A stretch of DNA of 64,000 nt from a virus, in UHGV virus genome UHGV-1370141; one strand, given 5' to 3'. The position numbers were made by a program, and so were the translations under genes. The notes beneath the pieces are model-generated. The model made no database searches, was not told where the DNA came from, and saw only the letters and a program-made list of their open reading frames with translations. Below, in pieces: positions 1 to 64,000 of this stretch. Positions within the stretch are counted from its first letter, which is position 1. The number at the start of each line of letters is the position of its first letter.

Positions 1-1
1 A

Positions 2-133
2 TGTTCAGGTTGCTCTAGTTCATGTTCTGGAGGCTGCACGGGGACATGTATAGGCCAATGTACGACTACATGTACAGGTACATGTAGTCGTACCTGTCAT
101 GGTGGCTGTTCACAATCGTGTACGGGAAGATAA
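2..133 (+). CDS. Cys-rich SCIFF/ranthipeptide-like precursor peptide, C-terminal fragment (5' end outside window)
   Basis: Frame 2 translates to ...CSGCSSSCSGGCTGTCIGQCTTTCTGTCSRTCHGGCSQSCTGR with stop at 131-133; 11 Cys, mostly CX3C spacing; lies just upstream of a second Cys-rich peptide and two radical SAM genes. Confidence 0.45.
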   Translation, partial: CSGCSSSCSGGCTGTCIGQCTTTCTGTCSRTCHGGCSQSCTGR

Positions 134-136
134 GAA

Positions 137-346
137 ATGATAAGTCTTAAAAACATACGCGACAGATTAGTAACGGCAGAAGGGTACATTACCACAGCAG
201 GAGCAAACAACTATATTGCAAACCAAGGTACAGTGTCATCTACTAATAACCTTTCTGGTTTACCGTTGAGTCACTATAACTGTAACGGTGGGTGTAGCTG
301 GTCCTGTAGCGGTAGTTGTAGCCGTGGTGCTGGCGGTAGTAAGTAG
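137..346 (+). CDS. Cys-rich precursor-like peptide (leader plus CX3C-repeat core)
   Basis: 69-aa ORF; the C-terminal core NCNGGCSWSCSGSCSRGAGGSK has four Cys at CX3C spacing after a ~47-aa Cys-free leader; same strand and immediately upstream of the radical SAM pair. Confidence 0.5.
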   Translation: MISLKNIRDRLVTAEGYITTAGANNYIANQGTVSSTNNLSGLPLSHYNCNGGCSWSCSGSCSRGAGGSK

Positions 347-369
347 TAGAAACGTGTCAGAGGTATTCA

Positions 370-1257
370 ATGAAAAACGATTTACATTTAGCATATAACA
401 CTACATTTAACCATCCTTTGCAAATCTCTTCTCCAGATTCTGTACGTTATCATTTAAGTGATGACGTTCGTTTAATTACCATGCTACCTGGCGAATGGCC
501 GAAATTACGGGGCCGTGATATCGTCAACCGTGATAATATCTCCGTAGAAAATACTTTTACAATTCGTGATCTGCCGGTCGAACGTGTGATTGTTTTTACA
601 GGAGATGATGAACTTTATGGAATGATTGTTGATGGTAAATACTTCTTCAGTGACGGGGTTTTAAATGCTGGTAGCGATTTAGAACTTTTTTTTACACCGT
701 TTGCTGAGCTTGACGCTAAGCCTATGGTTCGCAGATGGTGGAGTCCAGATTACATGGGGGCTTTTCCGTATTACTATACTCTTGTTGGTAAGGATGTTGA
801 AGAGTATTCCGATAGTGAACCATACACCAACATTGAAGGTTATCAGGACCTCGGAATTGCACATTTAGCTGATTTAATGGCTTATAGCTATAAGTTCGAA
901 TGGATTCGTGAACGTTCTGTTTGGAAAGCCATTACTGACGACCATGTTATTACGAAACGTATTCGTAAACCATGGATGCAACATCTTGTTCAAATACGAT
1001 TTGGCCAAAGTCCAGTAACCGAGGCTGATATTTCTAAACTTGTTAGTTTTTTATTGTCTAAGGTTGAATTGACTGATGAAGAAGCCGAAGCTGTTAAGCC
1101 GATGCTTGATCGTATTGTGACCTTAGAAGACCTCAAAAGAATGAATAGTCGTTATAACGATCTTAATCGGTTGCTAGAGGCGTATAATTCGACAAAGGTT
1201 TTAAAACCTGGAGTCAATTTCGACGAAGATCCGTTGTTCGCTATCGACTATAATTAA
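370..1257 (+). CDS. hypothetical protein, accessory gene of the radical SAM cluster
   Basis: 295-aa ORF with a GAGG RBS before the ATG; sits between the peptides and the radical SAM genes; no recognisable motif. Confidence 0.55.
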   Translation: MKNDLHLAYNTTFNHPLQISSPDSVRYHLSDDVRLITMLPGEWPKLRGRDIVNRDNISVENTFTIRDLPVERVIVFTGDDELYGMIVDGKYFFSDGVLNAGSDLELFFTPFAELDAKPMVRRWWSPDYMGAFPYYYTLVGKDVEEYSDSEPYTNIEGYQDLGIAHLADLMAYSYKFEWIRERSVWKAITDDHVITKRIRKPWMQHLVQIRFGQSPVTEADISKLVSFLLSKVELTDEEAEAVKPMLDRIVTLEDLKRMNSRYNDLNRLLEAYNSTKVLKPGVNFDEDPLFAIDYN

Positions 1258-1264
1258 ATAATTA

Positions 1265-2203
1265 ATGGAGTCACCTGCAATGGCGACCAATGCGGAACCA
1301 AAATTATCAGATCAGTTATTTGACAATCCAACAATATTAGCCGTTATTACTACATCCAAATGTAATCTGGACTGTAGTTTCTGCGGCGGAGCCTATTACA
1401 TGAATCGTGAAGATTCTTCTCGAGAGTTTCAACGTGACCGAATTATGGAGGCGTTAGAAGCTAACCCAACAATCACCGAGATTCAATGGACGGGTGGTGA
1501 GCCTTTGTTAGCCACTCGTAAAATTGAGGCGTTTGTTGACGAGTTAAAAGTAATTCGTCCAGAGCTCAAACATCAGTTATATACCAACGGTTTAAAGATG
1601 CGTAAAACGCATCTCCCGTTGTTAAAACAATTTGATAATGTGTATGTTAGCATCGACGGGTTTGAGTTGTCTGAACGCCCTTTTAAGCGTTTTATTAACG
1701 ATGGTTGCTACGAAGCTTTAGAAGTAATGCATGAGCTTGAAAATGTTCATACATGGGCCGTTTTAACTCGAGAACAGTTGGGTAACAAACGGTGGCATGA
1801 AGACATTATTGAGCTTCATAATGCGATCTATCACTACGGTTATCGTACCATGACGTTGCTGTTAGACGCGAATATGCCAAAACCGTTATCTCCCGATCAC
1901 GTTATGAACTTTATTTACGGGTATTTTAGAATTCAGGAAAATATAGAAAGACTGAATGTTTCCAACTCGAAAAGGTGTGACTATGTCGTAAGCAAAGTTT
2001 TTGATGGTGGGTGTAACGTATGCAGCAATAGTTTATGGTTAAGAGCAGATGGAACCGAATATCAGTTGCAAAATGCCCCGAGATTATTAGAATCGGGATG
2101 TAACCAATTAGCTTGTTCCATCGGGTTAGAAGCCTACGAGTATATTCGACGAGTGGTTATGGCCAACCGTAATAGTGGAGTATTAAATGAACCAAGAAAA
2201 TAA
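1265..2203 (+). CDS. radical SAM enzyme
   Basis: CNLDCSFC (CX3CX2C) motif near the N-terminus and a GGEPLL glycine-rich SAM-binding motif; its end overlaps the start of the next radical SAM gene. Confidence 0.8.
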   Translation: MESPAMATNAEPKLSDQLFDNPTILAVITTSKCNLDCSFCGGAYYMNREDSSREFQRDRIMEALEANPTITEIQWTGGEPLLATRKIEAFVDELKVIRPELKHQLYTNGLKMRKTHLPLLKQFDNVYVSIDGFELSERPFKRFINDGCYEALEVMHELENVHTWAVLTREQLGNKRWHEDIIELHNAIYHYGYRTMTLLLDANMPKPLSPDHVMNFIYGYFRIQENIERLNVSNSKRCDYVVSKVFDGGCNVCSNSLWLRADGTEYQLQNAPRLLESGCNQLACSIGLEAYEYIRRVVMANRNSGVLNEPRK

Positions 2204-3509
2204 TTACCCGAAACAGTTGACTTACCAGATTGTTACAAACTTGTCGTGTAATTTGGACTGTGAGTATTGTTACGAGCGTAAATATCCCCGCAATAACAAA
2301 GCAGCAGATATTGTAGATTTTCTTCATGCCTGTTTCGAGCGTGATAAAGATTTACCAAACGTAGAAGTCGTCATTGACATTATCGGCGGCGAGCCGTTTA
2401 TGCAGCCTAAGCTTCTAATGGCCGCTTTCGAAACAGCCGAGCAGTTGTGTGAAGAACATAAACGCCCGTTTATGTTTAGTATCTCTACTAATGGGACATT
2501 ATTAGATAGGCCGTTGAACAGGGAAATTATTGAACGTTGGAAGGACAGACTTTCTATCGGGGTGTCTATTGATGGGTTACCTGAGTCGCACGATAAGTAC
2601 CGTATTTTTACAACGAGTCGCGAAGGTTCTTACGAGGCCGCTGTACGTGGTTACAATTATCTAAAAGAAGTAGGTATCGCGGAGCTTGGGGTTAAAGCGA
2701 CATTTACTTTGGAAACGCTCCCACATTATGCGGCGGGTATGAAATCCCTAATCGATTTGGCTGGAGGTGGAACCATTTCTGGTAACGTAACCTTCGAAGA
2801 CATTATGCCACGGAGTATGGCTACGTCGATAGCGCTACAAATGATGGATGTAGTCGATTATTGGGTTGAAAAGGGTTTACACACCAACCCACGTAATACC
2901 CTATCACATATCATCCCGGAAGGGTTAGATTTCGACACTATCTGGGAACCGAACTGGCGGGATCAGCTACTTTACAACGATACTGTACGTTTAAACCCGG
3001 AACGCTTGCGTCCGTTCTGCGGGACATTAACTCACATGACTTGTTTAGGGTTTGACAGGAAGATTTTCGGTTGTAACCGTTTCATGTCGACTGTAACGTC
3101 ACGTTCTGCGGTATTTGAGTTAGTCGGTCGTGAGTTTGTTAGCTTAGACGGTGGGAAACTGCTGGAAGAGATTCAGACGCAATACACCAACTATCCTGAG
3201 ACGTGCTTAGGTTGTCCGATGAAACACGCTTGTGGTAGCTGTGCAGCAGCTTCCTACGAGAATGGGGAAGGGACGTTAGAAGACCGTAAAGCGTATCACG
3301 CTGAACGTCGTCAATGTGGTTGGACAACTGCAAAATTAATGGTCGCGGAATACTGGAAACAGAAGATGGGTACAACATCTGTGAAGGATTTCCACGATAA
3401 TAGCATGTGTTACTGCCCTCGCTGTGTACGTGAACGTGCCCAAAAAGAAAAACAATTGAGAGAAGCCAAAGATGAAGCCAATTCTGATCCACAATATTAC
3501 GAAGCGTAA
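2187..3509 (+). CDS. radical SAM enzyme with SPASM/twitch-like C-terminal Cys cluster (peptide-maturase-like)
   Basis: CNLDCEYC (CX3CX2C) and GGEPFM motifs; the C-terminal region holds extra Cys clusters (CLGCPMKHACGSC, CYCPRC) as in SPASM-domain maturases. Confidence 0.8.
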   Translation: MNQENNYPKQLTYQIVTNLSCNLDCEYCYERKYPRNNKAADIVDFLHACFERDKDLPNVEVVIDIIGGEPFMQPKLLMAAFETAEQLCEEHKRPFMFSISTNGTLLDRPLNREIIERWKDRLSIGVSIDGLPESHDKYRIFTTSREGSYEAAVRGYNYLKEVGIAELGVKATFTLETLPHYAAGMKSLIDLAGGGTISGNVTFEDIMPRSMATSIALQMMDVVDYWVEKGLHTNPRNTLSHIIPEGLDFDTIWEPNWRDQLLYNDTVRLNPERLRPFCGTLTHMTCLGFDRKIFGCNRFMSTVTSRSAVFELVGREFVSLDGGKLLEEIQTQYTNYPETCLGCPMKHACGSCAAASYENGEGTLEDRKAYHAERRQCGWTTAKLMVAEYWKQKMGTTSVKDFHDNSMCYCPRCVRERAQKEKQLREAKDEANSDPQYYEA

Positions 3510-4044
3510 ATTCCGTTTTCTGGAAAAGTTTTTAGAAACTACGAAACTGTTTGGCTGTTATGTGCAGATTAACGGCGAAGATTTCAATGACGATGTTAAG
3601 CGTTTATTAATTCGTCACGGAATCACCGTTGTTATCCCGATGTATTGTACAGAACTTACCGAACTTTCTGTGGCCGAAATCGAGAAACAAAATCCAGGCT
3701 TTGAACAGCGCGTGCTGGAATTTCCTAAACATAAAATCGTTCTTTTACGCCGCGCTTTGCAAGAGCCGAGCGTTGAATCTGTTGCTGCTCTAGGTTTATC
3801 GTTTCCTGGTGTGACAATTTATGTCACACGAAACCCAGAGTCCACCATCGATGGTTTTTACGATGAAAGGGAAACTTTTCATAGTTTAGTTTATCCCGAG
3901 CTTACAGAAGACGAACGTCAAGGACTACATATTGACTGGGACTCAAATTTTGATAGTAAGTTTCGTAAAATCGATTTTGATCTTCTGATCGAGCTGGGTT
4001 TAATTAAAGGAGAAGACGAATGCCTGCTCTTGACAAAAGCTTAA
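3472..4044 (+). CDS. hypothetical protein
   Basis: 190-aa ORF overlapping the end of the SPASM gene, same strand; no motif recognised. Confidence 0.5.
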   Translation: MKPILIHNITKRKFRFLEKFLETTKLFGCYVQINGEDFNDDVKRLLIRHGITVVIPMYCTELTELSVAEIEKQNPGFEQRVLEFPKHKIVLLRRALQEPSVESVAALGLSFPGVTIYVTRNPESTIDGFYDERETFHSLVYPELTEDERQGLHIDWDSNFDSKFRKIDFDLLIELGLIKGEDECLLLTKA

Positions 4045-4694
4045 TAAACGAAGATATTCGCGCCAGATTTTTTAGCCGACTTTCCCCAATTGATCGCCAC
4101 GGAAACTTTTTGGGTCATATAGGTACTGAAGATCGCGGCAGAACGGGTTTTTGTACAATGCTTCATTACAAACTACTCGATGGCATGTCCGATGAAGACG
4201 CGTTAGATCAAATGCGTAGTTACAATATGTCAGATATTGAAGCAAATTTCACCCTGAAAAAAGCAAAAGAGTTCATTTCAGATGTATTGGAGATAGATCT
4301 GGATGAAATTCGAAGTAACGTTCGTTCAACAGCACGATATATTTATTTAGATGTTCAAAAGATCATGAAGGCGTTGGAGTCGCGTTACGAAGCAGAACGT
4401 TACGAACCAATTCAGCTGAATGATCGTCATTTTCAGGCTGATGCAATCTCCCGACAAATGTTAGGGCAATATATCCAATCTGAAACTGCGCCAGAATATT
4501 GGTTGGATACCGCCAATACGCGTTTAGAACCCTTTACATTAGAAGAATGTAAGGAACTATTGTCCGAGATCGTAAAACGTGATCAGAAACTGCATGGACA
4601 AATGACCGCGCAGAAAAAAGAGCTTCGCCTCTTAGCTGAACAGCGTGACTACGACACTATCCGTGCACTTGCACTGGAAATGGGATTAGAATAA
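4020..4694 (+). CDS. hypothetical protein
   Basis: 224-aa ORF, last gene of the plus-strand cluster, followed by a strong terminator hairpin. Confidence 0.5.
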   Translation: MPALDKSLINEDIRARFFSRLSPIDRHGNFLGHIGTEDRGRTGFCTMLHYKLLDGMSDEDALDQMRSYNMSDIEANFTLKKAKEFISDVLEIDLDEIRSNVRSTARYIYLDVQKIMKALESRYEAERYEPIQLNDRHFQADAISRQMLGQYIQSETAPEYWLDTANTRLEPFTLEECKELLSEIVKRDQKLHGQMTAQKKELRLLAEQRDYDTIRALALEMGLE

Positions 4695-4698
4695 AAAA

Positions 4699-4742
4699 TA
4701 CCTACCTCCGTAAAGGAGGTAGGTAAACTTATTATTTTTTTG
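4699..4742. terminator. bidirectional rho-independent terminator
   Basis: Inverted repeat tacctacctcc-gtaaa-ggaggtaggta flanked by an A-run upstream and a T-run downstream, between convergent genes ending at 4694 (+) and 4764 (-). Confidence 0.7.
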
Positions 4743-4763
4743 TTATAGTAGTTGACTTAGCGG

Positions 4764-5294
4764 TTAAGCAGTAAAACCGTCCAATTCACCGTTGGTGGTG
4801 GCCAGGTCAATACGATTATCGACAACCTTCGGTGTAATTACGAAAGTTGCCATTACACCCGGTTTATAACGGAGGTTCTGTTCAGTAACGGTGCACGTCA
4901 CGGTACGCAGAGTGACGTTTTCATGTTCGTCTTTCTGGTCTTCGGTGCTGTACACAACGTCACCTGGCGCGATAGCGTCGTCAGGTTTTACTTTGTTGAT
5001 GTAATATTGTAACCAAGCGCGGAGTTCGTTTTCTTGAACCCAGCGAGACAGATCATCAGTTAGTTCAATCCGTCCTACAACACCTGGCTCCAGACGATCG
5101 TAATGCAGTTCGATTGCACCTTTGAAATTCTCAGAACCTGGTAGTGCAGTCATGGTAACTTTGGTATTCTTACTTTCGCCTTCCAGCGCAGTAGGGAGAC
5201 CAAAGGACACTTCTTTATCAGTAATCTGATGTGGTAGCTCAGTGTTAGCAGCATTATAAAGCGCGACCAACATCATCTGGTTAGTAGCGGCCAT
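4764..5294 (-). CDS. hypothetical protein, probably abundant virion protein
   Basis: 176-aa ORF with codon usage that looks strongly biased; C-terminus ...GELDGFTA is shared with the upstream paralog. Confidence 0.55.
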   Translation of the reverse strand: MAATNQMMLVALYNAANTELPHQITDKEVSFGLPTALEGESKNTKVTMTALPGSENFKGAIELHYDRLEPGVVGRIELTDDLSRWVQENELRAWLQYYINKVKPDDAIAPGDVVYSTEDQKDEHENVTLRTVTCTVTEQNLRYKPGVMATFVITPKVVDNRIDLATTNGELDGFTA

Positions 5295-5343
5295 TATCTT
5301 AGGTCCTTAATAGAACAAGTTAGAGAAATATCGGGGGAGGTCA

Positions 5344-5353
5344 CCCCCCCCCC
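5344..5353. repeat. homopolymeric C10/G10 tract in conserved TCACC-Cn-GATT context
   Basis: Ten consecutive C inside a G/C hairpin about 50 nt upstream of the start of 4764..5294. Confidence 0.6.
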
Positions 5354-5365
5354 GATTTAACTTAC

Positions 5366-5938
5366 TTAGCCACCGACACCCGGCGCAGTGAAGCCATCAA
5401 GTTCACCTTCCAGACCGCCCAGTGCTACCTTCTCAGGAGCTGGGTTGGAATAAGTGAAAGTAGCAATAGTACCCGCCAGGAATTTAATGTGGCCATCGTT
5501 TACTTTGACAGTGTAAACTTTAGCACCGCTGTCGCCTTCGGATTTAACGATAGTGAGTTCGCTCTCTGCAAACGCGTCATCGACATAACCTTTAGTAACC
5601 ATTTCTTTGTTCAGTTTGGTTACAATGGCAGAGTTTTCCAGATCGAGACTACCAGCTTGTTCGTAAGCTTTAGCACCGATCAGGTCTTGGGATGCCAGAC
5701 GGATATAATGGAATTCTTTCTCGCCTTTGAAGTTCTGGCTTTCTGCCTTGGCGGTCAGTGTAATTTTGGTGTTACGACCAGCGTCTCCGCTGTGCGCTTC
5801 GACAGCACCAAAATCGACATCACCAACCGTCAGATTAGAAGCGGTTGCAGAGTTTTTAGCAATTACAGCTTCGATGAGCTGTTGTTTGAAGGCTTTAGCC
5901 ATCTTTTTTACCTCGTAAGTGGTAGGGGTGGATTGCAT
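5366..5938 (-). CDS. hypothetical protein, paralog of 4764..5294
   Basis: 190-aa ORF ending ...LEGELDGFTAPGVGG; similar central NFKG..HY.RL block; biased codons. Confidence 0.55.
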   Translation of the reverse strand: MQSTPTTYEVKKMAKAFKQQLIEAVIAKNSATASNLTVGDVDFGAVEAHSGDAGRNTKITLTAKAESQNFKGEKEFHYIRLASQDLIGAKAYEQAGSLDLENSAIVTKLNKEMVTKGYVDDAFAESELTIVKSEGDSGAKVYTVKVNDGHIKFLAGTIATFTYSNPAPEKVALGGLEGELDGFTAPGVGG

Positions 5939-6040
5939 AAGAAAGTTATTTTAGACATTTCCTAAAATATAGATATGACGGTTGGCAGTAGGCGCTAACC
6001 TGAAAAAATAATTTTTCTTAATTTTAATAAGGGTGAGTTT

Positions 6041-6520
6041 ATGCTAAAACGCATTCTCGTGGTCGTTGCTTTTGTAATGACGTTGGCAGGTTGTGCTATT
6101 CAGCCGAACGCAGAAGGTCAGTTCTCCACCGTACCTGTTGACCAACATGATATGGTCATTTACACCTGTACAGGTGCTTCTCAAGAATTCGTCGATTTTA
6201 AACCGGTACCGTCTAGCCTAAAACTGATGCCCCTTTCGGTGTTAGTCATGGATACAGGGGCGAATTGGGTCGCTACATGGGACGAAGGTAAAATCGAATC
6301 TCCGCAACTTTATAAAGACCTGTTAGGTAAGGTGGACGGTAACTTAAACGTTGTTACCGGTGAGCGCTATTACCGTGTAAACGGGTTACTGTCAAAAACT
6401 CCAACGTTTGCGTATTCTACCATCAACTACAAAACAGGTGAAGGTAAAGGTGTAACGTTCTTCAGATGTCACGAAGGTAGCATTCCGGATACCGGCACTA
6501 TGCTGCACCCGGTAGAATAA
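6041..6520 (+). CDS. putative lipoprotein
   Basis: N-terminus MLKRILVVVAFVMTLAGC has a signal peptide and an LAGC lipobox; lone plus-strand gene with its own terminator. Confidence 0.6.
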   Translation: MLKRILVVVAFVMTLAGCAIQPNAEGQFSTVPVDQHDMVIYTCTGASQEFVDFKPVPSSLKLMPLSVLVMDTGANWVATWDEGKIESPQLYKDLLGKVDGNLNVVTGERYYRVNGLLSKTPTFAYSTINYKTGEGKGVTFFRCHEGSIPDTGTMLHPVE

Positions 6521-6525
6521 TAAAT

Positions 6526-6560
6526 ACCCTCCTGCTTAGCAGGAGGGTAGGTTTATTTTG
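6526..6560 (+). terminator. rho-independent terminator
   Basis: Hairpin accctcctgc-ttag-caggagggt followed by gtttattttg, directly after the lipoprotein stop codon. Confidence 0.7.
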
Positions 6561-6640
6561 TCCGTAGAACGCGCTAGAACGCGTTCTAAGACGGTTTATA
6601 CAAAATAAGGTACAATCATCCTAAGTTTCGGTTTACGCGC

Positions 6641-7156
6641 TTAGATTTTAACTAAGGCGCTCCAATCGATAGGGCTTTGTTTCACGACTTTCGCAGTACC
6701 GCGATTCGGTGACCAGAACGTGATATTCGGTTGGTTACGAACGTCGATATGCAACCAACTGATGTCGCATTCGATAAAGTGAATAAACGGAAACTCATCA
6801 GGATTAGCGGCAATATAATCGTGGACTTGTTTTACCGTTGAATCTAACAGTGTCGCGTCGAACGCATTACCGAACTTGTGCTGACTCCCTGAATCGGAAT
6901 AGAGTTGTAACGCACGTTGTTTATAGTTACCGCCCTTAGGCTTTTCTTGATTGATGAAAAAGTCTAAGGTTCTTAGGCCACGCTGTTGCGCAGCAGACGA
7001 GTTAATCACCATTCTGCCGAAACGGTTACGAATCTGTTGCAGCGAAATCATTAACAACGGGTTCATAAACCGAATTGCAGAATCACCGTATTTGGCGATG
7101 TACGATTGCGGTACTAACTCTTTGAGTTTAAAGTTACTCGGATTTGGATGAAACAT
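6641..7156 (-). CDS. peptidase M15 family (VanY-like D,D- or L,D-peptidase) cell-wall hydrolase
   Basis: SQHKFGNAFD matches the SxHxxGxAxD zinc-binding signature of M15 peptidases; 171 aa. Confidence 0.6.
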   Translation of the reverse strand: MFHPNPSNFKLKELVPQSYIAKYGDSAIRFMNPLLMISLQQIRNRFGRMVINSSAAQQRGLRTLDFFINQEKPKGGNYKQRALQLYSDSGSQHKFGNAFDATLLDSTVKQVHDYIAANPDEFPFIHFIECDISWLHIDVRNQPNITFWSPNRGTAKVVKQSPIDWSALVKI

Positions 7157-7808
7157 CTTCCCTCCCAGACAGAAAAGCCCGTTTGATGTTCAGGTATTTG
7201 ACATTAACGGGACAACCTGTGGTGATATCAACACGTTCGTGGTCAGGAATAGCAGGCTCCTTAAACTCACGAACGAACAAATAGTTTCGATTGTAATCTA
7301 ACGTACGGTAATCGTTAGTGGTATAAGACGGCTTCGCGTTAGGGTCTACGTAAGCATCCCAACCGAACCCCGCCACGGCTTTATAAAACGTTTGGCAGAT
7401 ATACGGTGAGATTTCCAACGACTGCATAATACGCAGGAATGTTAAGTCAGAGAACTCTTTATCGATAATACGCGAAACGTTACCACCCGGTGTCATGGGA
7501 TAGCTACGCTCCGTGTTACATTTTTGATAGAGTAAGTCGTGAATGCAGGCCGCAGGTGCCCACGGTCCGTCAGGATGGAAAATTCCCTGGAGGTGTTCAG
7601 GAATTGACGCTAAATCGGTAACGAACCCTTTCGGTGCTGTTAACCACAGTTGCGTGTCAGGCAATACACCCGTTAAATAAACCGCACGGTCTAAGTGTAC
7701 GTGGTCGTGATAAATCTCACGTAACGTAAACGGATAATGGTAATCCTCCGTTAATACAAACCACTTATTGTCTAAACGTTTATATTGAAGCTTCTCCATT
7801 ACCCACAC
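7134..7808 (-). CDS. hypothetical protein (DUF1353-like)
   Basis: 224-aa ORF containing FVTDLASIP...HD..Y, which resembles the DUF1353 signature; the family assignment is from memory. Confidence 0.45.
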   Translation of the reverse strand: MWVMEKLQYKRLDNKWFVLTEDYHYPFTLREIYHDHVHLDRAVYLTGVLPDTQLWLTAPKGFVTDLASIPEHLQGIFHPDGPWAPAACIHDLLYQKCNTERSYPMTPGGNVSRIIDKEFSDLTFLRIMQSLEISPYICQTFYKAVAGFGWDAYVDPNAKPSYTTNDYRTLDYNRNYLFVREFKEPAIPDHERVDITTGCPVNVKYLNIKRAFLSGREDVSSKSE

Positions 7809-7915
7809 CTTTCCTTACAAAAACCAGAAGAACTCTTGCCCACGCTTTTCGTCTTTACGTTTTCGACCAGACGTTAACGCTTTCCACAATAACGCTAAGA
7901 GTTTAGCAAACCAGT

Positions 7916-8506
7916 TCATTTTACTAACCCCGCTTTTACCGCATAATCTGCCATTTCTCTGAAGACGCGGCCGTACCAACCGTAGGTGTATTTCTCGTTT
8001 CTCTTACGTTTTTCGGAGATTTCCGTGTAGTAAGTTACTTGGTGCGAGATTAACGCAAAGATTAAAATGCTCAACCCTTCATCTTTACGATATTTCAGGT
8101 AGGCGTTCAACGCACCCAGTGTCTTAGGACCCATACCGCCGTCGGTGTCAATATCTGCGTAAAGTTTCCCTTCGTTATTTAAAACGTTGAGAATACGTTG
8201 TAACGATTTCACACAGTTAGCACGCCCTGCGTTAATACCAAAATCAAACATCCGGTCTGCGAGTAACGGTGAGATAGCGAAAATCTCATCAAGTTTGAGC
8301 TTCTTCCACCAACCGCGATCGTAAATATCAAACGCTTGTGCACGGGTGAGGTCTTTCATTTTCCCTGTGTAGCCGTATTCGCGTGCAGTAGTTAAAGTTA
8401 CACCGTGACAGGTTTCTCCACCTTTGTCGTCAGGGTCGTTGACGTACCCGCCTTCTAAATCCGTTTTGGATTCAATAATACCTTCTTTAGTCCAACGTTC
8501 AGCCAT
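7916..8506 (-). CDS. GH108-family lysozyme with peptidoglycan-binding domain (endolysin-like)
   Basis: N-terminal EGGYVNDPDDKGGETCHGVT matches the glycoside hydrolase 108 signature; the C-terminal region resembles PG_binding_3. Confidence 0.7.
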   Translation of the reverse strand: MAERWTKEGIIESKTDLEGGYVNDPDDKGGETCHGVTLTTAREYGYTGKMKDLTRAQAFDIYDRGWWKKLKLDEIFAISPLLADRMFDFGINAGRANCVKSLQRILNVLNNEGKLYADIDTDGGMGPKTLGALNAYLKYRKDEGLSILIFALISHQVTYYTEISEKRKRNEKYTYGWYGRVFREMADYAVKAGLVK

Positions 8507-8520
8507 TTTCGTTCAACTCC

Positions 8521-8564
8521 TCTTTTACACAAAAAAGAAAAGAGGGTGGGGATTACCCCCACCC
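8521..8564 (-). terminator. terminator hairpin (ATTA-loop family)
   Basis: agggtgggg-atta-cccccaccct inverted repeat with a T-rich tract following on the minus strand, after the gene ending at 8570. Confidence 0.55.
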
Positions 8565-8569
8565 TGTAA

Positions 8570-9049
8570 TTATTTTTTCTTCTTAGCGCGTGATGGCTTA
8601 GCTGGCGGTGTTTCAACAGCCGGTTTACGTGCAACACGCACTGTAAAACCACCAACCCAGGTCAGACACTCAGGACGGAAGAAAATACCGTGTTCGATTG
8701 CGCTACCGTCCAACGGTAACTCACCAACCTGTTCTACCCATACATCGTCTTCTGTAAGGGTTAGGCTATACTGTTCGTTAATTACGGGCAGTAGGTCAGC
8801 GGTAGTCGTTGCAGACTCCACTAACAGTTTCGGTAATACGTTCAGGAAATACAAACCTGCGTCAATGCGGTTATACTGGAACGTTTGTTCGTTAGTGTAA
8901 CCGAGATTCTTAATTGACGCAACTGTGATTTCGGTATTGTACGTACCGGTGGTTACGACCGGGTCACCCAGCGTGACTTTGGTGGTGTCGAACTCAGCGT
9001 CTGGGTTAGCCTTTTTAATAAGGTCGAAGATAGTTTCTTGATTGGTCAT
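8570..9049 (-). CDS. hypothetical protein
   Basis: 159-aa ORF in the minus-strand block, lysine-rich C-terminus; no motif. Confidence 0.5.
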   Translation of the reverse strand: MTNQETIFDLIKKANPDAEFDTTKVTLGDPVVTTGTYNTEITVASIKNLGYTNEQTFQYNRIDAGLYFLNVLPKLLVESATTTADLLPVINEQYSLTLTEDDVWVEQVGELPLDGSAIEHGIFFRPECLTWVGGFTVRVARKPAVETPPAKPSRAKKKK

Positions 9050-9062
9050 TACTGTAATCCTC

Positions 9063-9911
9063 TTAATCTAAGAATCCCGGTAAGACCGGATTAGTCTGCG
9101 CTAATTCAATCTTCGACTTCGGACGATCGGTGCCGTTAAAGTGGATTAACAGATTACCGGTCAGGTTAGAACACAGCGGGCTGAGCGTCAGCACCAACAC
9201 ACGCGTGAACTTCGTATTTGCGCCTTCGTAACCTGCGGTTGGACCATCGTAAATAATCTTCGCACCATACAGGTTGTTAGCCGCGTTCTTAGGTACACTT
9301 ACCCATTTCTCATCAACGACGTTAGCCAGTTTAGTGGCTAACTCAGCCAGGTCGACGGTGTCGTTGATAGTAATCGGGTCAAGGTAATCTTTTTCTGCGG
9401 TGAAATCAATCGGGTGAGAATAAACCGCAGCGTTACCTTTCTTAGTAGACGGATACTCTACCAGATTCTCTAATTGAGTAACTGGTAACAGTTCAGTCAG
9501 GTCAATAGGATCACGCAGCGTAAGTGTTACTACACCGCACCACTCGTAAGATTTCTCGTTAGCGGTAAGCTGATGGGTTTCACCTTCAACTTTTGCGTCA
9601 ACGATATCCGAGGGTAAAATATTTAGGTTGTATTTTGCGTTAATCGCATTAAGCAAATCCGATGCGGTTACCACACTGTCGTTACCGAACACCAACTCAC
9701 CGGTTAGGTAGTCAGGTAAATTACGACGGTGGTAAGTCACGGTTAAAGTAGTAGACTCATCGCCTTTGAGTTTAGAGGTCAGAACCACCTGGGTATCAAC
9801 CCCAGTACCGGTAGGTTCTCCGATATCAACATCACTGAAAGTCAACGGTGGACTAATATTGTTTTCAGTGTTGATGAGTTTTAGCAGTTTCTGTTTTGAC
9901 GTAAGAGACAT
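9063..9911 (-). CDS. hypothetical protein
   Basis: 282-aa ORF, tightly spaced with the downstream gene; no motif. Confidence 0.5.
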   Translation of the reverse strand: MSLTSKQKLLKLINTENNISPPLTFSDVDIGEPTGTGVDTQVVLTSKLKGDESTTLTVTYHRRNLPDYLTGELVFGNDSVVTASDLLNAINAKYNLNILPSDIVDAKVEGETHQLTANEKSYEWCGVVTLTLRDPIDLTELLPVTQLENLVEYPSTKKGNAAVYSHPIDFTAEKDYLDPITINDTVDLAELATKLANVVDEKWVSVPKNAANNLYGAKIIYDGPTAGYEGANTKFTRVLVLTLSPLCSNLTGNLLIHFNGTDRPKSKIELAQTNPVLPGFLD

Positions 9912-10044
9912 CGCGTTAACTCACAGTAAGTAAAAAGGTTTAAGAGGTCGTTTTACATCCCTCAGCCAGCATAGGAATAGTCGGGTAGGGTGTAAGTAAA
10001 GCGGTGTCAAAATAACAAAAAAGAAAAGGGAAAGAAAATTAATT

Positions 10045-10070
10045 CCGCTATAGACCGAAGCCTATAGCGG
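10045..10070 (-). terminator. terminator hairpin
   Basis: ccgctatag-accgaagc-ctatagcgg inverted repeat directly after the stop of 10078..10509, followed by a T-rich tract on the minus strand. Confidence 0.55.
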
Positions 10071-10077
10071 AGAGTGG

Positions 10078-10509
10078 TTAGCGAACGTTGTGTGCTAAGT
10101 ACATTAGCGTACGGGTGTCGATATCACGAGAAGTTTGTGACATTTGGTTCAGTAGAGTGCTGGCAGTAGGGTCGTTGTAAACACGACTTAACCACTCGTC
10201 AACCATTTCTGGTACAGTGTCGACTAAAAGCGGATAGTTAAGATTTTCCAGTGTGTATTCAACGAATTCGTGCATCAGATTCTGGTCACGATGCATAGTG
10301 TCACCTAACTCACCTACAGGGTACTCTTCACGAGGACGTTTACCCCAGCTACAGATGTGCATGTAGTTAGTATTCACAATTTCTTGATATTCTTCTAACT
10401 TAACTAAATCGAAGTCAGTATTTGGACGACAGAAACCTGCTAAAACGCCTAAAGCAATCGGATTGTTACGAATGTAGTTACGGATATCATCTTTTAATAG
10501 GAAAAACAT
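10078..10509 (-). CDS. hypothetical protein (paralog of 11775..12218)
   Basis: 143 aa; N-terminal region (..IRNNPIALGVLAGF..LEEYQEIVNTNY..) aligns with 11775..12218 (..IRKYPASIPVLASL..VEKFHEVVKSSY..). Confidence 0.5.
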   Translation of the reverse strand: MFFLLKDDIRNYIRNNPIALGVLAGFCRPNTDFDLVKLEEYQEIVNTNYMHICSWGKRPREEYPVGELGDTMHRDQNLMHEFVEYTLENLNYPLLVDTVPEMVDEWLSRVYNDPTASTLLNQMSQTSRDIDTRTLMYLAHNVR

Positions 10510-10541
10510 TTTAATGCTCCTTTAGGTAAATACAATAATAG

Positions 10542-10561
10542 AGGGGTGGATTACCACCCCT
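10542..10561 (-). other. intergenic hairpin (ATTA-loop family)
   Basis: aggggtgg-atta-ccacccct, related to the hairpin at 8543-8564; no clear T-run, so it may be an RNA stability or processing element. Confidence 0.4.
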
Positions 10562-10585
10562 TGGTTGAATTTAGAACGTCGTTAA

Positions 10586-11752
10586 TTAACGACGTTTTTG
10601 ACAATTAGGGCAGTTGCAACCTACGCCAGAAGATATTTCTCTAAAGTACGCGTCGAGTAAGTGCTCGTTATTATTAAGAAAACGAACTGACCACAAGTCA
10701 CGCAGATGAGTTTTTAACTTTCCAATAATACCGGGTTCATAGTTGAGTAGAATGGTAAGTGCGTTGTCTGTGTAAGTCCACTGACGGACTTTCTCAGGAA
10801 ACCAACGAGTGATATCACGCATAAACGTATCGGCATCTTCTTTCCCAATAGCAGTGATTGTCAGAAGACGTAGACGGTTGTTAACAAACTCATCAATGAG
10901 ACTATGAATTTCTTCTTCAAAAGCAATGTTCCACCATTTCCATTTAAAGGTGAGTTTTTCGCCCTCGAGTTTGGTCTCTACCTTGGTAGAATAGAATGCT
11001 GTCAAAGTGTCATTAATCGCTTCGGCATCTGGACCAGTGTATGTAAAGGCTTTCAACACATCGGACTCTTCACGCGGTTGCTCCCCTTCTTCGAGTTGGT
11101 TAAGAAAAATTTTCTTTGTTAACTTACGCATACAGATGTTCAATTGATTAATAACAACAGGGTCATTATCAACAATCACTGTTAAAGTATCGCCAACATA
11201 ATTAGACTGGCGAATTTTCTCCTTGTGTTCGTGAACAACTATACGCATGAATTCGTCCGCTTCACCTTTTCCGATACCTTGAAACGAAATAAGACGAACG
11301 GTGTCGTTATCGATCATCTCAGCGACAGAACGTACTTCTTCCATGAGGTTACGATCGTCTTTCTTCAATCGAACGACGAGTTTGCTGTTATCCCAGTAAA
11401 TGCCTAAATCGTCGGGATAGAAGGTCTCTAACGCCTCTTTAATATCCTTAATCTTTTCGCCTTCGTACCAGAGGACGTGCGGTTCGTCTTTCTGCTGCTC
11501 TTCGACTTTCGGTTGTTCAGTCTCGGCCGTTTCTACCGGGTTGAGCAACTCACCGATTTCCACCGCGATAGTGTCGCAAAGATAATCGTTGCAGTGAGTC
11601 CAGTAGAACACGATGCTTTCATCATTGACCTGCTCTACGCGGAAATGTACACCTTTATCCAGGAATATACGATAAAGTTGATCGAGTAACTGTGCTTCAG
11701 GAACCGGACGGATTTCGGTTTTAACGAGCGGTGTAATCTCGATATTATACAT
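10586..11752 (-). CDS. hypothetical protein with internal duplicated ~60-aa domain
   Basis: 388 aa; two internal repeats (..ISFQGIGKGEADEFMRIVVHEHKEKIRQ.. and ..TITAIGKEDADTFMRDITRWFPEKVRQ..); C-terminal CNCPNC. Confidence 0.5.
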   Translation of the reverse strand: MYNIEITPLVKTEIRPVPEAQLLDQLYRIFLDKGVHFRVEQVNDESIVFYWTHCNDYLCDTIAVEIGELLNPVETAETEQPKVEEQQKDEPHVLWYEGEKIKDIKEALETFYPDDLGIYWDNSKLVVRLKKDDRNLMEEVRSVAEMIDNDTVRLISFQGIGKGEADEFMRIVVHEHKEKIRQSNYVGDTLTVIVDNDPVVINQLNICMRKLTKKIFLNQLEEGEQPREESDVLKAFTYTGPDAEAINDTLTAFYSTKVETKLEGEKLTFKWKWWNIAFEEEIHSLIDEFVNNRLRLLTITAIGKEDADTFMRDITRWFPEKVRQWTYTDNALTILLNYEPGIIGKLKTHLRDLWSVRFLNNNEHLLDAYFREISSGVGCNCPNCQKRR

Positions 11753-11774
11753 GTCAATTTTCCTTTTTGGTAAA

Positions 11775-12218
11775 TTATTCGTAGTTGTGCTTAAGGAACT
11801 CTAAAGCACGTTGGTCATTGGTTAATGCTACTGCCGACATTTTCTTTAAGGCTTGACGACAGTAAGCGTCACTCACAATACGTTGTTGCCAAGCATTGAC
11901 AATTTCCGTAACGGTTTCTCCTTCTACAGCCGTATTGAGTTTATCGATAAAGTGACGTCCCATCAGATACGCAACTGCGTAGTCCGTGAACATCTCTGTA
12001 CCGAAATCACCGTCTGGGTAGTCAGCACGTTTCCGCACTGACATATCGGTAACGATTTGATACGACGACTTCACCACTTCGTGGAATTTTTCTACCGTTA
12101 AGGTGTTAAGGTCCATACCCGATAAAGAGAGTGAAGCCAGTACCGGAATACTGGCTGGGTATTTACGAATGTAATCACGCAACTCTAATTTCAGTTCTTT
12201 GCTCATTGAACTCACCAC
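11775..12218 (-). CDS. hypothetical protein (paralog of 10078..10509)
   Basis: 147-aa ORF; paralogy seen by eye. Confidence 0.5.
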   Translation of the reverse strand: MVSSMSKELKLELRDYIRKYPASIPVLASLSLSGMDLNTLTVEKFHEVVKSSYQIVTDMSVRKRADYPDGDFGTEMFTDYAVAYLMGRHFIDKLNTAVEGETVTEIVNAWQQRIVSDAYCRQALKKMSAVALTNDQRALEFLKHNYE

Positions 12219-12685
12219 TTATATTCAAACAAATAGCTGGAGAAAACATCGGCGAAATTTTCTAAATCATCGGTGTCAATCAAATCCAATCCTTTATTCA
12301 GAGATCCTAGCCATGTACCGTCGTAGCAAACTGCCATTACAGAATGGCGAACTTTTAGTTTACCGTCATTAGTAAATGAACGTTCACCGTTCTCGCCCGC
12401 CTCGTAGCGTTCCCCATTGTCAGCCAAGATAACCAGTTTGTCTAACGGGATGAAAGCGTCCATTACAACAAAGTCATAACGTGCAGTGACATGATTGTCG
12501 GTTACAGTTAAACGTTCAATAATGTAAAGGTTTGAATCACGTTTCAGCTCTTTGCTTTTTCTCCATCCATTCTTAATCAGCGAAAAAGCATCGCTTCTGC
12601 CAGTAAACAGATCTTTAATTTTATAGGTTTTTTCTACTGAATGGAAAGCGGCATGAACGTTGCTGTTGATTTCTAAGCTAAACAT
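12212..12685 (-). CDS. hypothetical protein
   Basis: 157-aa ORF, no motif. Confidence 0.45.
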   Translation of the reverse strand: MFSLEINSNVHAAFHSVEKTYKIKDLFTGRSDAFSLIKNGWRKSKELKRDSNLYIIERLTVTDNHVTARYDFVVMDAFIPLDKLVILADNGERYEAGENGERSFTNDGKLKVRHSVMAVCYDGTWLGSLNKGLDLIDTDDLENFADVFSSYLFEYKW

Positions 12686-12733
12686 ATTCTATTCCTTATA
12701 TACAAGTCGAAGAGTTAATGTGTTAATTTTCGT

Positions 12734-13228
12734 TTAGAGATGTTTTTCGATAACTTCCGAAACTAATTCGTAAAGGTCATCGTCGCTGCACACTTCTACA
12801 CTAATTCCGATATCGATACTACGACTACGGAACCCAACTTTGAGCGATTTACCGAACTCGGTTTGAAAGGCTTTATAGAGGATGTTCTTATCTTCTTCTG
12901 TGAGGCGAACAGGTAGTCTAACGGTGAACTTGTAATGTTCTTTCGAAACAAGTTCGTTGGAATAATTGAGTCGTTTGGCTCCACGCGTTCCGACAATCTG
13001 TGTTACCAGCTTAAACATTTCCTCGTCGGTATACGCTGTTGCGCTATAACCGATATCGATAGTGTTTCTGCGGAAACCTGCGCAGAACAAAGCACCGAAC
13101 TGTTCACGGAATTCTTTGTACAGGACGTCTTTTTCTACGTCCAGTAATCCGTAACCCAAGTCAACAGTAAATTTGTATTTTTCTTTGTCAACCAATTCAT
13201 TAGTGTAATCAAGTCTAGTGAAGTTCAT
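12734..13228 (-). CDS. hypothetical protein with internal tandem duplication
   Basis: 164 aa made of two ~80-aa repeats (LDYTNELVDKEKYKFTVDL.. and LNYSNELVSKEHYKFTVRL..). Confidence 0.5.
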   Translation of the reverse strand: MNFTRLDYTNELVDKEKYKFTVDLGYGLLDVEKDVLYKEFREQFGALFCAGFRRNTIDIGYSATAYTDEEMFKLVTQIVGTRGAKRLNYSNELVSKEHYKFTVRLPVRLTEEDKNILYKAFQTEFGKSLKVGFRSRSIDIGISVEVCSDDDLYELVSEVIEKHL

Positions 13229-13258
13229 GGTATATGCTCCTAAAATGGTTTTAGTTAA

Positions 13259-13299
13259 GTGAGAGCTTTCGTACTCTCACCTAAGTAATATATATCTGA
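13259..13299 (-). promoter_or_regulatory. conserved promoter-like motif plus 5' hairpin (copy 1)
   Basis: Hairpin gtgagag..ctctcac followed by ctaagtaatatatatctga, upstream of the gene starting at 13228; same architecture recurs at 16799-16844 and 37721-37769. Confidence 0.5.
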
Positions 13300-13310
13300 A
13301 AATATTTTAA

Positions 13311-13649
13311 TTAAAACCCAGCAATAAAACTGCCTAATGAAAGACGCTGTAAGTATTTTGGCTTACGTGCCAGGTAACAGTTCTTAGGATTACCTATCGC
13401 CATCTGTGCAACCGCACGTTCTAAACGCGGTGCTTCTAAGATAGCACGATAGTTCCCTTCGTAATGCATTAACCATGCACACTCTTCAACAAAACGTTTT
13501 GCTTCTCGGTATTCTAACGTACGAATACGTTTCTTACCACGATACAAAACCACATCACCATTACTACGAAATACAACCGTTTCACGATTCATTGATTTTA
13601 CCCCATAATTCTCGCCGTAAAACTTGTTTATACATATCGACCTGAGCAC
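13311..13649 (-). CDS. hypothetical protein
   Basis: 112-aa ORF; true start may be the internal ATG at 13592 (MNRETVV..), which reduces overlap with the upstream gene. Confidence 0.4.
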   Translation of the reverse strand: MLRSICINKFYGENYGVKSMNRETVVFRSNGDVVLYRGKKRIRTLEYREAKRFVEECAWLMHYEGNYRAILEAPRLERAVAQMAIGNPKNCYLARKPKYLQRLSLGSFIAGF

Positions 13650-13896
13650 GACAATCTTTTGTGGCCTTCTCTAGTATTAAAAAACCAGCTTCTTTTGGCA
13701 ATTTCTCCTCGCAAATGTACTCGGTAATAGCACAAAGCTTGTAATAAAGCTCTAGCTGTTCCCTGAGCGATTTTTCCTGCACTTTAATTAATTCATCTTG
13801 CTTAGCAATAACCTTTTCATTAACTTCGCAGACAGGACATTTCTTACGTTTAAATAGCCGAATTAGTTTAAAAACCATTATCGCCACCGTTTGCAA
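13582..13896 (-). CDS. hypothetical protein
   Basis: 104-aa ORF with a CPVC pair near the N-terminus. Confidence 0.4.
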   Translation of the reverse strand: MQTVAIMVFKLIRLFKRKKCPVCEVNEKVIAKQDELIKVQEKSLREQLELYYKLCAITEYICEEKLPKEAGFLILEKATKDCRAQVDMYKQVLRRELWGKINES

Positions 13897-14176
13897 TCCA
13901 GGTTGCTACACGAACGTGTGCACTGTGAAAGTTAGAGACTAAGAGTATTACACCACCTAACGTACGTGGAACGCGTAAGGCTTCGAAACGACGACAGTAA
14001 GAACGTACACAATACTCAGAACCTAAGATAACGATTTCGCAGTATTCTGAACGAATCGGCAGTAGTTGAGAAACGAGTTTATCACACGTTTCTTTGTTGT
14101 CTTCTAATAACCCGCCACTGAGAATATAGTTGACGATGTTCTCAGGTGCCGATGTGTTTGCGATTTTATTTTCCAT
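13868..14176 (-). CDS. hypothetical protein
   Basis: 102-aa ORF. Confidence 0.4.
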   Translation of the reverse strand: MENKIANTSAPENIVNYILSGGLLEDNKETCDKLVSQLLPIRSEYCEIVILGSEYCVRSYCRRFEALRVPRTLGGVILLVSNFHSAHVRVATWIANGGDNGF

Positions 14177-14178
14177 CG

Positions 14179-14577
14179 TTAAACTCCTATAGTGATCTCC
14201 GTGATGTGCATTCTTCGCATCTCACGAGTCATTCTGTCTATTGCCCGTTGACATTCGAATAAATTGTCGTAGTATTTCTGGGCAGTAACGTTGAATATAA
14301 TCCGACCTTCTTTCAATTGTTTAGCAACGACTTTTGTAGTTTCCGATTCAAACAGCAGACCACCTTCCCTGCCAATCTTAACTAAAACGTCACGAATAGC
14401 AACGTTTATAAGCTCGCCATTTGGGGAAACCACGATTTCCGTATACCAGTCGCCCTCACTAACGATACGTTGTACCCTTTCACCGCATAGCCAGTTTTTG
14501 ACTTTCCCATTGACGAATAATTGGGCCTTTAGTAACAAACGTCTTTTTAAGTAAGATAAACGCATCATGCAAATCAC
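14179..14577 (-). CDS. hypothetical protein
   Basis: 132-aa ORF. Confidence 0.45.
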   Translation of the reverse strand: MICMMRLSYLKRRLLLKAQLFVNGKVKNWLCGERVQRIVSEGDWYTEIVVSPNGELINVAIRDVLVKIGREGGLLFESETTKVVAKQLKEGRIIFNVTAQKYYDNLFECQRAIDRMTREMRRMHITEITIGV

Positions 14578-14583
14578 CTTATC

Positions 14584-14604
14584 TCCCTCGGGAAAACCGA
14601 GGGA
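14584..14604 (-). terminator. intergenic hairpin or terminator
   Basis: tccctcgg-gaaaa-ccgaggga between genes ending at 14612 and starting at 14577. Confidence 0.4.
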
Positions 14605-14611
14605 GTGCTAA

Positions 14612-14893
14612 TCACAGTTTCTCTTCTATTGTATCGATTCGAACTAACGCATCGTGACTGACTTTACGTGCGTGTCCAATCGTACTACCTAAAGCTTTTG
14701 TTGTTGGGTCTAAGGTATTCAGACGGTGATACTGATAATCGATATCTCGTATACAACGCGCCTGTTGTTTTACCATCCGAATTAATTGTCGTTTGGTCTG
14801 ACGATTGTTACTAAGTTCCTGTCGTAATCGCGTGTTTTCTTTATAAAGCTCCTGTTGACGTGTGTTAATTAAACCCAACAACCAATCTAACAT
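14612..14893 (-). CDS. hypothetical protein (coiled-coil-like)
   Basis: 93-aa ORF rich in Q/R/L heptad-like sequence. Confidence 0.4.
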   Translation of the reverse strand: MLDWLLGLINTRQQELYKENTRLRQELSNNRQTKRQLIRMVKQQARCIRDIDYQYHRLNTLDPTTKALGSTIGHARKVSHDALVRIDTIEEKL

Positions 14894-14895
14894 TT

Positions 14896-15411
14896 TTACC
14901 CCCTGTGCAAGAAAATGCGGTTAGTGTTTTCGAATTTCGGTTCTGTCCACTCTAGTTCCCAGTAAGCCTGGTTAATATCGCGAGACGTGAGTTTCAAATT
15001 CGAAACACCGGGGATATCGATCTGTTGCAGTAAATTAATAATCGTCACCAGCTCTTTACGAGGACGGTTCCAGATAACTTCAAGATACTCTTTCAGACGT
15101 TCTGGGTAAGCAACGGGGCGAATATAGACTAGCCCAGAAGGATACTCAATTGCTGAGGGTGTTCTTGGCACTAACCAAACCCAGTCTTTTAATAGCGGTC
15201 CTGGGTGATAATTCGAGAGTTGGGTAAGCGCGTTCGCGACGGAACAACAGCGAAAATACATGATGTCCCAGTCTTTTTCGAAACAATTACGTGCGACCAG
15301 GACCTTTAGCTTATCGATAGGTTTACCGTCAATCGTAGTAACACCTGGCTGATTAGCCAAGATTTGACGTTCACGTTTGGTATAAAGATTCATGTTGATT
15401 GTTACAGACAT
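14896..15411 (-). CDS. hypothetical protein
   Basis: 171-aa ORF. Confidence 0.45.
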   Translation of the reverse strand: MSVTINMNLYTKRERQILANQPGVTTIDGKPIDKLKVLVARNCFEKDWDIMYFRCCSVANALTQLSNYHPGPLLKDWVWLVPRTPSAIEYPSGLVYIRPVAYPERLKEYLEVIWNRPRKELVTIINLLQQIDIPGVSNLKLTSRDINQAYWELEWTEPKFENTNRIFLHRG

Positions 15412-15453
15412 TTAATGCTCCTTTAGGTAAATAGTGGGGTAATTAAGCCTTCG

Positions 15454-16296
15454 TTATTTAAGATTCCGAACTTCTCTCATCTCGTTACAAAATCTATCAA
15501 ACAGCTGGGCGTATTCGCCAACGTGAGCTTCTAGCTGTCCAAAAAAGTGGCGTGAAAGTCGTTCGCTGATTTCTTTTTCGTATTTCTTGAGAACGTGTTT
15601 AAAATATTCACCGTCTCTCTTAATTTTCTGCGCAAGGGGTTCCAGAACTTTAAGAACCCATGGTTTGTTTGGGATCAAGAGATTCAGGTTACCTTCAAGA
15701 TATTTGCTTTGATAAATTATAAATAGATGGTGTTCGTGTTCATCTTTCACTGCGCGAATAAACTCGGCAGCATCGGCCTCGCTAATATCCTCAACTGTAA
15801 ATAGCAGAATATTTTCTTTCTCTATGTCATTCAATAGGTTATTTAAAAAAGCGCGATAAGTAGCACCTTCATAGTTCACTTTAAGCACGTTGTTTTCAAC
15901 CAGATAAGTGAATTTGTCGTTGTAAAAAAGGTATAATATCGAACCGATTTTACCTGCCTGTTTGGGGGTAAGTGGAATCTCGTCTGTGAAGTAAGCGACG
16001 TCTTTCGCAGTTGGCTTGTCTTTTAGCCTACAAGTCATTTGATCCGGAATTTCTGGATCTTTAGGCGTCTCAACAGCCCGTACTAAAATATCCATAACCG
16101 CACTAATGAGCTTGTTAGGGAAATCGACCTCGCCTTCTACCCAGAAAATGTTAAACGCTTCTGATTTAACTTTATAGTAAAACGTGTATGTGTTTTGTAG
16201 CTCAGTGATTTCTTTAATTTGATCCTCAGTAGGGATAGGGGAAATTTTAAACTTGTTGATAACCTTTTCTTCTTCGGTGAGTTCGAACTGAAACAT
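15454..16296 (-). CDS. hypothetical protein (shares EADA..EF.R repeat unit with 10586..11752)
   Basis: 280 aa; segment ..VEDISEADAAEFIRAVKDEHEHH.. resembles the repeat unit of the 388-aa protein. Confidence 0.5.
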   Translation of the reverse strand: MFQFELTEEEKVINKFKISPIPTEDQIKEITELQNTYTFYYKVKSEAFNIFWVEGEVDFPNKLISAVMDILVRAVETPKDPEIPDQMTCRLKDKPTAKDVAYFTDEIPLTPKQAGKIGSILYLFYNDKFTYLVENNVLKVNYEGATYRAFLNNLLNDIEKENILLFTVEDISEADAAEFIRAVKDEHEHHLFIIYQSKYLEGNLNLLIPNKPWVLKVLEPLAQKIKRDGEYFKHVLKKYEKEISERLSRHFFGQLEAHVGEYAQLFDRFCNEMREVRNLK

Positions 16297-16307
16297 GCTA
16301 CTCCTCC

Positions 16308-16751
16308 TTAAATCATTGCTGGGAATTCGAAATCAATCTTATTTACGATCCCGTAATCTTCTTTTAGTTGAATGTTTAATGTTCCCTGAAATAACTCAAG
16401 AGAACCGATGAAGAACGCTGTGTAGCAGTTTCCACGAACAGAAAAGGCAAGATCCAATCCCCTTAAACAGCGTTTTAAGGTATCGTGTTCTTCTTTACTA
16501 CCGAACAACTGGAAATTGATAACGGTAATCTGTTTGTTAATGATTGCCATTAACCAATTTTTAATTCTTTTCGTGGTTATACTCTCTTTAAAATCGTTAG
16601 CTTCTGGTAGCCAACTAACGTGAACAAACGGAGCGGCATAATCCACGCGAACCTTTTGCTGCCAACGTACTTGCATCAAACCACGAATACGATTTGCTAA
16701 CGTTTCAGAATCACAAAGTAGCATAATGCCATTAGTAGTATTTGGTTTCAT
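16308..16751 (-). CDS. hypothetical protein
   Basis: 147-aa ORF, first gene downstream of promoter-like motif copy 2. Confidence 0.45.
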   Translation of the reverse strand: MKPNTTNGIMLLCDSETLANRIRGLMQVRWQQKVRVDYAAPFVHVSWLPEANDFKESITTKRIKNWLMAIINKQITVINFQLFGSKEEHDTLKRCLRGLDLAFSVRGNCYTAFFIGSLELFQGTLNIQLKEDYGIVNKIDFEFPAMI

Positions 16752-16798
16752 AATTGTCCTTCCTTCTTAATGTACTCTTCAACTCAGCTATAACTAGT

Positions 16799-16844
16799 GG
16801 AGTGAACGTAATTTTCACTCTCCCCTAGGTAATATATATCTGAG
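16799..16844 (-). promoter_or_regulatory. conserved promoter-like motif plus 5' hairpin (copy 2)
   Basis: Hairpin gagtgaa..ttcactc followed by ctaggtaatatatatctgag; located between the terminator at 16858-16884 and the gene start at 16751. Confidence 0.5.
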
Positions 16845-16857
16845 AAAAAATAAAAAA

Positions 16858-16884
16858 GGTAGTAGGGGCTAAGCCCCTACTACC
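16858..16884 (-). terminator. rho-independent terminator
   Basis: ggtagtagggg-ctaa-gcccctactacc with a T-run following on the minus strand, directly after the stop of 16891..17511. Confidence 0.65.
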
Positions 16885-16890
16885 TAAAAT

Positions 16891-17511
16891 TTATTTCATT
16901 CCGTTCTGAGAAAGTGTTGTCCCTGCAAGATGCTTAATAACGATCTTGACAGGCAAATTACTATTCTCGTACTGTACTTCGGTTTCAGACAAATCGGTGA
17001 TATCGACAACTTTAGAAGGTACTTTCGCTAAGACAACCCGAATGGTGTGGGTTATCGTACTGGCTGTGGTCTTTGTATTACTAATGTAGAAGTACGCATC
17101 AATAATACCGCCGTCTTCTGCCAGATAAACCAATTTATTTTCCAACAGACACTGGGTATAAATTGACACTCCAGATAATTGCGAAATCCCCAGTCTATTA
17201 TTAACGTCAACTGTTGTTTTGCAGATTACCGCACCACCTGTCAACGTTTTTTCTACCACCATATTTCCCGATAAGGTTTTTGCATCCATTTTTGGTACAA
17301 TCGGATGAGTGCCGTCAACAAACAACCCATCGCTGTTAGACTTAAGGATGTTATTCGCCGACGGACTCACTGTAACCTCGCCACCCCCTAATTTCTCAAT
17401 CGGGAGTTGGTATTCAGTTTGTTCCTTAGACGCTAAGACTACTACACCCGTGATGTCTTCTGAAAGTGTCTCCAGTTCATGAATGCGCACCTTTCCTACC
17501 AGTTCAGCCAT
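16891..17511 (-). CDS. putative short tail fiber/receptor-binding protein with conserved N-terminal anchor domain
   Basis: N-terminus MAELVGKVRIHELETLSEDITGVVVLASKEQTEYQLPIEKL matches the N-termini of the long tail fiber (23767) and of 26851..27312. Confidence 0.55.
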   Translation of the reverse strand: MAELVGKVRIHELETLSEDITGVVVLASKEQTEYQLPIEKLGGGEVTVSPSANNILKSNSDGLFVDGTHPIVPKMDAKTLSGNMVVEKTLTGGAVICKTTVDVNNRLGISQLSGVSIYTQCLLENKLVYLAEDGGIIDAYFYISNTKTTASTITHTIRVVLAKVPSKVVDITDLSETEVQYENSNLPVKIVIKHLAGTTLSQNGMK

Positions 17512-18026
17512 TAGTGGCCTCCGAATGTTAAGACACGGTTATCTGCGGTAACGATTAAATCGTTGTCTTTTACTACAGCGGCTTCTTCATCGTTACCGAA
17601 AACCAGAACGGAGAATTGGCCTTTATAACCTAACGAGTTGGGTGAAACCTGTAACGTTACAGCGTCTTTCCCTACGGTAAATGATTCGTCGGTAAGATCG
17701 TCGGGTTGTAAATTACAACCACAAGCCGCGTTAATTCCGTCGATTAGATCGTGTGCGGTAAAGCCATTACCGGAAACCTTTACCAGAATAGGTTGCTGGT
17801 TTAACCACCGCTCTGCGGTTAAACGGTTGTAATAAATCTGTAACGTTCTGTTGTCCGGACGTTTTATCTTTACAACAGCAGTGGTGTCACGATCCATTTC
17901 GTTACTGGTCTTTACGTCGCTGACTTCAACCTCGTTCTCTTGCAGGTCGAGCTGGAGGTCATGGTTAACCAGTGAAATAACCATGTTAAGTGAAGTTAAC
18001 GACAAATCTGGCGTGAATTGTTCCAC
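17511..18026 (-). CDS. hypothetical protein (paralog of 27278..27841), tail fiber-associated
   Basis: N-terminal ..PDLSLTSLNMVISLVNHDLQLDL.. aligns with ..PDLSLTSAELVVALINHDNGLQL.. of 27278..27841; GTG start preceded by AGGAGG. Confidence 0.5.
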   Translation of the reverse strand: MEQFTPDLSLTSLNMVISLVNHDLQLDLQENEVEVSDVKTSNEMDRDTTAVVKIKRPDNRTLQIYYNRLTAERWLNQQPILVKVSGNGFTAHDLIDGINAACGCNLQPDDLTDESFTVGKDAVTLQVSPNSLGYKGQFSVLVFGNDEEAAVVKDNDLIVTADNRVLTFGGH

Positions 18027-18081
18027 GTATGGTTACCTCCTATGATTGGGGAGACGTAAAATGTTGGCTAAAAACATTTCA

Positions 18082-18090
18082 CCCCCCCCC
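18082..18090. repeat. homopolymeric C9/G9 tract in conserved TCACC-Cn-GATT context
   Basis: Nine consecutive C about 55 nt upstream of the start of 17511..18026; same context as the C10 tract at 5344-5353. Confidence 0.6.
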
Positions 18091-18124
18091 GATTACGTTT
18101 TCAAGCACACTCGCTTGAAAATTA

Positions 18125-18631
18125 TTAACTGATTTTGAAATCTCTTAACGTACCAGTTGATCTCATCACGTTTTGAAAAGCAGTGCTGATGTTATTAGTC
18201 CAGTAGTAATGCTGTCCGTTAATAACCTGCTGATAGGTCAGTGCGCAAGTGTTACCGCCTAGATTTACAGTGATGTTAGAGGCCCTGCCGCCTTGTAAGT
18301 AAACCGCTAAACTAGGCCTTGCGTTGCCAACTACCGTCGTTAACTGTAATTCGATACCTACTAAAGTTCCCACCCCGCAGTTACCCGCGTTTTGAATGGT
18401 CCCCTGATTTTTCTGGTTTAACGGCCAATTTGGTCCTACTGCGCCCCATTTCTTACCTAAAGAATCTCTATATGCGGCAGTTGCAATTTTACAGCCCATA
18501 GATCTTCCCACCATTTGACTCATCATAAAAGGTCTACTCAATCCTAATTTACTACCCGCAGCGCTCATCCACTGTTCGCCCGTTTCATTCCTAGCTGAAG
18601 ATCCGACCCATCCTGACGCTACCCCCCCCAT
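18125..18631 (-). CDS. Gly-rich tail fiber-associated protein (paralog of 18648..19286)
   Basis: N-terminus MGGVASGWVGSSARNETGEQWMSAAGSKLG aligns with the 212-aa neighbour; a G8 homopolymer spans the start codon and codons 2-3. Confidence 0.5.
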   Translation of the reverse strand: MGGVASGWVGSSARNETGEQWMSAAGSKLGLSRPFMMSQMVGRSMGCKIATAAYRDSLGKKWGAVGPNWPLNQKNQGTIQNAGNCGVGTLVGIELQLTTVVGNARPSLAVYLQGGRASNITVNLGGNTCALTYQQVINGQHYYWTNNISTAFQNVMRSTGTLRDFKIS

Positions 18632-18647
18632 CTACCCTCCTTTTTAA

Positions 18648-19286
18648 TTAAACACGTGAACCGTATATTGCACCTACTGCGTCCCATCTTGGCGCATTAC
18701 CAGTAACAGCTTTACCAGCTGCTCCGCCGTTATATTCTGTACCGTTACCATGAGTATTACATCTTCCTCCAGCAGCACCGACATTACCACCCGAACCGCC
18801 TGTATATGCACTAAGAGACCCCTCACCAACAGATCCTCTACCAGGAGCGGAAATAGTACCAGCAGCTGCACCGGAACTCATATGAGAGGAAGACCCACCA
18901 GCACCGCCTGGCGAGTTAGAACCACCGTTGCCTCCTCTGCCGTATACTGTAACCCCAGGATTGATGATGAGTGTAATATACGAATTTGGAAGATTGCTAG
19001 GGAATTCTAAACAAGGAACCCCGCTACTATAAGACACTAAATCCCCTGTAATGGTCACAACGACAGCAGTAGAGCCTAAAGAACGTAAATAGTTAATAAG
19101 AGTATCCTTATTATAGCTATGGTTAGCACCAATAGAATAATGGACCTCTTTTGATTTTCCCGCCAATTGCGACATCCAGCCTGGAACCGGCACACCAAGT
19201 GTGCGCATCGCGCCAGACATCCATTCGTTACCAGCTTCAGCTTTTGCTGAAGAACCAATCCAACCACCTACGCCGACAACTGCCAC
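18648..19286 (-). CDS. Gly-rich tail fiber-associated protein
   Basis: 212 aa with long Gly/Ser/Ala tracts (GGNGGSNSPGGAGGSS...); GTG start overlapping the tail fiber stop by 1 nt. Confidence 0.5.
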   Translation of the reverse strand: MAVVGVGGWIGSSAKAEAGNEWMSGAMRTLGVPVPGWMSQLAGKSKEVHYSIGANHSYNKDTLINYLRSLGSTAVVVTITGDLVSYSSGVPCLEFPSNLPNSYITLIINPGVTVYGRGGNGGSNSPGGAGGSSSHMSSGAAAGTISAPGRGSVGEGSLSAYTGGSGGNVGAAGGRCNTHGNGTEYNGGAAGKAVTGNAPRWDAVGAIYGSRV

Positions 19287-22200
19287 TAGGATCTCCCTTT
19301 GATTTCGTTAACCTCTTGACGCAACGCTTTCATACCCTCTACTAACAGCGCAATAACGCCATTGTAGTTTAGACGTAAACGTTTTTCGCCTGAAATGGCA
19401 TCATCATCCTCAGACACAAGTTCAGGTAACGCTTCTAATGCGTCTTGAGCAATTAGACCTACAGAAGTTTGCCAACCGTCATCCGGATGCTGAATTTCGT
19501 ACAAATAACCAGTTAGTAACTCTAACCGATCCAAAGCCTTATCCAGCTTCACCAGATTACGTTTGTTACGACGGTCAGAACGAATCTGTACGTCGTTAAA
19601 CGAACCGTTACCGCTGCCAGTAACGTTATGACCAAAGGTTACTTGGCCATTAGCGTTATTAAAATACAACGGACGTAGTCCGTTCCAGGAACCCGTTGCA
19701 GCTTGTCCGGCGTCGGTTACTAAGAAATAGGTATTGGCACCATCGTTACGTAACATAAAGCCGTAGTTGCCGTAAGCGATTCGAAAATCAGGGTACTTAG
19801 TGACCAATTTACCGTTAACGGTTAAATCGCCACCTATAGTACCGCCCCCTGACGGTAACGCACCGATGTCACCAGCGTTAGGTTTGTTGTGTGTGCTGTA
19901 AATCAGATAGACGGTACCGTCTGTTAGTCCTGCGGGTTTATTAGCCGTATAGCTTGGCGATGTGTGAATCGTTACGTTGGCATTACTAGTGTAGTCCCAC
20001 TGAATATTAACACCGGTGGCGTAATTACCTATTTCAACATAAATATCGTAAGTGTCACCAGATGTATTCACCCATGCAAAATTAGTGAAGCCGACTGAGG
20101 TCAGTCGCCATAACGCACCAGTAATACCTTTTGGATTCCCATTTCCTGCACGCAGAACCAGCTCAGAGATACCTGCTTGATGCGGGGAACCAACGTTAAA
20201 CCCTGCACCACCAATCAGGCTTATGTAAACCACGGAACTGGCTTGTGGCATCGTTACAGTTGCTAGTTTGAACCATCCGGCACCACCATTAAAAGACACA
20301 GTTGTTGTGTTCGCGGCACCAACATTTCGTAAGAATTTTCTCTTATCTGGAATATCGGCACCGTTCTGTTTCTTCTGCAATGACCCACCGGCCAATTCTA
20401 CAGTTTGGCCAAGATTTAAACTTTCAGCCGTTATTTCGATGTTTTTAGTGCCGTCAAACGCAATACCGTTGATGGTTCTTGCAGTTTGCAACTTTGTTGC
20501 AGTGGCCGCGTTTCCGGTGGTCGACTGATTACCCGTTTGGTTTACTCCAGGAAGATTAACGTCTTTCGTCCCATCGAAAACCACACCACCGATCCTACGT
20601 CCTGTTTGTAACTTGGTAGCGGTTGCTGCATTACCTGTCGTATTCTGGTTGCCTTGCTGGTTAACCCCCGGTAAATTGATATCCCCAGTACCGTCAAAGG
20701 TAACGCCGCCGATTCTGCGAGCGGTTTTCAGTTTCGTCGCGGTAGCGGCGTTGCCGGTAGTATCTTGATTACCTGTGGTATTTACGCCAGGAATACTGTC
20801 ACGGGCAGTATAAACTTGTGCCCAATCTGACCACGGCGCATCTGCCGTATCACGTCGACTACGAATATAAACTGGCGCGTGCGCACCACTCGTGCCCGAC
20901 CAACCAATTAACAACTCGCCTTCGCCTAGCGCAGCAGAACCACCCAAATGCAGTAAGTTACCATAAGCGGTCGGATAACCGTTATTGTAAACTTCGTACA
21001 TCTGAATACCAGGCGTACCTTTGTTTGAACCAGTCAGTGCAGTAACACGTCCACGTCCTACCAACGTGTTGATATTGATGTCTCTAGACCCATCAAATTT
21101 CACACCGTTGATGTTTCGAGCCGTTTGTAATTTGGTTGCGGTTCCCGCGTTCCCAGAGGTGTTTTGATTACCTTGTTGGTTAACACCTGGGAGGTTAACG
21201 TCGCCGCTACCGTCGAAGGCGACCCCACCAATTCTACGTGCCGTCTTTAATTTAGTGGCGGTTGAAGCATTGCCTGTTAACTCACCTGCTAACCCTTTTG
21301 CAAAGGTCTGTTTTTCTGCCCAGGTGTGCGCTGCGTTCAATACAGGCATCTGGCGTGGCGTAATTGTTCGACTACCTTTCTCACCAGCGATACGAACAGC
21401 AAAGAAGCGATAGTTGGCAGTAGACACCGTACTACGCCAAACCAACATGCTCCGACCGGTGCCGGTGTCATCAGACGGCCCTACAAGGATGTTAACTAAG
21501 TTACCGTCAATCACACCCCAATCCATTCCCGCAGGAATATTTTTCATGGTGTTCAACGGTGACGTTAACATCTGACCGGGAACGAAGTCGTAGGTTTGCC
21601 AGTCTAACGGGTCAACCTTAGCAGCTACACCACCAATGCCTAAAACTAACGGAAGTGAATACGAGGTGAAAACCTCTCGCCACCCACTCCAAATGTTACC
21701 CGTACGGATACGTTGGAATTTACGACCTTTAGTTTCTCTACCCGTGCCGTATGTGGTATAATTCTGTTCGACCCCTGTACCGTCTAAGCGTAAGGTAACT
21801 TCACAAACGCCTACCACGGTTTCGCTAGAAGAACCGATAAGTGGACCGTTAGTTGCCTCACCAGTGACACTGAAACGACCCGGTTTAACGAGATCGTTAA
21901 AATTGGCTTTAAAGAAAGCACCGTCAGTCTGATAACCAACCTGAATCCAATCTTCCCATTGTGGGTTTGATGAATCCCACGTTGCAGTCAAACCACGGAC
22001 ATACATTGTGCCACGACGCGTAGTGTATCGCTGCAACCGTCCGAAAAGACCACCTTCCATTACTTCTAGTACGCCTTGCGCGTTACCGCCTTCTTCAGGG
22101 TAATGCCGGTCGAACACCGCTAACGAACTGGACGAGTTCCGCCAGTTACCCATATGCTCAGCGCCACCCAGAGAGTTCAAGTCTATAGAGGTAGACAGTG

Positions 22201-23767
22201 GGCGAACACCAGTGGTTACCATTCTCCACGGTGACCAGGGTCCATTAGTTCCGTTCCACACACCTGACAACATACGGTTGTACACGTTACCATTACGACA
22301 GGTAAAACGTTGCGCGCCACTGTAGTTGCCCGCTTTATACACTTCCAGATAACCGACTGCACCGTCTTCTGGGAAGTGTTTTGCCATCGACGCATTGGTT
22401 GATGTCGACTTAGACCACGTTCCTGTGTAATTAGCATCTGGAGCAAATGTGTTAATATCAGCATCTACAGGCATTTCGCCACGGAAACGCAGGTAGGTAT
22501 CAGGAGATAGGCCGATGTTGCGAGCAAAAGTTTCTTTATCTGGGATATCAGCGCCGTTAGAGTTTTTCTGTAACGCACCATTCGCTTTATCGACGGTAGT
22601 TTTCAAACCCAGGAAGTTAATGATATCCGCCGTCGACCCTTTCGCTAACAAATCGCGCGCAGTCGAGGTGAAATCCGCTAATCCCACCCGATTACTACCG
22701 GTAAAGTAAGGGAGTTTGTTTGCAGCGGTGGTGACTGCGGCAATCGCTGTCAGTAACGGACTTAACGGCTGTTTACCCGCGAGTTGGTTCGTTATCGTTG
22801 TCGCAAAGTTAGGATCGTTTCCTAACGCGGCTGCAATTTCTGATAACGTATCTAACGTCTCGGGTGAAGAGTCCACTAATTCAGCAATCGCTTGCCGTAC
22901 CCATGCCGTCGTTGAGACTGTCGTGTCGTTAGAATCCGCAGCAGGAGTCGGAGCTTTTACTACGCCAGTAAACGTCGGCGAGTGACGGTTTGCTTTTAAC
23001 TGCAAATCATCATTTAACTGCTTAACCGTTGACGGTGTAGCCGCTTCCGTAACCGAGTCACTGGTTAAGGTATTATTAAGTTTAACGATACCTTTACTGG
23101 ACGTTGTTGCATCAACGTTACCTTTTGCAGCGATTTCCTCTGCACGCTTAGCGGCTGCCTCAGAACGCGTTGCCGCATTCTCTGCGGTTTCTTTGTCTGA
23201 GGTAACTTGCGTTGCTGTAGCCTCTACAGAGGCTTTTGACGACTCTACTGACGCGACAGCTTCGTTAACTGCCGTAAGCGACTGTTCTACTTGACCGGCT
23301 TGTGTGGCAACAGTTTCTGCTTTCTTCGTAACGGTAGTCACCGCTTGTGTGACGTTGGCCTCGCTTGCCGCTACCGCTTGTGCTTTCTCATTAACGGACA
23401 CAACCTGGGTATCTACCGCCGTTTTCGCGGCTAACACTTCAGTGTGTTTTGTACCGACCTCAGTTGCTTTTTCGGTTACAGTTTGCGCTTGTTGAGCAAC
23501 CGTAGCCGCAACGGTGTCAGTTTGTTGTTTTGCTGTTTCTGCTAAATTCTTTGCTTGTGTAGCCTGAGTTGCAGCTTCTTGTGATTGTGTTGCTGCTGCT
23601 TGTGCATCAGACACCGCATTACGCACGGTGTCAATATCTGCAACGATCTCACGGACTGGTAACTTATAATCTTTCTCATCTTTGGAGAAAAGTAAAACAC
23701 CTTCACCGATATCCCCGGTGTATGGACGTAAGTCGTGTAAACGAATTTTCTTTACCGCTTTAGCCAT
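19286..23767 (-). CDS. long tail fiber protein with C-terminal intramolecular chaperone (peptidase S74-like) domain
   Basis: 1493 aa; Ala/Thr/Gln-rich N-terminal region after a conserved anchor; five tandem copies of a ~33-aa GN..TATKL.TAR.I.GV.FDG fibre repeat; C-terminus ..DRRNKRNLVKLDKALDRLELLTGYLYE..GLIAQD..NYNGVIALLVEG.. resembles the self-cleaving chaperone of tail fibers. Confidence 0.85.
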   Translation of the reverse strand: MAKAVKKIRLHDLRPYTGDIGEGVLLFSKDEKDYKLPVREIVADIDTVRNAVSDAQAAATQSQEAATQATQAKNLAETAKQQTDTVAATVAQQAQTVTEKATEVGTKHTEVLAAKTAVDTQVVSVNEKAQAVAASEANVTQAVTTVTKKAETVATQAGQVEQSLTAVNEAVASVESSKASVEATATQVTSDKETAENAATRSEAAAKRAEEIAAKGNVDATTSSKGIVKLNNTLTSDSVTEAATPSTVKQLNDDLQLKANRHSPTFTGVVKAPTPAADSNDTTVSTTAWVRQAIAELVDSSPETLDTLSEIAAALGNDPNFATTITNQLAGKQPLSPLLTAIAAVTTAANKLPYFTGSNRVGLADFTSTARDLLAKGSTADIINFLGLKTTVDKANGALQKNSNGADIPDKETFARNIGLSPDTYLRFRGEMPVDADINTFAPDANYTGTWSKSTSTNASMAKHFPEDGAVGYLEVYKAGNYSGAQRFTCRNGNVYNRMLSGVWNGTNGPWSPWRMVTTGVRPLSTSIDLNSLGGAEHMGNWRNSSSSLAVFDRHYPEEGGNAQGVLEVMEGGLFGRLQRYTTRRGTMYVRGLTATWDSSNPQWEDWIQVGYQTDGAFFKANFNDLVKPGRFSVTGEATNGPLIGSSSETVVGVCEVTLRLDGTGVEQNYTTYGTGRETKGRKFQRIRTGNIWSGWREVFTSYSLPLVLGIGGVAAKVDPLDWQTYDFVPGQMLTSPLNTMKNIPAGMDWGVIDGNLVNILVGPSDDTGTGRSMLVWRSTVSTANYRFFAVRIAGEKGSRTITPRQMPVLNAAHTWAEKQTFAKGLAGELTGNASTATKLKTARRIGGVAFDGSGDVNLPGVNQQGNQNTSGNAGTATKLQTARNINGVKFDGSRDININTLVGRGRVTALTGSNKGTPGIQMYEVYNNGYPTAYGNLLHLGGSAALGEGELLIGWSGTSGAHAPVYIRSRRDTADAPWSDWAQVYTARDSIPGVNTTGNQDTTGNAATATKLKTARRIGGVTFDGTGDINLPGVNQQGNQNTTGNAATATKLQTGRRIGGVVFDGTKDVNLPGVNQTGNQSTTGNAATATKLQTARTINGIAFDGTKNIEITAESLNLGQTVELAGGSLQKKQNGADIPDKRKFLRNVGAANTTTVSFNGGAGWFKLATVTMPQASSVVYISLIGGAGFNVGSPHQAGISELVLRAGNGNPKGITGALWRLTSVGFTNFAWVNTSGDTYDIYVEIGNYATGVNIQWDYTSNANVTIHTSPSYTANKPAGLTDGTVYLIYSTHNKPNAGDIGALPSGGGTIGGDLTVNGKLVTKYPDFRIAYGNYGFMLRNDGANTYFLVTDAGQAATGSWNGLRPLYFNNANGQVTFGHNVTGSGNGSFNDVQIRSDRRNKRNLVKLDKALDRLELLTGYLYEIQHPDDGWQTSVGLIAQDALEALPELVSEDDDAISGEKRLRLNYNGVIALLVEGMKALRQEVNEIKGRS
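20450..21300 (-). repeat. tandem in-frame tail-fibre repeats (about 99 nt unit; 3 + 2 copies), approximate bounds
   Basis: Repeated nucleotide blocks encoding GNQ.T.GNA.TATKLQTAR.I.GV.FDG..D.NLPGVNQ within the tail fiber gene. Confidence 0.55.
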
Positions 23768-23800
23768 GATATTTAATTCTCTATCGGGAGCTAAAAGATC

Positions 23801-23824
23801 TGGGGGAGGTAAGCACCTCCCCCA
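23801..23824 (-). other. intergenic G5/C5 hairpin
   Basis: tgggggaggt-aagc-acctccccca between the 1001-aa gene stop and the tail fiber start; no clear T-run. Confidence 0.35.
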
Positions 23825-23844
23825 ACATTTTTATAAGCGGGTTA

Positions 23845-26800
23845 TTATTGCTCCGGTTTTAATGGAACATCTTCTACCGTTAACGTAACGTCTAAGGCCG
23901 CTTGACTGTGGTCAGTAATCGCTAAGTCACGATAAATATTAGCATTGGCTCCGTAGGTTTTATAAGTAACGTAGAGACCTAACGCACGTAGCACTTCCCC
24001 AGTGTAGAACCCATAAGCCATTCCGTTATCAGAAGACTCTCGAGCGGCTGGAGACCACGCTCCATTAATCGGCTTATTCGGAATTGAGGTAATCGTAAAC
24101 CCTTCACCTAACTCCTTAATTGCCGCATTAACCACTTTATCGTAGTTCGGATTCGTTGCACCGGCGAGTAATGCCCAGCAACACCCTGCTAACCACAACC
24201 CACACATATGTGCGGTGAAGTCGTTTTCCACCCAAACAGCTTTATCCGGTGCTGTAGGGAACTCGTTAGGAGTGTGGCCATTAAACCGATCCACAAACCC
24301 ACCTAGCCAATTCACCCAGTTGTCAATATAGCTTGTTAACGCCTCGGGAACGTCTTTACCTCGCAGTTTCAGTTCGTACCAACAGCGACATGCGGCATGA
24401 AACGCACGAGGCTGATACCCTGCCCAAGGATGGTCATCACCCCAATGGAACGTCGTCCAGGTATCCGCTTCTCCGTAGCTGTAGTTGTCCCAACGGTTCC
24501 AGATATAAGCTGCACAACCAGGTCCTAATTCCCCAATTTGCTGTTGGTAAGCCAACTGCGAATCGTACAGGAATTGAATCTGGTTATCTAACCACAGCTT
24601 ATACCGGTCGTCTTTGTGGATACTGTACATAAACGGATACTGATAACCCGGATAAGGCATCCCGTGCCAAGCACCTAACTGTTCCGAACCTTCTAAGTAG
24701 CTGTTCGTGAACGGTATCGTACCCGGACAGTACGCTAACGAATCCAATCGGTAATCTACAATCGTACAATCACCCACTTTTGCATCAAACTCTGCACCAC
24801 CGCGTAAGGCAATACGGAAGGTTAAAATATAACCATCGTCTTTATTAAAGACCGGTGGAACATCGTTAACACAATAGTAAGCAAAGTGCGCATGGTCAAC
24901 CGTAGAGTCAGGAAGAATCGTGACCTGATCCACCTTATCGAAATTCGGTGCTGAAGGTTTAGGGTCAGCGTCTGTGTGGTCTGGCTGATAACCGGAAAGT
25001 GTGGCTTCATCTGGATTCAACGTTACCTGACGCCATTCGTTGTTTGTGTTGGGTAACATCCACCACCAACGCCAGTTATCACTGTCGACTAAACGCAAGT
25101 TAAAATCTGCGTCTGCACGGTAAACAATAGAAACGGGTTTTACCTTCTCTTCAGCGGTTAACCAAAACCCGATAATAAACCCGGCACTGTCATCAGGAAA
25201 TTCAGCTTCTACCACGGTACCCGCGCGACCATCGTAAATGCTATCCTCAAAACGTTCTTCCCATGTACAACCACCATAGTCCGAACACGCACGGGCTTCA
25301 GCTATCAGGTAGTCTCCCCCTTCTGGGGTGGTAATACGGGAAAGTTGGCCTAAGTCAATATCGTACTGTTTAACGGTATTTACCGTAGACCGAGGTAAGG
25401 TTAAACCGTACCAGTTTACTTCCTCGGTATCAGCTTTCGCAGGGTTAATGTTCACCATCGCTTTACAGTAGACAGGATCGCCATTCTTACAAACTCCACC
25501 GTACGTGACACGAAGTTTGGAGTCTTTGTTAATCCTGAATCGAACCGCTTGCTGCTCCATAAAGTGTTGTACCGCTTCAGGCGCATGGATGGTAATGTCT
25601 CCATTCTCATCACGGCCGTAGGTAACACTTACGGTGTCCGGGTAATTGAAGTCGTACGAAATGCCATCCGTAAACGGTGTTTCCGCAGCGGTAGAACGAC
25701 GGAAGAATTTATCTACCGCATCAATATACGTGTACTCGTGTGCTGTGTAGAAAGCACAGTCTAACGCTTGTTTGTATTTCTCTTCACCTGTTATACGCCA
25801 CAGCAAATAACAGGCGTCGATAAACCACAGTTCAGCATCAGCGGCGTTACCGTATTGGTTTTTCGACCCTAAGAACGGTGTGTGGACCGGACGGTTGTGC
25901 CACGGCTCATTACGTTTAAATTCGTAACCGCCGTGTTCGACGGGAAGTTTTACCGCGTAGTTAATTAAATAGACACCGTTTAACTGTGTGTCTTTTAACT
26001 GTACGGTACCTTTATCAGCGTCTGCTAATCCCGTCTCAATAATTTCACTATCCTGGATTTTGTTACCCGTCCAGGCAATTATCCAGTCAACGTCGTATTT
26101 AGGAGCTTTTGTTGCAGACCCGCCCCAAAGCGGGGTGTAACCTGTAGCATTATTTAGCAGTGTTGGCCAATCGACCCAAGCGATGCTTTCGTAAGGCTTA
26201 TCAGGATTAGTAATAACGTGAGTTAAAACGTCTTCCCAATTAATCGACCCTTCTTTGTCTTCCTTGATAATCTGTACATCTGCGTTAATCGCGGCCCAGG
26301 CAGGGTGGCCACGATGTGCAAACGTACAGATATCCAAATACTCTCCCCAGAAAGGTGCACCGTGCGGTATCTTACATTGGCCATTTGTAAACCTTACAGG
26401 AACACATTTATACCCGCCGTTGGTAGGTTCCGTAGGGTGAATAGGATAGTGTGCTAATACCGGTTCTTTCCCGTTTACTAACCAGTTACAAATCCGACGC
26501 TGGGGTGTTGTCGGAATAGGCTGTCCGGCGTAGAAGTACGTGTTGTACGCATCCCAGGCGTGTTTCGCAGCATCTAACCATCTTTCGTCTTTTGTTGCGA
26601 TATACATGTGGCAATAACCGATAATGTGTAACGACTGACCCTCGGTCGTTGCGTCACCATTCGGTTGGTATTCCGCCATGGTATCAGCGATGAAATGACG
26701 GTTATTCGACAGAACACCTTCTTCGTTTTGAATATAGTGTTCGTTGTGCGCGTCGTGAGTCGTTCCCGTATTCCGGGTAACGAAGGATTGGTGTCCGTAA

Positions 26801-26850
26801 GCTAACGATAACGCGTAGCTAATCGCGTGACGCTGAAAATGTTTTCTCAT
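23845..26850 (-). CDS. putative tailspike/depolymerase-like receptor-binding protein (catalytic body lacking its own anchor)
   Basis: 1001 aa, Trp/Tyr-rich, located between anchor-domain genes and the tail fiber; its ATG directly follows, in frame, the TAA of the upstream anchor gene. Confidence 0.5.
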   Translation of the reverse strand: MRKHFQRHAISYALSLAYGHQSFVTRNTGTTHDAHNEHYIQNEEGVLSNNRHFIADTMAEYQPNGDATTEGQSLHIIGYCHMYIATKDERWLDAAKHAWDAYNTYFYAGQPIPTTPQRRICNWLVNGKEPVLAHYPIHPTEPTNGGYKCVPVRFTNGQCKIPHGAPFWGEYLDICTFAHRGHPAWAAINADVQIIKEDKEGSINWEDVLTHVITNPDKPYESIAWVDWPTLLNNATGYTPLWGGSATKAPKYDVDWIIAWTGNKIQDSEIIETGLADADKGTVQLKDTQLNGVYLINYAVKLPVEHGGYEFKRNEPWHNRPVHTPFLGSKNQYGNAADAELWFIDACYLLWRITGEEKYKQALDCAFYTAHEYTYIDAVDKFFRRSTAAETPFTDGISYDFNYPDTVSVTYGRDENGDITIHAPEAVQHFMEQQAVRFRINKDSKLRVTYGGVCKNGDPVYCKAMVNINPAKADTEEVNWYGLTLPRSTVNTVKQYDIDLGQLSRITTPEGGDYLIAEARACSDYGGCTWEERFEDSIYDGRAGTVVEAEFPDDSAGFIIGFWLTAEEKVKPVSIVYRADADFNLRLVDSDNWRWWWMLPNTNNEWRQVTLNPDEATLSGYQPDHTDADPKPSAPNFDKVDQVTILPDSTVDHAHFAYYCVNDVPPVFNKDDGYILTFRIALRGGAEFDAKVGDCTIVDYRLDSLAYCPGTIPFTNSYLEGSEQLGAWHGMPYPGYQYPFMYSIHKDDRYKLWLDNQIQFLYDSQLAYQQQIGELGPGCAAYIWNRWDNYSYGEADTWTTFHWGDDHPWAGYQPRAFHAACRCWYELKLRGKDVPEALTSYIDNWVNWLGGFVDRFNGHTPNEFPTAPDKAVWVENDFTAHMCGLWLAGCCWALLAGATNPNYDKVVNAAIKELGEGFTITSIPNKPINGAWSPAARESSDNGMAYGFYTGEVLRALGLYVTYKTYGANANIYRDLAITDHSQAALDVTLTVEDVPLKPEQ

Positions 26851-27312
26851 TTAGTAACCCGCTGCAAGAAGAGAACCTTTCCAGGTGGCACCCCCATCAA
26901 GGGTATAAAGCGACAGAGTGTCTTCCGCATTTGCCGCGTAGGATAAAACCGGTTGTGCACCGTGAGGCCATTTAACGTTTTCAGGCCAGGTTACTTTATT
27001 CGCCCCTGTTCCTTGCTTAATCGTTAGCATTACTTCGAAACGGGTATTTTCTGCAACGTTGGTAAGGGCTGCGAACGTCACTGTAGTGTTAGGATCGTTT
27101 AACACCAGAATAATGTCAGTGCTGGTATTGAAATCCAACGTGGCGGCATTATTCGAACCGTTAACCGTGGTGACTGTCGCAACCGGGGCTAACTTATCAA
27201 CATCAATTTTATATTCTTTATTGTCTTTGCTATACAGCAGTACCCCGCCTTGGGGTGTGCCTGCGTAGCTTTCGAGCTCATGGAGTCTCGTCTTCTTCAG
27301 TGCTGTCGCCAT
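26851..27312 (-). CDS. tail fiber N-terminal anchor domain protein
   Basis: MATALKKTRLHELESYAGTPQGGVLLYSKDNKEYKIDVDKL matches the N-termini of the tail fiber and of 16891..17511; start placed at the ATG at 27312 rather than the ORF-track start at 27363. Confidence 0.55.
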   Translation of the reverse strand: MATALKKTRLHELESYAGTPQGGVLLYSKDNKEYKIDVDKLAPVATVTTVNGSNNAATLDFNTSTDIILVLNDPNTTVTFAALTNVAENTRFEVMLTIKQGTGANKVTWPENVKWPHGAQPVLSYAANAEDTLSLYTLDGGATWKGSLLAAGY

Positions 27313-27841
27313 CTGGAACCTCAAATGTAAGAACGGCATCGTCACCAATACAGAAGATTGCATCTTCTTCGTTTGCTAATGCCCGTTCGGTTGTATCAAA
27401 CAACGTCACCATAAACGCGTTCATCCACGCAGGAGAATCGTCGGCAACGTTAACGGAAATGGGATCGTTACCTAAAGTGATATCTGAAGCACGTAAATCC
27501 TCGGGTTGTAAGTTCGTTCCGCAGAATTCATTTACAACACTAAGAATGTCACGAACGTTGTCTTCAGTACCGTCTAACGAAATCAGAATGGGTTCATACG
27601 TTAATACTTCATCTGCGTCGAGTCTGTCGTAGTAAACCACAACAGACGCGCCATCCGGTTTTCTGATTTTACTGATTTCGGTAATGGTGTTACGACGCGA
27701 AGTTGTTGGGGATGGGTTTGTTACAGTTCCGCTAATACGGATTTCGTTTAGTGTAAGCTGTAACCCGTTATCATGATTGATTAAAGCGACCACTAGCTCT
27801 GCTGAGGTCAGACTCAAATCAGGTACGTATGGTGTGGCCAC
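27278..27841 (-). CDS. hypothetical protein (paralog of 17511..18026), tail fiber-associated
   Basis: 187 aa; paralogy to 17511..18026; acidic C-terminus. Confidence 0.5.
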   Translation of the reverse strand: MATPYVPDLSLTSAELVVALINHDNGLQLTLNEIRISGTVTNPSPTTSRRNTITEISKIRKPDGASVVVYYDRLDADEVLTYEPILISLDGTEDNVRDILSVVNEFCGTNLQPEDLRASDITLGNDPISVNVADDSPAWMNAFMVTLFDTTERALANEEDAIFCIGDDAVLTFEVPDGDSTEEDETP

Positions 27842-27872
27842 TTAACCCTCCGAGATCAAAAAAAATAAAACA

Positions 27873-27900
27873 CCTACCGCCCATAGAATCGGGCGGTAGG
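27873..27900 (-). terminator. rho-independent terminator
   Basis: cctaccgccc-atagaatc-gggcggtagg preceded on the plus strand by an A-run (T-run on minus), after the gene ending at 27968. Confidence 0.55.
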
Positions 27901-27967
27901 AGACTATTCTGTAGTTAAAAATCAAGAACGATTAGTGATTTTTTTCGGAAGATTTCGATAGAATTTT

Positions 27968-28342
27968 TTATTCGGTTAATTCTCCACACAACACAACGTC
28001 GATACCAAACATCATTCCCACTTCTTGAAGTTTGTTCGCCAGTAAGTGACGATGACAAAACTTACCTGCGGGACAATAACACATCAAAACCAAATCATCG
28101 TGTCTGAGTAATGACACTAAAACTTCGGCGTTGGTATCTAACAGTCGTTCGAGCTTATATAAATACTTTATCGTGTACTCACGTTCAGCGACAGTGTCCT
28201 TGGCAGAGTTTTTATACGCCATTAAGAAATCCCAGTCTGGGGCGAGTTCCTTTCTCCCCGATTTGACTGTAATATCCACTGCGTGAAATCCTTTCTGCTT
28301 AGCTAACCGCCACTTAGCGAGTTGTAACGTCCAGATACGCAT
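27968..28342 (-). CDS. hypothetical protein (DUF488-like Cys motif)
   Basis: 124 aa with CYCPAGKFCHRH, reminiscent of the DUF488 CxC...CHR signature; family assignment from memory. Confidence 0.4.
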   Translation of the reverse strand: MRIWTLQLAKWRLAKQKGFHAVDITVKSGRKELAPDWDFLMAYKNSAKDTVAEREYTIKYLYKLERLLDTNAEVLVSLLRHDDLVLMCYCPAGKFCHRHLLANKLQEVGMMFGIDVVLCGELTE

Positions 28343-28539
28343 TAGGAACGGGTCTGCGATTCAGCCATCAGCGCACAACTTTTCACAGCCTGTGCATGAA
28401 GTTCTGTACCCGGTGTGTAATCCTTTATACAATCCTGATACAATTCGCTTTTCTTTTCTAAAACACGATTGTCACACTCGGCACTTGCTAGTGCCCCTGC
28501 GATAAGGATAAAAACTAGAATCGGCAACCAAATTTTCAT
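28342..28539 (-). CDS. small secreted protein
   Basis: 65 aa; N-terminal signal-peptide-like MKIWLPILVFILIAGALASA; three Cys. Confidence 0.4.
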   Translation of the reverse strand: MKIWLPILVFILIAGALASAECDNRVLEKKSELYQDCIKDYTPGTELHAQAVKSCALMAESQTRS

Positions 28540-28748
28540 TGCCCACCTCCCATTCGTTTAGCGTATTCCGTACATGCCATTACTAATTCAGCATAACGTG
28601 GGTTATCGACAGTGGTACCTGACATACATTCACGATAAAGGGACTCTTTACGCGATTCGTCAGACGTCTTAACGTAGAACATCAGCATCGTTACAATCAG
28701 CGCAGTTGAAACAATTGCTGAGATGATATATCCGTCATTTATTTTCAT
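28536..28748 (-). CDS. small membrane protein
   Basis: 70 aa; one hydrophobic helix (IISAIVSTALIVTMLMFYV); Cys pattern similar to 28342..28539. Confidence 0.4.
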   Translation of the reverse strand: MKINDGYIISAIVSTALIVTMLMFYVKTSDESRKESLYRECMSGTTVDNPRYAELVMACTEYAKRMGGGQ

Positions 28749-29265
28749 CTATAAAGCACCAAGGTTCTGGATAAAACTCTGTAAGTAAATCAACGTAAAA
28801 GCAGTTTAGGTGGGTTAATTTTATAACACAACCCAACAGATCGTGTTCCCTCCAATGGTAGATTACCACGGACGTTTCTGATAATCGCTTAACGTTCGTA
28901 TATCCCGCATCTTTAATCGTACGATAAAATTGACCGAAATCGATTTGACCAGTAACGTCCTTGTCGTCTGCGGTGAGATAACGTATTCGTGGAGCCTCGT
29001 TATTTACTAACGAAAGAAATTTCTCCACACTTTCAGCATGGATTCGTTCCATAAGGGATAAATGTGGGAACACTTCTTTACGTAATGCACCACTTGAAAT
29101 CTTAGCAAAAACCTGACGTTCCGTTAAGCGCATTAACTCGCCTAATCTTTTCAAGTCTTTGTTATATCCCAAAAAAAGAGCCACTTTCTCGTCATGCGTA
29201 ATAGGCGGCCATTCGACCGCCTTTGCCCGACGTTGCTTAAACCAACTCGCAAGTCGCGCTATCAC
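28735..29265 (-). CDS. hypothetical protein
   Basis: 176-aa ORF. Confidence 0.45.
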   Translation of the reverse strand: MIARLASWFKQRRAKAVEWPPITHDEKVALFLGYNKDLKRLGELMRLTERQVFAKISSGALRKEVFPHLSLMERIHAESVEKFLSLVNNEAPRIRYLTADDKDVTGQIDFGQFYRTIKDAGYTNVKRLSETSVVIYHWREHDLLGCVIKLTHLNCFYVDLLTEFYPEPWCFIDENK

Positions 29266-29267
29266 GT

Positions 29268-29960
29268 TTAGTAATCCTCTTCCTGATTGACTACCGATTG
29301 GATACGGGTTGCGACTTCGCTGGTGTCCAGGTCAGTTTCGTCTACCTTATCCACGAGTTTCTGTACTTTACGTACATGAGATTCGGTAATATCAAAACGA
29401 CCACGATCGGCTAACAACAACGTTACCATATCCTTACGCGTAACCATCAGTTCTTCTTCAGGTAAGTGTAAGGATTTGTCTAACAGACCCGAATGCATGA
29501 AGTTTTCCAGTAAGCGTTCTTCTCCCTGGTCGAAATCATAACGTTCGTTAGGTGCAGCAACGAAAGCGTAACCGAAGTAGTTTTCTTCCGTCTCACGTAG
29601 CGACTTGATGATTTTATCACCATGCTGACAGAAATCACTTAACGTGTAGTCGTCAAGCGTTGCAACGATGGTTTCTGCTTGTACACCATTATCTGTTTCG
29701 TACAGATGTGCAACCCAAAGTTTCCAGTTACGCGGTTCGTCAAACAAACCACCGATTAACATGTCGGTGGCTGCCATGCGCATACGCGGTGACGTTGTAA
29801 ACTGGAAACCACGACCTGCATACGGACCGATAGGACGAATAGAGCTACCGACGAAAGTAATGCGGTTTAGCGCATTTTCAGCAATGGTGTGTGCAGTACG
29901 GTTAGCAGCCGCTTTCGGGTTATACTTTTTGTTACGAGGTTTCTTTTGTTTGGTAGCCAT
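29268..29960 (-). CDS. hypothetical protein
   Basis: 230-aa ORF with basic N-terminus (KQKKPRNKKYNPK). Confidence 0.5.
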   Translation of the reverse strand: MATKQKKPRNKKYNPKAAANRTAHTIAENALNRITFVGSSIRPIGPYAGRGFQFTTSPRMRMAATDMLIGGLFDEPRNWKLWVAHLYETDNGVQAETIVATLDDYTLSDFCQHGDKIIKSLRETEENYFGYAFVAAPNERYDFDQGEERLLENFMHSGLLDKSLHLPEEELMVTRKDMVTLLLADRGRFDITESHVRKVQKLVDKVDETDLDTSEVATRIQSVVNQEEDY

Positions 29961-30442
29961 TATTTATTCTCAACTAATACTGTGTGAAATGCTTTATAAA
30001 GAGCTTGACGTGTCTCAATTAACACAGGGCGATTAATCAAGCACATATATCCGATTTTCCAAGACCAGTAAGACGTGTCGTCGGTATTTAACCCGTAATC
30101 GGGTTCAAGATATACCAAATCCGTGTATGAATCTGGTATATAAAGACGACACAAACTAAGATTCCAAAAATTAGGTAAATCCGATTTTGCAAGTTCGGAC
30201 ATAACCTGCATTGGAAGCCAGCTTCCAATGGCATCTGTTGCAAAAACAATGTGCAGATTTCCAGGCGACTTAGAATACATACCGTGACCTTCACAGCTCC
30301 ACATTGTCGCCAAGTGCGGATGGTCGTTGATTAGTTTACAAGTATCACGAACACCTTTCTCAATGTAACCGTTTTTGATTGCAGACTGAGCACGCTCTTT
30401 AAACGACGCCAATCTTTCTGCGTCAACAGAAAATTGAATCAT
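29960..30442 (-). CDS. hypothetical protein
   Basis: 160-aa ORF, 1-nt overlap with upstream gene. Confidence 0.45.
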   Translation of the reverse strand: MIQFSVDAERLASFKERAQSAIKNGYIEKGVRDTCKLINDHPHLATMWSCEGHGMYSKSPGNLHIVFATDAIGSWLPMQVMSELAKSDLPNFWNLSLCRLYIPDSYTDLVYLEPDYGLNTDDTSYWSWKIGYMCLINRPVLIETRQALYKAFHTVLVENK

Positions 30443-30945
30443 GACGGATTCTTCCCTAAAATTATCTCGCGCATTTCCAGGTAGGTGTCAAACGGCACCA
30501 CGGTGTCTTTGTAACGCAACGTTACGTAGGTTACGAAATGCTGGGGTGCCAGGAAAGCACGTTTTGGCGACCCGTCGTGGTTGTAATACTGTTTCGGACG
30601 ATAGTTGTTGAAAATGTCTTCACGCGGGAACAACGATTTCTGAATAACCACTTCCCAGCGATGCGGCGTTTCCAAAAGCGCGATACGGTTCAGTATGTCA
30701 TCTACCCAACGTTCCTTATTTTCAGTTAACACGAAACTCACGTGATGGTGTTGGACTTCTGCTAATGCGATTTCGGGTTCTTTATCCAGTTTCAACAATA
30801 CCGCAAACAGAGGACGATAATCAGAATCGTACAGGTCACGGAAAGCGGTTTTCTCACGCTGTTTAAACAACTCAACAATTTCTTTAGATTCGAAGCAATT
30901 CATTTTGAAATCCCCAATTCGTAAGTAACCAAATCGAACAAACAC
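30439..30945 (-). CDS. hypothetical protein
   Basis: 168-aa ORF. Confidence 0.45.
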   Translation of the reverse strand: MFVRFGYLRIGDFKMNCFESKEIVELFKQREKTAFRDLYDSDYRPLFAVLLKLDKEPEIALAEVQHHHVSFVLTENKERWVDDILNRIALLETPHRWEVVIQKSLFPREDIFNNYRPKQYYNHDGSPKRAFLAPQHFVTYVTLRYKDTVVPFDTYLEMREIILGKNPS

Positions 30946-31295
30946 ATTTCCAGCATCGCTTGATACAACGTGTGTTCCCCATTACCCACAAAACCGTTGG
31001 TCAACATTTTATACGTATCTGCCCCAAACATCGTCTTTATGTCTATAGGACGTTTTTCGATAATACGTAATAGCGATATTTCCATTACAATCCAATAAGC
31101 AGGCTCAACCCTAATTCTAAATAACGGATTGATTTTACTTATTGTTTTATCCCAAATCCTAAACCAGCGAACCCATTCTGTGCTATTCTGGGGTTTACGC
31201 AATCTAAGACGCGTATACGGTGAGTTGTTATATTGGTCAATAAATGTCTCAATGACATCAGCTTTTCTTGACATTATACCTAATATTGCGGTCAT
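30900..31295 (-). CDS. hypothetical protein
   Basis: 131-aa ORF. Confidence 0.4.
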   Translation of the reverse strand: MTAILGIMSRKADVIETFIDQYNNSPYTRLRLRKPQNSTEWVRWFRIWDKTISKINPLFRIRVEPAYWIVMEISLLRIIEKRPIDIKTMFGADTYKMLTNGFVGNGEHTLYQAMLEMCLFDLVTYELGISK

Positions 31296-31341
31296 CTCTA
31301 TATTCTCCTAATCATTAAAATAGCCGCAGTTGTAAAAAAGA

Positions 31342-31863
31342 CTACGGGTTAAAAGGTAGCGGTTTGCAATCCCGCTTTTTCAACTCTTCTACTAACTCAG
31401 GTAATGTACACCAACGTTTAAATTTGTTGTTGGCTTTAAAGTGACTAAGAATTTCCTCTACGCGTTCAATAGACCACTTCCCTTTACCCACGTTATCTAA
31501 ATCTTTACGTACCGAGAGCGTCTCAATGGTAAACGCTAATTCTGAAGTGTCCGAGTGGTCGTACAGCAGTCTTACTGGTGTAGATTGGTGTAGCGTAACA
31601 CGCCACCCTGACTCTTTAGCCCAGTAGACGTCTTTAATTCGACCACTGACATCAATTACGGAACTGATATAGCACCACTCCTTTTCTAGTTTGTTCTCTT
31701 CAGCAGTTAATGCTTCTTCTAATCTTAAAGAATTAGGGGACGGAATCCACCAACCGTACTTACCGTAATAATCGTCTATTACAGTAATACCTTCGTAATA
31801 CAGATATTGAGTTTTTGTATTAACGAATATTTCATCGCCAATTAAGACAGCGTTTATCTTCAT
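31342..31863 (-). CDS. hypothetical protein
   Basis: 173-aa ORF. Confidence 0.45.
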   Translation of the reverse strand: MKINAVLIGDEIFVNTKTQYLYYEGITVIDDYYGKYGWWIPSPNSLRLEEALTAEENKLEKEWCYISSVIDVSGRIKDVYWAKESGWRVTLHQSTPVRLLYDHSDTSELAFTIETLSVRKDLDNVGKGKWSIERVEEILSHFKANNKFKRWCTLPELVEELKKRDCKPLPFNP

Positions 31864-32348
31864 CGTAAGTGCTTCCTGTAAAATAAGTCATACGCCTCCG
31901 ATGTGGCGGTATCAATAGATCCTACTAAGGGAATAATATTCTTTTCGCTTATACCTGATGCCCAGGCCGCACGAGCAAAACCTTGACCCGAACCCGTTGC
32001 CCAAACCGTGTTTTTATTCAGTACACGGGATTCAAATTTACCCTCTAGCAGCCCGAGCCAGTGTGTTTCCTCAGCTGTGTAAATGATAATCTGATCGTAA
32101 AACTGTTCTTTTTCAATAAGATCTTTAAATAACCCTTCGATCTTGGCTCGCTTTTCTTCAATCAAATATTTTTCTGCTGCGACCATTATCGTCTTTTTCC
32201 AGAGATCCGAGTCCAATACGCGTTCCCCAGTATAAACAACGAATTTGTTTTTGTACTTGTGTAATTTAGGTGCCGCTTTAACTGTACCGCCGTAGTCAAC
32301 CAACCGATCGGCTAAAATGTAATCGTTTGTTACTAAAACTGTTGTCAT
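31860..32348 (-). CDS. hypothetical protein
   Basis: Start placed at the internal ATG (MTTVLVTNDY..) because the ORF-track N-terminal extension would run through the terminator hairpin at 32377-32400. Confidence 0.45.
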   Translation of the reverse strand: MTTVLVTNDYILADRLVDYGGTVKAAPKLHKYKNKFVVYTGERVLDSDLWKKTIMVAAEKYLIEEKRAKIEGLFKDLIEKEQFYDQIIIYTAEETHWLGLLEGKFESRVLNKNTVWATGSGQGFARAAWASGISEKNIIPLVGSIDTATSEAYDLFYRKHLR

Positions 32349-32376
32349 CACACACCTCGAAGAAAAATAAAAGTAC

Positions 32377-32400
32377 CCTCTCTCCAAACGGAGAGAGGGG
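32377..32400 (-). terminator. rho-independent terminator (exact-repeat hairpin, copy 1)
   Basis: ccctctctcc-aaac-ggagagaggg preceded by an A-run on the plus strand; the same sequence recurs at 33163-33186. Confidence 0.6.
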
Positions 32401-32406
32401 CACTGC

Positions 32407-32676
32407 TTAAATCTTACGACTGCTACCGTAGCAGCCACGACCTGCTGTCGTTTTCGCAGCACTGACAGGTGCTAACGCAGCCATCGTACCATCGGCCTTA
32501 ACAATGTGTAAATTACCTGCGCGAACCAGACCTTTAAAGGTAATCTTCACACCTTTGCGTAAACTCTTCACTTCATACCCGTCGAGTTTGAGTGTTTTAA
32601 CTTTTTCAGGTTTACCTTCTTCGTAATAGGAAAGAACATTACCCGCACGTTTCTCAACAATGTAAATCTTAGCCAT
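32407..32676 (-). CDS. hypothetical protein
   Basis: 89-aa ORF bounded by hairpin elements. Confidence 0.4.
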   Translation of the reverse strand: MAKIYIVEKRAGNVLSYYEEGKPEKVKTLKLDGYEVKSLRKGVKITFKGLVRAGNLHIVKADGTMAALAPVSAAKTTAGRGCYGSSRKI

Positions 32677-32699
32677 TTTAGATTACTCCATTTAGTTAA

Positions 32700-32740
32700 G
32701 TGAGAATTCTCACATAGATGAAATATATCTTAAATTTTTT
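32700..32740 (-). promoter_or_regulatory. degenerate copy of promoter-like motif plus hairpin
   Basis: gtgagaattctcac hairpin followed by atagatgaaatatatcttaaatttttt, upstream of the gene starting at 32676. Confidence 0.35.
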
Positions 32741-32777
32741 AGACCGTTAACAACACAATGCTGAAGCCATATCGAAA

Positions 32778-33110
32778 TTAGTGTGGCTCGGGTTCGACAT
32801 AAATTTCCCCAAACACGTATGCGGTTCCGGCTTCATTTGTCGGTTTAGCAACACACCACATCCATTCTTTAGTTTCTTGGTTTTGCCAGGACAACAAAAG
32901 AACACCGTCACAAATTTCAGAAGTATCCACTTCTGGATGATACAACATAAATTCGTTGTCATTATCATCCATTACAACAAACTGCCCTTCTTCGATTCTT
33001 TCGAATTTCGCGACGCCTACCGCAATCGCGGGCTCCTCAACAGTAAACGACACGTCACGTTTTGGCAAATCACGGTGAATAGCACTTAACCACATCAGAT
33101 TGTTCCTCAA
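32778..33110 (-). CDS. hypothetical protein
   Basis: 110-aa ORF. Confidence 0.4.
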   Translation of the reverse strand: MRNNLMWLSAIHRDLPKRDVSFTVEEPAIAVGVAKFERIEEGQFVVMDDNDNEFMLYHPEVDTSEICDGVLLLSWQNQETKEWMWCVAKPTNEAGTAYVFGEIYVEPEPH

Positions 33111-33162
33111 TTAATTTTGTTTACTTGTGCATAACTACGGCTATACGCGTAAAATAAATACA

Positions 33163-33186
33163 CCCTCTCTCCAAACGGAGAGAGGG
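33163..33186 (-). terminator. rho-independent terminator (exact-repeat hairpin, copy 2)
   Basis: ccctctctcc-aaac-ggagagaggg with an A/T-rich flank, after the stop of 33192..33698. Confidence 0.6.
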
Positions 33187-33191
33187 GCAGC

Positions 33192-33698
33192 TTACAGCAG
33201 ATTCTCTTCGCGATCATCTACCAAGATAGACGTAATAACATAACGCGCTAAGCGACTACGCGCTTCTTCAGTTTCTTCGTCGGACGGTAATTGCTCACCT
33301 GCTGGCGCACACAGCGTCAGTCCTGATTCACGAAGCTGTTCCGTGTATTCTTCTACGGCAGTTTCAAACGTACCACGAATACCTGCGACAGTGTCCATAA
33401 TCTCATCAGTTGGGATAATGGATTCTTTCAACACAGCATGGGCATCAGTAGGTTCGACGGAGTCTAAGTTCAGTTCGACCAGCAACGCTTTCTTCGCCAG
33501 ACAGTCAGTGATAAAACACGACAGAACTTTTTCAAACTCATCTAAACTGAATTCGGTGTCGTCAGAGGCACCGGTGATGAGCTGACCGTAACGGTTAAAC
33601 AGCTCTTTACAACGTGTTTCATAATCAGCATCGATATCACGAACACCGAGGTCGAAATCGTGTTGTTCGAGCTGATTAAAATCCAGAGTCTCACTCAT
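33192..33698 (-). CDS. hypothetical acidic protein
   Basis: 168 aa, Asp/Glu-rich. Confidence 0.45.
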   Translation of the reverse strand: MSETLDFNQLEQHDFDLGVRDIDADYETRCKELFNRYGQLITGASDDTEFSLDEFEKVLSCFITDCLAKKALLVELNLDSVEPTDAHAVLKESIIPTDEIMDTVAGIRGTFETAVEEYTEQLRESGLTLCAPAGEQLPSDEETEEARSRLARYVITSILVDDREENLL

Positions 33699-33737
33699 TA
33701 TTAAAGTCTCCAGTTAAGAGGTCATATTACCTGCTGA

Positions 33738-33965
33738 CTAGAGGGCCAGCGTTAACCCCGTGTGGGTTTGTACTGAACCAACACCGTCACGCGCTTTCGC
33801 TTTTGCGATAAGTTTGTCAATCACACGTTGGTGACTGCGCGTAATAACTTTACCCGGATAACCGATAATGAGCGCATTTTCGCTGTTGATTACCGCCGAG
33901 AATTCGTTATCACCTGCGACGTAAACAATCTGTTTGTTTTTGGTTACAATACGTTTAATTTCCAT
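33738..33965 (-). CDS. hypothetical protein
   Basis: 75-aa ORF. Confidence 0.4.
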   Translation of the reverse strand: MEIKRIVTKNKQIVYVAGDNEFSAVINSENALIIGYPGKVITRSHQRVIDKLIAKAKARDGVGSVQTHTGLTLAL

Positions 33966-33974
33966 TCATCATCC

Positions 33975-34748
33975 TTAAAAGATAAAGTGGCCTGTTAATG
34001 GTTCTACCTCAACTCCGCCCATAGACGGTGGAGCTGTGTATGGAAACGTGAGGCGTACAGTTGCGCCTTTCAGATAAGCAATACGGAAATACGTGGTTAG
34101 TAGTGCGTTTCCGTAAGTACAGTCGTTATAGAAAAAACCTTCGGTGGCAAACGTCTTTTCGTTGATTTTCGAATAGACTAAGATACCTTCAACCTTACCA
34201 TCTTTACGACAACACAACCCTTCTGCTGCACCTACGGCTAACAACCCTAAACAGTGCGTGTCCAGGTTGACATTAACAACCTTAGGAATCGTAAACGTCT
34301 CTTCCAACGTTAGGGATTCAACGTCGAACACGTCAGGTAAGTCAGTGCGTACTTCCGGCTTTTCAGTAATCGTAAGGTCATAATCGATAGACGTTGGTTG
34401 CATACCTAAAAACGACATTAACTGATCACGACGTTTTAGGTCGTTAGCAGGGTACGTGACATCGAACATCTTCACGTTTAACAGACGTTTGAGTTGGGCG
34501 AAGTTGATGTTCTTCTTCGCAAACACAACGATTGCGGACATATAGAAAATCTTACCGTCTGCACGCCCTGAAAAGATGCCCTGTAACTGGTTAGTATTCG
34601 AAAGGATGATAAAGGTAGGGTCTTCAGATTCCCGAATGATTTCTTTTTCCATTAACCCTTTGCGTACACGGGTTAACGAAACCATTTTACCTTCTACACC
34701 AATCGCTAAATGATCATTACGATAATCGTGGATATCCACTATACGCAT
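33975..34748 (-). CDS. hypothetical protein
   Basis: 257-aa ORF, 1-nt overlap with the dam gene upstream. Confidence 0.5.
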   Translation of the reverse strand: MRIVDIHDYRNDHLAIGVEGKMVSLTRVRKGLMEKEIIRESEDPTFIILSNTNQLQGIFSGRADGKIFYMSAIVVFAKKNINFAQLKRLLNVKMFDVTYPANDLKRRDQLMSFLGMQPTSIDYDLTITEKPEVRTDLPDVFDVESLTLEETFTIPKVVNVNLDTHCLGLLAVGAAEGLCCRKDGKVEGILVYSKINEKTFATEGFFYNDCTYGNALLTTYFRIAYLKGATVRLTFPYTAPPSMGGVEVEPLTGHFIF

Positions 34749-35563
34749 TAGAGCACTCCTAACAATTCCGTTACCGTTTTACGAGCAGCACCTGACGCAC
34801 CCATGTAACGCCCTACTTCTACAGAACGCCATTCGAACCCGTAATAAATCTCACGCGTTAGTAACGTATCTGCATTGGACAACACAACGCTATTCCCCTT
34901 CTCAACCTGCTTAAACAGCGCTCTGGCGAGTTCCCGATGGTCAGCCTGGGAAAACTCTTTCCGATGGTATTGCGCGTGTTTAGCGGTCTCTGAAAGCGGT
35001 ATATAAGGTGGGTCCGCGTAAATCACGCTGTCTTCCGGTGTACGCTCTAAAACTGTTCGGAAATCTTCACAAACAATTTCTAAGTATTCCGGCTCTTGAC
35101 AACGTTTAGCCCAACCACGAATTTCGTCTAACGGGTAATACACACCGTTAGGATAGCGGCCGAATGGAACGTTAAAGCCACCACTGCCATTGTAACGACA
35201 CATCCCGTTAAAACCGTGACGCATTAAATACAAGAACATCGCTGCCCGGTCTAACGGAGCCATATCCGTTTCACGATTAAACAGTTCTCGTCTCTCCATA
35301 TACTTAATACAATCGTTACCGTCTTCGAATAGCGGTTTCGACTTTAAGATAAGTTCTTCAGGTTGGTCTTTCGCCACGTTCAGCAACTGTATTAAATCGG
35401 GGTTAGAGTCAGCAAGAATGTAACGTTTATAACGTGTGTTCAAAAACACCGACCCTGCACCAACAAACGGTTCAACGAAAGTGGTACGTTCAGGTAAGAC
35501 TTGTAGTAAGGTGTCGATAATCCGCGATTTGCCACCCATCCACTTTATAATTGGTTTATGCAT
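34748..35563 (-). CDS. dam: DNA adenine methyltransferase (Dam-like, GATC-type N6-adenine MTase)
   Basis: KWMGGKSR..VEPFVGAGSVFLN..LYLMRHGFNGMCRYN..FNVPFGRY..YADPPY aligns along its length with E. coli Dam (KWAGGK, EPFVGAGSVFLN, DPPY motifs). Confidence 0.85.
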   Translation of the reverse strand: MHKPIIKWMGGKSRIIDTLLQVLPERTTFVEPFVGAGSVFLNTRYKRYILADSNPDLIQLLNVAKDQPEELILKSKPLFEDGNDCIKYMERRELFNRETDMAPLDRAAMFLYLMRHGFNGMCRYNGSGGFNVPFGRYPNGVYYPLDEIRGWAKRCQEPEYLEIVCEDFRTVLERTPEDSVIYADPPYIPLSETAKHAQYHRKEFSQADHRELARALFKQVEKGNSVVLSNADTLLTREIYYGFEWRSVEVGRYMGASGAARKTVTELLGVL

Positions 35564-36542
35564 TAATTCCGCCTTGTAACGATGACATTTCGTCGCCTAA
35601 CACTAACTCGACGCGGTTTTTCCGACGCTCCCAACTGACGACATCGTCGTCGCGCACTAAAACAAATTCGTACTCGTAGGGACGGAATTTAAACAAATCT
35701 ACAGCCAGATGTCTAAATGCTGGGTTGTTATTGTAACACCCTATTTCTAATGGTGCCGCTGTTGTCGATGCAATCTGTAAAGCACGATACAGCAACGCAC
35801 GCCCAATCCCACGGCCCCGGTGTGATTCACTTACCGCAATGGCTTTTAGTTCGCATTCGCTAAGATTACGTGATTTAACTTGCACCACACCCACAACGTC
35901 ATTACCTTCCATCCAAACGTAAGTGTAGTGATTGATGTGTCGCACTAACTCCACCAATGTTTCAACTTGCGGCATTATTTGTCGAGAACGCGTTACAGGG
36001 TCAGCATTGATGTTTTCAACGATGCTAGTGCCAAACAACATCATGAGCTGTTCACGTTGTGCTCCGGTTAAGTCTTTATAGAAGTCGCCGGAGACGTTCT
36101 TCACGTTCGTCGGTAAAGTGACATCCGATAGCGTACGTGTACCTAAACGATATGCTGTGTGGGTGTGTCTAAACCCTAAATCGTTAAGCTCAGCAATTTC
36201 TTCCACACCTCTGGCAATTCGGTTAAGGTACGTAAAACCCGTATAGTCAAGTACCAATAGAAGACTCAGTTTGTTCAAACACCCTGGTACAATTTCGTGC
36301 ATATACAAGCAGTGTAACGTTGGATCACCGTAAATGTGTTTTGTGATGATAAACCCTTGGATTGTTTTTCCTTTTTGTAAAGAGAACGTATTCAGCTCGG
36401 TATTACACAGTGCCTCACGAATCACCGCACCGTTAGGGCCCGTTAAACATGCCTGAAGTTGAGGATTACGAATATCTCTACGGGCTAAGCGTCCTACTGT
36501 CAAATCAGAAGAGGTTCTTTCTATCGTTTTACGATATACCAT
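35556..36542 (-). CDS. GNAT-family acetyltransferase domain protein
   Basis: C-terminal ..VVGVVQVKS..AIAVSESHRGRGIGRALLYRAL.. matches the GNAT acetyl-CoA binding motif (R/Q-x-x-G-x-G/A); N-terminal ~200 aa unassigned. Confidence 0.5.
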   Translation of the reverse strand: MVYRKTIERTSSDLTVGRLARRDIRNPQLQACLTGPNGAVIREALCNTELNTFSLQKGKTIQGFIITKHIYGDPTLHCLYMHEIVPGCLNKLSLLLVLDYTGFTYLNRIARGVEEIAELNDLGFRHTHTAYRLGTRTLSDVTLPTNVKNVSGDFYKDLTGAQREQLMMLFGTSIVENINADPVTRSRQIMPQVETLVELVRHINHYTYVWMEGNDVVGVVQVKSRNLSECELKAIAVSESHRGRGIGRALLYRALQIASTTAAPLEIGCYNNNPAFRHLAVDLFKFRPYEYEFVLVRDDDVVSWERRKNRVELVLGDEMSSLQGGINA

Positions 36543-36599
36543 TTTAATACTCCTTATCGGCTTTCCTCACAACAAAAGAAAAAGTTGTAAAAAGAAAAA

Positions 36600-36615
36600 G
36601 GGAGCCGAAGCTCCC
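36600..36615 (-). terminator. rho-independent terminator
   Basis: gggagc-cgaa-gctccc preceded on the plus strand by an A-run (T-run on minus), after the stop of 36629..37312. Confidence 0.55.
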
Positions 36616-36628
36616 TGTTTGTTACAAA

Positions 36629-37312
36629 CTACCAAAGCTTAGAACTAGTGAATGCTGCACTAGAATCTGGAACCTTGCCTCTTAATTTATCGCGCAGAAG
36701 TTCAAAGAACATGCGATGATAAGCGTAATATTTTTCCAACCGTTGGTATTCGATCAGGTTTTCTAACGCCGGATGAAAGCGAAGATGTTTGTTAGGACTG
36801 GTAAGGGAAAACGGAACGACTTCTTCATTAAGCAAGATAGGATACTTAACACTATCGCCCATTTCAGCATACAACATTTTGGTGTCGAAAACGAAATAAG
36901 CCGTTGGGTGAAAGCCTAACCACGTTGAAGCCTCAACAAAGAAGTCAGTCAATTTACTAGCAATCTGGCTGATCATCTTATCGTCTGATTTAAACATCAA
37001 GCGCAGGAAAATCTCGCTAATGACTGAACCCGTAAGCAGTTTTTCTTTGTGGATACCTGGAACGACTGCCAGTATCTCGTCGTCGAGTCGACAGACAAGC
37101 GTGTACAGATCGAATACCGGGTAATGGTAAATATCGATCGTTAAACTCGCGCGTGGAGTGTAACTTAAGATTTTATCCCCGTGTATTTCTGTGGCAGGCG
37201 GCATAAGCGCAAGCTTCTTGCTAGGCTCAGTCTGCTTAACTTCTGCTTCCTTAGTTTCAATCGGTTTTTCTACAGTTTCTTTAACTTCGGTTTTCTTAGT
37301 TCTCGGTGCCAT
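36629..37312 (-). CDS. hypothetical protein
   Basis: 227 aa with Lys/Glu-rich N-terminus. Confidence 0.5.
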   Translation of the reverse strand: MAPRTKKTEVKETVEKPIETKEAEVKQTEPSKKLALMPPATEIHGDKILSYTPRASLTIDIYHYPVFDLYTLVCRLDDEILAVVPGIHKEKLLTGSVISEIFLRLMFKSDDKMISQIASKLTDFFVEASTWLGFHPTAYFVFDTKMLYAEMGDSVKYPILLNEEVVPFSLTSPNKHLRFHPALENLIEYQRLEKYYAYHRMFFELLRDKLRGKVPDSSAAFTSSKLW

Positions 37313-37333
37313 GATAATACTCCTTTAGGTTGA

Positions 37334-37693
37334 TTAGTGTGTTGCGGTGTTAGTAACAAAACGAATATTCTTCGCGGTACGTTTAAGGGACGTATTTGCA
37401 ACGTAGTCCAACGCAGACTCTACGTGAACCGTTACTGAGCAACGCCCTTTAACGGAGTTAAACGTAATCTGATATTTCAGGCGAATTGCATCAGCAACCT
37501 TCATCATTATCGGTAGACTCAGGCGTTCGCTACGATCGTTCTTAATAGATGAAATAACCGGTTGTGAAACTTTCGCAAGCTGGGCAAGTTCACGCTGTGT
37601 AATGTCTTTCGCTGTCAAATGACGAATCACGTAAGAAAGATGAAGACCGAATTTACGTTTTGCTAAAACAATAGAGTTGTGATTATAAGCCAT
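37334..37693 (-). CDS. HTH (XRE-like) DNA-binding protein
   Basis: ..LTAKDITQRELAQLAKVSQPVISSIKNDRS.. is a helix-turn-helix; start placed at the internal ATG (MAYNHNS..) because the ORF-track extension to 37831 covers the promoter-like motif and hairpin. Confidence 0.55.
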   Translation of the reverse strand: MAYNHNSIVLAKRKFGLHLSYVIRHLTAKDITQRELAQLAKVSQPVISSIKNDRSERLSLPIMMKVADAIRLKYQITFNSVKGRCSVTVHVESALDYVANTSLKRTAKNIRFVTNTATH

Positions 37694-37720
37694 GGTAATT
37701 AATCCTAATCTGTAGAACAA

Positions 37721-37769
37721 GTCGTAAAAGAGATTACGATGTAATCTCACTAAGGTAATATATATCTGA
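37721..37769 (-). promoter_or_regulatory. conserved promoter-like motif plus 5' hairpin (copy 3)
   Basis: Hairpin gagattac-gat-gtaatctc followed by ctaaggtaatatatatctgag; located between the tmk terminator and the HTH gene start. Confidence 0.5.
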
Positions 37770-37781
37770 GAAAAAATTAAA

Positions 37782-37805
37782 TAACCCCTACCCGAAGGTA
37801 GGGGG
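37782..37805 (-). terminator. rho-independent terminator
   Basis: cccctacc-cgaa-ggtaggggg directly after the tmk stop, with an A-rich flank on the plus strand. Confidence 0.55.
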
Positions 37806-37812
37806 TATGTGA

Positions 37813-38436
37813 TTAATTCTCTAAAATACAAGCAACGATTTCAGCCGCTTTTAAACGGTAATCGTCGTCTTGCTTCACGGGTAATAAATGGTGTAGACAA
37901 CCGCCTTCAGTGAGAATGTGGTGGGCGAAACGGTAGTGGTCACGTAACGCTTCCCAGCTTTGGTTGTCTTTTAAATACTTAACGGTAAGAACCTCATCGT
38001 CCCAATTCTTACCTTGTTCTTCTACCCGTTTCTTAAAGCGTGCTACTGCGCCGTCGTAATCCACATCTGTCCAAACGTACAAATCTGGTGCGTTGAAATG
38101 ACGCGTTAGCTTACGTCGGAAAACTTCGTCTTTACCATCGACGCCCTGGTAAACGACTGTAGAGGGACAGAACCTGTCGAAAATAACAACATCGTAATCG
38201 TCAACAACGTGGTCTAACGTGTGAAGGAAATCGTCGCACATCGCTTCGGCAATTTTTGCTTTTGCTGCGGACTGAATGACTAAACTGCGTGCGCGGATAC
38301 CCGCTTCGGTCTCCGTCGTAGGGTGATTACGGATGCAGACCTTTAACCCCGCAGATTCCAGCATACCTTTTACTATTTTGCACAACGTCGATTTCCCAGA
38401 AAAGTCAGGGCCATCAATAGACACTGTCTTAAGCAT
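37813..38436 (-). CDS. tmk: thymidylate kinase
   Basis: MLKTVSIDGPDFSGKST (P-loop) and FDRFCPSTVVYQG match the Tmk GxxGxGKST and DR..SxxAYQG motifs; start placed at the ATG at 38436 rather than 38484, which would overlap a hairpin. Confidence 0.7.
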   Translation of the reverse strand: MLKTVSIDGPDFSGKSTLCKIVKGMLESAGLKVCIRNHPTTETEAGIRARSLVIQSAAKAKIAEAMCDDFLHTLDHVVDDYDVVIFDRFCPSTVVYQGVDGKDEVFRRKLTRHFNAPDLYVWTDVDYDGAVARFKKRVEEQGKNWDDEVLTVKYLKDNQSWEALRDHYRFAHHILTEGGCLHHLLPVKQDDDYRLKAAEIVACILEN

Positions 38437-38497
38437 TATTGTTTTACCTTTACGCACTTTTAGATAAAAGGGGCGTAAAAACACCCCTTAATTTTAC

Positions 38498-39112
38498 TTA
38501 CAATTCAAAATATGTGGAAATTAAACTCTCAAGGTTACGTTCTTCGTACACTTCCTTACTCGTAGGGTAGCCAACGGTATGGTATTTCGCTGTAAAAGAA
38601 ATGGCCTTGTTTGCAATAACGTACCGGTCACCGACATTCACCTTTTCAGGATATTTGAGGTTGAGCGTGACGGTGCGTATATGGGTCACCTCAAAATCTT
38701 TGATGATAACGCGATCTCTATGTCGTGAGATAACAATATTGCATCTGCCCGCTTCAAACTCTTCATAACCCCCTACCAGTTTAAGAGCTGCTAAACATGC
38801 GGTATAAGCAGGGTATTTATCAGCCAATAGTTGCTCTTTTGTTACAAAGAGTTTATAGTCTTCCTCATCGCGAAGGTATCTCAACAATAACTGGGAACGG
38901 AATTTTGACAACAGTCTTTCGTACTGCGATTCCCAGAGTTTTCCATTTTCAGTGAAGAGATGACCGACAGTATACTTTAGTTTCTCACCTTCATAAATCA
39001 AAAGCGAATTTTTCGAGACAAAGCCCGCATCCTTTCTATTTTCGCTAATTTCATTTTCAGCAACTTCAACTAAAGTGTAGTTGTTAGGAAGTTCAAAGCG
39101 TTTAATTTCCAT
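38498..39112 (-). CDS. hypothetical protein
   Basis: 204-aa ORF. Confidence 0.5.
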   Translation of the reverse strand: MEIKRFELPNNYTLVEVAENEISENRKDAGFVSKNSLLIYEGEKLKYTVGHLFTENGKLWESQYERLLSKFRSQLLLRYLRDEEDYKLFVTKEQLLADKYPAYTACLAALKLVGGYEEFEAGRCNIVISRHRDRVIIKDFEVTHIRTVTLNLKYPEKVNVGDRYVIANKAISFTAKYHTVGYPTSKEVYEERNLESLISTYFEL

Positions 39113-39214
39113 AATTTATCTCTCTTTTCTAAATTGGTGAGTTACCGACTCACTACGGTTGTCACATTGATAATATCAGTCTGTAATAAATTTTAGGATA
39201 AAAAAAGAAACCCG

Positions 39215-39234
39215 CCCCTACCGTTAGGTAGGGG
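39215..39234 (-). terminator. terminator hairpin
   Basis: cccctacc-gtta-ggtagggg preceded by an A-run on the plus strand; after the stop of 39242..39850. Confidence 0.5.
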
Positions 39235-39241
39235 TAAGGTT

Positions 39242-39850
39242 TTATTGATGGTCAACAATCGGACCACTCCACACTTCTGACGTTTCCGGTGCGGTGAGAT
39301 TAGCAGCCTGTGCAGACGGTACACACAGTATAACTAACCCTTGCTTAGCAAGATAGTGCTGCATTCTTGCGGCCTGTACTGCGGTGTCCACAATAACGAG
39401 CTCAGCGCCTCGTAGAAGCGCTAAAGCCGCTTGGCCTTCTTGCGGTGTGGTAAACGCGTCTGAGTCGTCCAGAATGCGTTTGAGGCGGTTATACGCAAGT
39501 CCTGTAACGTTACAGTGTTCGGTACGTAAATCAACAACCATTTCGTTATAGACCCCCACAACCTGTTGCGTAGAGTTTGGATAAAAGCGAAACGAGGCAC
39601 GACGACGCGCACGACGGACTTCAGAAATCGCACGTTGGAGTACCACTAATACGTATTTCGGTGCTGCGTCTGACGTCGGTCTACGCATCTTCGCTAACCG
39701 CGCTGCCAAATCGAGAACTTTCGTTAACGGGTAGCGGTGCTTAAACCCCTCCCGTTCAATCGTCACCCCACGCTTTGGTAGCTTACCGGTTTTGTTGATA
39801 TACGCCACCGTAATCAGCAGTAATGAGTCGAGAATCATCTCTGACATCAC
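39242..39850 (-). CDS. hypothetical protein
   Basis: 202-aa ORF. Confidence 0.5.
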   Translation of the reverse strand: MMSEMILDSLLLITVAYINKTGKLPKRGVTIEREGFKHRYPLTKVLDLAARLAKMRRPTSDAAPKYVLVVLQRAISEVRRARRRASFRFYPNSTQQVVGVYNEMVVDLRTEHCNVTGLAYNRLKRILDDSDAFTTPQEGQAALALLRGAELVIVDTAVQAARMQHYLAKQGLVILCVPSAQAANLTAPETSEVWSGPIVDHQ

Positions 39851-39860
39851 AATACCCTCT

Positions 39861-40232
39861 TTAGAACCCCTCGAGAACAGCTTTCACAAATTCATAAACC
39901 GTGCGTCGGTGTTCTTCAAGTGGATAAACAAACTTAGAATAATCGTTGTTCCAGACAACCGGATAGAGGTCACCGTCACAACTTAAATAGCTCTTACGAA
40001 CCATGTAATAATCTAAACCTACACGGAAGTTTAACGACAGACTGCCGTGTTTACTACAAACGTGTAGCTGGAGCGATTTCACACCGTCGCGGGTTGGCGT
40101 TTCAATCGTTTCCGCATACAATACATCCGAACACTGTTCTATAACGCTAACGACATCTCTGAGGTTGTTGTGAGCATCGATGGTCGCTTTTCGGAGAGCG
40201 TCGGTGTATTGCTGAAGTTCTCGATAGAACAT
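39861..40232 (-). CDS. hypothetical protein
   Basis: 123-aa ORF. Confidence 0.4.
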   Translation of the reverse strand: MFYRELQQYTDALRKATIDAHNNLRDVVSVIEQCSDVLYAETIETPTRDGVKSLQLHVCSKHGSLSLNFRVGLDYYMVRKSYLSCDGDLYPVVWNNDYSKFVYPLEEHRRTVYEFVKAVLEGF

Positions 40233-40771
40233 CCTGCTAATCTCCTGTCTCTACCGTAAGGCAGAGGAAATGCTTTGTGTTCGTATTCTGCAACGACGTA
40301 GGCAGGATAGAACAAAAGGTATTTATAGAACGTGGCTAATGTAACGTCTTTCGGGGTAGCCAGAAAATAATTAAGGTCAGGGTTATCCGGGAACGCAAAA
40401 TGTAACCCAGTGTACACCTGACCGTGATATTCACCGTTAAAGGGCGTGACGGCACAACGGGGATGTGTTGGCTCAACGTGTAACCAACGACTCCCTACGT
40501 GATAAACACCACGTACCGTCGCGTTTCGTGTTTTACCCAAATAACGGCAACGAATATTCTTTTCCCACGCAGCACGTTGCGTGGGAGAACCCAGAGAAAC
40601 AAACCGCGTTAAAGCTTCAGGTGTAAAGTAATCAAAAATGCCGGTCGGTAAACACCAACACGCTTTATCGATTCGTACCACTCTCCAACCAGGACGAAAA
40701 CCCACAGCGTAACGCTCTACACCAAAAGTATATCTAGACCCGTCGTGAAACGGTACGAATCTTGCAGCCAT
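40139..40771 (-). CDS. hypothetical protein
   Basis: 210-aa ORF; overlaps the downstream ORF, so the boundaries are uncertain. Confidence 0.45.
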   Translation of the reverse strand: MAARFVPFHDGSRYTFGVERYAVGFRPGWRVVRIDKACWCLPTGIFDYFTPEALTRFVSLGSPTQRAAWEKNIRCRYLGKTRNATVRGVYHVGSRWLHVEPTHPRCAVTPFNGEYHGQVYTGLHFAFPDNPDLNYFLATPKDVTLATFYKYLLFYPAYVVAEYEHKAFPLPYGRDRRLAGCSIENFSNTPTLSEKRPSMLTTTSEMSLAL

Positions 40772-40772
40772 T

Positions 40773-41240
40773 TTAGATTTCCTTTATCATTTCCCTGCAT
40801 TCGGTACGGAATCCCATTTTCTCATACAAGGAGATAGCTTTAACGTTGTTGTCTAACACATCCAGACTCATCCAACCACAACCTTTGGACTTTCCGTATT
40901 CACGGACTTTGTCCATAAGCGCACGCCCTACCCCTTGAGAACGTGCTTCAGGAATCACATAGTAATTCCCGATGTAAACAAACGTGTCTTTTGAGCAAGA
41001 ACCCAATGAGAACGTCATAAATCCCAGAAGCTGTTCGTTGTCACCCACCGCACACGCACAGAGATAGTCTTGAGGCCAAATCTCTTCTAAACGCTCGATG
41101 GGGTTGAACGTGTCACGTCCAGTTAACTGACTAATACGCACTTTCTCTTCTGCGAACAACATGTTGTGCAGTTTGAGTACCTGGTCGCCGTATAACTTTC
41201 CGTATTTACTGTCGGGTTTGAGAATAATAGTGATACGCAT
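40773..41240 (-). CDS. GNAT-family N-acetyltransferase
   Basis: 155 aa; ..YYVIPEARSQGVGRALMDKVREY..ISLYEKMGF.. is a typical GNAT fold signature. Confidence 0.65.
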   Translation of the reverse strand: MRITIILKPDSKYGKLYGDQVLKLHNMLFAEEKVRISQLTGRDTFNPIERLEEIWPQDYLCACAVGDNEQLLGFMTFSLGSCSKDTFVYIGNYYVIPEARSQGVGRALMDKVREYGKSKGCGWMSLDVLDNNVKAISLYEKMGFRTECREMIKEI

Positions 41241-42373
41241 TATTTAACCTCAATCAGCGACAACCTGCACCATTCCAGTAAGCCTTCCGCAACACGCACT
41301 AACGAGGTAGTAAACGCATCTTCTAAACGCAGTGCGTTCTTATACCGAACGGTAGCGTCACGTAACTCACGACCGTCTAACGATTTCAGCTCTTTTTTCA
41401 TTCGCTGAATTTCATCGTAAATACCGGTATAACCAACGCTACGTCGCTTCGTACCACGCTGACGTAAAGCTCGGATAATTTTTTCAACGGCTTCGAGAGC
41501 TGAACCGATTTCGTGTAAGTTCAGAGATTTGATTGTGTGGCCAAAATCACCATCACGGGCAATCGCCCACTCAATCTTACCGCTGTCGTGTTCAACGACC
41601 ACCACGTTACCTGGCCACGGATACGCTTTCACCGTTTTAAACGGATCGATAATACCGAACAGCCCTGCACTACGTTTAATCGCCCAGTTCGTTGAGCGGC
41701 CTACTTTCTCCAAGCCACTCTCAGTAACTTTCTTGCTCTTACCAATAATGGTGCGCGTTTTAACGGTATACTCGTTGACCATCGCATCCAATGCGTTCAG
41801 GTTCTTACTGAACTCAATACACGCTTTTACATTAGGTTTGTCTTCTAAACAAACTTTGGTCGTCCAGCTTCCCGTGTCGCAGTCAACCGGTTTTAAGGTG
41901 TCTTTGTCACCGATTAAACTTAGACGGGCATTTAACTTTTGCAGTTTGCGCTCTAAGGTCGTCGCTTTAGACGTCGCTTCTTTTAATTCCTTAATGACTT
42001 CTTTACCCGCAGCTTCGGCAAAATCCACAAAACGTAAAGCAAGTTGTTTGGAATGTTTACCTGCAAAGTTCGCTGACGCTTTTGCACCTGCACTGGCAGC
42101 ACGTCCTGCTACCCGACTTACGCCACGAACCGCACGTCCGGTGAGTCGCGCCGCCGCTTTGCCTATCCCTTTATCAGGTTCCGTGTCTGACAAAAACTGT
42201 GCACGGTGCATCATGGCCGCAGACTCTGACGCAACAACCACATCATCCAAAAGCCAACGTTTACGGATAGCAACGATAGCCGGATAATTGTCTTTTACTC
42301 CAATGGATTCTAACGCTACGAGTCGGTCGTAATCGTCACAAAGCACTTCTAAGTCGCTATCTAACGTTGACAT
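41240..42373 (-). CDS. hypothetical protein (tandem paralog A)
   Basis: 377 aa; C-terminal ~120 aa aligns with 42380..43264 (..GIYDEIQRMKKE..YKNALRLEDAFTTSLVRVAEGLLEW..). Confidence 0.5.
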   Translation of the reverse strand: MSTLDSDLEVLCDDYDRLVALESIGVKDNYPAIVAIRKRWLLDDVVVASESAAMMHRAQFLSDTEPDKGIGKAAARLTGRAVRGVSRVAGRAASAGAKASANFAGKHSKQLALRFVDFAEAAGKEVIKELKEATSKATTLERKLQKLNARLSLIGDKDTLKPVDCDTGSWTTKVCLEDKPNVKACIEFSKNLNALDAMVNEYTVKTRTIIGKSKKVTESGLEKVGRSTNWAIKRSAGLFGIIDPFKTVKAYPWPGNVVVVEHDSGKIEWAIARDGDFGHTIKSLNLHEIGSALEAVEKIIRALRQRGTKRRSVGYTGIYDEIQRMKKELKSLDGRELRDATVRYKNALRLEDAFTTSLVRVAEGLLEWCRLSLIEVK

Positions 42374-42379
42374 GATAAT

Positions 42380-43264
42380 TTACTCGTTTGCTTTGATCGT
42401 CGCTTTCACCCAGGCTAACAACCCATCCGCTACTCGGTCGAGTGCAGTGGTCACCGCGTCTTCCAACTTAATAACGTTTTTGTAAGCGCGTTTAACCTCG
42501 GAGATTTCATCCCGATCGACTTTGTACATTTTATCTTTAATCTTTTCAGCTTCTTGGTAAATACCGCTGTAGCCAAAAAGTCCGTTTTTCGCGTTGCGAG
42601 ATTCCATGATGTCTGCAATCTTACGCACCGCTTTTAATGCCTGGTGACATTCACGCTCGGTGAGTGCGGCAATAGTGTCTTTATACATCCCGCCGTTACC
42701 GATACCGAACGTAGTCTTACTTTTACCCAGTTCACCCTGCGTAACGACGTAGACGTTTCCTGCTAACGGATACGCAGTAACTTCCGTGCCCATCAAATTA
42801 GGGATATACCCCATCGCACGATGAATCGCTGAACTACTGGAGTAGCTCAATTCTTTTAACATCCCGTCTTCAACTTTACGGTGAACTTCTTTAGGACCGA
42901 TAGCCATCGGGTTAGTCACAACCAGGAATTTCTTCGCAGCCGCCTCGAACCCGTTTACGGAATCGACTAACTTAAGACATTCTTTTAAATCAGGAACGTC
43001 TTCGTAACACACGCGCGCACACCAGGTGCCCGCAGGAACCACTTTGGCAGAAAACGTTTTGACGTCTTTCAACCGATCTTCTAATCGGTCAGCGTCTTCT
43101 TTCATCGTTTTCATTTTGCCGGTGACGACACGCTTAGCATCGTGTAATCGGTTGTTCACTAAACCGATAATTTCCAAATAGACCTGGTGGCCATACGAGG
43201 CAGAAGAGTCGGTGCGATCGCGAGACTCCTGTCCCACCTGTTGGCCAATCCAACTACGACGCAT
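42380..43264 (-). CDS. hypothetical protein (tandem paralog B)
   Basis: 294 aa; ..GIYQEAEKIKDK..YKNVIKLEDAVTTALDRVADGLLAW.. paralogous to the gene downstream. Confidence 0.5.
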   Translation of the reverse strand: MRRSWIGQQVGQESRDRTDSSASYGHQVYLEIIGLVNNRLHDAKRVVTGKMKTMKEDADRLEDRLKDVKTFSAKVVPAGTWCARVCYEDVPDLKECLKLVDSVNGFEAAAKKFLVVTNPMAIGPKEVHRKVEDGMLKELSYSSSSAIHRAMGYIPNLMGTEVTAYPLAGNVYVVTQGELGKSKTTFGIGNGGMYKDTIAALTERECHQALKAVRKIADIMESRNAKNGLFGYSGIYQEAEKIKDKMYKVDRDEISEVKRAYKNVIKLEDAVTTALDRVADGLLAWVKATIKANE

Positions 43265-43300
43265 ATCGAGATTTCCTTTGTAAAACGGTTAAAGTCAAGT

Positions 43301-43867
43301 TCATAATAAACGAAGACTTTCCAACCACTTATCTCGATCGGCGGTATGGTAGTAACAAGGAACGTCGATTGACTTCGCATATTTTACACCCATCGCAGTA
43401 CCACCTTTTGCGTTTCCGTGTTTGTCGTGGTCGCTGAAATAATAGACTGCGTCTACCGGTTCGTCTAAGCGGTCACCTGCGATGATGTTCAGATTACGGC
43501 CGTGTAACGCCCAGGCAATCGGTGAGAGCTTATCTGGGTTTGGGTGGAGTGAAGCAACAACTGCTCGGTACTGAACGTCTTGTGGGATATAACGAAACTC
43601 TACCTTAGGGTGTATTTTCCCTAACCACATTTTCTTTTCATCCGGCAGATAACAAACGCTCTTAACGTCCTCGGTACGTGCTATCATAAACTGAAGTTGG
43701 TCTGGGCCTTTATAACATCCTCCAGAACGGGTGGTAATCGTGTAGCCTTTCTTTCGTAAGATTCGAAACCCTTCCCGTAACGTGTCTAACATTTCCTCCA
43801 TAACGTCTTCCGGTGTTTCTCGAGACCCGATAATCGCGATTTTATATTCTTTCATGGTCACCTCCAT
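43301..43867 (-). CDS. hypothetical protein, possible SLOG/DprA-like Rossmann-fold protein
   Basis: N-terminal KIAIIGSRE..TRSGG pattern resembles the nucleotide-binding loops of DprA/LOG-type folds; weak. Confidence 0.3.
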   Translation of the reverse strand: MEVTMKEYKIAIIGSRETPEDVMEEMLDTLREGFRILRKKGYTITTRSGGCYKGPDQLQFMIARTEDVKSVCYLPDEKKMWLGKIHPKVEFRYIPQDVQYRAVVASLHPNPDKLSPIAWALHGRNLNIIAGDRLDEPVDAVYYFSDHDKHGNAKGGTAMGVKYAKSIDVPCYYHTADRDKWLESLRLL

Positions 43868-43896
43868 AAAGACCGTCGATAATGAAAAAAAGAAAA

Positions 43897-43923
43897 GTAG
43901 AGAGAGCCCGAAAGCTCTCTCTA
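43897..43923 (-). terminator. rho-independent terminator
   Basis: gtagagagagc-ccgaaa-gctctctctac preceded by an A-run on the plus strand, after the stop of 43937..44599. Confidence 0.6.
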
Positions 43924-43936
43924 CCCACCGTTACTA

Positions 43937-44599
43937 TTACATTTCCAGGCCGCTTAAGACGACTGTCTCAACCAACGCCTGGCCCATCCACACTTCTAAC
44001 TCACCGTCCAAATCCGCCAATGGTTTCTTGTTCAGTTCGTTATTGTAATTAAGACCGTCTAATGTCGTGTCGTTAATCACCTGCCCTAAGTGTAGAGGTA
44101 AGATGAATCGGTTTCTCGCACTATAAATAAAAGAGTCGCACTCGTAAACAACCACATAGCGTTCGATAGACTCGTCAAACTCAATGTGACACTGTGAACC
44201 GGTGTCCCAAGCGCGCGATATCACCATACCTCGGTCTTGGCACATTTTCTCTACAGCGACTTTAGCGGAAGCTGCCCACGTATCGTAGTTCTTAGGTTGA
44301 CCGTTTTCGAAATCAAACCAATCCAGATACTTGGCAGGAATCTCAAGGAAGTCGTTCAGTTGAAGCTTTGTGTAGGTAATCAGTACCGCATCGTTTATGT
44401 CGTTACGGTTCGTTAACTTTACCTTATAGCGTCCTTCCGGTGTTGGGGCACCGACGAGCGTAACGTCTACCTTTTCAGCCGAAAGCTTTTTCCGTACACT
44501 GTCGCTGTTACAATAACTAACGAGATTAAGTAAGTTCTGTCTGTGGCCAACGTCGAAATCAATTACAAAAGACATACGAACTCCGTGGGGGCTAATCAC
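43937..44599 (-). CDS. hypothetical protein
   Basis: 220-aa ORF. Confidence 0.5.
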   Translation of the reverse strand: MISPHGVRMSFVIDFDVGHRQNLLNLVSYCNSDSVRKKLSAEKVDVTLVGAPTPEGRYKVKLTNRNDINDAVLITYTKLQLNDFLEIPAKYLDWFDFENGQPKNYDTWAASAKVAVEKMCQDRGMVISRAWDTGSQCHIEFDESIERYVVVYECDSFIYSARNRFILPLHLGQVINDTTLDGLNYNNELNKKPLADLDGELEVWMGQALVETVVLSGLEM

Positions 44600-44988
44600 T
44601 AATACCCGTATAACGGATAACGTGCTGTGATTTCATCACCCGCATAAAAGGTTAAACGTTGTATATTAATGTTTTTATTCGTGTAAGGTACGGTTTCTAA
44701 CGTCACCTTAACCATTGCAGAGCAGCTACCCGGATCAACAAACTGATAAGTTCGACGTTTGATGTTCACCAGATAAAATCCACCCGCAGGGCATAAGTCC
44801 GTTTTGCCGTAATTCACCACTGCAAACTCATCGTTTTGAACCGCAGTGACGGGTTGGTCATCTGCTTTAAACACAACCGGTTTATCGCCAGGGACAGCGG
44901 GTTCGTAACGACTGATATCGTACGGTTTAAAATCCGCTAATACAGAAAACGAAAGTAACATTAGAAATGGAGTAATAAAACGTTTCAT
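44599..44988 (-). CDS. hypothetical secreted protein
   Basis: N-terminal signal-peptide-like MKRFITPFLMLLSFSVLA; 129 aa. Confidence 0.5.
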   Translation of the reverse strand: MKRFITPFLMLLSFSVLADFKPYDISRYEPAVPGDKPVVFKADDQPVTAVQNDEFAVVNYGKTDLCPAGGFYLVNIKRRTYQFVDPGSCSAMVKVTLETVPYTNKNINIQRLTFYAGDEITARYPLYGY

Positions 44989-45464
44989 CAGTTTACCTCA
45001 TCGAGATAAACACGAAGCCAAGGCATTGACTCTAAACGCGGCATCATATTCCGGGTGTTCGGAGACCAACGCAATGACTCGTGGTATTTCTTTTTGAAAC
45101 GTTCCCAGTGATACGAGAACGGTTTGGGTTGAAAACCACGCTCTTTAAGCACTTCTTCCCAAACCAGGTCTTTAATGAAATCGTCGACTAACATTAAAAC
45201 CAACACCTTCCATTTACTCCGGCGATAGTGTCGTTGAAAACACTTACGGAGTTCTGAAAAGTCTTCTCGTTTACTGGAACGTACTACTGGGACAGCTTTC
45301 TCTTTATATTGCGAACAATGGCTGTGTTGTACGATCTTAACCGGAACGCCCCGAACCTTACCAGCTTGAATATCCAGTTCGTGTTCGGGGACGATTTCAA
45401 CACAACGTAATGCTTTTGCTCGATTGTCTTCTAAGCACCGCGTCTCATATTCGACACGTATCAT
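44988..45464 (-). CDS. hypothetical protein
   Basis: 158-aa ORF. Confidence 0.45.
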   Translation of the reverse strand: MIRVEYETRCLEDNRAKALRCVEIVPEHELDIQAGKVRGVPVKIVQHSHCSQYKEKAVPVVRSSKREDFSELRKCFQRHYRRSKWKVLVLMLVDDFIKDLVWEEVLKERGFQPKPFSYHWERFKKKYHESLRWSPNTRNMMPRLESMPWLRVYLDEVN

Positions 45465-45480
45465 TTTAGACTCTCAACGG

Positions 45481-45957
45481 TTAATAAATTTTATCCGCAA
45501 CAGAGAGAAAGATGGGCGTGTTTTCGATAAAATCCACCAAATATCCTTCTTCCGGCGGGGCGTATGACGAAACAACGTTACCGTTCGTCATACGAAAATA
45601 CCGACGAGAGTCGCTGGCGATATACCAACGGTCAATCTGGTAGCCTTTTTTCGAAAAGAAACACAGGCCGTCAATGTTCGAAGGGTGGACACGACACGTC
45701 ACCATTTGGCGATCGGAATTCAGTTGAACGTACTGCAATAAGAACGAACCCACACCGAAACGTCGAGAGCCTTCCGCTACCACCAGATAGATAAGATTAC
45801 CCGGTTCCCAAATCGCGATACCGTGCGTAATGTCGTCTTCTATCGCTAACGTAATACGAACAGGTGTTTCGCGTATCGAGTTTAAGTCCTTGATATATTC
45901 GCGTAATTGTGGAAATTTAGCGGAGATTTTGTCTTCAGTAATATCTAACTGCTGCAT
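45481..45957 (-). CDS. hypothetical protein, possible GNAT-like acetyltransferase
   Basis: ..VVAEGSRRFGVGSFLLQYV.. resembles the GNAT acetyl-CoA binding loop; weak. Confidence 0.4.
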   Translation of the reverse strand: MQQLDITEDKISAKFPQLREYIKDLNSIRETPVRITLAIEDDITHGIAIWEPGNLIYLVVAEGSRRFGVGSFLLQYVQLNSDRQMVTCRVHPSNIDGLCFFSKKGYQIDRWYIASDSRRYFRMTNGNVVSSYAPPEEGYLVDFIENTPIFLSVADKIY

Positions 45958-46610
45958 TATTGTTCCCCAATTGACATAACGTTATTAACGAATTCAGCCC
46001 ACGTAGTGTTCTCGCCGGAAGTAAATAAACTGCTAAGCGGAACGTTTCGGTGTTTTGGAATAATCGTATCGAGTTTATTTACTGGAACTTCGCTCCATAG
46101 CGCCCAGCCGTACAACCCCTCCACCGTTTTTCTCTCACCGTGCAATACCGGCACCCACCACGCAAACTGTACGAATCTTTTACCGCGACAAGTTTTGAGA
46201 GTTGTGGTAAAACCGTGGTCTAACATGCGTACGTCATCAACCTTACAGTTAATTGAGAAAAGACCGTAGCGGGTGAGTAATTTTCTTATCTGAAACGTCA
46301 GTTCGATCTGATAACTCTTCAGTTTATCGGTGTCCAAATAAACCCGACCTTTCCCAACCCCGATTCCTTTCTGTTCTAAATACTCTGCGATTAACGCAGA
46401 CGTACTCCCTTCTACGCCAGGGCAATCTAATCCGCCCGACAAAGGTACTGCATTATAATAATGATGCAGCGTCTCCTGGAAAGCCGTCAACACAAATTCT
46501 TCGTCTTTAATGAAATCAATGACCTCCCCATTAGAGGCAGGCAATGGGGCAAGCTTCAATTCCCAGATAGGAATCAGTAGCGTTCTGGTCATTAAACGTA
46601 GTGGTTCCAT
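45957..46610 (-). CDS. hypothetical protein
   Basis: 217-aa ORF. Confidence 0.5.
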   Translation of the reverse strand: MEPLRLMTRTLLIPIWELKLAPLPASNGEVIDFIKDEEFVLTAFQETLHHYYNAVPLSGGLDCPGVEGSTSALIAEYLEQKGIGVGKGRVYLDTDKLKSYQIELTFQIRKLLTRYGLFSINCKVDDVRMLDHGFTTTLKTCRGKRFVQFAWWVPVLHGERKTVEGLYGWALWSEVPVNKLDTIIPKHRNVPLSSLFTSGENTTWAEFVNNVMSIGEQ

Positions 46611-46670
46611 GATAAGTCTCCTTGTTCAAGTCTCACAGTATGATCAAAAATTGTAAAATAAAAAGAAGAA

Positions 46671-46694
46671 AACCTCTACCCGAAGGTAGAGGTT
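46671..46694 (-). terminator. rho-independent terminator
   Basis: aacctctacc-cgaa-ggtagaggtt preceded by an A-run on the plus strand; after the stop of 46699..47277. Confidence 0.6.
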
Positions 46695-46698
46695 GGTT

Positions 46699-47277
46699 TT
46701 ATTTCGTTGTCTTTGTTTCCGTCTTCGCGACGACCTGACCTGATTTCTCAAGTTTCTTCTCGACAACTTTGGTAGCAATCTCCAACGACTTGTAAGCCAA
46801 TGTTTTAATCGGCCACGTTGCAAATACTACCAGTCCGAACAGCGGAAGTAAGGATACAAACAACACTTCCATGCTGTCTTTTGGAAAGTTCTGATGCGTG
46901 TCGTACGCTAAGAAGCCTGTCACGACCACAGTGGCGAGAGCAAGCAGAACAATAATGAACTTCTGTGCACCGGCAAGTTTCGGCCACAGCGTCAACATCG
47001 TTTCTTTGCTTACTTCGTCACCTAAACTCTCTACAGCGTTTGTGGCTTGCTGCTGAAAGTTTTCCGCCATCTTTCCAATGTTCTCAAGAAGCGTTGGGCG
47101 TAACTCCGACAGAATCTTTGTACCCGACCGCGTTACGTCTACAGAGACTTCGTCACCGAAGTTGTCTTTGAGAATCTTAGACAGTTCTTCGGACTGCTCT
47201 TTACTTAACTTTCTGTTTCCTGCTTGGATAAGAATGTCAAGAATTGCGGCTGACACGTCTTGTGTTGGTTGCGACAT
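46699..47277 (-). CDS. hypothetical membrane protein
   Basis: 192 aa with two predicted hydrophobic helices (FIIVLLALATVVVTGFLAY; VLFVSLLPLFGLVVFATWPI). Confidence 0.5.
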   Translation of the reverse strand: MSQPTQDVSAAILDILIQAGNRKLSKEQSEELSKILKDNFGDEVSVDVTRSGTKILSELRPTLLENIGKMAENFQQQATNAVESLGDEVSKETMLTLWPKLAGAQKFIIVLLALATVVVTGFLAYDTHQNFPKDSMEVLFVSLLPLFGLVVFATWPIKTLAYKSLEIATKVVEKKLEKSGQVVAKTETKTTK

Positions 47278-47279
47278 CG

Positions 47280-47924
47280 CTATTTCCTCCGACGTCTTCT
47301 CCGCCGTTTTGCCGTCTTAGCAGACTTTTGTTTTGGCGGTAGGAGACTATTCAAGTTTAACAGGTTTACCCTGACAAAGATATTCCCCACCGCCACGGCA
47401 TCGATACTGTGCTCATCCAACGTTGTAATATCAAACAACGCGTGGTCGCGATACAACTTCGTTACGGCACGAAACATATCTGTTTTGTCCGTTCCTTTCG
47501 CTTCCACACCGACGAATGATTTTACAATAATCGGATTGAACCCGTGTAGCACCTTCTCTGGAAACACGTCCCATAACGCACGTCTTAACATCAGCTGTAA
47601 CTCTACGCCAGATTCGTACGCGGAGAGTTTTGCCCGCCGCATAAACGGCGTTTCTGTTGCAACAAACGTCGGACGCGCAATCCGAAGAAACTCACGGTAG
47701 CACGCTTCGAGTTTTACTAAGCGATCGTCGCGTTTACCGACACACTCTGCAAACGCACTTGGATGTGTTGGGTCTAATACGTGCATGGTATCAGCCCACA
47801 CCACTTCGGCTTGGTCGCTGCCATATTCCCAATCCAGCACCGCCATCCCGAGATGGCTCGTACCGGGGTCTATCGCCGCGATCCTGACCATTTTATCGGG
47901 AAGTCTCGGCTCAGGAATCAACAT
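47280..47924 (-). CDS. RuvC-like Holliday junction resolvase
   Basis: ..VRIAAIDPGTSHLGMAV.. matches the RuvC GIDPG motif; later VATETPF and EHSIDAVAVG match positions of the catalytic acidic residues; poly-Arg C-terminal tail (KRRRRRRRK). Confidence 0.6.
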   Translation of the reverse strand: MLIPEPRLPDKMVRIAAIDPGTSHLGMAVLDWEYGSDQAEVVWADTMHVLDPTHPSAFAECVGKRDDRLVKLEACYREFLRIARPTFVATETPFMRRAKLSAYESGVELQLMLRRALWDVFPEKVLHGFNPIIVKSFVGVEAKGTDKTDMFRAVTKLYRDHALFDITTLDEHSIDAVAVGNIFVRVNLLNLNSLLPPKQKSAKTAKRRRRRRRK

Positions 47925-48811
47925 TAATTCGCTGTCCCTAAGAAGAACGGTGCAGGTTGACCGATACGGATCGTCAGTGACAGTTTATCGTTCGTCTGCG
48001 CCAGGTTAGTAAACATCGAAATGTAATACAGGGCTTGTACACCGATAGCTTCAGTGTAGCTGAACTTCGAACCTGTGGCAGAGTCACCAGACGTTACCTG
48101 GTCTAAACCGGAGCACAGTGCCAGTTCAGAGATAATCGAACTACGAGGGCTACCGCGCATAATGCTGGTTACGTTCATGTACTCCTGAACGTCGAAGTCC
48201 GTCCATGGGATAACCAGGTCTGCACCTGACTCCACATAACGGCCGTCAGGAATTGCAACGGTACCGTCGTCGTCGTAATCGTAATCCGGCAACACTTTCG
48301 GTACCGGGTTCAGTTCAGTATCTGTATAAACAAAGTCTTCTACAGTTTCAACACCGTTCTCACGCTTAATGTCGTAGTCGGTGGTTTTTACTGCACGCAT
48401 GTCAATGCGTTTTAAGTAGTACGCCCAATATTCACGTTTGTTGATGGTTTCCAGAGTACGGAAAGCGTAGTTCTTACGCTGTTCATCAGACAAATCGTTG
48501 TCTTTAGTACGCAGGACAAACGGAACGCGTGAAAACATCCCGGACGCGATAGGTTCTTTAGCTACAGGAACAACATCAGCAACAACATCTGATGTGTCGA
48601 CCATGTGGCCACGGTTACCAATCGCCATGTACTGCAAATGGGGACGTGCTTTACCGTCCGGCACTGGGGTTTGCATGAGCTTATAAAACTCATTCAGTGT
48701 GGACTTCTGTGGGTATTGCACATCGGCACCGGTAATTAATGCGGTAGCCAGACGCATCGCATTAAGTGTTACCGTCGAGAGTTTACCGTCGTAAACTTTG
48801 ACATTAGACAT
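47924..48811 (-). CDS. hypothetical protein (possible virion protein)
   Basis: 295-aa ORF. Confidence 0.5.
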   Translation of the reverse strand: MSNVKVYDGKLSTVTLNAMRLATALITGADVQYPQKSTLNEFYKLMQTPVPDGKARPHLQYMAIGNRGHMVDTSDVVADVVPVAKEPIASGMFSRVPFVLRTKDNDLSDEQRKNYAFRTLETINKREYWAYYLKRIDMRAVKTTDYDIKRENGVETVEDFVYTDTELNPVPKVLPDYDYDDDGTVAIPDGRYVESGADLVIPWTDFDVQEYMNVTSIMRGSPRSSIISELALCSGLDQVTSGDSATGSKFSYTEAIGVQALYYISMFTNLAQTNDKLSLTIRIGQPAPFFLGTAN

Positions 48812-49358
48812 TGATTAATTCTCCAGGGCGGAACCCGTCCAGCGCAAGTTTCGTCACGAGAGACGCCAACGTACGTGGTGTGGGGTCAGTAAATACGACC
48901 GGAATCGTTCCTTTAAAAGATAAGTGATTCGGGACTAAGCGAACATCATAAGAATCGAGTTCCTCACTGATAGGCTCGATCATAATGTCGTCTTCAGTCA
49001 AATCAATACCGGTCTGGGCAACGATATAGTCTGCTAGTTCTTGGCTGCTGGTTACTTCGCCTTTCGGTACTGTAACCGGTTCGTCAGCTAAGAACGTTGC
49101 CAGGTCAACACGGGTTAAGATGAATTCCTGGTTCCCTGTAACACCGTTTTTAAAGTCGGCCGCCACTTTCGATTCCAGTCCGTAACGACGGGCTTCGTCT
49201 TTCGTCAGCGGTTGCACACCTTTATCGTTAAAATCGATGTTATCAGTGGTATAGGATACCCCGAAAACGTAGTTAATACGATCTACCAGAATTTGTTTCG
49301 GAGTTTTCGTTAAGTCGACGCGATATGCCATGGTTTTCTCACTTAGGTAGCTGGTCAA
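48804..49358 (-). CDS. hypothetical protein
   Basis: 184-aa ORF. Confidence 0.5.
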   Translation of the reverse strand: MTSYLSEKTMAYRVDLTKTPKQILVDRINYVFGVSYTTDNIDFNDKGVQPLTKDEARRYGLESKVAADFKNGVTGNQEFILTRVDLATFLADEPVTVPKGEVTSSQELADYIVAQTGIDLTEDDIMIEPISEELDSYDVRLVPNHLSFKGTIPVVFTDPTPRTLASLVTKLALDGFRPGELINV

Positions 49359-51522
49359 GCGTGAAGCCGTCCAGATCGTTAATTTTCACCTGTTCGTTTA
49401 ACGTCCAATCGTCAAGCGAAGATTTCACTTTAACAACCCCGGTAGTCGGCTCGTTAATATCCACCACAACCTGCTGTGTTACTTTCACTCGGATGCCCAT
49501 GTAAATGTTCATCCTGAGTTTGATGTGCTGCGGCATCGACAGTTCTTTAATAACAGGCGCTGCCGGTAACACAGTGTCGGTAGACATATACTGGTGACGC
49601 GTAACTTGCTGTACGCCTAAGAGGGGTTCAATAATTGTAATTGTCCCCTCCCCACTCATAGGGATATCCCCTAAGATGGGACAGAGCGGGTCCATAACGT
49701 CGTAAGAATCTGACCCCATTCGCGCAGCAAAATGTACGGTGTAGGATGACAACTTCGTCATCAGTCGTACCATCGCACGCTGAATCTCAGACTGTGAAAT
49801 CGTTGCACGGGTTTCCAGGTTAGTCGCGGTGTTAAACGCATCAATAGCAATGTCTTGCCACGTCTCCGCCGAAACCAACGTATAATCTAACCCGAACGTT
49901 TTAAAGAACTCATCGTAGTTACGGTAGTTCAGTTTTAAATCGCAGCGATAATCACGATAATGGTAGTTAAACAGCATCAAGCCCGCAGCGCGGTCAGGAA
50001 TCTTCCGACGGTTTTGGCTATAACGCCAACGACGACGTTTCTGGGTAATGATTTCATTAACCGTGTCGTAAAGCTCATCAGCACTAAGAATCGTTCCGAC
50101 GACTTCTGTGTGCGTATCGGTATAATAGTTAATCAACGCATTGAAACGGTTTTCCCAGCTCGGGATTAAATGTTGTTCCATTTCGTCGAACGAAACCCAA
50201 CGTTTGATTAACACCCCGAACACGTTGAACACAGGAATCTCTTCTAACGCAACGTCAGAATATCCTTTATACGCCGCATACAAGAACAGCGCCAATAACT
50301 CTTTTGAGCTAAGCTTTAAGGTATCCCCGTTTGTTGGGTTAAGAATCTCGTGGTAGATATTGTACTTCCCTTTCGCGACGAGATGTACCCATTCGTTAAA
50401 GAGGTTATGCAGATACTCAAAGCGCTCAATCGCTTCTGGGTCGACTGCTGTCACTTCAATGAGTTTGGTTTTCAGGTTAGGGTATTGCGTTAAACTTAAA
50501 CGGGTATCTAAGTCTTCCTGATACTCCGGTTCGTACGCCGGGTTATTGTACGCTAACGCGACTTCCTTCTGGATAATGTCCGTCGTCGTTACAATGTCAA
50601 GGTCTCGACCAGAATCCTTTTCTGTGTAATTAAGCGATTGCTGGTAACCGATCGGTAACGGAGTTAACGTGGAATCGTCATCATCCTTCGGCTCGTGTAT
50701 TTGCTGCGCAACATTATACCCAACCGCAGGCATCCCCCAACCTGTCAGTAGCGCATCAATCTGCCAGTCGAAAATCTCCTCTTTCCCTGAGTTACGTTCC
50801 CAGTAACGAATATTCCGATAAAGAATGAATTTCTGTTTCTGGGTCAGATACGGCATAAACTCGTGAAGTTCTTGGTGTGATGCTAAGAACTCTGTCACGT
50901 AAAACGAGTGTGTTTCCGTGGTATGCTGTAAAGAAGAACGGATGTAACCAATAATGCCGGGTAGCTGCGGATACAGAATACAGTAGAACGCTAACACGAA
51001 CGCATCGTTGTGAACTTTCCACCCTTCTGACATATAGCGAACGTGAGCTGCCCTTATTCTGTCTTCCAATCTCGACATCAGCGACGTCTCTTGCGACTCC
51101 ACTAATGAACTGTCGTAATAGAGAATAGAACAATCAGCCACACGGATGGCGTAGTTTATATCCACCGGATTAAACACACCTCGGATATAAATCGCGTAGT
51201 CAGGATACGTTCTGATCAGCTCCTCAACGTACTCGCCGTTCGAACGAAATACGTTTGAGGTCTTTTTATGACGGGACAGGTTGGCTGTCGTTAATTCTAT
51301 CTGCTCTTGCGTGTCGAGCGACGTTATGTAAATAGGCTTATCCCATTCGTGACGTTGTCCTGCTAAATGCAGGTAGTATCGCCACGTACTTCGGTTATCG
51401 GAAACGAAACCGCCGTTCTCGGTTATTGCCAGATTCATCTGTTGTGCGATTGATTCTGATTTAATAATCAGTGATTTCGCCAACGCGATGTTCTGTTCAC
51501 GAAATATGTTAAATCTCTGCAT
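49339..51522 (-). CDS. large hypothetical protein (possible virion/morphogenesis protein)
   Basis: Start assigned to the ATG at 51522 (MQRFNIF..), which has a GGGG RBS; the ORF-track start at 51534 is a TTG with no RBS. Confidence 0.55.
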   Translation of the reverse strand: MQRFNIFREQNIALAKSLIIKSESIAQQMNLAITENGGFVSDNRSTWRYYLHLAGQRHEWDKPIYITSLDTQEQIELTTANLSRHKKTSNVFRSNGEYVEELIRTYPDYAIYIRGVFNPVDINYAIRVADCSILYYDSSLVESQETSLMSRLEDRIRAAHVRYMSEGWKVHNDAFVLAFYCILYPQLPGIIGYIRSSLQHTTETHSFYVTEFLASHQELHEFMPYLTQKQKFILYRNIRYWERNSGKEEIFDWQIDALLTGWGMPAVGYNVAQQIHEPKDDDDSTLTPLPIGYQQSLNYTEKDSGRDLDIVTTTDIIQKEVALAYNNPAYEPEYQEDLDTRLSLTQYPNLKTKLIEVTAVDPEAIERFEYLHNLFNEWVHLVAKGKYNIYHEILNPTNGDTLKLSSKELLALFLYAAYKGYSDVALEEIPVFNVFGVLIKRWVSFDEMEQHLIPSWENRFNALINYYTDTHTEVVGTILSADELYDTVNEIITQKRRRWRYSQNRRKIPDRAAGLMLFNYHYRDYRCDLKLNYRNYDEFFKTFGLDYTLVSAETWQDIAIDAFNTATNLETRATISQSEIQRAMVRLMTKLSSYTVHFAARMGSDSYDVMDPLCPILGDIPMSGEGTITIIEPLLGVQQVTRHQYMSTDTVLPAAPVIKELSMPQHIKLRMNIYMGIRVKVTQQVVVDINEPTTGVVKVKSSLDDWTLNEQVKINDLDGFTLDQLPK

Positions 51523-51533
51523 CGGAGACCCCA

Positions 51534-54251
51534 ATGGACGATATTAGTAAATTAACGGGCGACCCCGCCGTAGCTGCAATTCTTCGTAAAACTACGGGCC
51601 CAGCACCTCAGCAACAACGCGGTACGCGTAGCGAGGGTGGTTCTACGCCAACACGTCAAGAACTCACGGCAATTGCGAGTTCACGTATTCGTACTATCAA
51701 AAATGCGGAACGTATCTTTGATGCGTTACCTGAACTCGAAACAATCGTTACTATTGCAACTTCGAGCCTGCTATCAACAAAAGACTTAATCAACACGACG
51801 TTGATTTACGACAACGTCGCGGACATCCCCATTGATCTGCGTAACGCACTACTGACACCGACCCGTGATTATCACGATAACATTCGTCAGCTACCTAAGA
51901 AATTATATCAGTGGATTTACGATGCGTTAAAAACCAAAGGCGCAAGTCCAGTGATGATAATCTCGGATACCGGCTTCGACCAATTATTCGGTCTGAATAC
52001 AAAGGTCGCTACTGAATCTGTTCGTCGTTCCCAAACGGCGTTCTTCGAACAGCAGCTTGGTATTCTCGGGCCTATTAATGCGCCGAAAGAAGGGCAGCGT
52101 GTTGGTGTGGAATCAATTCTCAACCGTTTACACGGAGCCGTTACTGGTCCACAGACGTTGAAAATCGATTTCGGTAAGCACGATTCGATGTTCTCGGATA
52201 AATTCCAGATGGAAATCACGATTACCGATAACCCGCGCATTACCATGCTGCCAGATTTGTATCGTCGTATTGCGCATGAGAACGCACGTACGGGATTGTA
52301 CGGGCAATTAGAGCAAGCCGCATATGAAAAGCCGTCTACACCAAACGGTGGCAGTCCGTTCGACCCTAACCAATCTTTCGATGACCGTCAGCGTGACGCT
52401 GCTGAAAAAGGGTTCATTAACTTGGGTGATTTAAACGAAGCGTATAAGTCAACACCGAAAACACAAACGTACGGTGATATTCCTATTATCTCAATGGATG
52501 AGAATAACAAAATCGAATACATCGAACGTTTACTGCCCGCAGAGTCAACGCTGCCACTGGTAATTGGCGATGACGTTCGTAACCCTATCGGTTATCTGAC
52601 TATCGTAGATGACATGGGTAACTTCATCAATGCTCGCTCCTCGCTGTACGGCGATGCGAACTTTATGAACTACCTGAATAACGACGGGATGACGGACAGC
52701 ATCATTAACCGTTCTAATCTGGGCCTAGGGAACACTTCTCGTATTACCCCGGAAATCGCCAACCGTTTAAGTGCACGTTGCGGTGAAATCGCTGAAAACG
52801 AATTTGCACGCGCATTAAGTCAGGCACTAGGTGGCGCAGAAATCAGCATGAATATTACCGAAACATTCGGTCGTATTCTGTTAGCGCGTCATCTCGCAAA
52901 ACGTCATACTCAGGTGGTTTACATTCCGGTTAATAACCTATGCTATTTTGCAACGGACTTTAACGAAGACGGTATCGGGGTTTCTATTACTGAACGCTCC
53001 TTTATTATCTCTACTGTCAGGATGGCGCTGCTGTTCGCAACGATGAACTCATCTGTACTGAACTCGGCTCGTCACATGCAGTACGACATTGAGCTGTCAC
53101 CAGATGATGCAAACGGTCAAAAAACCGTTGACCAAGTTAAATCAGATATCCTTAATTCCTACAATCGTCGCCTGCCGATGTGGGGCGATATCAACGACGC
53201 CTGGTCAATGGGGGCTAACGCGGGGATTGCCTTTAACGTAACGGGTAACGATTACTACGCCAGTCACAAAGTGTCTGTGTCTGATACCACGCCGGAGTAT
53301 AAAGTTCCTGATCAACAAATTGACGAGAACCTGTTACGCCGTACATGTCACATCGCGTGTGTTGATCCTGACCTTGTACTTACCCCGGAGAACCTGGAGT
53401 TTGCTTCTCAGATTTATTCTAAATCGCTGTTGGTCACTCAACAGATTGTGAAGAAACAGGAAATCCTCTCAACCCCGCTTACGCGCTACGTTACAAACAG
53501 TCTGCAAGCTTCACCGAAACTGCAAGCAGAACTCATCCGTATTATCGTTGAGTATATCCGTGAGCAGAATCCGGATGTATCTAGCGAAGAGATGACAAAA
53601 CAAACGTCAGAGTATATGGCGAAGTTTATCAACGGTATGAAGGTCACCTTGCCACCGCCTGATACTTCTGCAACAGCATCTCAAGCTGATCTCTTCGATA
53701 AACGCTATGAATTTATCGAGAAACTTGCAGATCTGGTGGTCACGGATGACATTGCTAATATGCTTCAGAACGAAGGTATTGAAATGTCACCTGATGACCT
53801 CAAGACGATGGTTAAGACCTTCTACGCGCGCAACTGGCTACGTAATCAGGGCATTGAGAACGATATGTTCGACCTGATTTACGATGAAGAGAAACGCGGT
53901 GAAAATGTGAAGATGATCTCTGACGAAATTGCTTCTGCGTCTAAGACATTGATTCAGTTAGCAAAACGTGTAACAGGGAAAGTCGAAACATTAGCAAAAG
54001 CAGCCGATCTGAATCCTGAAGACGCCAATAACTTCGGCGGTGGTAGCGACTTTGGTGGCGGCACTGAAGATGACGGTGGCTTAGGAGGCGATGAGGACTT
54101 AGGGGGTGACGATCTGGGCGGTGATGAAGACTTGGACATGACCGATGATGAAACGACGGAAACCGATACGACAACGGAAGAAGACGTTTCAACTGAAGGC
54201 ACGGACGAGACGGATACCGGTACAGACGACAACACCGATGAAACTCTCTAA
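51534..54251 (+). CDS. large hypothetical protein with polyacidic low-complexity C-terminal tail
   Basis: 905 aa; GGAGA RBS before the ATG; C-terminal ~80 aa is GGGSDFGGGTEDDGGLGGDEDLGGDDLGGDEDLD..TDDETTETDTTTEED..; followed by a terminator. Confidence 0.6.
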   Translation: MDDISKLTGDPAVAAILRKTTGPAPQQQRGTRSEGGSTPTRQELTAIASSRIRTIKNAERIFDALPELETIVTIATSSLLSTKDLINTTLIYDNVADIPIDLRNALLTPTRDYHDNIRQLPKKLYQWIYDALKTKGASPVMIISDTGFDQLFGLNTKVATESVRRSQTAFFEQQLGILGPINAPKEGQRVGVESILNRLHGAVTGPQTLKIDFGKHDSMFSDKFQMEITITDNPRITMLPDLYRRIAHENARTGLYGQLEQAAYEKPSTPNGGSPFDPNQSFDDRQRDAAEKGFINLGDLNEAYKSTPKTQTYGDIPIISMDENNKIEYIERLLPAESTLPLVIGDDVRNPIGYLTIVDDMGNFINARSSLYGDANFMNYLNNDGMTDSIINRSNLGLGNTSRITPEIANRLSARCGEIAENEFARALSQALGGAEISMNITETFGRILLARHLAKRHTQVVYIPVNNLCYFATDFNEDGIGVSITERSFIISTVRMALLFATMNSSVLNSARHMQYDIELSPDDANGQKTVDQVKSDILNSYNRRLPMWGDINDAWSMGANAGIAFNVTGNDYYASHKVSVSDTTPEYKVPDQQIDENLLRRTCHIACVDPDLVLTPENLEFASQIYSKSLLVTQQIVKKQEILSTPLTRYVTNSLQASPKLQAELIRIIVEYIREQNPDVSSEEMTKQTSEYMAKFINGMKVTLPPPDTSATASQADLFDKRYEFIEKLADLVVTDDIANMLQNEGIEMSPDDLKTMVKTFYARNWLRNQGIENDMFDLIYDEEKRGENVKMISDEIASASKTLIQLAKRVTGKVETLAKAADLNPEDANNFGGGSDFGGGTEDDGGLGGDEDLGGDDLGGDEDLDMTDDETTETDTTTEEDVSTEGTDETDTGTDDNTDETL

Positions 54252-54273
54252 ATAGCAAAAAAAATAATTCGAG

Positions 54274-54318
54274 CTTACTCCGACCCTTCTGGGGTCGGAG
54301 TAGCTTTCTTTTTTTTTT
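54274..54318 (+). terminator. rho-independent terminator
   Basis: Hairpin actccgaccc-ttct-ggggtcggag(tag) followed by a run of about 13 T. Confidence 0.75.
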
Positions 54319-54617
54319 CACCACGCTATTTCGTCTTTGTTGATAGCAAGGTCTAACATAATTCCTATTGCTAAAGGATCGTTATCAAACGCCATCAGTT
54401 TCGCTAACAGTTCTGACTGACCTGATTTCTTGACGGCTTTCAGTAACTCATTACGGGCATTATAGTAGATAAGCCAGTATCTACCGTGATTGACTTTGGT
54501 GTTTGAATGTTCTAACAGGTAACGATTAAACTCCATGGTTGCATTGGTTTCAGGTAATTCGAAGCGAAAACGTGGACTACGTTCGTAGTTTACATTAATA
54601 ACAACATATTTAATCAT
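54318..54617 (-). CDS. hypothetical protein
   Basis: 99-aa ORF. Confidence 0.45.
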   Translation of the reverse strand: MIKYVVINVNYERSPRFRFELPETNATMEFNRYLLEHSNTKVNHGRYWLIYYNARNELLKAVKKSGQSELLAKLMAFDNDPLAIGIMLDLAINKDEIAW

Positions 54618-54676
54618 TTCCTCATTCCCTCACTATAGTGGGCAGCTATAATAAATTGGGGAATAAAAATAAAGGA

Positions 54677-54694
54677 GGAGAGCCGAAGCTCTCC
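54677..54694 (-). terminator. terminator hairpin
   Basis: ggagagc-cgaa-gctctcc preceded by an A-rich tract on the plus strand, after the stop of 54706..54960. Confidence 0.5.
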
Positions 54695-54705
54695 TTGTGT
54701 GGTGA

Positions 54706-54960
54706 TTAACCAATAGCAGCGATACGTTCTTCGAGTAACAGTTTCTCTGCGGCCATAACTTCTAACTCCGCAGTGATAAGTTTTACCTGCTTCTCGTCGA
54801 TAAATAATGGACGTTTCTCAATAAGTTGTTCACGCTCGTGAATACGGACGCGAAGTTGATATAACTCCAAAGAAAGTTGTTGCTTTAAACGCTCTACGGT
54901 ATCAATTACGTTTAGCTCTATCTTGGCTTTACTGTAATCAACATAAGCGGCCATACGCAC
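54706..54960 (-). CDS. hypothetical coiled-coil protein
   Basis: 84 aa, heptad-like Leu/Glu/Gln-rich sequence. Confidence 0.45.
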   Translation of the reverse strand: MRMAAYVDYSKAKIELNVIDTVERLKQQLSLELYQLRVRIHEREQLIEKRPLFIDEKQVKLITAELEVMAAEKLLLEERIAAIG

Positions 54961-54998
54961 TCCTTAAAAATGGGGATGTTTCCACCCCCAATCCAAAC

Positions 54999-56609
54999 TT
55001 AATAACGAACTGGTGCAGTAACGTCACCTGTGCTCAGTAGCGAATAAACATGAGACGGGGTCTTAAGTTTAATGAACGCTTCTGGTGCTTTCTGGTTAAT
55101 GACTTCGTAGATTGAAACAATCGGTTCGAAGCTGTTACCAAACGATGAGATTTCCACGATATGGCGATCGTTAGCGGATTGATAATCTGCTTGCAGAGAA
55201 ATCGTGTACGTTACCTGAGACAGTTCAATAGCTTTATTATCGCAGGTCAGACGAATGTGCAGCTTACGCAGAGAACGCGCGATCAGCAGGAACATTTCAC
55301 GGAAATAATCCGCAGACTTGCTCACACCATTTTCACCGATGGTACGACCATACACTGTCTCTTTAAAGTAGGTCATGTCATCCAGGCAGCATTCCAACTG
55401 TACGAATTTCGTACCCGGAACGTCTTTACCGTAAGCAGATGCCACGGAGATGGCGTTGTGAACCAGCACAGTTAATGTTGCAATGAAACGACGAGTAAAC
55501 ATTGAACATTCGCTACGATACGTTTCATTCTCATCAGATTTGGTGAGGAAGTACATTAACAAACGTTGTGCAAGGTCACGCAGTCTGAAGACGTCATTAG
55601 AAACACGCTCCATCAGCTTTTCAATATCGTCAATATCACGTACGGTATCGAGATCGTCGATAATCTGGCGAACCGAACTATAAAACTCCTGGAGATACAC
55701 CGCAGAAGTTTCAGTCTGTGCCATCGGATACAGACGATATTCGCTTTCGACTTTCACCATGATACCCGCATCGTCATACGAGCAATATTGTTTGTCGTTA
55801 TCTTCAACCAGTTCACTAACCTTATCACCCCAGTCACGATGTTCTGCATACACAGAATTCTTGACGCGTGTATTAGCTTCTTTCGGCGAAACAACGTTTT
55901 GCTGAATCTTTTCTTTCAGCTCGTGATCTAAATAGTCTTCCACAATTTCTACCCGCAAAATGTCATGGTGAGGACGGTTAGCACGTTGAATGATATCATC
56001 CATCGTTTCCTTATTCATATCCACAGGCTTGCTTTTGTTCATCACTTCCTGCGGAACAGTCGGCTGAATAATAGCAGGCTGCGTTTGCGGCTGAGGTTGA
56101 GGTTGCGGAGTACCGCCGAATACCGGAGCGGGTTGTACAGGTTGCACTGTTACACCTGCCGGAGTATAGCTGGCCATCGGTACAGAAGAACCCTGAATCG
56201 GTGCAGTTGATTGCGCATTCTGTGAATTCTGAATACCGAAGTTAACCGGTTCAGTACGTACACCGAAACCACCCTGCCCGGCACGACGGGCTTCTTCTGC
56301 AAGTTGATTTGCCAGCACAAACGCTTTCTCTAACGCGCTATGAATTTCCGGCTGCAACGGCGTCAGACCTAAACCTAACAGACGGCTATACAGCGTTGCC
56401 TTAAAGGTTTCGATAACCGCAACGTTAGTCTGGTCGTTAGGACGACGGTTTTGCAGATACCAGTTACCCACAATGCACGCTGCATTAACAAACGGATCTT
56501 CTTTTATCCCCTTCGCGTTCATCGCGTCGACGAGATAGTTCAACAGCTGATCCTGTTTAGCCATAAAAACTTTCAAGATAAATTCACGAGTTTCGCTGTA
56601 GCTTGCCAT
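54999..56609 (-). CDS. hypothetical protein with Pro/Gln-rich linker
   Basis: 536 aa; internal PQPQPQTQP low-complexity linker. Confidence 0.55.
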   Translation of the reverse strand: MASYSETREFILKVFMAKQDQLLNYLVDAMNAKGIKEDPFVNAACIVGNWYLQNRRPNDQTNVAVIETFKATLYSRLLGLGLTPLQPEIHSALEKAFVLANQLAEEARRAGQGGFGVRTEPVNFGIQNSQNAQSTAPIQGSSVPMASYTPAGVTVQPVQPAPVFGGTPQPQPQPQTQPAIIQPTVPQEVMNKSKPVDMNKETMDDIIQRANRPHHDILRVEIVEDYLDHELKEKIQQNVVSPKEANTRVKNSVYAEHRDWGDKVSELVEDNDKQYCSYDDAGIMVKVESEYRLYPMAQTETSAVYLQEFYSSVRQIIDDLDTVRDIDDIEKLMERVSNDVFRLRDLAQRLLMYFLTKSDENETYRSECSMFTRRFIATLTVLVHNAISVASAYGKDVPGTKFVQLECCLDDMTYFKETVYGRTIGENGVSKSADYFREMFLLIARSLRKLHIRLTCDNKAIELSQVTYTISLQADYQSANDRHIVEISSFGNSFEPIVSIYEVINQKAPEAFIKLKTPSHVYSLLSTGDVTAPVRY

Positions 56610-56648
56610 TCTTAATTCTCCTAATAGGTCTTAATACGTCTTTCGTGG

Positions 56649-58424
56649 TTAACGGCCAATCTTCGCAATATCTTCTTCGGTTGCTTGGATTAACTCGTCA
56701 AGTTTTGGATTACGAACCATCACTAACTGACGGTTAGTTTTCATGTACGGGTTAAGGACACCCCATTTGAACGGGGACGATTTCGGAATGTAATAAACGT
56801 TACCGCACTCCAGATGCGATGCAGAAGCGTGTTTCGTACGGTCGTTAAGGTTAACCGTTTTACCGCCTTTGCTGTTACGTTTAGATTCCGTTTCAGTTTG
56901 ACTAATCGCGTGTGTGGATACTCCTAACACCATGGACTCTGTTGATGCGTTGAAATAACTTACACCGCCGTTACCAGTGATATTACGCAACACCAGACTC
57001 GTGACAATTTCTTTATTGAGTGCGCTACGAATCATATTCGCGCAGGATTCTGGCGAACGATTCTCCGTTTGTCCCAGATGGAAACGAATAGCCGCTACCG
57101 TTGGTGTAAACCCACGGTCACCTAACAGTAAGTAGTCAGTCACGGTTAAACGTTTTCCGTACATCGACGGAATGTCACCCTGTTTAGTCAAACGGGTACG
57201 TACCATCAGTTTCGTTGCATACCAGAAGAAATCAAACATATCCATGTCGTCTGGAATGTCAGGATCGGTCATCTTCAGTTCTGCACGGAACGTTGAGTTA
57301 ACGTAGCGATCGCATTCGGTATAATGTTTCGCCATACTGTGTGCTAACTCAATATCGGAAGGTTTTAGTCCTACGATACTTCTTCCCAGAATCTCACGCC
57401 AAATCGGAGCAGAGTTCAGGTTAGCAATATCGTCTTCCATCGCTAACTCGTTAATTGCAGTAAACAGCGGCGGGAGCGGCGTGACGTTACCGTTCTTAAT
57501 GGATTGTTTACTGCAATAGTAGTGAGCGGCTTTGAAGAACGCAGCAATTGCGGCCAGCAACAAATGCTCGTTTTGATCCCAACCAACTTTATCCACGTTC
57601 GGCAATGCTTCTGCGGGTACGACAACCGCGTACATTATCGAACGGTTATATTTCGATTCACCGGAACTGATTACAACTTTCTCGTTGAGATCGAGTTCTG
57701 GGATCTTAAACGATGGATAAATTTCTACGTCAACACCAGTATAGCGTTTAATCGCTTCTTTAAATCCATAACGTCCGAACAACCAATACATTAACGGTTT
57801 CTCGTCGGTATCAGGATGTGTTGCGTTCTTCGCTTTGAACAGGTTTTTGGTTCCTGGTAAGAATAGCTCCTCTTTTTTACCGTTGACTAACACACGGACA
57901 GGTTGCTTACAGAATTTCAACGAGGCTTTACGTTTAAAGTCAAAGTTAACAAATACCCCACCGTGTTCGCGACAGATACCTGGCTGGTGAATAACCGGTG
58001 CAACATGATACGTCGTACCGTAATAGTTCATTAAACCACCACGACGGATAAAGGGTAAGTTAATCGGTCTTGAGATCGGTCGAGAATCTCCTGGAATACG
58101 GAATGTTGACATGACCATATACGCATCGGTATTCGCAATGGACATCACACCACGACGTCTATCCATTCTGCTGCTCTCAGAACGAGACAGCTTATAGATG
58201 AACGTTTCAAACGGTGACATTAACCGTACACCTAATACAGCCAGCCCTTCAGGAACACGCGGATTATCAACAGGATGATAATCCAGCTCACGTTTCAAGA
58301 TAATCTGAACACGCTCGTGTATACCGTCTTTGGCCTGTGTATAACCGACACCTTCCGCAATCGCTCGGTTAAAGGGTACTATTTTGCCATCCTCTTTAAG
58401 CTTTCTGATTGCATCTTTAAACAC
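56649..58424 (-). CDS. hypothetical protein
   Basis: 591-aa ORF with a tight gap to the neighbouring gene. Confidence 0.55.
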   Translation of the reverse strand: MFKDAIRKLKEDGKIVPFNRAIAEGVGYTQAKDGIHERVQIILKRELDYHPVDNPRVPEGLAVLGVRLMSPFETFIYKLSRSESSRMDRRRGVMSIANTDAYMVMSTFRIPGDSRPISRPINLPFIRRGGLMNYYGTTYHVAPVIHQPGICREHGGVFVNFDFKRKASLKFCKQPVRVLVNGKKEELFLPGTKNLFKAKNATHPDTDEKPLMYWLFGRYGFKEAIKRYTGVDVEIYPSFKIPELDLNEKVVISSGESKYNRSIMYAVVVPAEALPNVDKVGWDQNEHLLLAAIAAFFKAAHYYCSKQSIKNGNVTPLPPLFTAINELAMEDDIANLNSAPIWREILGRSIVGLKPSDIELAHSMAKHYTECDRYVNSTFRAELKMTDPDIPDDMDMFDFFWYATKLMVRTRLTKQGDIPSMYGKRLTVTDYLLLGDRGFTPTVAAIRFHLGQTENRSPESCANMIRSALNKEIVTSLVLRNITGNGGVSYFNASTESMVLGVSTHAISQTETESKRNSKGGKTVNLNDRTKHASASHLECGNVYYIPKSSPFKWGVLNPYMKTNRQLVMVRNPKLDELIQATEEDIAKIGR

Positions 58425-58434
58425 GCCACGCTCC

Positions 58435-59445
58435 TTATTTTAGCATCCCTATAAATGCGACACCCGCCGCCAGATACGCAGGGACTGATTTAAATAGGTC
58501 TGACCCATCTTTACGAATGTAAGAACGAGTCTCGTAGAATTCTTTTCGTGCCTCTGCCCGAGACTTTGCTTCTAGTTCTTGTTGTTTATACGCTAGAGTC
58601 AAACGCTCCTTTTCCAAAGCCAAATTCTGTAGTTGTTTTTTGTGTTCTATTTCCAGTTTGTCTTTTGCCGAATCCAAACTTTCTAATTTTTCTCTGTATT
58701 GACTTTCCAGCTTTTCCTTTATCTCGTGAATATCCGGTAACGTTTCTTGCCATCGAAACGCAGTGGCTGTTTCTTTATCTTTAAAAACACGGAACGGTGA
58801 CAATAAGTCATCGAACTCGAAGTGAATCATCCTGCTCCCTTCTACTTTGTCTCCACCTCCGATTACCATATACACACCCGGTTCGTAATACCGTGATAGT
58901 ACCGGTTGTACTTCCATGCGCGTTCCGTAGAATCTAATCCAACGATATAGTTCGGGATCGTCGTAACGCTGCACAACAATAACACCTAATGTAAATTCAG
59001 TTCTCTCACCTCCTGGTCTTACGCTCGGTGGCGTACTTTCTAATCGAACTGGTGTAATTGAAAATGCGAATCCTAGCTGCTTCAATACAACCAAGTCCCC
59101 ACGTAATAAAGCACCGATATCGTCAACCACGTATCGGAGTGTGACCTCTCCTTTCTCCTTTAAATCTGCACAAAATTTAGTGAATTGTTTTTCTGGTAAG
59201 ACTTCTGCAAACCCGTTCAGGTTAGCCAGATTTCCGAACGATTGATACGTTACATAAACAACAACCCCATGCTCATCAGCCGGGCTTTTGGACGGAGTTA
59301 AAATAAAGCTACCGCCACTGGTTTCAGTGACGTAAATTGGCACACCAGTATTATTCTCAAAAGTGATGAGTTTTTGTAGTCCTGACTTTTGATACAACGA
59401 ACGGTCAGTAATACTGGGTACCACATCAATATCAAGACGGTTCAT
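58435..59445 (-). CDS. hypothetical protein with C-terminal coiled coil and membrane anchor
   Basis: 336 aa; C-terminal region is heptad-rich (KEKLESQYREKLESL..) and ends in a hydrophobic segment (PAYLAAGVAFIGML). Confidence 0.5.
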   Translation of the reverse strand: MNRLDIDVVPSITDRSLYQKSGLQKLITFENNTGVPIYVTETSGGSFILTPSKSPADEHGVVVYVTYQSFGNLANLNGFAEVLPEKQFTKFCADLKEKGEVTLRYVVDDIGALLRGDLVVLKQLGFAFSITPVRLESTPPSVRPGGERTEFTLGVIVVQRYDDPELYRWIRFYGTRMEVQPVLSRYYEPGVYMVIGGGDKVEGSRMIHFEFDDLLSPFRVFKDKETATAFRWQETLPDIHEIKEKLESQYREKLESLDSAKDKLEIEHKKQLQNLALEKERLTLAYKQQELEAKSRAEARKEFYETRSYIRKDGSDLFKSVPAYLAAGVAFIGMLK

Positions 59446-59586
59446 GTAGGGGCCAGATTAAGTTTTAATAATGGTACATATCTTTAGTCTTAAATGTATT
59501 TTTTCCATAAAGTCTCCTTTAAACCAACTGACAGTCTCCCTTTGATAATATCTATCCAAAAAATAATAGAAAGAAAAAAATAAAAG

Positions 59587-59610
59587 GTCTAAGCCCCGAA
59601 GGGCTTAGAC
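59587..59610 (-). terminator. rho-independent terminator
   Basis: gtctaagccc-cgaa-gggcttagac flanked by an A-run on the plus strand (T-run on minus), directly after the stop of the 761-aa gene. Confidence 0.7.
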
Positions 59611-59625
59611 ACTTTTTATTCGGTA

Positions 59626-61911
59626 TTATTTACCAGCTTTGTCTTTACCGTCGCCAGCAACATTACCTGCTACACCACCTTCGGTTTGTTTCTGGCCGTT
59701 CTGTTCTACAGAAACGTTGTAAGCCAGTTTTTCTTCAACCAGTTTAGTGATGCCTTTAACCCAAATCAGACCAGTGATCGGGCAGTGGCAGATATGCGCG
59801 TTACGCGGCTGTACAGCCAGTTCTTTAGAAGTAGAACTGTTACGCTGGATGTTGATGTTGGTAACCATGATCGGAGACCAGAAGTGGTTACCCCAGTTCA
59901 GTACGCAGTAGGAACCATCGTCCGCAGTCGGAACTTTCAGGAACCATTGCAGACGACGAGTCCAGGAATCGTCAGCTGCGTTGTAGATACGCCAGCGGTC
60001 ATCGTTGGTGGTAACGACTTCGTATTCATAACGGTCGCCCAGCAGACGTTGGTCGCCCTGAACCAGCAGCAGCATGGATGCAGTCGGTTCGTCAGTTGCG
60101 ATAATAACTTTCGGCAGAATGTCCGGATCAGCGGTCAGCAGGCGCAGTGCAGGAATGAAACGAGAATCCTGGATAGCCTGAGTTACCTGGCTACCGATAC
60201 GCTGCAACAGACCCTGACGAGCGTTGATCAGCGCTTCTTTGGTATCCAGAGACTGAACAACTTCATCGACTTTGTAGTCAGACTCTTTGAACCACGGAGC
60301 AACCCAGTGACGGCCCAGACCACGGATAGCCGGTTTGTCCCACGGAGTGATCATCGCAGCGGCTGCGTTACGTACTGCTTCGGTGTAAGACAGCGTCTGA
60401 GTAATAGCCAGCTGTTCGTTACGGATGTTCACCGCAGAGATCAGGTCGTCCAGACGTTCAGTGTCGTCGTATTCAACACCAACCGGAGACTTGGTCAGAA
60501 TCGGAGAACCGTATTGCAGTTTGTAGTTTTCCTGTTCCCAAATTGGGTCAAGCAGCAGACCCTGGGTACGACGGTTTTCGTTGGTACGAGTACCATCGAA
60601 GCGCCAGCCCATCAGCTCGAGCTTCAGGCCGTCCAGGATAACTTTACCGGTACCAGACTTGGTATCAACTTTGTTACCAGTTGCATCGTACAGACCTTCG
60701 ATTTCCAGTTTGTGGCCGGAAATGTCTACTTTACCACCGAACTGGCCGCTGGTGAACAGGGACATGGTGATGGTGATAACGTAGCGCAGGGTGTAGGAGT
60801 TCTGGCCCAGTGCTTGCAGAGCCGGAATAGCTGCACCAGTCCAGTCGGTAGTTTTCGCATTCAGAGAGAACGCGGTACGACGGAATTGCAGAACCAGTTC
60901 ACGGCCGTCACCTTCAGCAGGACGCTGGAAGGTTGCGAACTGCATGTCACGAACGTGCAGTTTGATGAATTTACCCGCTTTCGCTTCTTCGGTCGGTTTA
61001 CGTACAGAAATCAGCAGGCTGCCCAGAGCACAACCCGGTGCGATTTCATCAGTTTCATCGTAACCTTCCTGAACGATACCCGGATGCGCAGACAGCTGGA
61101 ACAGGTTCAGCGTGTCGTTTGCAAAGCTCAGGTAGTTAGTCGGATACGGAGGTACACGACCCAGGCGAACGGTTTCGTTCGGAACCAGTTCTTCGCTTAC
61201 GAAGTATTCCTGGTTTTCACCGGTTTCCATTACGTAAGGAACGATGTTGATCGCTTCGTCCTGGAGAACGGTGTGGTCAGTCAGTGCGTTGTGCAGCGGA
61301 CGACGATGGTCTTCAACCACGTCTTTGCTCAGCAGCGCGTTCATGATACCGCGAGAAACGGTAGTCACTTTAGTACGTACGGTAATACCAACATCGTTGG
61401 TGTCAACGGTAATGGTCGGGAACAGCGTTTCAGCAAACTTGGACTGAGTTTCCAGAGCACGTACGTTCAGGGTCCAGGTCAGGCCCAGGTTTTTGTCGTA
61501 GTCTTTGTTGCTGTAGTATTCCTGAGCAACAACCATGCGCTCACGACCCCAGTCACCACCTTGCGCACCAGGGATACCAATATCCAGGTTATACTTGCTG
61601 TGGAATTCCGGCTTAGCGTATTCCTGGGCAACACGTTCTTGCAGGTCTTTACCGTGGTTAGCTGCGCCCAGAATCATTGCGGAGGCGACAGTCGCAGCAT
61701 GAGACATTTTCTTGCCACCAAAAGCGTTGGCATAGTGCTGTGATGCTTCGTCACGCAGAGCGCCAAACACTTTTGCGTTGCTACGTACGGACTCGCCTGC
61801 AACAATCGTGTTCCACATTTCGCTGGCGGTGTTGTTGCCGATGACGTTTTGGGCCAGACTAGTACCGGCTTCTACGAGTTTCTCTAAATTAGAGATTCGG
61901 GTATCTTTCAT
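59626..61911 (-). CDS. major virion structural protein (candidate major capsid or tail sheath protein)
   Basis: 761 aa; codon usage looks the most biased in the window; own strong terminator; the antisense strand gives a long artefactual ORF typical of highly biased genes. Confidence 0.55.
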   Translation of the reverse strand: MKDTRISNLEKLVEAGTSLAQNVIGNNTASEMWNTIVAGESVRSNAKVFGALRDEASQHYANAFGGKKMSHAATVASAMILGAANHGKDLQERVAQEYAKPEFHSKYNLDIGIPGAQGGDWGRERMVVAQEYYSNKDYDKNLGLTWTLNVRALETQSKFAETLFPTITVDTNDVGITVRTKVTTVSRGIMNALLSKDVVEDHRRPLHNALTDHTVLQDEAINIVPYVMETGENQEYFVSEELVPNETVRLGRVPPYPTNYLSFANDTLNLFQLSAHPGIVQEGYDETDEIAPGCALGSLLISVRKPTEEAKAGKFIKLHVRDMQFATFQRPAEGDGRELVLQFRRTAFSLNAKTTDWTGAAIPALQALGQNSYTLRYVITITMSLFTSGQFGGKVDISGHKLEIEGLYDATGNKVDTKSGTGKVILDGLKLELMGWRFDGTRTNENRRTQGLLLDPIWEQENYKLQYGSPILTKSPVGVEYDDTERLDDLISAVNIRNEQLAITQTLSYTEAVRNAAAAMITPWDKPAIRGLGRHWVAPWFKESDYKVDEVVQSLDTKEALINARQGLLQRIGSQVTQAIQDSRFIPALRLLTADPDILPKVIIATDEPTASMLLLVQGDQRLLGDRYEYEVVTTNDDRWRIYNAADDSWTRRLQWFLKVPTADDGSYCVLNWGNHFWSPIMVTNINIQRNSSTSKELAVQPRNAHICHCPITGLIWVKGITKLVEEKLAYNVSVEQNGQKQTEGGVAGNVAGDGKDKAGK

Positions 61912-61923
61912 TTGTTTAATACC

Positions 61924-62448
61924 TTAATGAGATAAATGACATGCGTATAATTGCGTCAGCACTTCGTTAGCGGCAAACTGCGTTGAGGTACTGAAGCAGT
62001 CATCCACGACGCGAGTCTTGGTACGCATATATTTAAAAAGTTCTGCGCAGAACATCTTTTTCGCAGCGTGGTCTTCACCCGAAGAAAAACCCGAACCGGA
62101 CTTCGCTTCTGCAAATGACGCCACAATCGTATCACCACGTTGGGTAAAGACCCAGCGTAAGCGACAAGGAATTGTTTCCCCATATAAATCGTCAAGGGAA
62201 ACCTTTTCGCCTGATTCGACCAGACGTAACACCTGATCATAATATTTACCTGGAAGTACAGGCGGAGCCATTAACGCTTTATAAATAGCAGAACGACTTA
62301 CTTCAGGTATAATGATAGAACTGAAACCATTCGGACAGTCATATAACCAGTTAAAGAACCCTGCCTGGAGCAATTCTACACTTTTAACGGCAGCGCCTTT
62401 ATCTATGTTAGGCTGAACTTCCCACGGTGGACTAAAACGAATTTGCAT
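61924..62448 (-). CDS. hypothetical protein
   Basis: 174-aa ORF immediately upstream of, and co-oriented with, the 761-aa gene. Confidence 0.5.
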   Translation of the reverse strand: MQIRFSPPWEVQPNIDKGAAVKSVELLQAGFFNWLYDCPNGFSSIIIPEVSRSAIYKALMAPPVLPGKYYDQVLRLVESGEKVSLDDLYGETIPCRLRWVFTQRGDTIVASFAEAKSGSGFSSGEDHAAKKMFCAELFKYMRTKTRVVDDCFSTSTQFAANEVLTQLYACHLSH

Positions 62449-62461
62449 TTAAGGATGCTCC

Positions 62462-64000
62462 ATGAATAACAAAATGATGTTGATAACCGCATTAGCCACA
62501 CTATACACTGAAAGTTTGCTGACCGACCCTGAGAAGGATCACGAGGTCATAAGAAAAGTGCTGTTAGAGGCTAAGCTTCCTGATTACGTAGAGGAAGGTG
62601 ACGAACGTGCCGCCCTCGTCGAAATCAAGGATATCATCACATCCATCATAGACGGCGGTATGCCTTACGACCACACAAACGTCATGAAACGCTTGAAGTT
62701 GGCCACTACGCAAATACGTCCTCTATACGATACGATTACCAAATTCCTGGAAGATGATATTCCAGAAGAACCAGAAGCACGCATCGAGCATCTTAACCGT
62801 CAAGTAGCACAATACTACTTCCAATTACGTCAAGCTATTCAAGGCGTACAACTGAAACAAAAATTAGGTCGTACGTTAGGCGCACTGAACGGAACCGAAA
62901 CGCGCGTTGATTTACAAACGGCGCTCAACGACCTCAGAGATAGTCTCTCTACGTTCAGTGAACGCTCTCATAATAAGATTCCCTCACTAGTTGGTGAGCT
63001 TATTACGGATAACCGTGCACCATTCGTACATGTCTTCGACTCAATCAGTAAGAAAGCAGCGGGTAACGGTTTACGTACCGGATGGAAAGCCATTAACCAG
63101 ATGCTGGGTTGTAACAAAGGGATTACCGAAGAACTTTGGCTAATGCCTGCACTGCCCTTTAACTGTAAATCGCTTTTTAGTCTGTTGTTGTCTATCAGTA
63201 TTCCGGTATTCAATACACCTGAAAAAGTAATGGAAAACGTTAAAGGGGATTTGCAGCCGGTTATTCTCGATTTAAGTTTAGAGAACGAACTGGACGTTAA
63301 CTTGGCGTATGCGTACCAAGCGCTCTACGGTCATTTTGAAGGTGAAGCACCGGTTATGGTTGCTTCTGAAAACGCTACCGACGAAGAGAAAGCTTTGCAC
63401 AACACAAAAATGTCGGACTACCTCTGTAGTAAAATGCGGGCTAACGGTTGGGAGTACATCTTTCAGAAACACACAAACTCAGATTTTAAAATACATTACT
63501 TAAACGACTTAATACTGGACTTAAAGCGTCGAGGTTATCATGTAGCTGGGATTCGCGGAGACTATTTCGGGACTATCAGTAAAGCAGGTCACGGTAACGG
63601 GATTGCCGGTAGCGACATTAAAGAAATTTATCGTATCGCTCGAAACATCCAGGTAGTACGTAACCGTGGTTTCTTGTTAGCGCCACACCAAATCTCACCA
63701 GAAGGCAAAAAATTAAAAGCGTTAGACCCAGCAAGTTTCTGTAAGAACTTACCAGGTCGCGGTCTTTACGATAACTGCTCCAGCTTGGATAACGAAGCTG
63801 ACGGTGAGATGTATTTTAACAAACGTGTTGTCAATGGGCATAGTTACTTAGAAGTACAACGTGGTAAACACCGTACAATTATCGATACTAAAGAAGCTTA
63901 CCATTATACAGTAATACCTTTCCGTGAAGTTGGCATTCTGCCATGGGATTGCGATAAAGAAGAAACAGTAACTGCATCGTCGATTAACGTCTTTACAGGC
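62462..64000 (+). CDS. hypothetical protein, partial (3' end beyond window)
   Basis: ATG at 62462 with an AAGGA RBS; open frame of more than 500 codons with no stop before position 64000; absent from the ORF track because it is unterminated. Confidence 0.6.
   Translation, partial: MNNKMMLITALATLYTESLLTDPEKDHEVIRKVLLEAKLPDYVEEGDERAALVEIKDIITSIIDGGMPYDHTNVMKRLKLATTQIRPLYDTITKFLEDDIPEEPEARIEHLNRQVAQYYFQLRQAIQGVQLKQKLGRTLGALNGTETRVDLQTALNDLRDSLSTFSERSHNKIPSLVGELITDNRAPFVHVFDSISKKAAGNGLRTGWKAINQMLGCNKGITEELWLMPALPFNCKSLFSLLLSISIPVFNTPEKVMENVKGDLQPVILDLSLENELDVNLAYAYQALYGHFEGEAPVMVASENATDEEKALHNTKMSDYLCSKMRANGWEYIFQKHTNSDFKIHYLNDLILDLKRRGYHVAGIRGDYFGTISKAGHGNGIAGSDIKEIYRIARNIQVVRNRGFLLAPHQISPEGKKLKALDPASFCKNLPGRGLYDNCSSLDNEADGEMYFNKRVVNGHSYLEVQRGKHRTIIDTKEAYHYTVIPFREVGILPWDCDKEETVTASSINVFTG

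Follow-up and report, generated by a model that had tools for sequence, protein, structure and literature searches.

The window analysed here, a 64,000-nt stretch of DNA from a virus (UHGV-1370141), begins with a plus-strand operon (positions 1-4742) in which small Cys-rich proteins are encoded beside two radical SAM (rSAM) enzymes. Do these genes make a peptide natural product that the phage carries as cargo, or do they serve the virion itself? The initial annotation took the former view and described a SCIFF-type RiPP locus with toxin-like cargo. The operon comprises the following features:

2-133, plus strand: 3' end of the Cxxx-B gene (43 codons and a stop; the full protein has 132 aa)
137-346, plus strand: Cxxx-C, a short 69-aa paralogue (phrog_6085, E 1.5e-24)
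370-1257, plus strand: 295-aa accessory protein (SPN3US gp165 family, phrog_8030)
1265-2203, plus strand: rSAM1, a 312-aa radical SAM enzyme (PF04055, 52.8 bits; phrog_1802)
2187-3509, plus strand: rSAM2, a 440-aa radical SAM/SPASM enzyme (PF04055, 56 bits; TIGR04115, 119.8 bits)
3472-4044, plus strand: 190-aa protein (SPN3US gp162 family, phrog_7988)
4020-4694, plus strand: 224-aa DUF4376 protein (PF14301, 29.7 bits against a cutoff of 25 bits; SPN3US gp161 family, phrog_8169)
4699-4725, no strand assigned: perfect hairpin with an 11-bp stem, terminator-like on both strands, between convergent genes

The small ORFs with period-4 Cys, the 295-aa gene, the two rSAM enzymes and the two genes that follow all lie where they had originally been placed. 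The first "small ORF" is real, but it is the tail end of a 132-aa gene, as seen on the contig IMGVR_UViG_3300045988_078609, which matches the window with 0 mismatches over 10,506 nt. Upstream of Cxxx-B this contig adds a third rSAM gene and a gene for a 130-aa Cys-repeat protein (Cxxx-A), in agreement with the earlier suggestion that the cassette runs on beyond the window. The strong terminator thought to close the operon is borne out in part. The hairpin is perfect, but it is on the minus strand that a T-run (TTTTTTATTC) comes after the stem, while the plus-strand tail reads AACTTATTAT, so the pattern suits the minus-strand gene better than the plus-strand operon.

Three of the genes accompany the enzymes and Cys-rich proteins. 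The 295-aa protein matched no Pfam or NCBIfam model and is possibly a substrate-presenting or assembly factor. The 190-aa gene is syntenic across all related phages. In PHROG the DUF4376 protein weakly matches tail-fibre and virion proteins, and a DUF4376 protein again lies downstream of an rSAM pair on an unrelated phage contig (L096).

Bases 2-133, read in frame 2, translate to CSGCSSSCSGGCTGTCIGQCTTTCTGTCSRTCHGGCSQSCTGR followed by a stop. This Cxxx-B fragment holds 11 Cys in 43 residues, spaced by 3 once and then by 4 in nine intervals; the full gene occupies 4549-4947 of locus L023, and the L010/L023 ORF ends in the identical 43 aa. Elsewhere in the six-frame translation of the window there is one further run of at least 5 closely spaced Cys and no more, and twenty mononucleotide shuffles of the window gave 0-3 such runs, all far below 11 Cys. 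The fragment passes the TIGR04114 model (24.0 bits, cutoff 20), and a Cxxx-B homologue matches phrog_6085 (E 2e-42). Against the same cutoff Cxxx-C scores 11.5 bits; it ends in CNGGCSWSCSGSCSRGAGGSK (4 Cys, spacing 4), and it shares the N-terminal helix motif MISLKNIRDRL and, beyond that, only the junction motif CNGGCSWSCSGSC (4 Cys). Orthologues of Cxxx-C occur in all related phages, reduced to CxGxCSW alone in CR5 and Wellington.

The three paralogues (Cxxx-A, 130 aa; Cxxx-B, 132 aa; Cxxx-C, 69 aa) each have an N-terminal helix and a conserved junction motif, G...Y-x-C-x-G-x-C-S-W, which in Cxxx-A and Cxxx-B is accompanied by about 20 repeats of the consensus unit C-[S/T]-G-[S/G/T]. The repeat cores are nearly devoid of Lys and Arg, and those in the window lack Asp and Glu. 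An AF2 model of Cxxx-A was uninformative (pLDDT 43).

Both enzymes match PF04055 in profile searches. rSAM1 has the motifs CNLDCSFC (CX3CX2C) and GGEP and a short C-terminal twitch-like motif with three conserved Cys; in our alignment (A6) C33, C37, C40, C250 and C279 are invariant and C253 is nearly so. Homologues of this type are paired beside rSAM2 homologues in prophages. rSAM2 combines the CX3CX2C motif, as CNLDCEYC, with seven further Cys in the SPASM-like C-terminal auxiliary-cluster pattern that defines radical SAM/SPASM enzymes, and across 18 homologues C21, C25, C28, C278, C296, C340, C343, C349, C352 and C377 are invariant. Its top NCBIfam family is TIGR04115, followed by PapB (NF047865), although neither cutoff was reached (119.8 bits against 350, and 113.1 bits against 340). 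CteB (PDB 5wgg) is the sole solved structure that its sequence matched (E 3.6e-11; residues 19-178 on CteB 105-264), and an N-terminal RRE domain is absent. Thioether chemistry is favoured because rSAM2 retains all seven SPASM Cys and because TIGR04115, PapB and CteB are all SPASM enzymes that modify Cys. On these family ties, rSAM2 is probably the maturase of the Cxxx repeats.

The proposal of a precursor next to a thioether-forming rSAM/SPASM enzyme therefore survives in its general form, with a Cys-rich substrate and a maturase nearest to thioether-type families, but its SCIFF identity does not. Neither window peptide matched a SCIFF model in an NCBIfam scan with E up to 1, TIGR04114 being matched instead. 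The SCIFF maturase was rejected as an identity for the enzymes, with rSAM2 scoring 55.2 bits on TIGR03974 against a cutoff of 425.

The cassette belongs to a giant phage of the Salmonella/Erwinia type and corresponds to the gp161-166 region of SPN3US. Its synteny holds in about 62 jumbo-phage records, and the gene order is identical in the five genera that they represent (Seoulvirus, Erskinevirus, Machinavirus, Wellingtonvirus and Derbicusvirus). It sits in the tail/baseplate module, always directly downstream of the fibre genes (gp168-like and gp167-like). The accessory protein is found in 62 records, full-length rSAM2 in 64 and a full-length gp167-like fibre protein in 63; in more distant phiKZ-like phages we found no full-length rSAM2 match, and gp167 is shared in its N-terminal half only. 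Judged by this distribution, the cassette behaves as a core gene set of the clade and not as cargo. DUF1353 "tail assembly chaperone" genes are also close by.

The upstream neighbours are structural proteins. SPN3US gp167-171 and gp173 are present in virions and absent from tailless particles (PMC5105663), and gp168 resembles phiKZ gp131, a baseplate-periphery/fibre protein (PMC5105663). Virion mass spectrometry of SPN3US listed gp167-171 and no Cxxx, rSAM or gp161-165/166 protein. This non-detection weighs little, because mis-annotation had kept the Cys-rich genes out of the searched database; moreover, their cores have hardly any Lys or Arg, and cross-links would prevent identification. In an SPN3US amber screen that was far from saturating, genes 161-166 yielded no mutants.

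We then asked what accompanies the relatives of rSAM2 elsewhere, and the pairing with a Cxxx protein is near-universal. A same-strand Cxxx-rich ORF lies near the enzyme in 73 of 82 loci under a strict filter. Nine loci failed the filter, and we inspected five of them: four have Cys-rich ORFs (11-54 Cys) that the filter overlooked, and the fifth (L028) has a 3-Cys C-terminal motif only. Three additional loci outside the 82 likewise have a Cxxx-rich ORF. Distant rSAM2 homologues adjoin tail-fibre genes in unrelated phages and prophages. Among the upstream neighbours of Cxxx genes (n = 53, dereplicated), the named PHROGs in the top 25 are all baseplate, tail or tail fibre. Genuine TIGR04115 members also occur on viral contigs (L052, 471.3 bits; L029, 428.9 bits; cutoff 350), and L052 is flanked by baseplate wedge and tail proteins.

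In other phages the Cxxx repeat is covalently part of fibre or fibre-like proteins of 258 to 568 aa. For instance, a P2-like prophage of Campylobacter pinnipediorum encodes a 384-aa tail fibre (PF12571, 138.8 bits) that terminates in CNGCSGSCSGSCSSGCTACSGCSGSC and is followed by a 250-aa protein, two rSAM genes, DUF1353, sheath and tube. Fibre-like proteins of Deferribacter and L095 carry HxHDxRYYTE repeats and have termini that run LGGQAGSYYR and then CSDCSWTCSSSC, and a similar Cxxx terminus ends a 568-aa protein of L026 that is encoded downstream of a baseplate wedge gene. The short jumbo-phage proteins align with the pre-Cys segments of these fibres, with C50, C54 and S55 invariant and G42, G52 and W56 nearly invariant. 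This junction motif is all that the 69- and 132-aa proteins of the window share with their fibre relatives; no fibre domain was found in them.

Since related phages bear the same repeat at the ends of their fibres, the cassette is more likely virion hardware than toxin cargo. We consider it reasonably likely that its rSAM enzymes cross-link proteins of the tail-fibre tip, probably through thioethers. rSAM2 would work on the Cys repeats, most likely turning each Cys thiol into a thioether with a carbon close by, in the backbone or in a side chain, and the resulting ladder of small rings would form a rigid, protease-resistant rod. rSAM1, with its single twitch-like auxiliary Cys motif, may add another modification, for which the invariant CxGxCSW junction is a possible site. 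This division of labour is weakened by the Campylobacter fibre, which has no CSW motif although both rSAM genes are present. The 295-aa protein may stand in for the missing RRE (the RiPP leader-recognition domain) or serve as a fibre chaperone. The modified Cxxx proteins would join the distal part of fibres made of the upstream gp167-like and gp168-like virion proteins and, because fibres are trimers, Cxxx-A, Cxxx-B and Cxxx-C may form one heterotrimer.

A broader reading seems to us about as likely as not. Tail-fibre tips of Cys-x-x-x repeats cross-linked by radical SAM/SPASM enzymes may be a widespread, undescribed class of virion proteins, in which the cross-links would probably be poly-thioether ladders and the SPN3US-like tip would be built from three paralogous chains. 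We found no literature describing rSAM-matured Cys-repeat tail-fibre proteins, and no biochemical characterisation of any member of the rSAM2 family. If the broader reading is true, the orphan CXXX-repeat RiPP family (TIGR04114/TIGR04115) would be mainly phage-tail hardware, and RiPP-type enzymology would serve to build structural host-recognition organelles.

Three other explanations compete with fibre tips matured by the cassette. The Cxxx proteins could be precursors, each with a leader and a core, of thioether peptides that act in diffusible form as a toxin, bacteriocin or signal; freed at lysis, these would benefit the phage or the host population, and the proximity to tail genes would be incidental. 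A conserved N-terminus and a hypervariable Cys-rich core beside an rSAM/SPASM enzyme are indeed the canonical RiPP layout, the first 50 aa of the Cxxx proteins could equally be read as a classical leader, and one Cxxx ORF (L094) has only about 14 residues ahead of its Cys-rich region. Nevertheless, the repeat lies within fibre proteins of other phages, its placement in tail modules is consistent over unrelated phage lineages, and the cassette is conserved clade-wide together with full-length gp167. Classical RiPP clusters are recognised by a leader peptidase and/or exporter and an RRE; no protease, leader peptidase or exporter/transporter family was detected among the cassette proteins, although a lytic phage would not need an exporter. 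Size also argues against such peptides: cores at related loci reach 63 Cys over about 250 residues, far beyond typical RiPP natural products. We regard this explanation as quite unlikely, and the toxin or natural-product cargo of the initial annotation is not supported, given the clade-wide synteny in the tail-fibre module and the fibre proteins that end in the repeat.

An explanation closer to the tail, which we consider unlikely, is that the modified Cxxx proteins or tails aid fibre folding and trimerisation in the manner of intramolecular or trans-acting fibre chaperones, and that the mature particle lacks them or has had them cleaved off. In P2- and lambda-type phages the fibre assembly chaperones are encoded directly downstream of the fibre genes, the very slot that the cassette occupies. 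The DUF1353 genes nearby and the absence of Cxxx proteins from the SPN3US mass spectrometry fit such a role, but mis-annotation accounts for that absence, the cassette has no protease, and radical chemistry on 20-60 Cys would be costly for a transient helper. It is very unlikely, in our judgement, that the Cys repeats instead ligate metal ions or Fe-S clusters, like metallothioneins or the metal-stabilised T4 gp12/gp37 fibre tips, while the rSAM enzymes modify something else, such as gp167 or gp168. The very high Cys density with small residues in between would suit this, and some trimeric fibre tips are known to contain metal sites; yet the Cxxx gene stays next to the enzyme at almost every locus, also where the rest of the neighbourhood changes, and the closest enzyme families have Cys-containing peptides as substrates.

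Among known systems, the closest is the CXXX-repeat rSAM system (TIGR04115, with substrates TIGR04114, TIGR04117 and TIGR04118), which is the best-scoring family of rSAM2. As here, a Cys-x-x-x substrate is adjacent to and co-oriented with the maturase, the Cxxx-B fragment passes a substrate model of the system, and its genuine members on viral contigs are found in tail modules of this type. The enzymes of the window, L026, L012 and L013 score only 120-157 bits, however, and the 119.8 bits of rSAM2 against 350 place it in a divergent sister clade, which adds a second rSAM enzyme, an accessory protein of 250 to 295 aa and the CxGxCSW junction. The CXXX-repeat family itself is uncharacterised and known by comparative genomics only; we came across no publication that treats its chemistry or connects it with phage tails.

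The thioether-forming maturases PapB/freyrasin and CteB/SCIFF (ranthipeptide) share with rSAM2 the rSAM core, the seven-Cys SPASM domain and Cys-rich substrates. rSAM2 fails both curated cutoffs (113 against 340 bits and 55 against 425 bits), and it has no N-terminal RRE, its alignment with CteB beginning at CteB residue 105. The cores in the window have none of the Asp/Glu acceptors that PapB-type CX3D/E motifs place four residues after Cys, and the Cxxx substrates are fibre-linked, measuring 69-132 aa here and reaching 940 aa elsewhere.

Known fibre helpers include P2 G/Tfa-type chaperones, T4 gp38/gp57A and C-terminal intramolecular chaperone domains, and are encoded after the fibre genes. 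The cassette shares this slot and, presumably, the aim of a functional distal fibre. Those are chaperones without enzymatic activity or domains that cleave themselves, whereas the helpers here are radical SAM enzymes, which implies covalent post-translational modification. Finally, sublancin on the SPbeta prophage is an example of phage-borne RiPP cargo, and it resembles the present case as a peptide-modifying system on a phage genome. Such cargo loci are accessory, bring immunity and export genes with them and have no relation to virion modules, whereas the present cassette is conserved clade-wide and lies inside the tail module.

The gene layout that the initial annotation had read from positions 1-4742 of the window was confirmed, with all ORFs and motifs found: seven closely packed reading frames on the plus strand and a terminal hairpin. 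The strong terminator said to close the operon exists as a perfect 11-bp-stem hairpin, but its T-run is on the minus-strand side.

Features of the cassette
2-133, frame 2, plus strand: 3' end of the gene for Cxxx-B, a small Cys-x-x-x-repeat protein; translation CSGCSSSCSGGCTGTCIGQCTTTCTGTCSRTCHGGCSQSCTGR, then stop
137-346, plus strand: 69-aa ORF (Cxxx-C, a paralogue); C-terminal sequence CNGGCSWSCSGSCSRGAGGSK
after ORF 137-346, plus strand: 295-aa accessory protein; no Pfam or NCBIfam match
after the 295-aa ORF, plus strand: rSAM1, radical SAM enzyme of 312 aa; CNLDCSFC, GGEP; PF04055 52.8 bits
after rSAM1, plus strand: rSAM2, radical SAM/SPASM enzyme of 440 aa; CNLDCEYC; PF04055 56 bits
after rSAM2, plus strand: 190-aa unknown protein
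after the 190-aa ORF, last of the operon, plus strand: 224-aa DUF4376 protein
4699-4725: hairpin between the plus-strand operon and convergent minus-strand genes

Downstream of the cassette, the minus strand carries four paralogous PF25613 (DUF7941) genes (4764..5294, 5366..5938, 8570..9049 and 9063..9911), an uncharacterised 171-aa gene (6641..7156) and a DUF1353 gene (7134..7808) whose orthologues in RefSeq relatives are labelled 'tail assembly chaperone'. A GH108 endolysin gene is found at 7916..8506. By position in the syntenic locus of phage SPN3US, one of the four PF25613 genes corresponds to gp160, an abundant virion protein that tailless particles contain too (PMC5105663 Table S4).

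The window is identical to part of IMGVR_UViG_3300045988_078609 (224,831 bp; L023), with 0 mismatches over 10,506 nt, and ENA contig L010 is near-identical to L023. As the initial annotation had anticipated, the cassette continues upstream of base 1. There, L023 encodes in order a giant protein resembling SPN3US gp168, a 401-aa gp167-like protein, Cxxx-A (130 aa, 21 Cys), a 303-aa paralogue of rSAM1 (63% identity; L023 3576..4487) and Cxxx-B. Together with the window, these genes give this phage three paralogous Cys-repeat proteins and three radical SAM genes. The relatives examined, among them SPN3US, Asesino, CR5, Kwan and Phobos, all lack the extra rSAM1 paralogue. Cxxx-B is 132 aa long, and its last 43 residues are the first small ORF of the window. 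This fragment contains 11 Cys, spaced by 3 once and by 4 nine times, and scores 24.0 bits with TIGR04114, the model for CXXX-repeat substrates, above its curated cutoff of 20 bits.

Both enzymes match PF04055, as had been proposed. The proposed SCIFF identity of the locus was not borne out: rSAM2 scores only 55 bits against the SCIFF maturase model (cutoff 425), and neither peptide of the window matches a SCIFF model in NCBIfam. In NCBIfam, rSAM2 scores best with TIGR04115 ('radical SAM peptide maturase, CXXX-repeat target family'), at 119.8 bits against a cutoff of 350. The PapB model comes second with 113 bits (its cutoff is 340), and the model for anaerobic sulfatase maturases gives 56 bits. 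SCIFF or PapB membership is ruled out by the curated scores and the missing acidic acceptors, and the locus fails strict membership of every curated family. By the scores of rSAM2 and of the Cxxx-B fragment, the locus is nearest to the uncharacterised CXXX-repeat system and is not SCIFF.

Besides CX3CX2C, seven Cys of rSAM2 (C278, C296, C340, C343, C349, C352 and C377) are invariant in 18 homologues down to 30% identity, a SPASM-type pattern. The rSAM1 family keeps CX3CX2C and GGEP, has only three C-terminal Cys and is twitch-like. The only solved structure found for rSAM2 by sequence is CteB (PDB 5wgg), a thioether-forming SCIFF maturase. Because the alignment begins at CteB residue 105, rSAM2 lacks an N-terminal leader-binding (RRE) domain. 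By analogy, the chemistry of rSAM2 is most likely Cys thioether formation, since both the nearest families and the nearest structure make Cys thioethers.

That rSAM2-type enzymes pair with Cxxx repeats has very strong support. We surveyed 82 loci, comprising 79 from an IMG/VR scan with the rSAM2 alignment and three prophage loci (L012-L014). Using a strict filter, 73 of them have a same-strand Cxxx-rich ORF near the rSAM2 relative. Five of the nine misses were inspected; four have Cys-rich ORFs (11-54 Cys) and one, L028, has only a 3-Cys C-terminal motif. The latter, on a 279-kb viral contig, is a minimal version (L028 5883..9074) consisting of a 97-aa protein ending GCESCAMGCHGPQ, a 267-aa protein and radical SAM genes of 383 and 319 aa. 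The Cxxx proteins of the survey range from 100 to 940 aa with up to 63 Cys, and a conserved N-terminal domain (~115 aa) usually precedes the repeat. Cys spacing is 4 in ~80% of intervals and 3 in most others, and the consensus repeat unit is C-[ST]-G-[SGT]. Genuine TIGR04115 members are present among the survey enzymes (L029, 429 bits; L052, 471 bits).

Among 53 dereplicated neighbours upstream of the Cxxx genes, all named PHROG families in the top 25 are of tail, tail-fibre, baseplate, baseplate-wedge or structural proteins, and the loci viewed individually have the same context. In many gut-phage loci, a reverse transcriptase gene (phrog_1423, E down to 1e-101) follows the radical SAM gene at a distance of 4-6 kb (for instance, L040 11617..12891 and L052 12815..14041, with ORFs of similar size, ~406-425 aa, in many of L032-L087). 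Its location in the same tail module suggests a diversity-generating retroelement targeting a nearby tail protein.

Unrelated phages and prophages carry more distant homologues of rSAM2 (32-40% identity), in every case next to tail genes. For instance, in a P2-like prophage of Campylobacter pinnipediorum, genes for baseplate W, baseplate J and Tail_P2_I precede those for a 384-aa tail fibre, a 250-aa protein and two radical SAM enzymes (400 aa, then 284 aa); DUF1353, sheath and tube come next. The fibre has an N-terminal PF12571 domain (138.8 bits) and the C-terminus CNGCSGSCSGSCSSGCTACSGCSGSC. Here too, a DUF1353 gene (L013 8068..8433) follows the radical SAM pair. In a Deferribacter abyssi prophage and contig L095, a GpJ-like protein precedes a fibre-like protein; next come a protein of 250 to 277 aa and a group of two or three radical SAM genes. 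Their fibre-like protein carries HxHDxRYYTE repeats and ends ...NADQLGGQAGSYYR followed by CSDCSWTCSSSCTGSC...; a tblastn search of phages with the N-terminus of the Deferribacter fibre gave nothing useful. The 250-aa protein of Deferribacter shares homology with the C-terminal half of the 295-aa protein in the window (E 4e-10). The viral contig L026 (213 kb) encodes, after a baseplate wedge gene, a 568-aa protein that ends ...NAVTLGGQPPDFYT followed by CGGSCSWSC...; a GIY-YIG-type homing endonuclease gene (L026 9472..9981) is immediately downstream of the radical SAM pair. L094 has an uncalled Cxxx ORF directly 3' of a protein with a T7-tail-fibre N-terminal domain. L096 encodes a 110-aa Cxxx protein, a 218-aa protein, two radical SAM enzymes, a 56-aa ORF and a DUF4376 protein; the two DUF4376 proteins compared by BLASTP show no similarity.

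The only DNA-level relative in the phage collection searched is Erwinia phage pEa_SNUABM_29. At the protein level, the cassette corresponds to the gp161-gp166 region of SPN3US, with 83.5% identity for rSAM2 and 66.7% for the 295-aa protein. Full-length homologues of rSAM2, the 295-aa protein and the gp167-like protein are found in 64, 62 and 63 phage records, respectively. All records with homologues of the first two are jumbo phages (~224-250 kb) of Salmonella, Erwinia, Escherichia, Cronobacter and Proteus. Seoulvirus, Erskinevirus, Machinavirus, Wellingtonvirus and Derbicusvirus share one gene order, which begins with the giant fibre/baseplate protein and the 400-aa virion protein, continues with two long and one short Cxxx genes and the 295-aa protein, and ends with rSAM1, rSAM2, the ~190-aa protein and DUF4376. 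More distant phiKZ-like phages (Goslar, 201phi2-1, PhiPA3, RSF1 and others) have only the N-terminal half of the gp167-like protein in common, and no full-length rSAM2 match was found in them. In SPN3US, gp167, 168, 169, 170, 171 and 173 are virion proteins absent from tailless particles, and gp168 resembles phiKZ gp131, a baseplate-periphery and fibre protein (PMC5105663). An SPN3US amber screen had no hits in genes 161-166, with only 31 mutations recovered in total.

Several records carry wrong gene calls at the Cys-repeat genes. SPN3US_0166 is a wrong-frame ORF overlying the real 134-aa Cys-repeat gene, and the 130-aa Cys-repeat gene is unannotated (L002, the NC_027402 locus, 13192..14221, minus strand). 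The corrected SPN3US ORFs encode proteins of 130, 134 and 68 aa and map to about 143,191-144,220 of NC_027402, minus strand. Opposite-strand ORFs take the place of these genes in the annotation of pEa_SNUABM_29, CR5 and Phobos; loci with mis-annotated Cys-repeat genes include L001 6098..7120 and L004 3136..4172. The real frame is backed by cross-genus protein conservation and by phrog_6085 (E down to 2e-42).

The segments preceding the Cys repeats of the distant fibres align with the jumbo-phage Cxxx proteins: C50, C54 and S55 never vary and G42, G52 and W56 hardly do, giving a shared junction motif G...C-x-G-x-C-S-W. In Derbicusvirus and Wellingtonvirus, a short third paralogue (L022 4963..5172; L024 4963..5172) has CxGxCSW (2 Cys) without the repeat. 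Because this paralogue retains only that motif, the junction may be a separate modification or recognition site. The two groups of Cxxx proteins show no relationship in their N-terminal regions by profile-profile comparison, and PDB profile searches with Cxxx proteins gave only chance-level matches. The AF2 model of Cxxx-A alone (pLDDT 43) predicts only an N-terminal helix (5-19) and is uninformative.

The 295-aa protein belongs to a small family (24 representatives in 1.84 billion proteins). The N-terminal part of its confident AF2 model (pLDDT 92.8) is beta-rich and the C-terminal part helical. Judging from family size and predicted fold, no RRE, protease or known fibre chaperone is recognisable in it. 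By profile-profile comparison, it shows no relationship to the ~190-aa proteins that gut-phage loci encode at the equivalent position.

We consider that the cassette is probably a maturation system for the tip of the tail fibre. This reading draws on the fusion of the Cxxx repeat to recognised fibre proteins, the constant tail-module placement in at least four types of phage that are not related to one another (jumbo phiKZ-like, P2-like and GpJ-type phages, and myovirus-like contigs of gut phages), the one-to-one co-occurrence with full-length gp167 and the absence of peptidase and export genes. That absence also bears on the diffusible RiPP that the initial annotation had proposed as cargo, which we consider improbable even with maturase-like enzymes beside Cys-rich peptides. 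An assembly factor that is not kept in the virion is unlikely as well; the absence of the Cys-repeat proteins from the SPN3US virion proteome is uninterpretable here because their genes were mis-annotated. The repeats could conceivably be a metal-binding tail with the radical SAM target elsewhere; they are rich in Cys, they accompany rSAM2 relatives in most surveyed loci, and we regard this as very unlikely. Within the fibre-tip reading, a single heterotrimeric tip made of Cxxx-A, -B and -C is only a suggestion, drawn from the constant number of three paralogues and from the fact that fibres are trimeric.

This kind of system is already known, because radical SAM genes have long been annotated in SPN3US-type records and the CXXX-repeat family is in NCBIfam. 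In a search whose coverage excluded most subscription journals, we found no paper on this system and none linking the CXXX-repeat family, or any radical SAM enzyme, to tail fibres; a comparative review of jumbo phages did not describe it either. The reading is directly testable, as SPN3US is a genetic and proteomic model phage whose reference record mis-annotates the Cys-rich genes. If true, it would give a biological role to an orphan radical SAM 'RiPP' family that is more than 10 years old and has no known product, and such genome-mining hits within prophages should not be tallied as natural-product clusters. It would also reveal a new fibre-tip architecture, with a bearing on host range and phage engineering. 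Radical cross-links that enzymes install in a structural protein of the virion would then be a first, as far as we are aware; known covalent reinforcement of virions, such as the HK97 capsid chainmail, is autocatalytic.

What the first reader, a model, noticed from the sequence alone, without database searches (positions are those of the whole stretch)
2..346. Two tandem precursor-like peptides with strictly periodic CX3C cores
The first (truncated) peptide ends with 11 Cys spaced almost perfectly every fourth residue, interleaved with Gly/Ser/Thr. The second has a ~47-aa Cys-free leader then four Cys at CX3C spacing. Such periodicity is unusual for globular proteins and suggests serial crosslinks or metal binding.
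Basis: seen in the sequence. Interest (0 to 1): 0.7.

Follow-up and report, generated by a model that had tools for sequence, protein, structure and literature searches.

The report
Radical-SAM-matured cysteine-repeat phage fibre proteins
These are two real small genes of a giant (jumbo) phage whose products carry a cysteine every fourth residue. They are almost certainly substrates of two radical-SAM enzymes encoded just downstream. In related phages the same cysteine-repeat module is the end of true tail fibres, which points to an undescribed enzyme-made modification of a virus particle part.

Summary
Window 2-133 encodes the last 43 residues (11 Cys, nine CX3C spacings) of a 132-aa protein. 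Window 137-346 encodes a complete 69-aa protein with a 48-aa Cys-free N-terminus and four Cys at CX3C.

Both belong to a trio of tandem CXXX-repeat genes (P1, P2, P3) conserved in SPN3US-like jumbo phages. All three are under strong purifying selection and are mostly mis- or un-annotated in public records.

Directly downstream, on the same strand, lie:
- a 295-aa accessory protein of novel fold;
- a small radical-SAM enzyme;
- a radical-SAM/SPASM enzyme.

The SPASM enzyme's best curated match is the "CXXX-repeat target" maturase family TIGR04115, at 120 bits against a 350-bit cut-off. Its closest solved relative is the thioether-forming enzyme CteB.

In 76 of 80 viral loci holding relatives of this enzyme, a CXXX-repeat ORF lies on the same strand. 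In the closest non-jumbo relatives the repeat is the C-terminus of genuine tail fibres, and the accessory and rSAM genes follow it, in the P2-like cases where P2 has its fibre-assembly chaperone gene.

Best reading: these are radical-SAM cross-linked (probably thioether-laddered) fibre-type proteins, not diffusible RiPP antibiotics. The chemistry and the virion location are inferred, not shown.

The parts
2..133 (+). 3' end of gene P2, a CXXX-repeat protein, cut off by the window edge. The full protein is 132 aa in the near-identical contig L007 (7549-7947). Stop codon at 131-133.
   Evidence: Translation. Full ORF in L007. Window 1-656 is identical to L007. TIGR04114 hit at 24 bits against a cut-off of 20. 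phrog_6085 hit by the SPN3US orthologue of this protein. Purifying selection.
137..346 (+). Gene P3: a complete 69-aa protein with a 48-aa Cys-free N-terminal part and a short core, C-NGG-C-SWS-C-SGS-C. This is the 'junction motif only' version of the family.
   Evidence: ORF and translation. phrog_6085 at E 1.5e-24. dN/dS about 0.05 against SPN3US and pEa_SNUABM_29. 23 representative relatives, mostly 61-70 aa.
370..1257 (+). Accessory protein, 295 aa (SPN3US gp165 family, phrog_8030). It travels with the CXXX gene and the rSAM genes in other phages too. Its role is inferred: substrate-handling or assembly partner.
1265..2203 (+). Small radical-SAM enzyme, 312 aa (SPN3US gp164 family). It has the CX3CX2C motif plus three conserved C-terminal Cys, which suggests one auxiliary cluster.
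   Evidence: Pfam Radical_SAM at E 7e-14. Alignment A3: C33/C37/C40, GGEPL, C250/C253/C279. 31% identity to the L009 partner enzyme.
2187..3509 (+). Radical-SAM/SPASM maturase, 440 aa (SPN3US gp163 family), with no N-terminal RRE domain. It is the probable enzyme acting on the CXXX repeats.
   Evidence: Best NCBIfam hits are TIGR04115 at 119.8 bits (cut-off 350) and PapB at 113 bits. Invariant CX3CX2C plus 7 invariant SPASM Cys. Closest solved structure is CteB 5wgg at E 7e-33. A same-strand CXXX ORF is present in 76 of 80 viral loci with relatives.
3472..4044 (+). 190-aa protein of unknown function (phrog_7988, SPN3US gp162 family). It overlaps the end of the SPASM gene and is specific to the jumbo-phage version of the cassette.
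   Evidence: Absent from the Deferribacter prophage L009 module. Not listed in the SPN3US virion proteome.
4020..4694 (+). DUF4376 protein, 224 aa (SPN3US gp161 family). It is the last gene of the co-oriented block.
   Evidence: Pfam DUF4376 at E 1e-6. phrog_8169. Weak hits to tail-fibre and virion PHROGs.
4699..4725 (.). Terminator-like hairpin that can be read on both strands (11-bp stem, 5-nt loop). It has A-rich and T-rich flanks, lies between convergent genes, and closes the block.
   Evidence: L007 12513-12539, which equals window 4699-4725. Sequence read.

Best explanation
The two ORFs are the second and third of three tandem genes (P1 130 aa, P2 132 aa, P3 69 aa) for Cys-every-fourth-residue proteins of an SPN3US-like jumbo phage.

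**How they are probably matured**
- They are translated and then used as substrates by the cassette encoded directly downstream: an accessory protein of novel fold, a small radical-SAM enzyme, and a radical-SAM/SPASM enzyme.
- The SPASM enzyme is related to the CXXX-repeat maturases (TIGR04115), PapB and CteB.
- The most likely chemistry is serial radical formation of thioether (S-C) cross-links along the C-[S/T/G]-[G/S]-[G/S/T] repeats. This would turn a floppy Gly/Ser/Thr-rich stretch into a rigid, protease- and reduction-resistant ladder.

**What the product probably is**
- In related phages the same junction motif (Y-x-C-x2-3-C-S-W-T-C) and repeat form the C-terminal end of true tail fibres.
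- In the P2-like relatives the accessory and rSAM genes there follow the fibre gene, where phage P2 has its fibre-assembly chaperone gene.
- The products are therefore most likely small fibre-type components, or fibre tips, of the baseplate/fibre apparatus rather than exported RiPP antibiotics.

**Status of each step**
- Shown: the genes are real, the cassette is conserved, and it is associated with tail modules and tail-fibre fusions.
- Inferred: substrate-enzyme pairing, thioether chemistry, virion location.
For: **Real genes**
- Third-position substitution bias and dN/dS 0.03-0.17.
- P1 keeps exactly 21 Cys in all 12 genomes examined, despite saturated dS.

**Conserved cassette**
- The order [P1][P2][P3][accessory][rSAM][rSAM/SPASM][190 aa][DUF4376] is kept in Seoulvirus, Erskinevirus, Derbicusvirus and Wellingtonvirus.

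**Enzyme type**
- Best curated hits are TIGR04115 and PapB.
- The enzyme has a full SPASM Cys set.
- Its nearest solved structure is the thioether synthase CteB at E 7e-33, ahead of anSME at 1e-15.

**Enzyme-substrate association**
- 76 of 80 viral loci with relatives carry a same-strand CX2-4C chain of 8 or more Cys.
- Only 1 of 80 loci with generic rSAM/SPASM genes does.

**Fusion to tail fibres**
- L096 5049-6203 has Pfam Phage_tail_fib at E 1.8e-40 plus a C-terminal CXXX repeat.
- It lies in the order baseplate V-W-J-I / fibre-CXXX / accessory / rSAM-SPASM / rSAM / tail assembly chaperone / sheath.
- L097 has central tail fibre J, two short ORFs, fibre-CXXX, phrog_8030 accessory, rSAM, rSAM/SPASM.
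- The Deferribacter prophage L009 has the same four-gene module after a GpJ-like tail protein.
- Further ~200-aa fibre-like proteins share an invariant junction motif.
- The two ORFs upstream of the module in 117 non-identical cases hit tail, baseplate, tail-fibre or virion-structural PHROGs.

**Context in this phage**
- The block follows homologues of SPN3US gp168 (baseplate/fibre candidate) and gp167 (virion protein). Sources: PMC5105663 and PMC5694885.
- gp161-166 are not in the SPN3US virion proteome, as expected for enzymes and chaperones.
Against: - There are no chemical data. The SPASM enzyme scores far below the curated cut-offs of every family: 120 against 350 for TIGR04115, and 113 against 340 for PapB.
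- The repeats have no conserved acceptor residue. There is no Asp/Glu as in PapA, and Ser/Thr/Gly interchange, so the linkage type is a guess.
- The jumbo-phage proteins lack the N-terminal attachment domains of the fibre-fused relatives. They match only the last ~50 residues of the shaft plus the repeat.
- Their presence in virions has never been tested, because the ORFs were absent from the SPN3US search database.
- AF2 gives no confident fold for a P2 homologue, pLDDT 42.
- The accessory protein shows no RRE-like or chaperone-like fold.
- The role of the second rSAM is unknown.
Confidence: 0.55

Rival explanations
1. Classical RiPP natural product. The N-terminal ~48 residues are a true leader. 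The rSAM enzymes cross-link the core, the leader is cut off, and a small diffusible Cys-laddered peptide is released at lysis. Its role could be as a toxin against competing bacteria or phages, a signal, or a metallophore.
For: - The proteins are small, with a Cys-free N-terminus and a Cys-rich C-terminus.
- The adjacent enzymes are rSAM/SPASM enzymes of the RiPP-maturase type.
- Three paralogous 'precursors' in tandem is typical of RiPP clusters.
- The jumbo-phage versions lack any virion-attachment domain.
Against: - No peptidase, exporter or immunity gene was recognised among the cassette's own proteins; the flanking genes give virion-structural, tail-chaperone or lysis hits.
- The SPASM enzyme has no RRE.
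- The closest non-jumbo relatives have the same motif and repeat fused to 200-400-aa tail-fibre proteins, which cannot be leaders.
- The module always sits in tail/baseplate gene blocks.
- The exact Cys number of P1 is conserved, suggesting a defined structural length.
Confidence: 0.15
2. Same substrates, different chemistry. The rSAM enzymes do not make thioethers but something else. Candidates are Cys to formylglycine or another Cys oxidation (anSME-like), epimerisation, or a cross-link involving the invariant Trp/Phe of the C-x3-C-S-W junction.
For: - anSME is the second-closest solved relative.
- There are two different rSAM enzymes per cassette.
- An aromatic residue is nearly invariant in the junction, and it is all that remains in the 2-Cys P3 of Derbicusvirus and Wellingtonvirus.
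- No conserved thioether acceptor is present.
Against: - The closest characterised relatives by profile are thioether formers: CteB at E 7e-33 against anSME at 1e-15, and PapB second in NCBIfam.
- The sheer density of Cys fits a sulfur-based link best.
- L095 and L096 fibres lack the Trp, yet L096 still has the small rSAM.
Confidence: 0.15
3. The repeats are an unmodified metal-binding or disulfide-rich domain: metallothionein-like, or a thiolate-metal stack inside a trimeric fibre. On this view the neighbouring rSAM enzymes act on another target.
For: - Regular CX3C/CX2C spacing with small residues resembles metal-thiolate proteins.
- From my own knowledge, fibre tips of other phages (T4 gp37, gp12) use metal ions.
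- No modification has been demonstrated.
Against: - CXXX ORFs co-occur tightly with this rSAM/SPASM clade on the same strand, in 76 of 80 loci against 1 of 80 controls.
- This holds across very different phages, including enzymes that pass the curated 'CXXX-repeat target' model at 433-498 bits.
- No other candidate substrate is conserved in the module.
Confidence: 0.1
4. Low-complexity artefact. On this view the Cys frame is not translated, and the real genes are the alternative-frame or opposite-strand ORFs annotated in several GenBank records.
For: Several public records annotate other frames or the opposite strand over P1 and P2.
Against: - Third-position bias and low dN/dS occur only in the Cys frame.
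- The N-terminal regions and Cys columns are conserved across four genera.
- The proteins hit TIGR04114 and phrog_6085.
- The three genes are closely spaced, each opening with ATG or GTG in the Cys frame.
Confidence: 0.02

Closest known systems
NCBIfam TIGR04115 / TIGR04114: 'radical SAM peptide maturase, CXXX-repeat target family' and its Cys-rich repeat target. I know these only as computationally defined families; I found no experimental paper.
   Same: - An RRE-less rSAM/SPASM enzyme sits next to a protein with long CXXX repeats.
- The window's truncated P2 passes TIGR04114, at 24 bits against a cut-off of 20.
- TIGR04115 is the enzyme's best hit.
- True TIGR04115 members in viral contigs (433-498 bits) also lie beside baseplate/tail genes.
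   Different: - The window enzyme scores 120 bits against a cut-off of 350 and ties with PapB, so it belongs to a sister clade.
- This clade adds a second, smaller rSAM and a phrog_8030 accessory protein.
- Its substrates carry a specific Y-x-C-x2-3-C-S-W-T-C junction.
- In the jumbo phages there are three short paralogous substrates.
PapB / PapA (freyrasin, a ranthipeptide). Chemistry from my own knowledge: Cys S to Asp C-beta thioethers in six CX3D motifs.
   Same: - A short SPASM enzyme, second-best NCBIfam hit at 113 bits.
- The substrate has a Cys repeated with i to i+4 periodicity.
- Many small rings are made serially.
   Different: - The score is below the PapB cut-off of 340.
- The cores contain no Asp or Glu acceptors.
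- The substrates are 69-132 aa, or are fused to 200-400-aa fibres.
- The genomic setting is a phage tail module.
CteB / SCIFF (CteA). From my own knowledge: a Cys-to-Thr C-gamma thioether, with the substrate Cys binding auxiliary cluster I.
   Same: Closest solved structure by profile: 5wgg at E 7e-33, covering the rSAM and SPASM domains. The substrate is Cys-rich.
   Different: - The window enzyme lacks CteB's ~100-residue N-terminal RRE.
- The SCIFF model scores only 55 bits against a cut-off of 425.
- SCIFF peptides have 6 Cys in about 45 aa and are housekeeping in Clostridia, not phage-borne.
QhpD / QhpC of quinohemoprotein amine dehydrogenase. From my own knowledge: an rSAM/SPASM enzyme installs several Cys-Asp/Glu thioethers in a small structural subunit.
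   Same: This is a functional analogy. rSAM cross-links rigidify a small protein that then becomes a permanent part of a larger assembly, rather than a secreted natural product.
   Different: The sequence relationship is weak: 58 bits against a cut-off of 453. The acceptors differ, and QhpC is a periplasmic enzyme subunit, not a virion part.
Phage tail-fibre assembly chaperones (P2 gpG, lambda Tfa, T4 gp38/gp57A). From my own knowledge.
   Same: They share the genomic slot directly after the fibre gene (L096 and L100 have the P2-like order). The presumed role is also shared: maturing the distal end of a fibre.
   Different: Here the slot holds two radical enzymes and a protein of novel fold. 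This implies covalent chemistry rather than folding assistance alone. A DUF1353 'tail assembly chaperone' is present in addition.

Membership tests
TIGR04115 CXXX-repeat-target rSAM maturase | Whole-protein score at or above the curated cut-off (350 bits) | tested here: not met
   119.8 bits for window 2187-3509. Group-B viral enzymes reach 433-498 bits.
TIGR04115 CXXX-repeat-target rSAM maturase | CX3CX2C radical-SAM motif plus a complete SPASM Cys set, with no RRE | tested here: met
   C21/C25/C28 and C278, C296, C340, C343, C349, C352, C377 are invariant in 20 homologues. The match to the profile begins at residue 10.
TIGR04115 CXXX-repeat-target rSAM maturase | Encoded next to a CXXX-repeat protein | tested here: met
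   Window 2-346 lies upstream on the same strand. 76 of 80 related viral loci show this, against 1 of 80 controls.
TIGR04114 Cys-rich (CXXX) repeat target | Score at or above the cut-off (20 bits) | tested here: met
   Truncated P2 of the window scores 24.0 bits. SPN3US P1, P2 and P3 score 19.6, 17.1 and 13.7, borderline or below. The window's P3 gave no hit.
PapB-type ranthipeptide system | Enzyme at or above 340 bits on NF047865 | tested here: not met
   113.1 bits.
PapB-type ranthipeptide system | Core with CX3(D/E) acceptor motifs | tested here: not met
   There is no Asp or Glu between the Cys residues. Positions x1-x3 are S/T/G, G/S and G/S/T.
SCIFF / CteB system | Enzyme at or above 425 bits on TIGR03974, with an N-terminal RRE | tested here: not met
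   55.2 bits. The alignment to CteB starts at CteB residue 105, so there is no RRE.
Sactipeptide / ranthipeptide (chemical definition) | A Cys S to C-alpha (sacti) or C-beta/gamma (ranthi) thioether in the mature product | not testable with these tools
   This needs MS/MS and NMR of the modified protein.
RiPP (general) | Leader peptide removed by a protease, and product exported | tested here: inconclusive
   No peptidase or transporter family was found among the cassette's own proteins in Pfam, NCBIfam or PHROGs; neighbouring genes give virion, tail-chaperone or lysis hits. Host proteases cannot be excluded.
Phage tail fibre / fibre-associated virion protein | Gene lies in the baseplate/tail-fibre module | tested here: met
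   The genes lie downstream of homologues of SPN3US gp168 and gp167, which are baseplate/fibre candidates and virion proteins. Related modules follow baseplate or central-fibre genes.
Phage tail fibre / fibre-associated virion protein | Recognisable fibre or attachment domain in the protein itself | tested here: not met
   P2 and P3 have no Pfam domain. Only relatives have one: L096 Phage_tail_fib at E 1.8e-40, and L095/L100 hit tail-fibre PHROGs.
Phage tail fibre / fibre-associated virion protein | Protein detected in purified virions | not testable with these tools
   The ORFs are missing or mis-framed in the SPN3US annotation used for proteomics.

The most novel reading that the evidence does not exclude
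Radical-SAM 'RiPP-type' chemistry is used to build a structural part of virus particles. On this reading, a covalently cross-linked Cys-ladder module forms the distal end of tail fibres, or of small accessory fibres. The module is widespread in myo- and siphoviruses of very different hosts, and in SPN3US-like jumbo phages it is split off as three stand-alone proteins. The accessory protein (phrog_8030, novel fold) and the two rSAM enzymes would then be a new kind of enzymatic fibre-maturation machinery, encoded (in the P2-like relatives) where P2 has its fibre-assembly chaperone gene.
Probability: 0.45. Interest if true: 0.85.

Novelty: new variant of a known kind. Interest (0 to 1): 0.72.

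Why it matters
- **New use of known chemistry.** The CXXX-repeat/rSAM pairing exists, as far as I could find, only as computational family definitions. Neither the chemistry nor the biological role is known. This finding ties the pairing to phage tail-fibre modules and to true fibre fusions. That would be a new class of post-translational modification in virions, and a new use of RiPP-type enzymes.
- **Explains unexplained genes.** It gives a purpose to the unexplained 'radical SAM superfamily proteins 1 and 2' of SPN3US-like jumbo phages.
- **Fixes annotation.** It shows that two or three conserved genes are missing or mis-framed in many public phage records, including the genetic model SPN3US.
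- **Makes the question testable.** The tools are at hand: SPN3US amber genetics, existing virion MS data, and co-expression in E. coli.
- **Possible applications.** Knowing the modification could matter for host-range and adsorption biology, and for engineering very stable fibres.

Tried and rejected
- **Bacterial genome scan** with the enzyme alignment. The patterns were generic to rSAM/SPASM enzymes, and all 80 loci returned were unrelated maturases. They served only as a negative control.
- **AF2 model of a P2 homologue, P0170.** pLDDT 42, so uninformative.
- **Promoter scan.** Matches were at chance level.
- **Literature searches.** Queries on CXXX repeat/rSAM, TIGR04115, SPN3US plus radical SAM, and tail fibre plus SPASM found nothing relevant. 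The Haft & Basu 2011 paper is not held.
- **Search for gp167-like proteins in the other loci.** Local phmmer and hmmsearch found none, although 6 upstream neighbours hit phrog_2163.
- **Small rSAM and the CSW junction.** I considered that the small rSAM is tied to this junction. I rejected it as a clean rule because L096 has the enzyme but no Trp.
- **Campylobacter and Vibrio phage rSAM hits.** These are only generic N-terminal rSAM similarity, at 29% coverage.

Full report
**1. The observation**

Window 2-133 (+) translates to CSGCSSSCSGGCTGTCIGQCTTTCTGTCSRTCHGGCSQSCTGR*. It has 11 Cys, one CX2C spacing and nine CX3C spacings.

Window 137-346 (+) is a complete 69-aa ORF. Its first Cys is at residue 49, and the core is NCNGGCSWSCSGSCSRGAGGSK.

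Cys makes up 1.2% of residues in the window's long ORFs. Eleven or more Cys in 43 residues has a probability of about 3e-12, even ignoring the periodicity. The description is accurate and far beyond chance.

**2. These are real genes, and the first one is short**

The SPASM enzyme encoded at 2187-3509 is 100% identical to a protein on a 225-kb metagenomic phage contig. That contig, L007, is identical to the window over window positions 1-656. I use it as a proxy for the missing upstream sequence.

In L007 the truncated ORF is a 132-aa protein (7549-7947), here called P2. Upstream of it lie:
- an extra rSAM paralogue (6576-7487);
- a 130-aa CXXX protein, P1 (6159-6551);
- a ~400-aa virion structural protein;
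- a 1727-aa protein.

Three tandem CXXX genes (P1, P2, P3) are found at the same place in several phages:
- SPN3US;
- Erwinia phages pEa_SNUABM_29, Asesino, Kwan and EarlPhillipIV;
- Cronobacter phage CR5.

Codon-level comparison shows that differences concentrate at third positions. dN/dS is 0.03-0.17 where dS is not saturated, and the Cys columns are conserved apart from short indels in the C-terminal repeats. P1 has exactly 21 Cys in all 12 genomes examined.

Public annotation is often wrong here:
- SPN3US gp166 is a mis-framed call over P2, and P1 and P3 are not annotated.
- pEa_SNUABM_29, CR5, Kwan and Asesino carry opposite-strand or wrong-frame calls.

**3. The cassette**

Downstream on the same strand, tightly packed, are five genes:
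- a 295-aa protein (phrog_8030);
- a 312-aa radical-SAM enzyme;
- a 440-aa radical-SAM/SPASM enzyme;
- a 190-aa protein (phrog_7988);
- a DUF4376 protein.

A strong hairpin at 4699-4725, between convergent genes, closes the block.

*The SPASM enzyme*
- It has CX3CX2C plus seven invariant SPASM Cys and no N-terminal RRE.
- Its best curated hits are TIGR04115, 'CXXX-repeat target family' (119.8 bits, cut-off 350), and PapB (113 bits, cut-off 340).
- The closest solved structure to a profile of the family is the thioether synthase CteB (E 7e-33). anSME follows at 1e-15.

*The small rSAM*
- It has three conserved C-terminal Cys, which suggests one auxiliary cluster.

*The accessory protein*

**4. 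Related loci change the interpretation**

*Association with CXXX ORFs.* Outside the jumbo-phage clade, relatives of the SPASM enzyme were collected from viral contigs. In 76 of 80 such loci an ORF with a chain of 8 or more Cys at CX2-4C spacing lies on the same strand. Among unrelated rSAM/SPASM loci from bacterial genomes the figure is 1 of 80.

*Closest relatives.* In the relatives at 34-40% identity, the repeat is the C-terminal part of genuine tail fibres.
- L096 5049-6203 carries the Pfam tail-collar fibre N-terminal domain (E 1.8e-40).
- It lies in a P2-like order: baseplate V, W, J, I, then fibre-CXXX, accessory protein, rSAM/SPASM, rSAM, tail assembly chaperone, sheath.
- In L097 the order is central tail fibre J, two short ORFs, fibre-CXXX, phrog_8030 accessory, rSAM, rSAM/SPASM.
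- A Deferribacter prophage (L009) has the same four-gene module after a GpJ-like protein. Its 302-aa fibre ends in ...GGQAGSYYRCSDCSWTCSSSC... followed by 28 Cys in all.

*Shared junction motif.* Further ~200-aa fibre-like proteins share an invariant junction, Y-x-C-x2-3-C-S-W-T-C. It is preceded by a coiled-coil-like stretch that aligns with the 'leader' of the jumbo-phage proteins.

*More distant relatives.* Viral enzymes at 24-27% identity pass the TIGR04115 cut-off at 433-498 bits. They sit beside proteins with up to 92 Cys, again next to baseplate and tail genes.

*Upstream neighbours.* I took the two ORFs upstream of the module in 117 non-identical cases. Almost every named PHROG family they hit is tail, baseplate, tail-fibre or virion-structural; the only exceptions are two families labelled 'head protein'.

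**5. Context in this phage group**

According to PMC5105663 and PMC5694885:
- SPN3US gp168-170 are baseplate/tail-fibre candidates;
- they are absent from tailless particles.

The supplementary virion proteome of PMC5694885 shows:
- gp167 is a virion protein;
- gp161-166 are not in the virion proteome.

This fits gp163-165 being maturation factors. The CXXX ORFs themselves were not in the search database, and their cores have almost no tryptic sites. Their presence in virions is therefore simply untested.

**6. Mechanism**

Best-supported reading:
- P1-P3 are substrates of the two rSAM enzymes, with the accessory protein as a handling partner.
- The SPASM enzyme most likely installs serial thioether links along the repeats, whose consensus is C-[S/T/G]-[G/S]-[G/S/T].
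- The products are fibre-type virion components.

Shown: gene reality, cassette conservation, tail-module association, and fusion to fibres in relatives.

Inferred: the enzyme-substrate pairing (strong), the virion location of the stand-alone jumbo-phage versions (moderate), and thioether chemistry (weaker).
- The chemistry inference is weaker because no acceptor residue is conserved.
- The enzyme is also below all curated cut-offs.

Rivals considered:
- a diffusible RiPP;
- different rSAM chemistry, including something at the invariant Trp;
- an unmodified metal-binding domain;
- a non-coding artefact, which is effectively excluded.

**7. Comparison with what is known, and novelty**

The nearest known kind is the computationally defined CXXX-repeat/rSAM system (TIGR04114/TIGR04115). 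The window's enzyme fails that family's score cut-off and forms a sister clade. This clade has an additional rSAM, a novel accessory protein and a distinct junction motif.

It works most like PapB and CteB (serial Cys thioethers). In biological logic it is most like QhpD/QhpC, where rSAM cross-links sit in a small structural subunit. These chemistries are from my own knowledge.

I found no paper on CXXX repeats, on these jumbo-phage rSAM genes' function, or on rSAM-matured tail fibres.

Verdict: a genuine, conserved and mostly unannotated feature, best classed as a new variant of a known (but uncharacterised) kind. There is a substantial chance that it represents a new type of virion maturation.

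Noticed in passing
L002 3094-4123 (SPN3US); L001 4098-5120; L004 2145-2950; L005 2127-2953; L003 2097-2890: The CXXX genes are mis-annotated in public records.
- SPN3US gp166/ACQ60_gp100 is a wrong-frame call over P2, and P1 and P3 are absent.
- pEa_SNUABM_29 00267/00268, CR5_157, Kwan gp183 and Asesino gp186 are opposite-strand calls.
- Kwan gp184 and EarlPhillipIV gp161 are in the wrong frame.
   Followed up: yes
L007 6576-7487 (upstream of the window; paralogue of window 1265-2203): In the contig nearly identical to the window, an extra copy of the small rSAM gene sits between P1 and P2. It shares 60% aa identity with the window copy, and about 75% nt identity with window 1343-1971. The next closest phage (L090, 93% enzyme identity) and SPN3US lack it.
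   Followed up: partly
L004 2963-3172, L005 2963-3172, L006 2985-3194: In Derbicusvirus and Wellingtonvirus phages, P3 keeps only two Cys (C-NGS-C-SW-T/S-S/A-SGGAK...). The minimal conserved element of the family is therefore C-x3-C-S-W.
   Followed up: partly
L102 4786-6228; L160 5775-6578; L163 4909-6021: Some viral contigs encode very large CXXX-repeat proteins, 267-480 aa with 60-92 Cys, next to enzymes that fully pass TIGR04115. In a few loci (L105, L106, L169) the non-Cys domain is C-terminal instead of N-terminal.
   Followed up: partly
window 4764-5294, 5366-5938, 8570-9049, 9063-9911 (all minus strand): There are four paralogous DUF7941 virion-structural-type genes, the first two ending in a shared ...ELDGFTA motif. 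The SPN3US homologue gp160 is reported at more than 300 copies per capsid (PMC5694885).
   Followed up: no
window 6641-7156, 7134-7808, 7916-8506 (minus strand): Two endolysin-type genes (phrog_894, and GH108 plus PG_binding_3) flank a DUF1353 'tail assembly chaperone' (phrog_1158). The same chaperone family lies directly after the rSAM genes in the P2-like locus L096.
   Followed up: partly
window 4699-4725: A perfect 11-bp hairpin with A-rich and T-rich flanks lies between convergent genes. It looks like a bidirectional terminator that closes the fibre/rSAM gene block.
   Followed up: partly
Salmonella phages SPFM1, 5-10, 12, 14, 15, 20: In these records the rSAM, accessory and CXXX genes match only in short fragments. 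This suggests frameshift-rich assemblies or degraded copies of the cassette.
   Followed up: no
window 10586-11752 (minus strand): A 388-aa ORF with no PHROG hit appears to be internally duplicated. It ends in a short CxC-x2-C motif (GCNCPNCQKRR).
   Followed up: no

What the first reader, a model, noticed from the sequence alone, without database searches (positions are those of the whole stretch)
5331..5356. Conserved TCACC-poly(C)-GATT element with long homopolymers upstream of two genes
A C10 run at 5344-5353 and a C9 run at 18082-18090 sit in the same local context (tcacc-Cn-gatt) about 50-55 nt upstream of the starts of 4764..5294 and 17511..18026. Homopolymers of this length are prone to slipped-strand length variation, so they could modulate expression of a virion/tail-fibre-associated gene, or be a recognition site.
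Basis: seen in the sequence. Interest (0 to 1): 0.6.

Follow-up and report, generated by a model that had tools for sequence, protein, structure and literature searches.

The report
G-run arms of intergenic terminator-like hairpins
The two long C/G runs are real, but each is one arm of a stable hairpin between genes of a phiKZ-like jumbo phage, most likely a transcription terminator or mRNA punctuation signal, and predicted hairpin stability does not change over the tract lengths seen, so they are probably not expression switches.

Summary
C10 lies at 5344-5353 and C9 at 18082-18090, with shared flanks TCA…GATT, 49 and 55 nt upstream of two DUF7941 virion-protein genes. The genes are on the minus strand, so the transcripts carry AATC-G(9/10)-TGA.

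Each G run is the 5' arm of a strong hairpin whose 3' arm is a pyrimidine run (CCUCCCCC or UCUCCCC).
- Site 1 is terminator-like. It has 11 bp and a U-rich tail, starts 9 nt after a stop codon, and is a near-copy of the terminator-like hairpin at 23801-23824.
- Site 2 is a 43-nt hairpin ending 6 nt before the ribosome-binding site, with no U tail.

In nine related genomes the tracts vary (9-11 at site 1; 5-10 and often interrupted at site 2), but every variant still folds. Predicted stability is flat from 9 to 14 G. More distant relatives carry unrelated hairpins, or none, at the same positions.

No promoter brackets either tract, so a phase-variable switch is not supported for these two.

It is a G8 run that begins with the G of the start codon of a second gp38-type adhesin gene (18622-18629). 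It is G5 in most relatives and G9, out of frame, in one.

The parts
5344..5353 (-). G10 tract on the transcript (C10 on the + strand). It forms the 5' arm plus part of the loop of the site-1 hairpin.
5330..5356 (-). Site-1 hairpin AUCGGGGGGGG[GGUGA]CCUCCCCCGAU. It has 11 pairs (8 G-C, one G-U) and begins 9 nt after the stop codon of gene 5366..5938.
   Evidence: flags it as terminator-like. One search gives dG -23.3 kcal/mol and z -2.9.
5320..5329 (-). U-rich tail AUUUCUCUAA following the site-1 hairpin.
18082..18090 (-). G9 tract on the transcript, forming the 5' arm of site-2 hairpin B.
18048..18090 (-). Site-2 hairpin B. G7 pairs with UCUCCCC around a 10-bp inner stem (GUGAAAUGUU/AACAUUUUAC). 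It ends 6 nt (AAUCAU) before the AGGAGG ribosome-binding site and has no U tail.
   Evidence: One search gives dG -25.1 and z -3.7. One search shows that all 8 relatives fold likewise.
18098..18121 (-). Hairpin A (UUUUCAAGC-GAGUGU-GCUUGAAAA), directly after the stop codon of gene 18125..18631. It is absent in the L006 and L008 relatives.
23801..23824 (-). Terminator-like hairpin UGGGGGAGGU-GCUU-ACCUCCCCCA followed by GAUCUUUU. It is the closest paralogue of the site-1 hairpin, with the same 3' arm and tail, and carries an A where site 1 has G.
4764..5294 (-). Gene downstream of site 1, a DUF7941 / phrog_4862 virion protein of 176 aa.
5366..5938 (-). Gene upstream of site 1, a paralogous DUF7941 / phrog_4862 protein of 190 aa. 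The hairpin follows its stop codon.
17511..18026 (-). Gene downstream of site 2, a DUF7941 virion structural protein of 171 aa. It is followed by a 206-aa fibre-like gene (16891..17511).
18125..18631 (-). Gene upstream of site 2, the second gp38-type adhesin (Gp38_N domain, 168 aa).
18622..18629 (-). Third tract, a G8 run whose first G is the G of the adhesin's ATG (AUG GGG GGG GUA). It is in frame here.

Best explanation
Each homopolymer is the G-rich 5' arm of an intergenic RNA hairpin in a phiKZ/SPN3US-like jumbo phage.

The 3' arms are pyrimidine runs (CCUCCCCC at site 1, UCUCCCC at site 2). G pairs with both C and U, so an all-G arm pairs fully. About 8-9 G are needed to saturate the stem.

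Site 1 works as an intrinsic terminator or attenuator at the end of gene 5366..5938. It belongs to the same sequence family as the hairpin at 23801-23824. It resembles the homopurine/homopyrimidine-armed terminators mapped experimentally in phiKZ.

Site 2 is a related hairpin with a longer stem and no U tail. It lies just before the ribosome-binding site of gene 17511..18026. It most likely acts as transcript punctuation: a weak terminator, a processing site or an mRNA-stabilising structure.

Polymerase slippage makes the tracts drift in length between strains. Surplus G simply enlarges the loop (site 1) or overhangs the 5' side (site 2), so this drift is functionally buffered.

Shown: the hairpins, their conservation, the length polymorphism and the flat predicted energy. 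Inferred: termination or stabilisation, and the origin of the tracts by A-to-G change followed by slippage.
For: 1. Folding. Both tracts are hairpin arms (-23.3 and -25.1 kcal/mol, z -2.9 and -3.7). Site 1 is among the top terminator-like hits of the scan.

2. Family resemblance in the window.
- Many intergenic gaps hold G-/C-armed hairpins followed by T runs.
- A strict search for pure-purine arms finds only site 1 and 23801-23824 on the coding strand. They share ACCUCCCCC followed, one base later in the second, by GAU and a U-rich tail. About 0.03 such hairpins are expected per shuffled window.

3. Relatives.
- Seven genomes with the site-1 hairpin have G9, G10 or G11, all with the same stem.
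- Eight site-2 variants with different inner sequences, several with interrupted G runs, all fold with a G/C base.

4. Length buffering. Predicted dG reaches a plateau at n = 9 for both sites and stays flat to n = 14. With n = 9, site 1 closes with a GUGA or GUAA (GNRA) tetraloop.

5. Positional analogues without G runs.
- L130 has AAGGCGG-UAAAU-CCGCCUU after the homologue of 5366..5938.
- SPN3US has a classical hairpin plus T8 directly before its DUF7941 gene gp144.

6. Selection on such stems. The hairpin at 8543-8565 shows a matched G5/C4 to G4/C3 double deletion in L131 and L133.

7. Literature. phiKZ has 61 mapped intrinsic terminators sharing the motif BCCYCCCCHWWDGGGRRGGBYTTAT (PMC10914365). 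Phage 201phi2-1 likewise has conserved terminator motifs (PMC11512511).
Against: - Site 2 has no U tract, so it fails the classical terminator definition.
- The site-1 tail (AUAUUUCUCU) is weak.
- The arm order (G arm first) is the reverse of the published phiKZ motif.
- No transcript 3' ends are available for this phage.
- Formal covariation at site 2 is weak: the MAFFT alignment shows no pair with changes on both sides.
- AATC is conserved just 5' of the hairpin at site 2 in two unrelated upstream contexts, and the structure does not explain it.
- The bimodal run-length census (none of 6-7 nt, three of 8 nt or more) hints that long runs could be maintained for a reason other than pairing.
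Confidence: 0.6

Rival explanations
1. Contingency loci. The intergenic G tracts are hypermutable switches or rheostats. Slippage changes terminator strength or 5'-UTR structure and so tunes expression of the downstream DUF7941 and fibre genes. They would act together with the coding tract at the adhesin start.
For: - Tract length differs among close relatives.
- Runs of 8 nt or more are enriched while runs of 6-7 nt are absent.
- All three runs lie in the virion and host-recognition gene region.
- Predicted hairpin energy falls by 2-3 kcal/mol per G lost below n = 9.
- The coding tract shows an in-frame versus out-of-frame difference between the window and L129.
- There is precedent: polyG tracts in receptor-binding genes of Campylobacter phages (Sorensen 2021, cited in PMC10579305) and contingency loci in T2 and T4 (10.1101/2025.10.21.683753).
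Against: - No promoter elements flank the tracts.
- Energy is flat over the whole observed range of pure tracts.
- Site-2 tracts are interrupted by A in five of nine genomes without loss of the hairpin.
- Relatives manage with an unrelated hairpin or none.
- One-nucleotide indels between the window and L129 also occur in ordinary A/T runs in intergenic DNA.
Confidence: 0.12
2. Five-prime stabiliser or processing element (mainly site 2). The polycistronic mRNA is cut in the single-stranded AAUC just upstream, or transcription starts there. The hairpin then forms the protective 5' end of the DUF7941 and fibre mRNA.
For: - Hairpin B stays with the downstream gene in L006 and L008, where the upstream sequence is unrelated right up to AATC.
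- It ends 6 nt before the ribosome-binding site and lacks a U tail.
- Promoter-like sites elsewhere in the window are followed by G-rich 5' hairpins.
- AATC is almost invariant across relatives.
Against: - In L007 the same hairpin follows the adhesin gene but precedes a different gene, so it is not tied to the downstream gene.
- No promoter motif lies upstream in the window.
- There are no RNA-end data.
Confidence: 0.18
3. Conserved intergenic linker that serves as a recombination junction for swapping host-recognition gene cassettes, in the manner of T4-type PeSL elements. Any RNA function would be secondary.
For: - At site 2, relatives differ upstream (L006, L008) or downstream (L007) of the hairpin, while its outer arms AATC-Gn and ACGUC(U)CCCC are retained.
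- PeSLs are described as mediating such shuffling (PMC2839356, PMC4122927).
Against: - Only about 20 nt are shared.
- There is no promoter component.
- There is no evidence at site 1.
- The pattern is equally expected if a functional hairpin is simply retained through recombination.
Confidence: 0.08

Closest known systems
Conserved intrinsic terminator motif of phage phiKZ (5'-BCCYCCCCHWWDGGGRRGGBYTTATKYYGT-3'; Putzeys et al. 2024, PMC10914365) and the related motifs of 201phi2-1 (PMC11512511)
   Same: - The phage lineage is the same: the window has a PhiKZ-type major capsid protein.
- The hairpins are intergenic, with a homopurine arm (GGGRRGG-like) and a homopyrimidine arm (CCYCCCC-like), a short A/U-rich loop and a T-rich tail containing TAT/TTT.
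- The same hairpin sequence recurs at several sites in one genome (5330-5356 and 23801-23824).
   Different: - The arm order is reversed, with the G arm first.
- The purine arm is a pure G homopolymer with a G-U pair and 1-3 surplus G.
- Site 2 has a 10-bp inner extension and no T tail.
- Termination has not been measured here.
PolyG contingency loci in phage receptor-binding genes (Campylobacter Fletchervirus; Sorensen et al. 2021 Cell Rep, cited in PMC10579305) and contingency loci in T2/T4 (Gomez et al. 2025, bioRxiv 10.1101/2025.10.21.683753)
   Same: - G runs of 8-10 nt lie in a host-recognition gene region.
- Tract length differs between related genomes.
- The third tract (18622-18629) lies inside a coding sequence, and a +1 variant is out of frame.
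   Different: - The two tracts of this finding are intergenic and structurally buffered.
- They are not in a reading frame or a promoter spacer.
- No within-population heterogeneity or phenotype has been shown.
PeSL promoter/stem-loop cassettes of T4-type phages (PMC2839356, PMC4122927)
   Same: They are short conserved intergenic stem-loops at the borders of gene cassettes that differ between related phages.
   Different: - No promoter motif is attached.
- The phage family and its RNA polymerases are different.
- Only two or three copies were seen.

Membership tests
Intrinsic (factor-independent) terminator | Stable G+C-rich stem-loop on the transcribed strand | tested here: met
   -23.3 kcal/mol for site 1 and -25.1 kcal/mol for site 2, with at most 1 of 200 shuffles folding as well. 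One search lists site 1 with 11 pairs, 8 of them G-C.
Intrinsic (factor-independent) terminator | U-rich tract immediately 3' of the stem | tested here: inconclusive
   Site 1 has AUUUCUCU (5 U of 8) and passes the scan, but this is weak. Site 2 has AAUCAUAGGAGG, with no U tract, so the feature is not met there.
Intrinsic (factor-independent) terminator | Lies downstream of a stop codon, in an intergenic gap between co-oriented genes | tested here: met
   The site-1 hairpin begins 9 nt after the TAA of 5366..5938. Site-2 hairpin B begins 34 nt after the stop of 18125..18631.
Intrinsic (factor-independent) terminator | Transcript 3' ends map to the tail | not testable with these tools
   No RNA data are available.
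phiKZ-type conserved terminator motif | CCYCCCC-HWWD-GGGRRGG hairpin followed by YTTAT, recurring across the genome | tested here: inconclusive
   Arm composition and recurrence are met. The arm order is reversed and the tail is GAUAUUU or GAUCUUU rather than YTTAT (motif from PMC10914365).
Phase-variable contingency locus (simple-sequence repeat) | Homopolymer long enough to slip (about 7-8 nt or more) | tested here: met
   G10 and G9.
Phase-variable contingency locus (simple-sequence repeat) | The tract sits in a reading frame or between promoter elements, so that a 1-nt change switches expression | tested here: not met
   Both tracts are intergenic. No sigma-70-like site and no phage promoter-like motif spans them. 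Predicted structure and energy are unchanged for n = 9-14. The feature is met only by the separate tract at 18622-18629.
Phase-variable contingency locus (simple-sequence repeat) | Length polymorphism among close relatives or within a population | tested here: met
   Among relatives, site 1 is G9, G10 or G11 and site 2 ranges from 5 to 10 G. Heterogeneity within a population is not testable here.
Phase-variable contingency locus (simple-sequence repeat) | Repeat purity is maintained | tested here: inconclusive
   Site 1 is pure in 7 of 7 genomes. Site 2 is interrupted by A in L129, L130, L132, L006 and L131.
PeSL-like promoter/stem-loop cassette | Promoter consensus joined to the stem-loop | tested here: not met
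   The window's promoter-like motif ATATTAC-N-G[GT]GAG has 5 hits, none at either site.
Intramolecular G-quadruplex | Four G tracts separated by loops | tested here: not met
   Each site has a single uninterrupted G run and no further G tracts nearby.
Any Rfam RNA family | Match to a covariance model | tested here: not met
   There is no hit at gathering score in the window. Locally there is nothing significant; the best is sraA at E = 0.97.

The most novel reading that the evidence does not exclude
The three G tracts form a set of contingency loci in the host-recognition gene region of an enterobacterial phiKZ-like jumbo phage.
- The coding tract at 18622-18629 would switch a second gp38-type adhesin on and off. 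It is G8 and in frame here, G9 and out of frame in SKEP01000003.1, and G5 in most relatives.
- Contractions of the intergenic tracts below 9 G would weaken the hairpins and alter read-through into the DUF7941 and fibre genes.
- Together these would give mixed virion populations with different receptor specificities.
Probability: 0.15. Interest if true: 0.6.

Novelty: new member of a known kind. Interest (0 to 1): 0.28.

Why it matters
As found, this matters mainly for annotation. Long G/C homopolymers in phage intergenic DNA can be nothing more than the arms of terminator-type hairpins. Length differences between strains do not then imply phase variation.

The finding also extends the observation of sequence-conserved, homopurine/homopyrimidine-armed terminators from Pseudomonas phiKZ-like phages to an enterobacterial relative.

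The more consequential lead is the coding G8/G9 tract at the start of a second gp38-type adhesin. If it switches, it would be an example of slippage-driven host-range bet-hedging in a jumbo phage of Salmonella or E. coli.

Tried and rejected
- **Megablast against INPHARED phages.** It found nothing useful: no hit for site 1 and a 150-nt hit for site 2. Relatives had to be found through proteins.
- **Exact-protein look-up of the 176-aa protein.** It found nothing.
- **RNAalifold on the eight site-2 variants.** It gave a consensus hairpin but no double-sided compensatory pairs. The inner stems differ in length and MAFFT misaligns them.
- **L132 (CYGL01000001.1).** It carries extra 10-nt runs, but several of its genes are split over frames, so its homopolymers were not used as evidence.
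- **Sigma-70 promoter spacer model.** It was rejected: no site brackets the tracts, and the phage belongs to the phiKZ lineage, which by the published work on phiKZ transcribes with its own polymerases.
- **Other models rejected from the sequence itself.** These were G-quadruplex, frameshift or fusion of adjacent ORFs, and a poly-G sequencing artefact. The tracts are reproduced in independent assemblies.

Full report
**Observation**

C10 lies at 5344-5353 and C9 at 18082-18090, both in the context TCA-Cn-GATT.

All neighbouring genes are on the minus strand. The transcripts therefore read AAUC-G10-UGA and AAUC-G9-UGA. The tracts end 49 and 55 nt before the start codons of 4764..5294 and 17511..18026.

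The runs are not chance.
- The window (44.6% G+C) has no G/C run of 6 or 7 nt, against about 8 expected.
- It has three runs of 8 nt or more, against about 0.36 expected.
- An independent Logan assembly (L135, ERR414475) is identical over 3.5 kb, including the G9 and G8 tracts.

**Genomic setting**

The window is the structural region of a phiKZ/SPN3US-like jumbo phage.
- It has a PhiKZ-type major capsid protein (PF25620), 79% identical to those of Erwinia and Salmonella jumbo phages.
- There is no close match by DNA in the phage collection.
- Related contigs are 220-228 kb long.
- Homologues of its adhesin are labelled Salmonella, E. coli and Shigella.

Both tracts precede DUF7941 virion-protein paralogues. 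Site 2 lies in a tail-fibre gene set. This set comprises a 1,493-aa long fibre, then two tandem gp38-type adhesins (18648..19286 and 18125..18631), then site 2, then the DUF7941 gene and a 206-aa fibre-like gene.

**What the tracts are**

Each G run is the 5' arm of a hairpin.

Site 1 folds as AUCGGGGGGGG[GGUGA]CCUCCCCCGAU.
- It has 11 pairs and a predicted energy of -23.3 kcal/mol.
- It begins 9 nt after the stop codon of 5366..5938.
- It is followed by AUUUCUCU.
- The terminator scan ranks it among the best in the first 20 kb.

Site 2 folds as G7 pairing with UCUCCCC around a 10-bp inner stem.
- It is 43 nt long, with predicted energy -25.1 kcal/mol and z -3.7.
- It ends 6 nt before the AGGAGG ribosome-binding site and has no U tail.
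- A separate hairpin directly after the adhesin stop codon precedes it.

**Comparison with other hairpins in the window**

Most intergenic gaps of the window carry G-/C-armed hairpins with UUCG, GNRA or UAAU loops and T-rich tails.

A strict search for pure-purine arms finds just two on the coding strand: site 1 and 23801-23824 (UGGGGGAGGU-GCUU-ACCUCCCCCA-GAUCUUUU). They share ACCUCCCCC followed, one base later in the second, by GAU and a U-rich tail. About 0.03 such hairpins are expected per shuffled window.

The second hairpin has A where site 1 has G opposite the U. This suggests that the homopolymer arose when an A-to-G change fused two G runs, leaving a G-U pair, and that the run then grew by slippage. 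This origin is an inference.

**Relatives**

Nine related genomes were recovered: L001-L008 and L129-L133.

At site 1:
- The tract is G9 in L001 and L129.
- It is G10 in the window, L002/L133, L131 and L132.
- It is G11 in L003.
- The stem is identical in all, and the loop is UGA or UAA.
- With G9 the loop is GUGA or GUAA, which is a GNRA tetraloop. This accounts for the T-R-A that follows the run.
- L004 and L130 carry an extra paralogue and lack the element. In L130 an unrelated hairpin (AAGGCGG-UAAAU-CCGCCUU) occupies the position after the homologue of 5366..5938.

At site 2:
- The arm is G9 in the window and G10 in L005 and L008.
- It is interrupted or short elsewhere: GAG7 (L129), GAG10 (L130), G5AG4 (L132), GGAG5 (L006), G5A (L131) and G6 (L007).
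- The inner sequences differ between genomes.
- All eight variants that were folded form a hairpin with a G/C base.
- L006 and L008 differ completely upstream of AATC. L007 differs downstream of the hairpin.
- In SPN3US the same position, directly before DUF7941 gene gp144, holds a classical hairpin plus T8.

The conserved feature is therefore the hairpin at a gene boundary, not the homopolymer.

**Does length matter?**

I refolded both sites with 3-14 G.

| Site | n = 7 | n = 8 | n = 9 | n = 10 to 14 |
|---|---|---|---|---|
| Site 1 dG (kcal/mol) | -19.5 | -22.0 | -24.3 | -23.5 to -24.5 |
| Site 2 dG (kcal/mol) | -21.8 | -24.4 | -27.5 | -27.4 to -28.5 |

- Surplus G goes into the loop at site 1 or overhangs the 5' side at site 2.
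- Every pure tract seen at site 1 lies on the plateau.
- No sigma-70-like site spans the tracts.
- No copy of the window's own promoter-like motif spans them either. That motif, ATATTAC-N-G[GT]GAG, has five hits, all on the coding strand.
- One-nucleotide differences between the window and its close relative L129 also fall in ordinary A/T runs in intergenic DNA.
- The hairpin at 8543-8565 shows a matched G5/C4 to G4/C3 double deletion in L131 and L133. This fits selection on stems combined with slippage in their arms.

**Comparison with what is known**

- In phiKZ, 61 experimentally mapped intrinsic terminators share BCCYCCCCHWWDGGGRRGGBYTTAT (PMC10914365). Phage 201phi2-1 has analogous conserved terminator motifs (PMC11512511).
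- The hairpins here have the same homopurine/homopyrimidine arm chemistry and recur in the genome. They differ in having the G arm first and an all-G arm.
- Membership of the classical terminator class is plausible for site 1, although its U tail is weak. It fails for site 2, which has no U tail.
- For site 2, a processing or 5'-stabilising role is a live alternative. So is a role as a retained junction between swapped gene cassettes, as in PeSLs (PMC2839356, PMC4122927).
- No Rfam family matches.

**The phase-variation idea**

Slippage-prone polyG tracts that switch receptor-binding genes are known in Campylobacter phages (Sorensen 2021, cited in PMC10579305). Contingency loci have been reported in T2 and T4 (bioRxiv 10.1101/2025.10.21.683753).

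The two intergenic tracts meet the length and polymorphism criteria. They fail the positional criterion, and the site-2 tract is not kept pure.

The third tract fits much better.
- The window reads AUG GGG GGG GUA (G8, in frame, protein starting MGGVASGW).
- Most relatives and database homologues have G5 (MGVASGW).
- L129 has G9. Its ATG opens a 13-codon frame (MGGGSVWMGRFFG*), and the adhesin body lies in another frame behind a stop codon.
- The other window genes compared to L129 show no frame breaks.
- This is either a natural OFF variant or a homopolymer assembly error. Read data are needed to decide.

**Verdict**

- The regulatory interpretation is not supported for these two tracts.
- They are best read as G-run arms of terminator-type intergenic hairpins, a new member of a known kind and of modest interest.
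- The coding tract at 18622-18629 is the lead worth pursuing.

Noticed in passing
window 18622-18629 (- strand), start of gene 18125..18631: A G8 run begins with the G of the ATG of a second gp38-type adhesin gene. It is in frame here, G5 in most relatives, and G9 (out of frame, 13-codon ORF) in L129/SKEP01000003.1. It is a candidate ON/OFF contingency locus.
   Followed up: partly
window 18125-19286 (- strand): Two tandem gp38-type adhesin genes follow the long tail-fibre gene of a phiKZ-like jumbo phage. The first (212 aa) lacks about 48 residues of the glycine-rich region that is present in L006 and L008 (260-263 aa). The deletion lies between GGAGG/GAGG repeats.
   Followed up: partly
window 13276-13291, 16820-16835, 37746-37761, 39161-39176, 59536-59551 (- strand): A promoter-like motif ATATTA(C/T)-N2-7-G(G/T)GA(G/C), often preceded by CAGATAT and followed by a G-rich 5' hairpin. 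It has five hits, all on the coding strand, against about 1 expected. Four of the five lie in intergenic gaps, usually just after a terminator hairpin.
   Followed up: partly
whole window: G/C runs of 6-7 nt are absent (about 8 expected) while three runs of 8-10 nt exist. This is a bimodal length distribution.
   Followed up: partly
window 8543-8565 (- strand) versus L131 and L133: The terminator hairpin GGGUGGGGG-UAAU-CCCCACCC has a matched double deletion (G5 to G4 and C4 to C3) in two relatives, which keeps the stem intact.
   Followed up: no
L132 1763-1772 and 6045-6054 (CYGL01000001.1); homologue of the second is window 15412-15453: L132 has an in-frame G10 inside a fibre-like gene with a GQSN esterase-type motif. 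It also has a C10 where the window has C4, about 30 nt upstream of a start codon. That assembly has several genes split over frames, so these runs may be sequencing errors.
   Followed up: partly
window 4764-5294, 5366-5938, 8570-9049, 9063-9911, 17511-18026 (- strand): The window has five paralogues of the DUF7941 / phrog_1037-2935-4862 group of virion proteins. Copy number varies, with an extra paralogue between the first two in L130 and L004.
   Followed up: partly
window 18091-18094 and 5354-5357; relatives L005-L008 and L129-L132: AATC immediately 5' of the G run is nearly invariant at both sites. At site 2 it is kept in two unrelated upstream contexts, and AATC also follows the hairpin there. 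The structure does not explain this.
   Followed up: no
protein P0002 (ENA contig of 1,547 nt): A homologue of the adhesin is frameshifted near its C terminus and reads into the site-2 G run, with its last residues NRGGG, so the called product stops inside the homopolymer. This may reflect an assembly break at the tract.
   Followed up: no
window 10510-10585 and 15412-15453 (- strand): The same ribosome-binding cassette TATTTACCTAAAGGAGCATTAA precedes two different genes.
   Followed up: no
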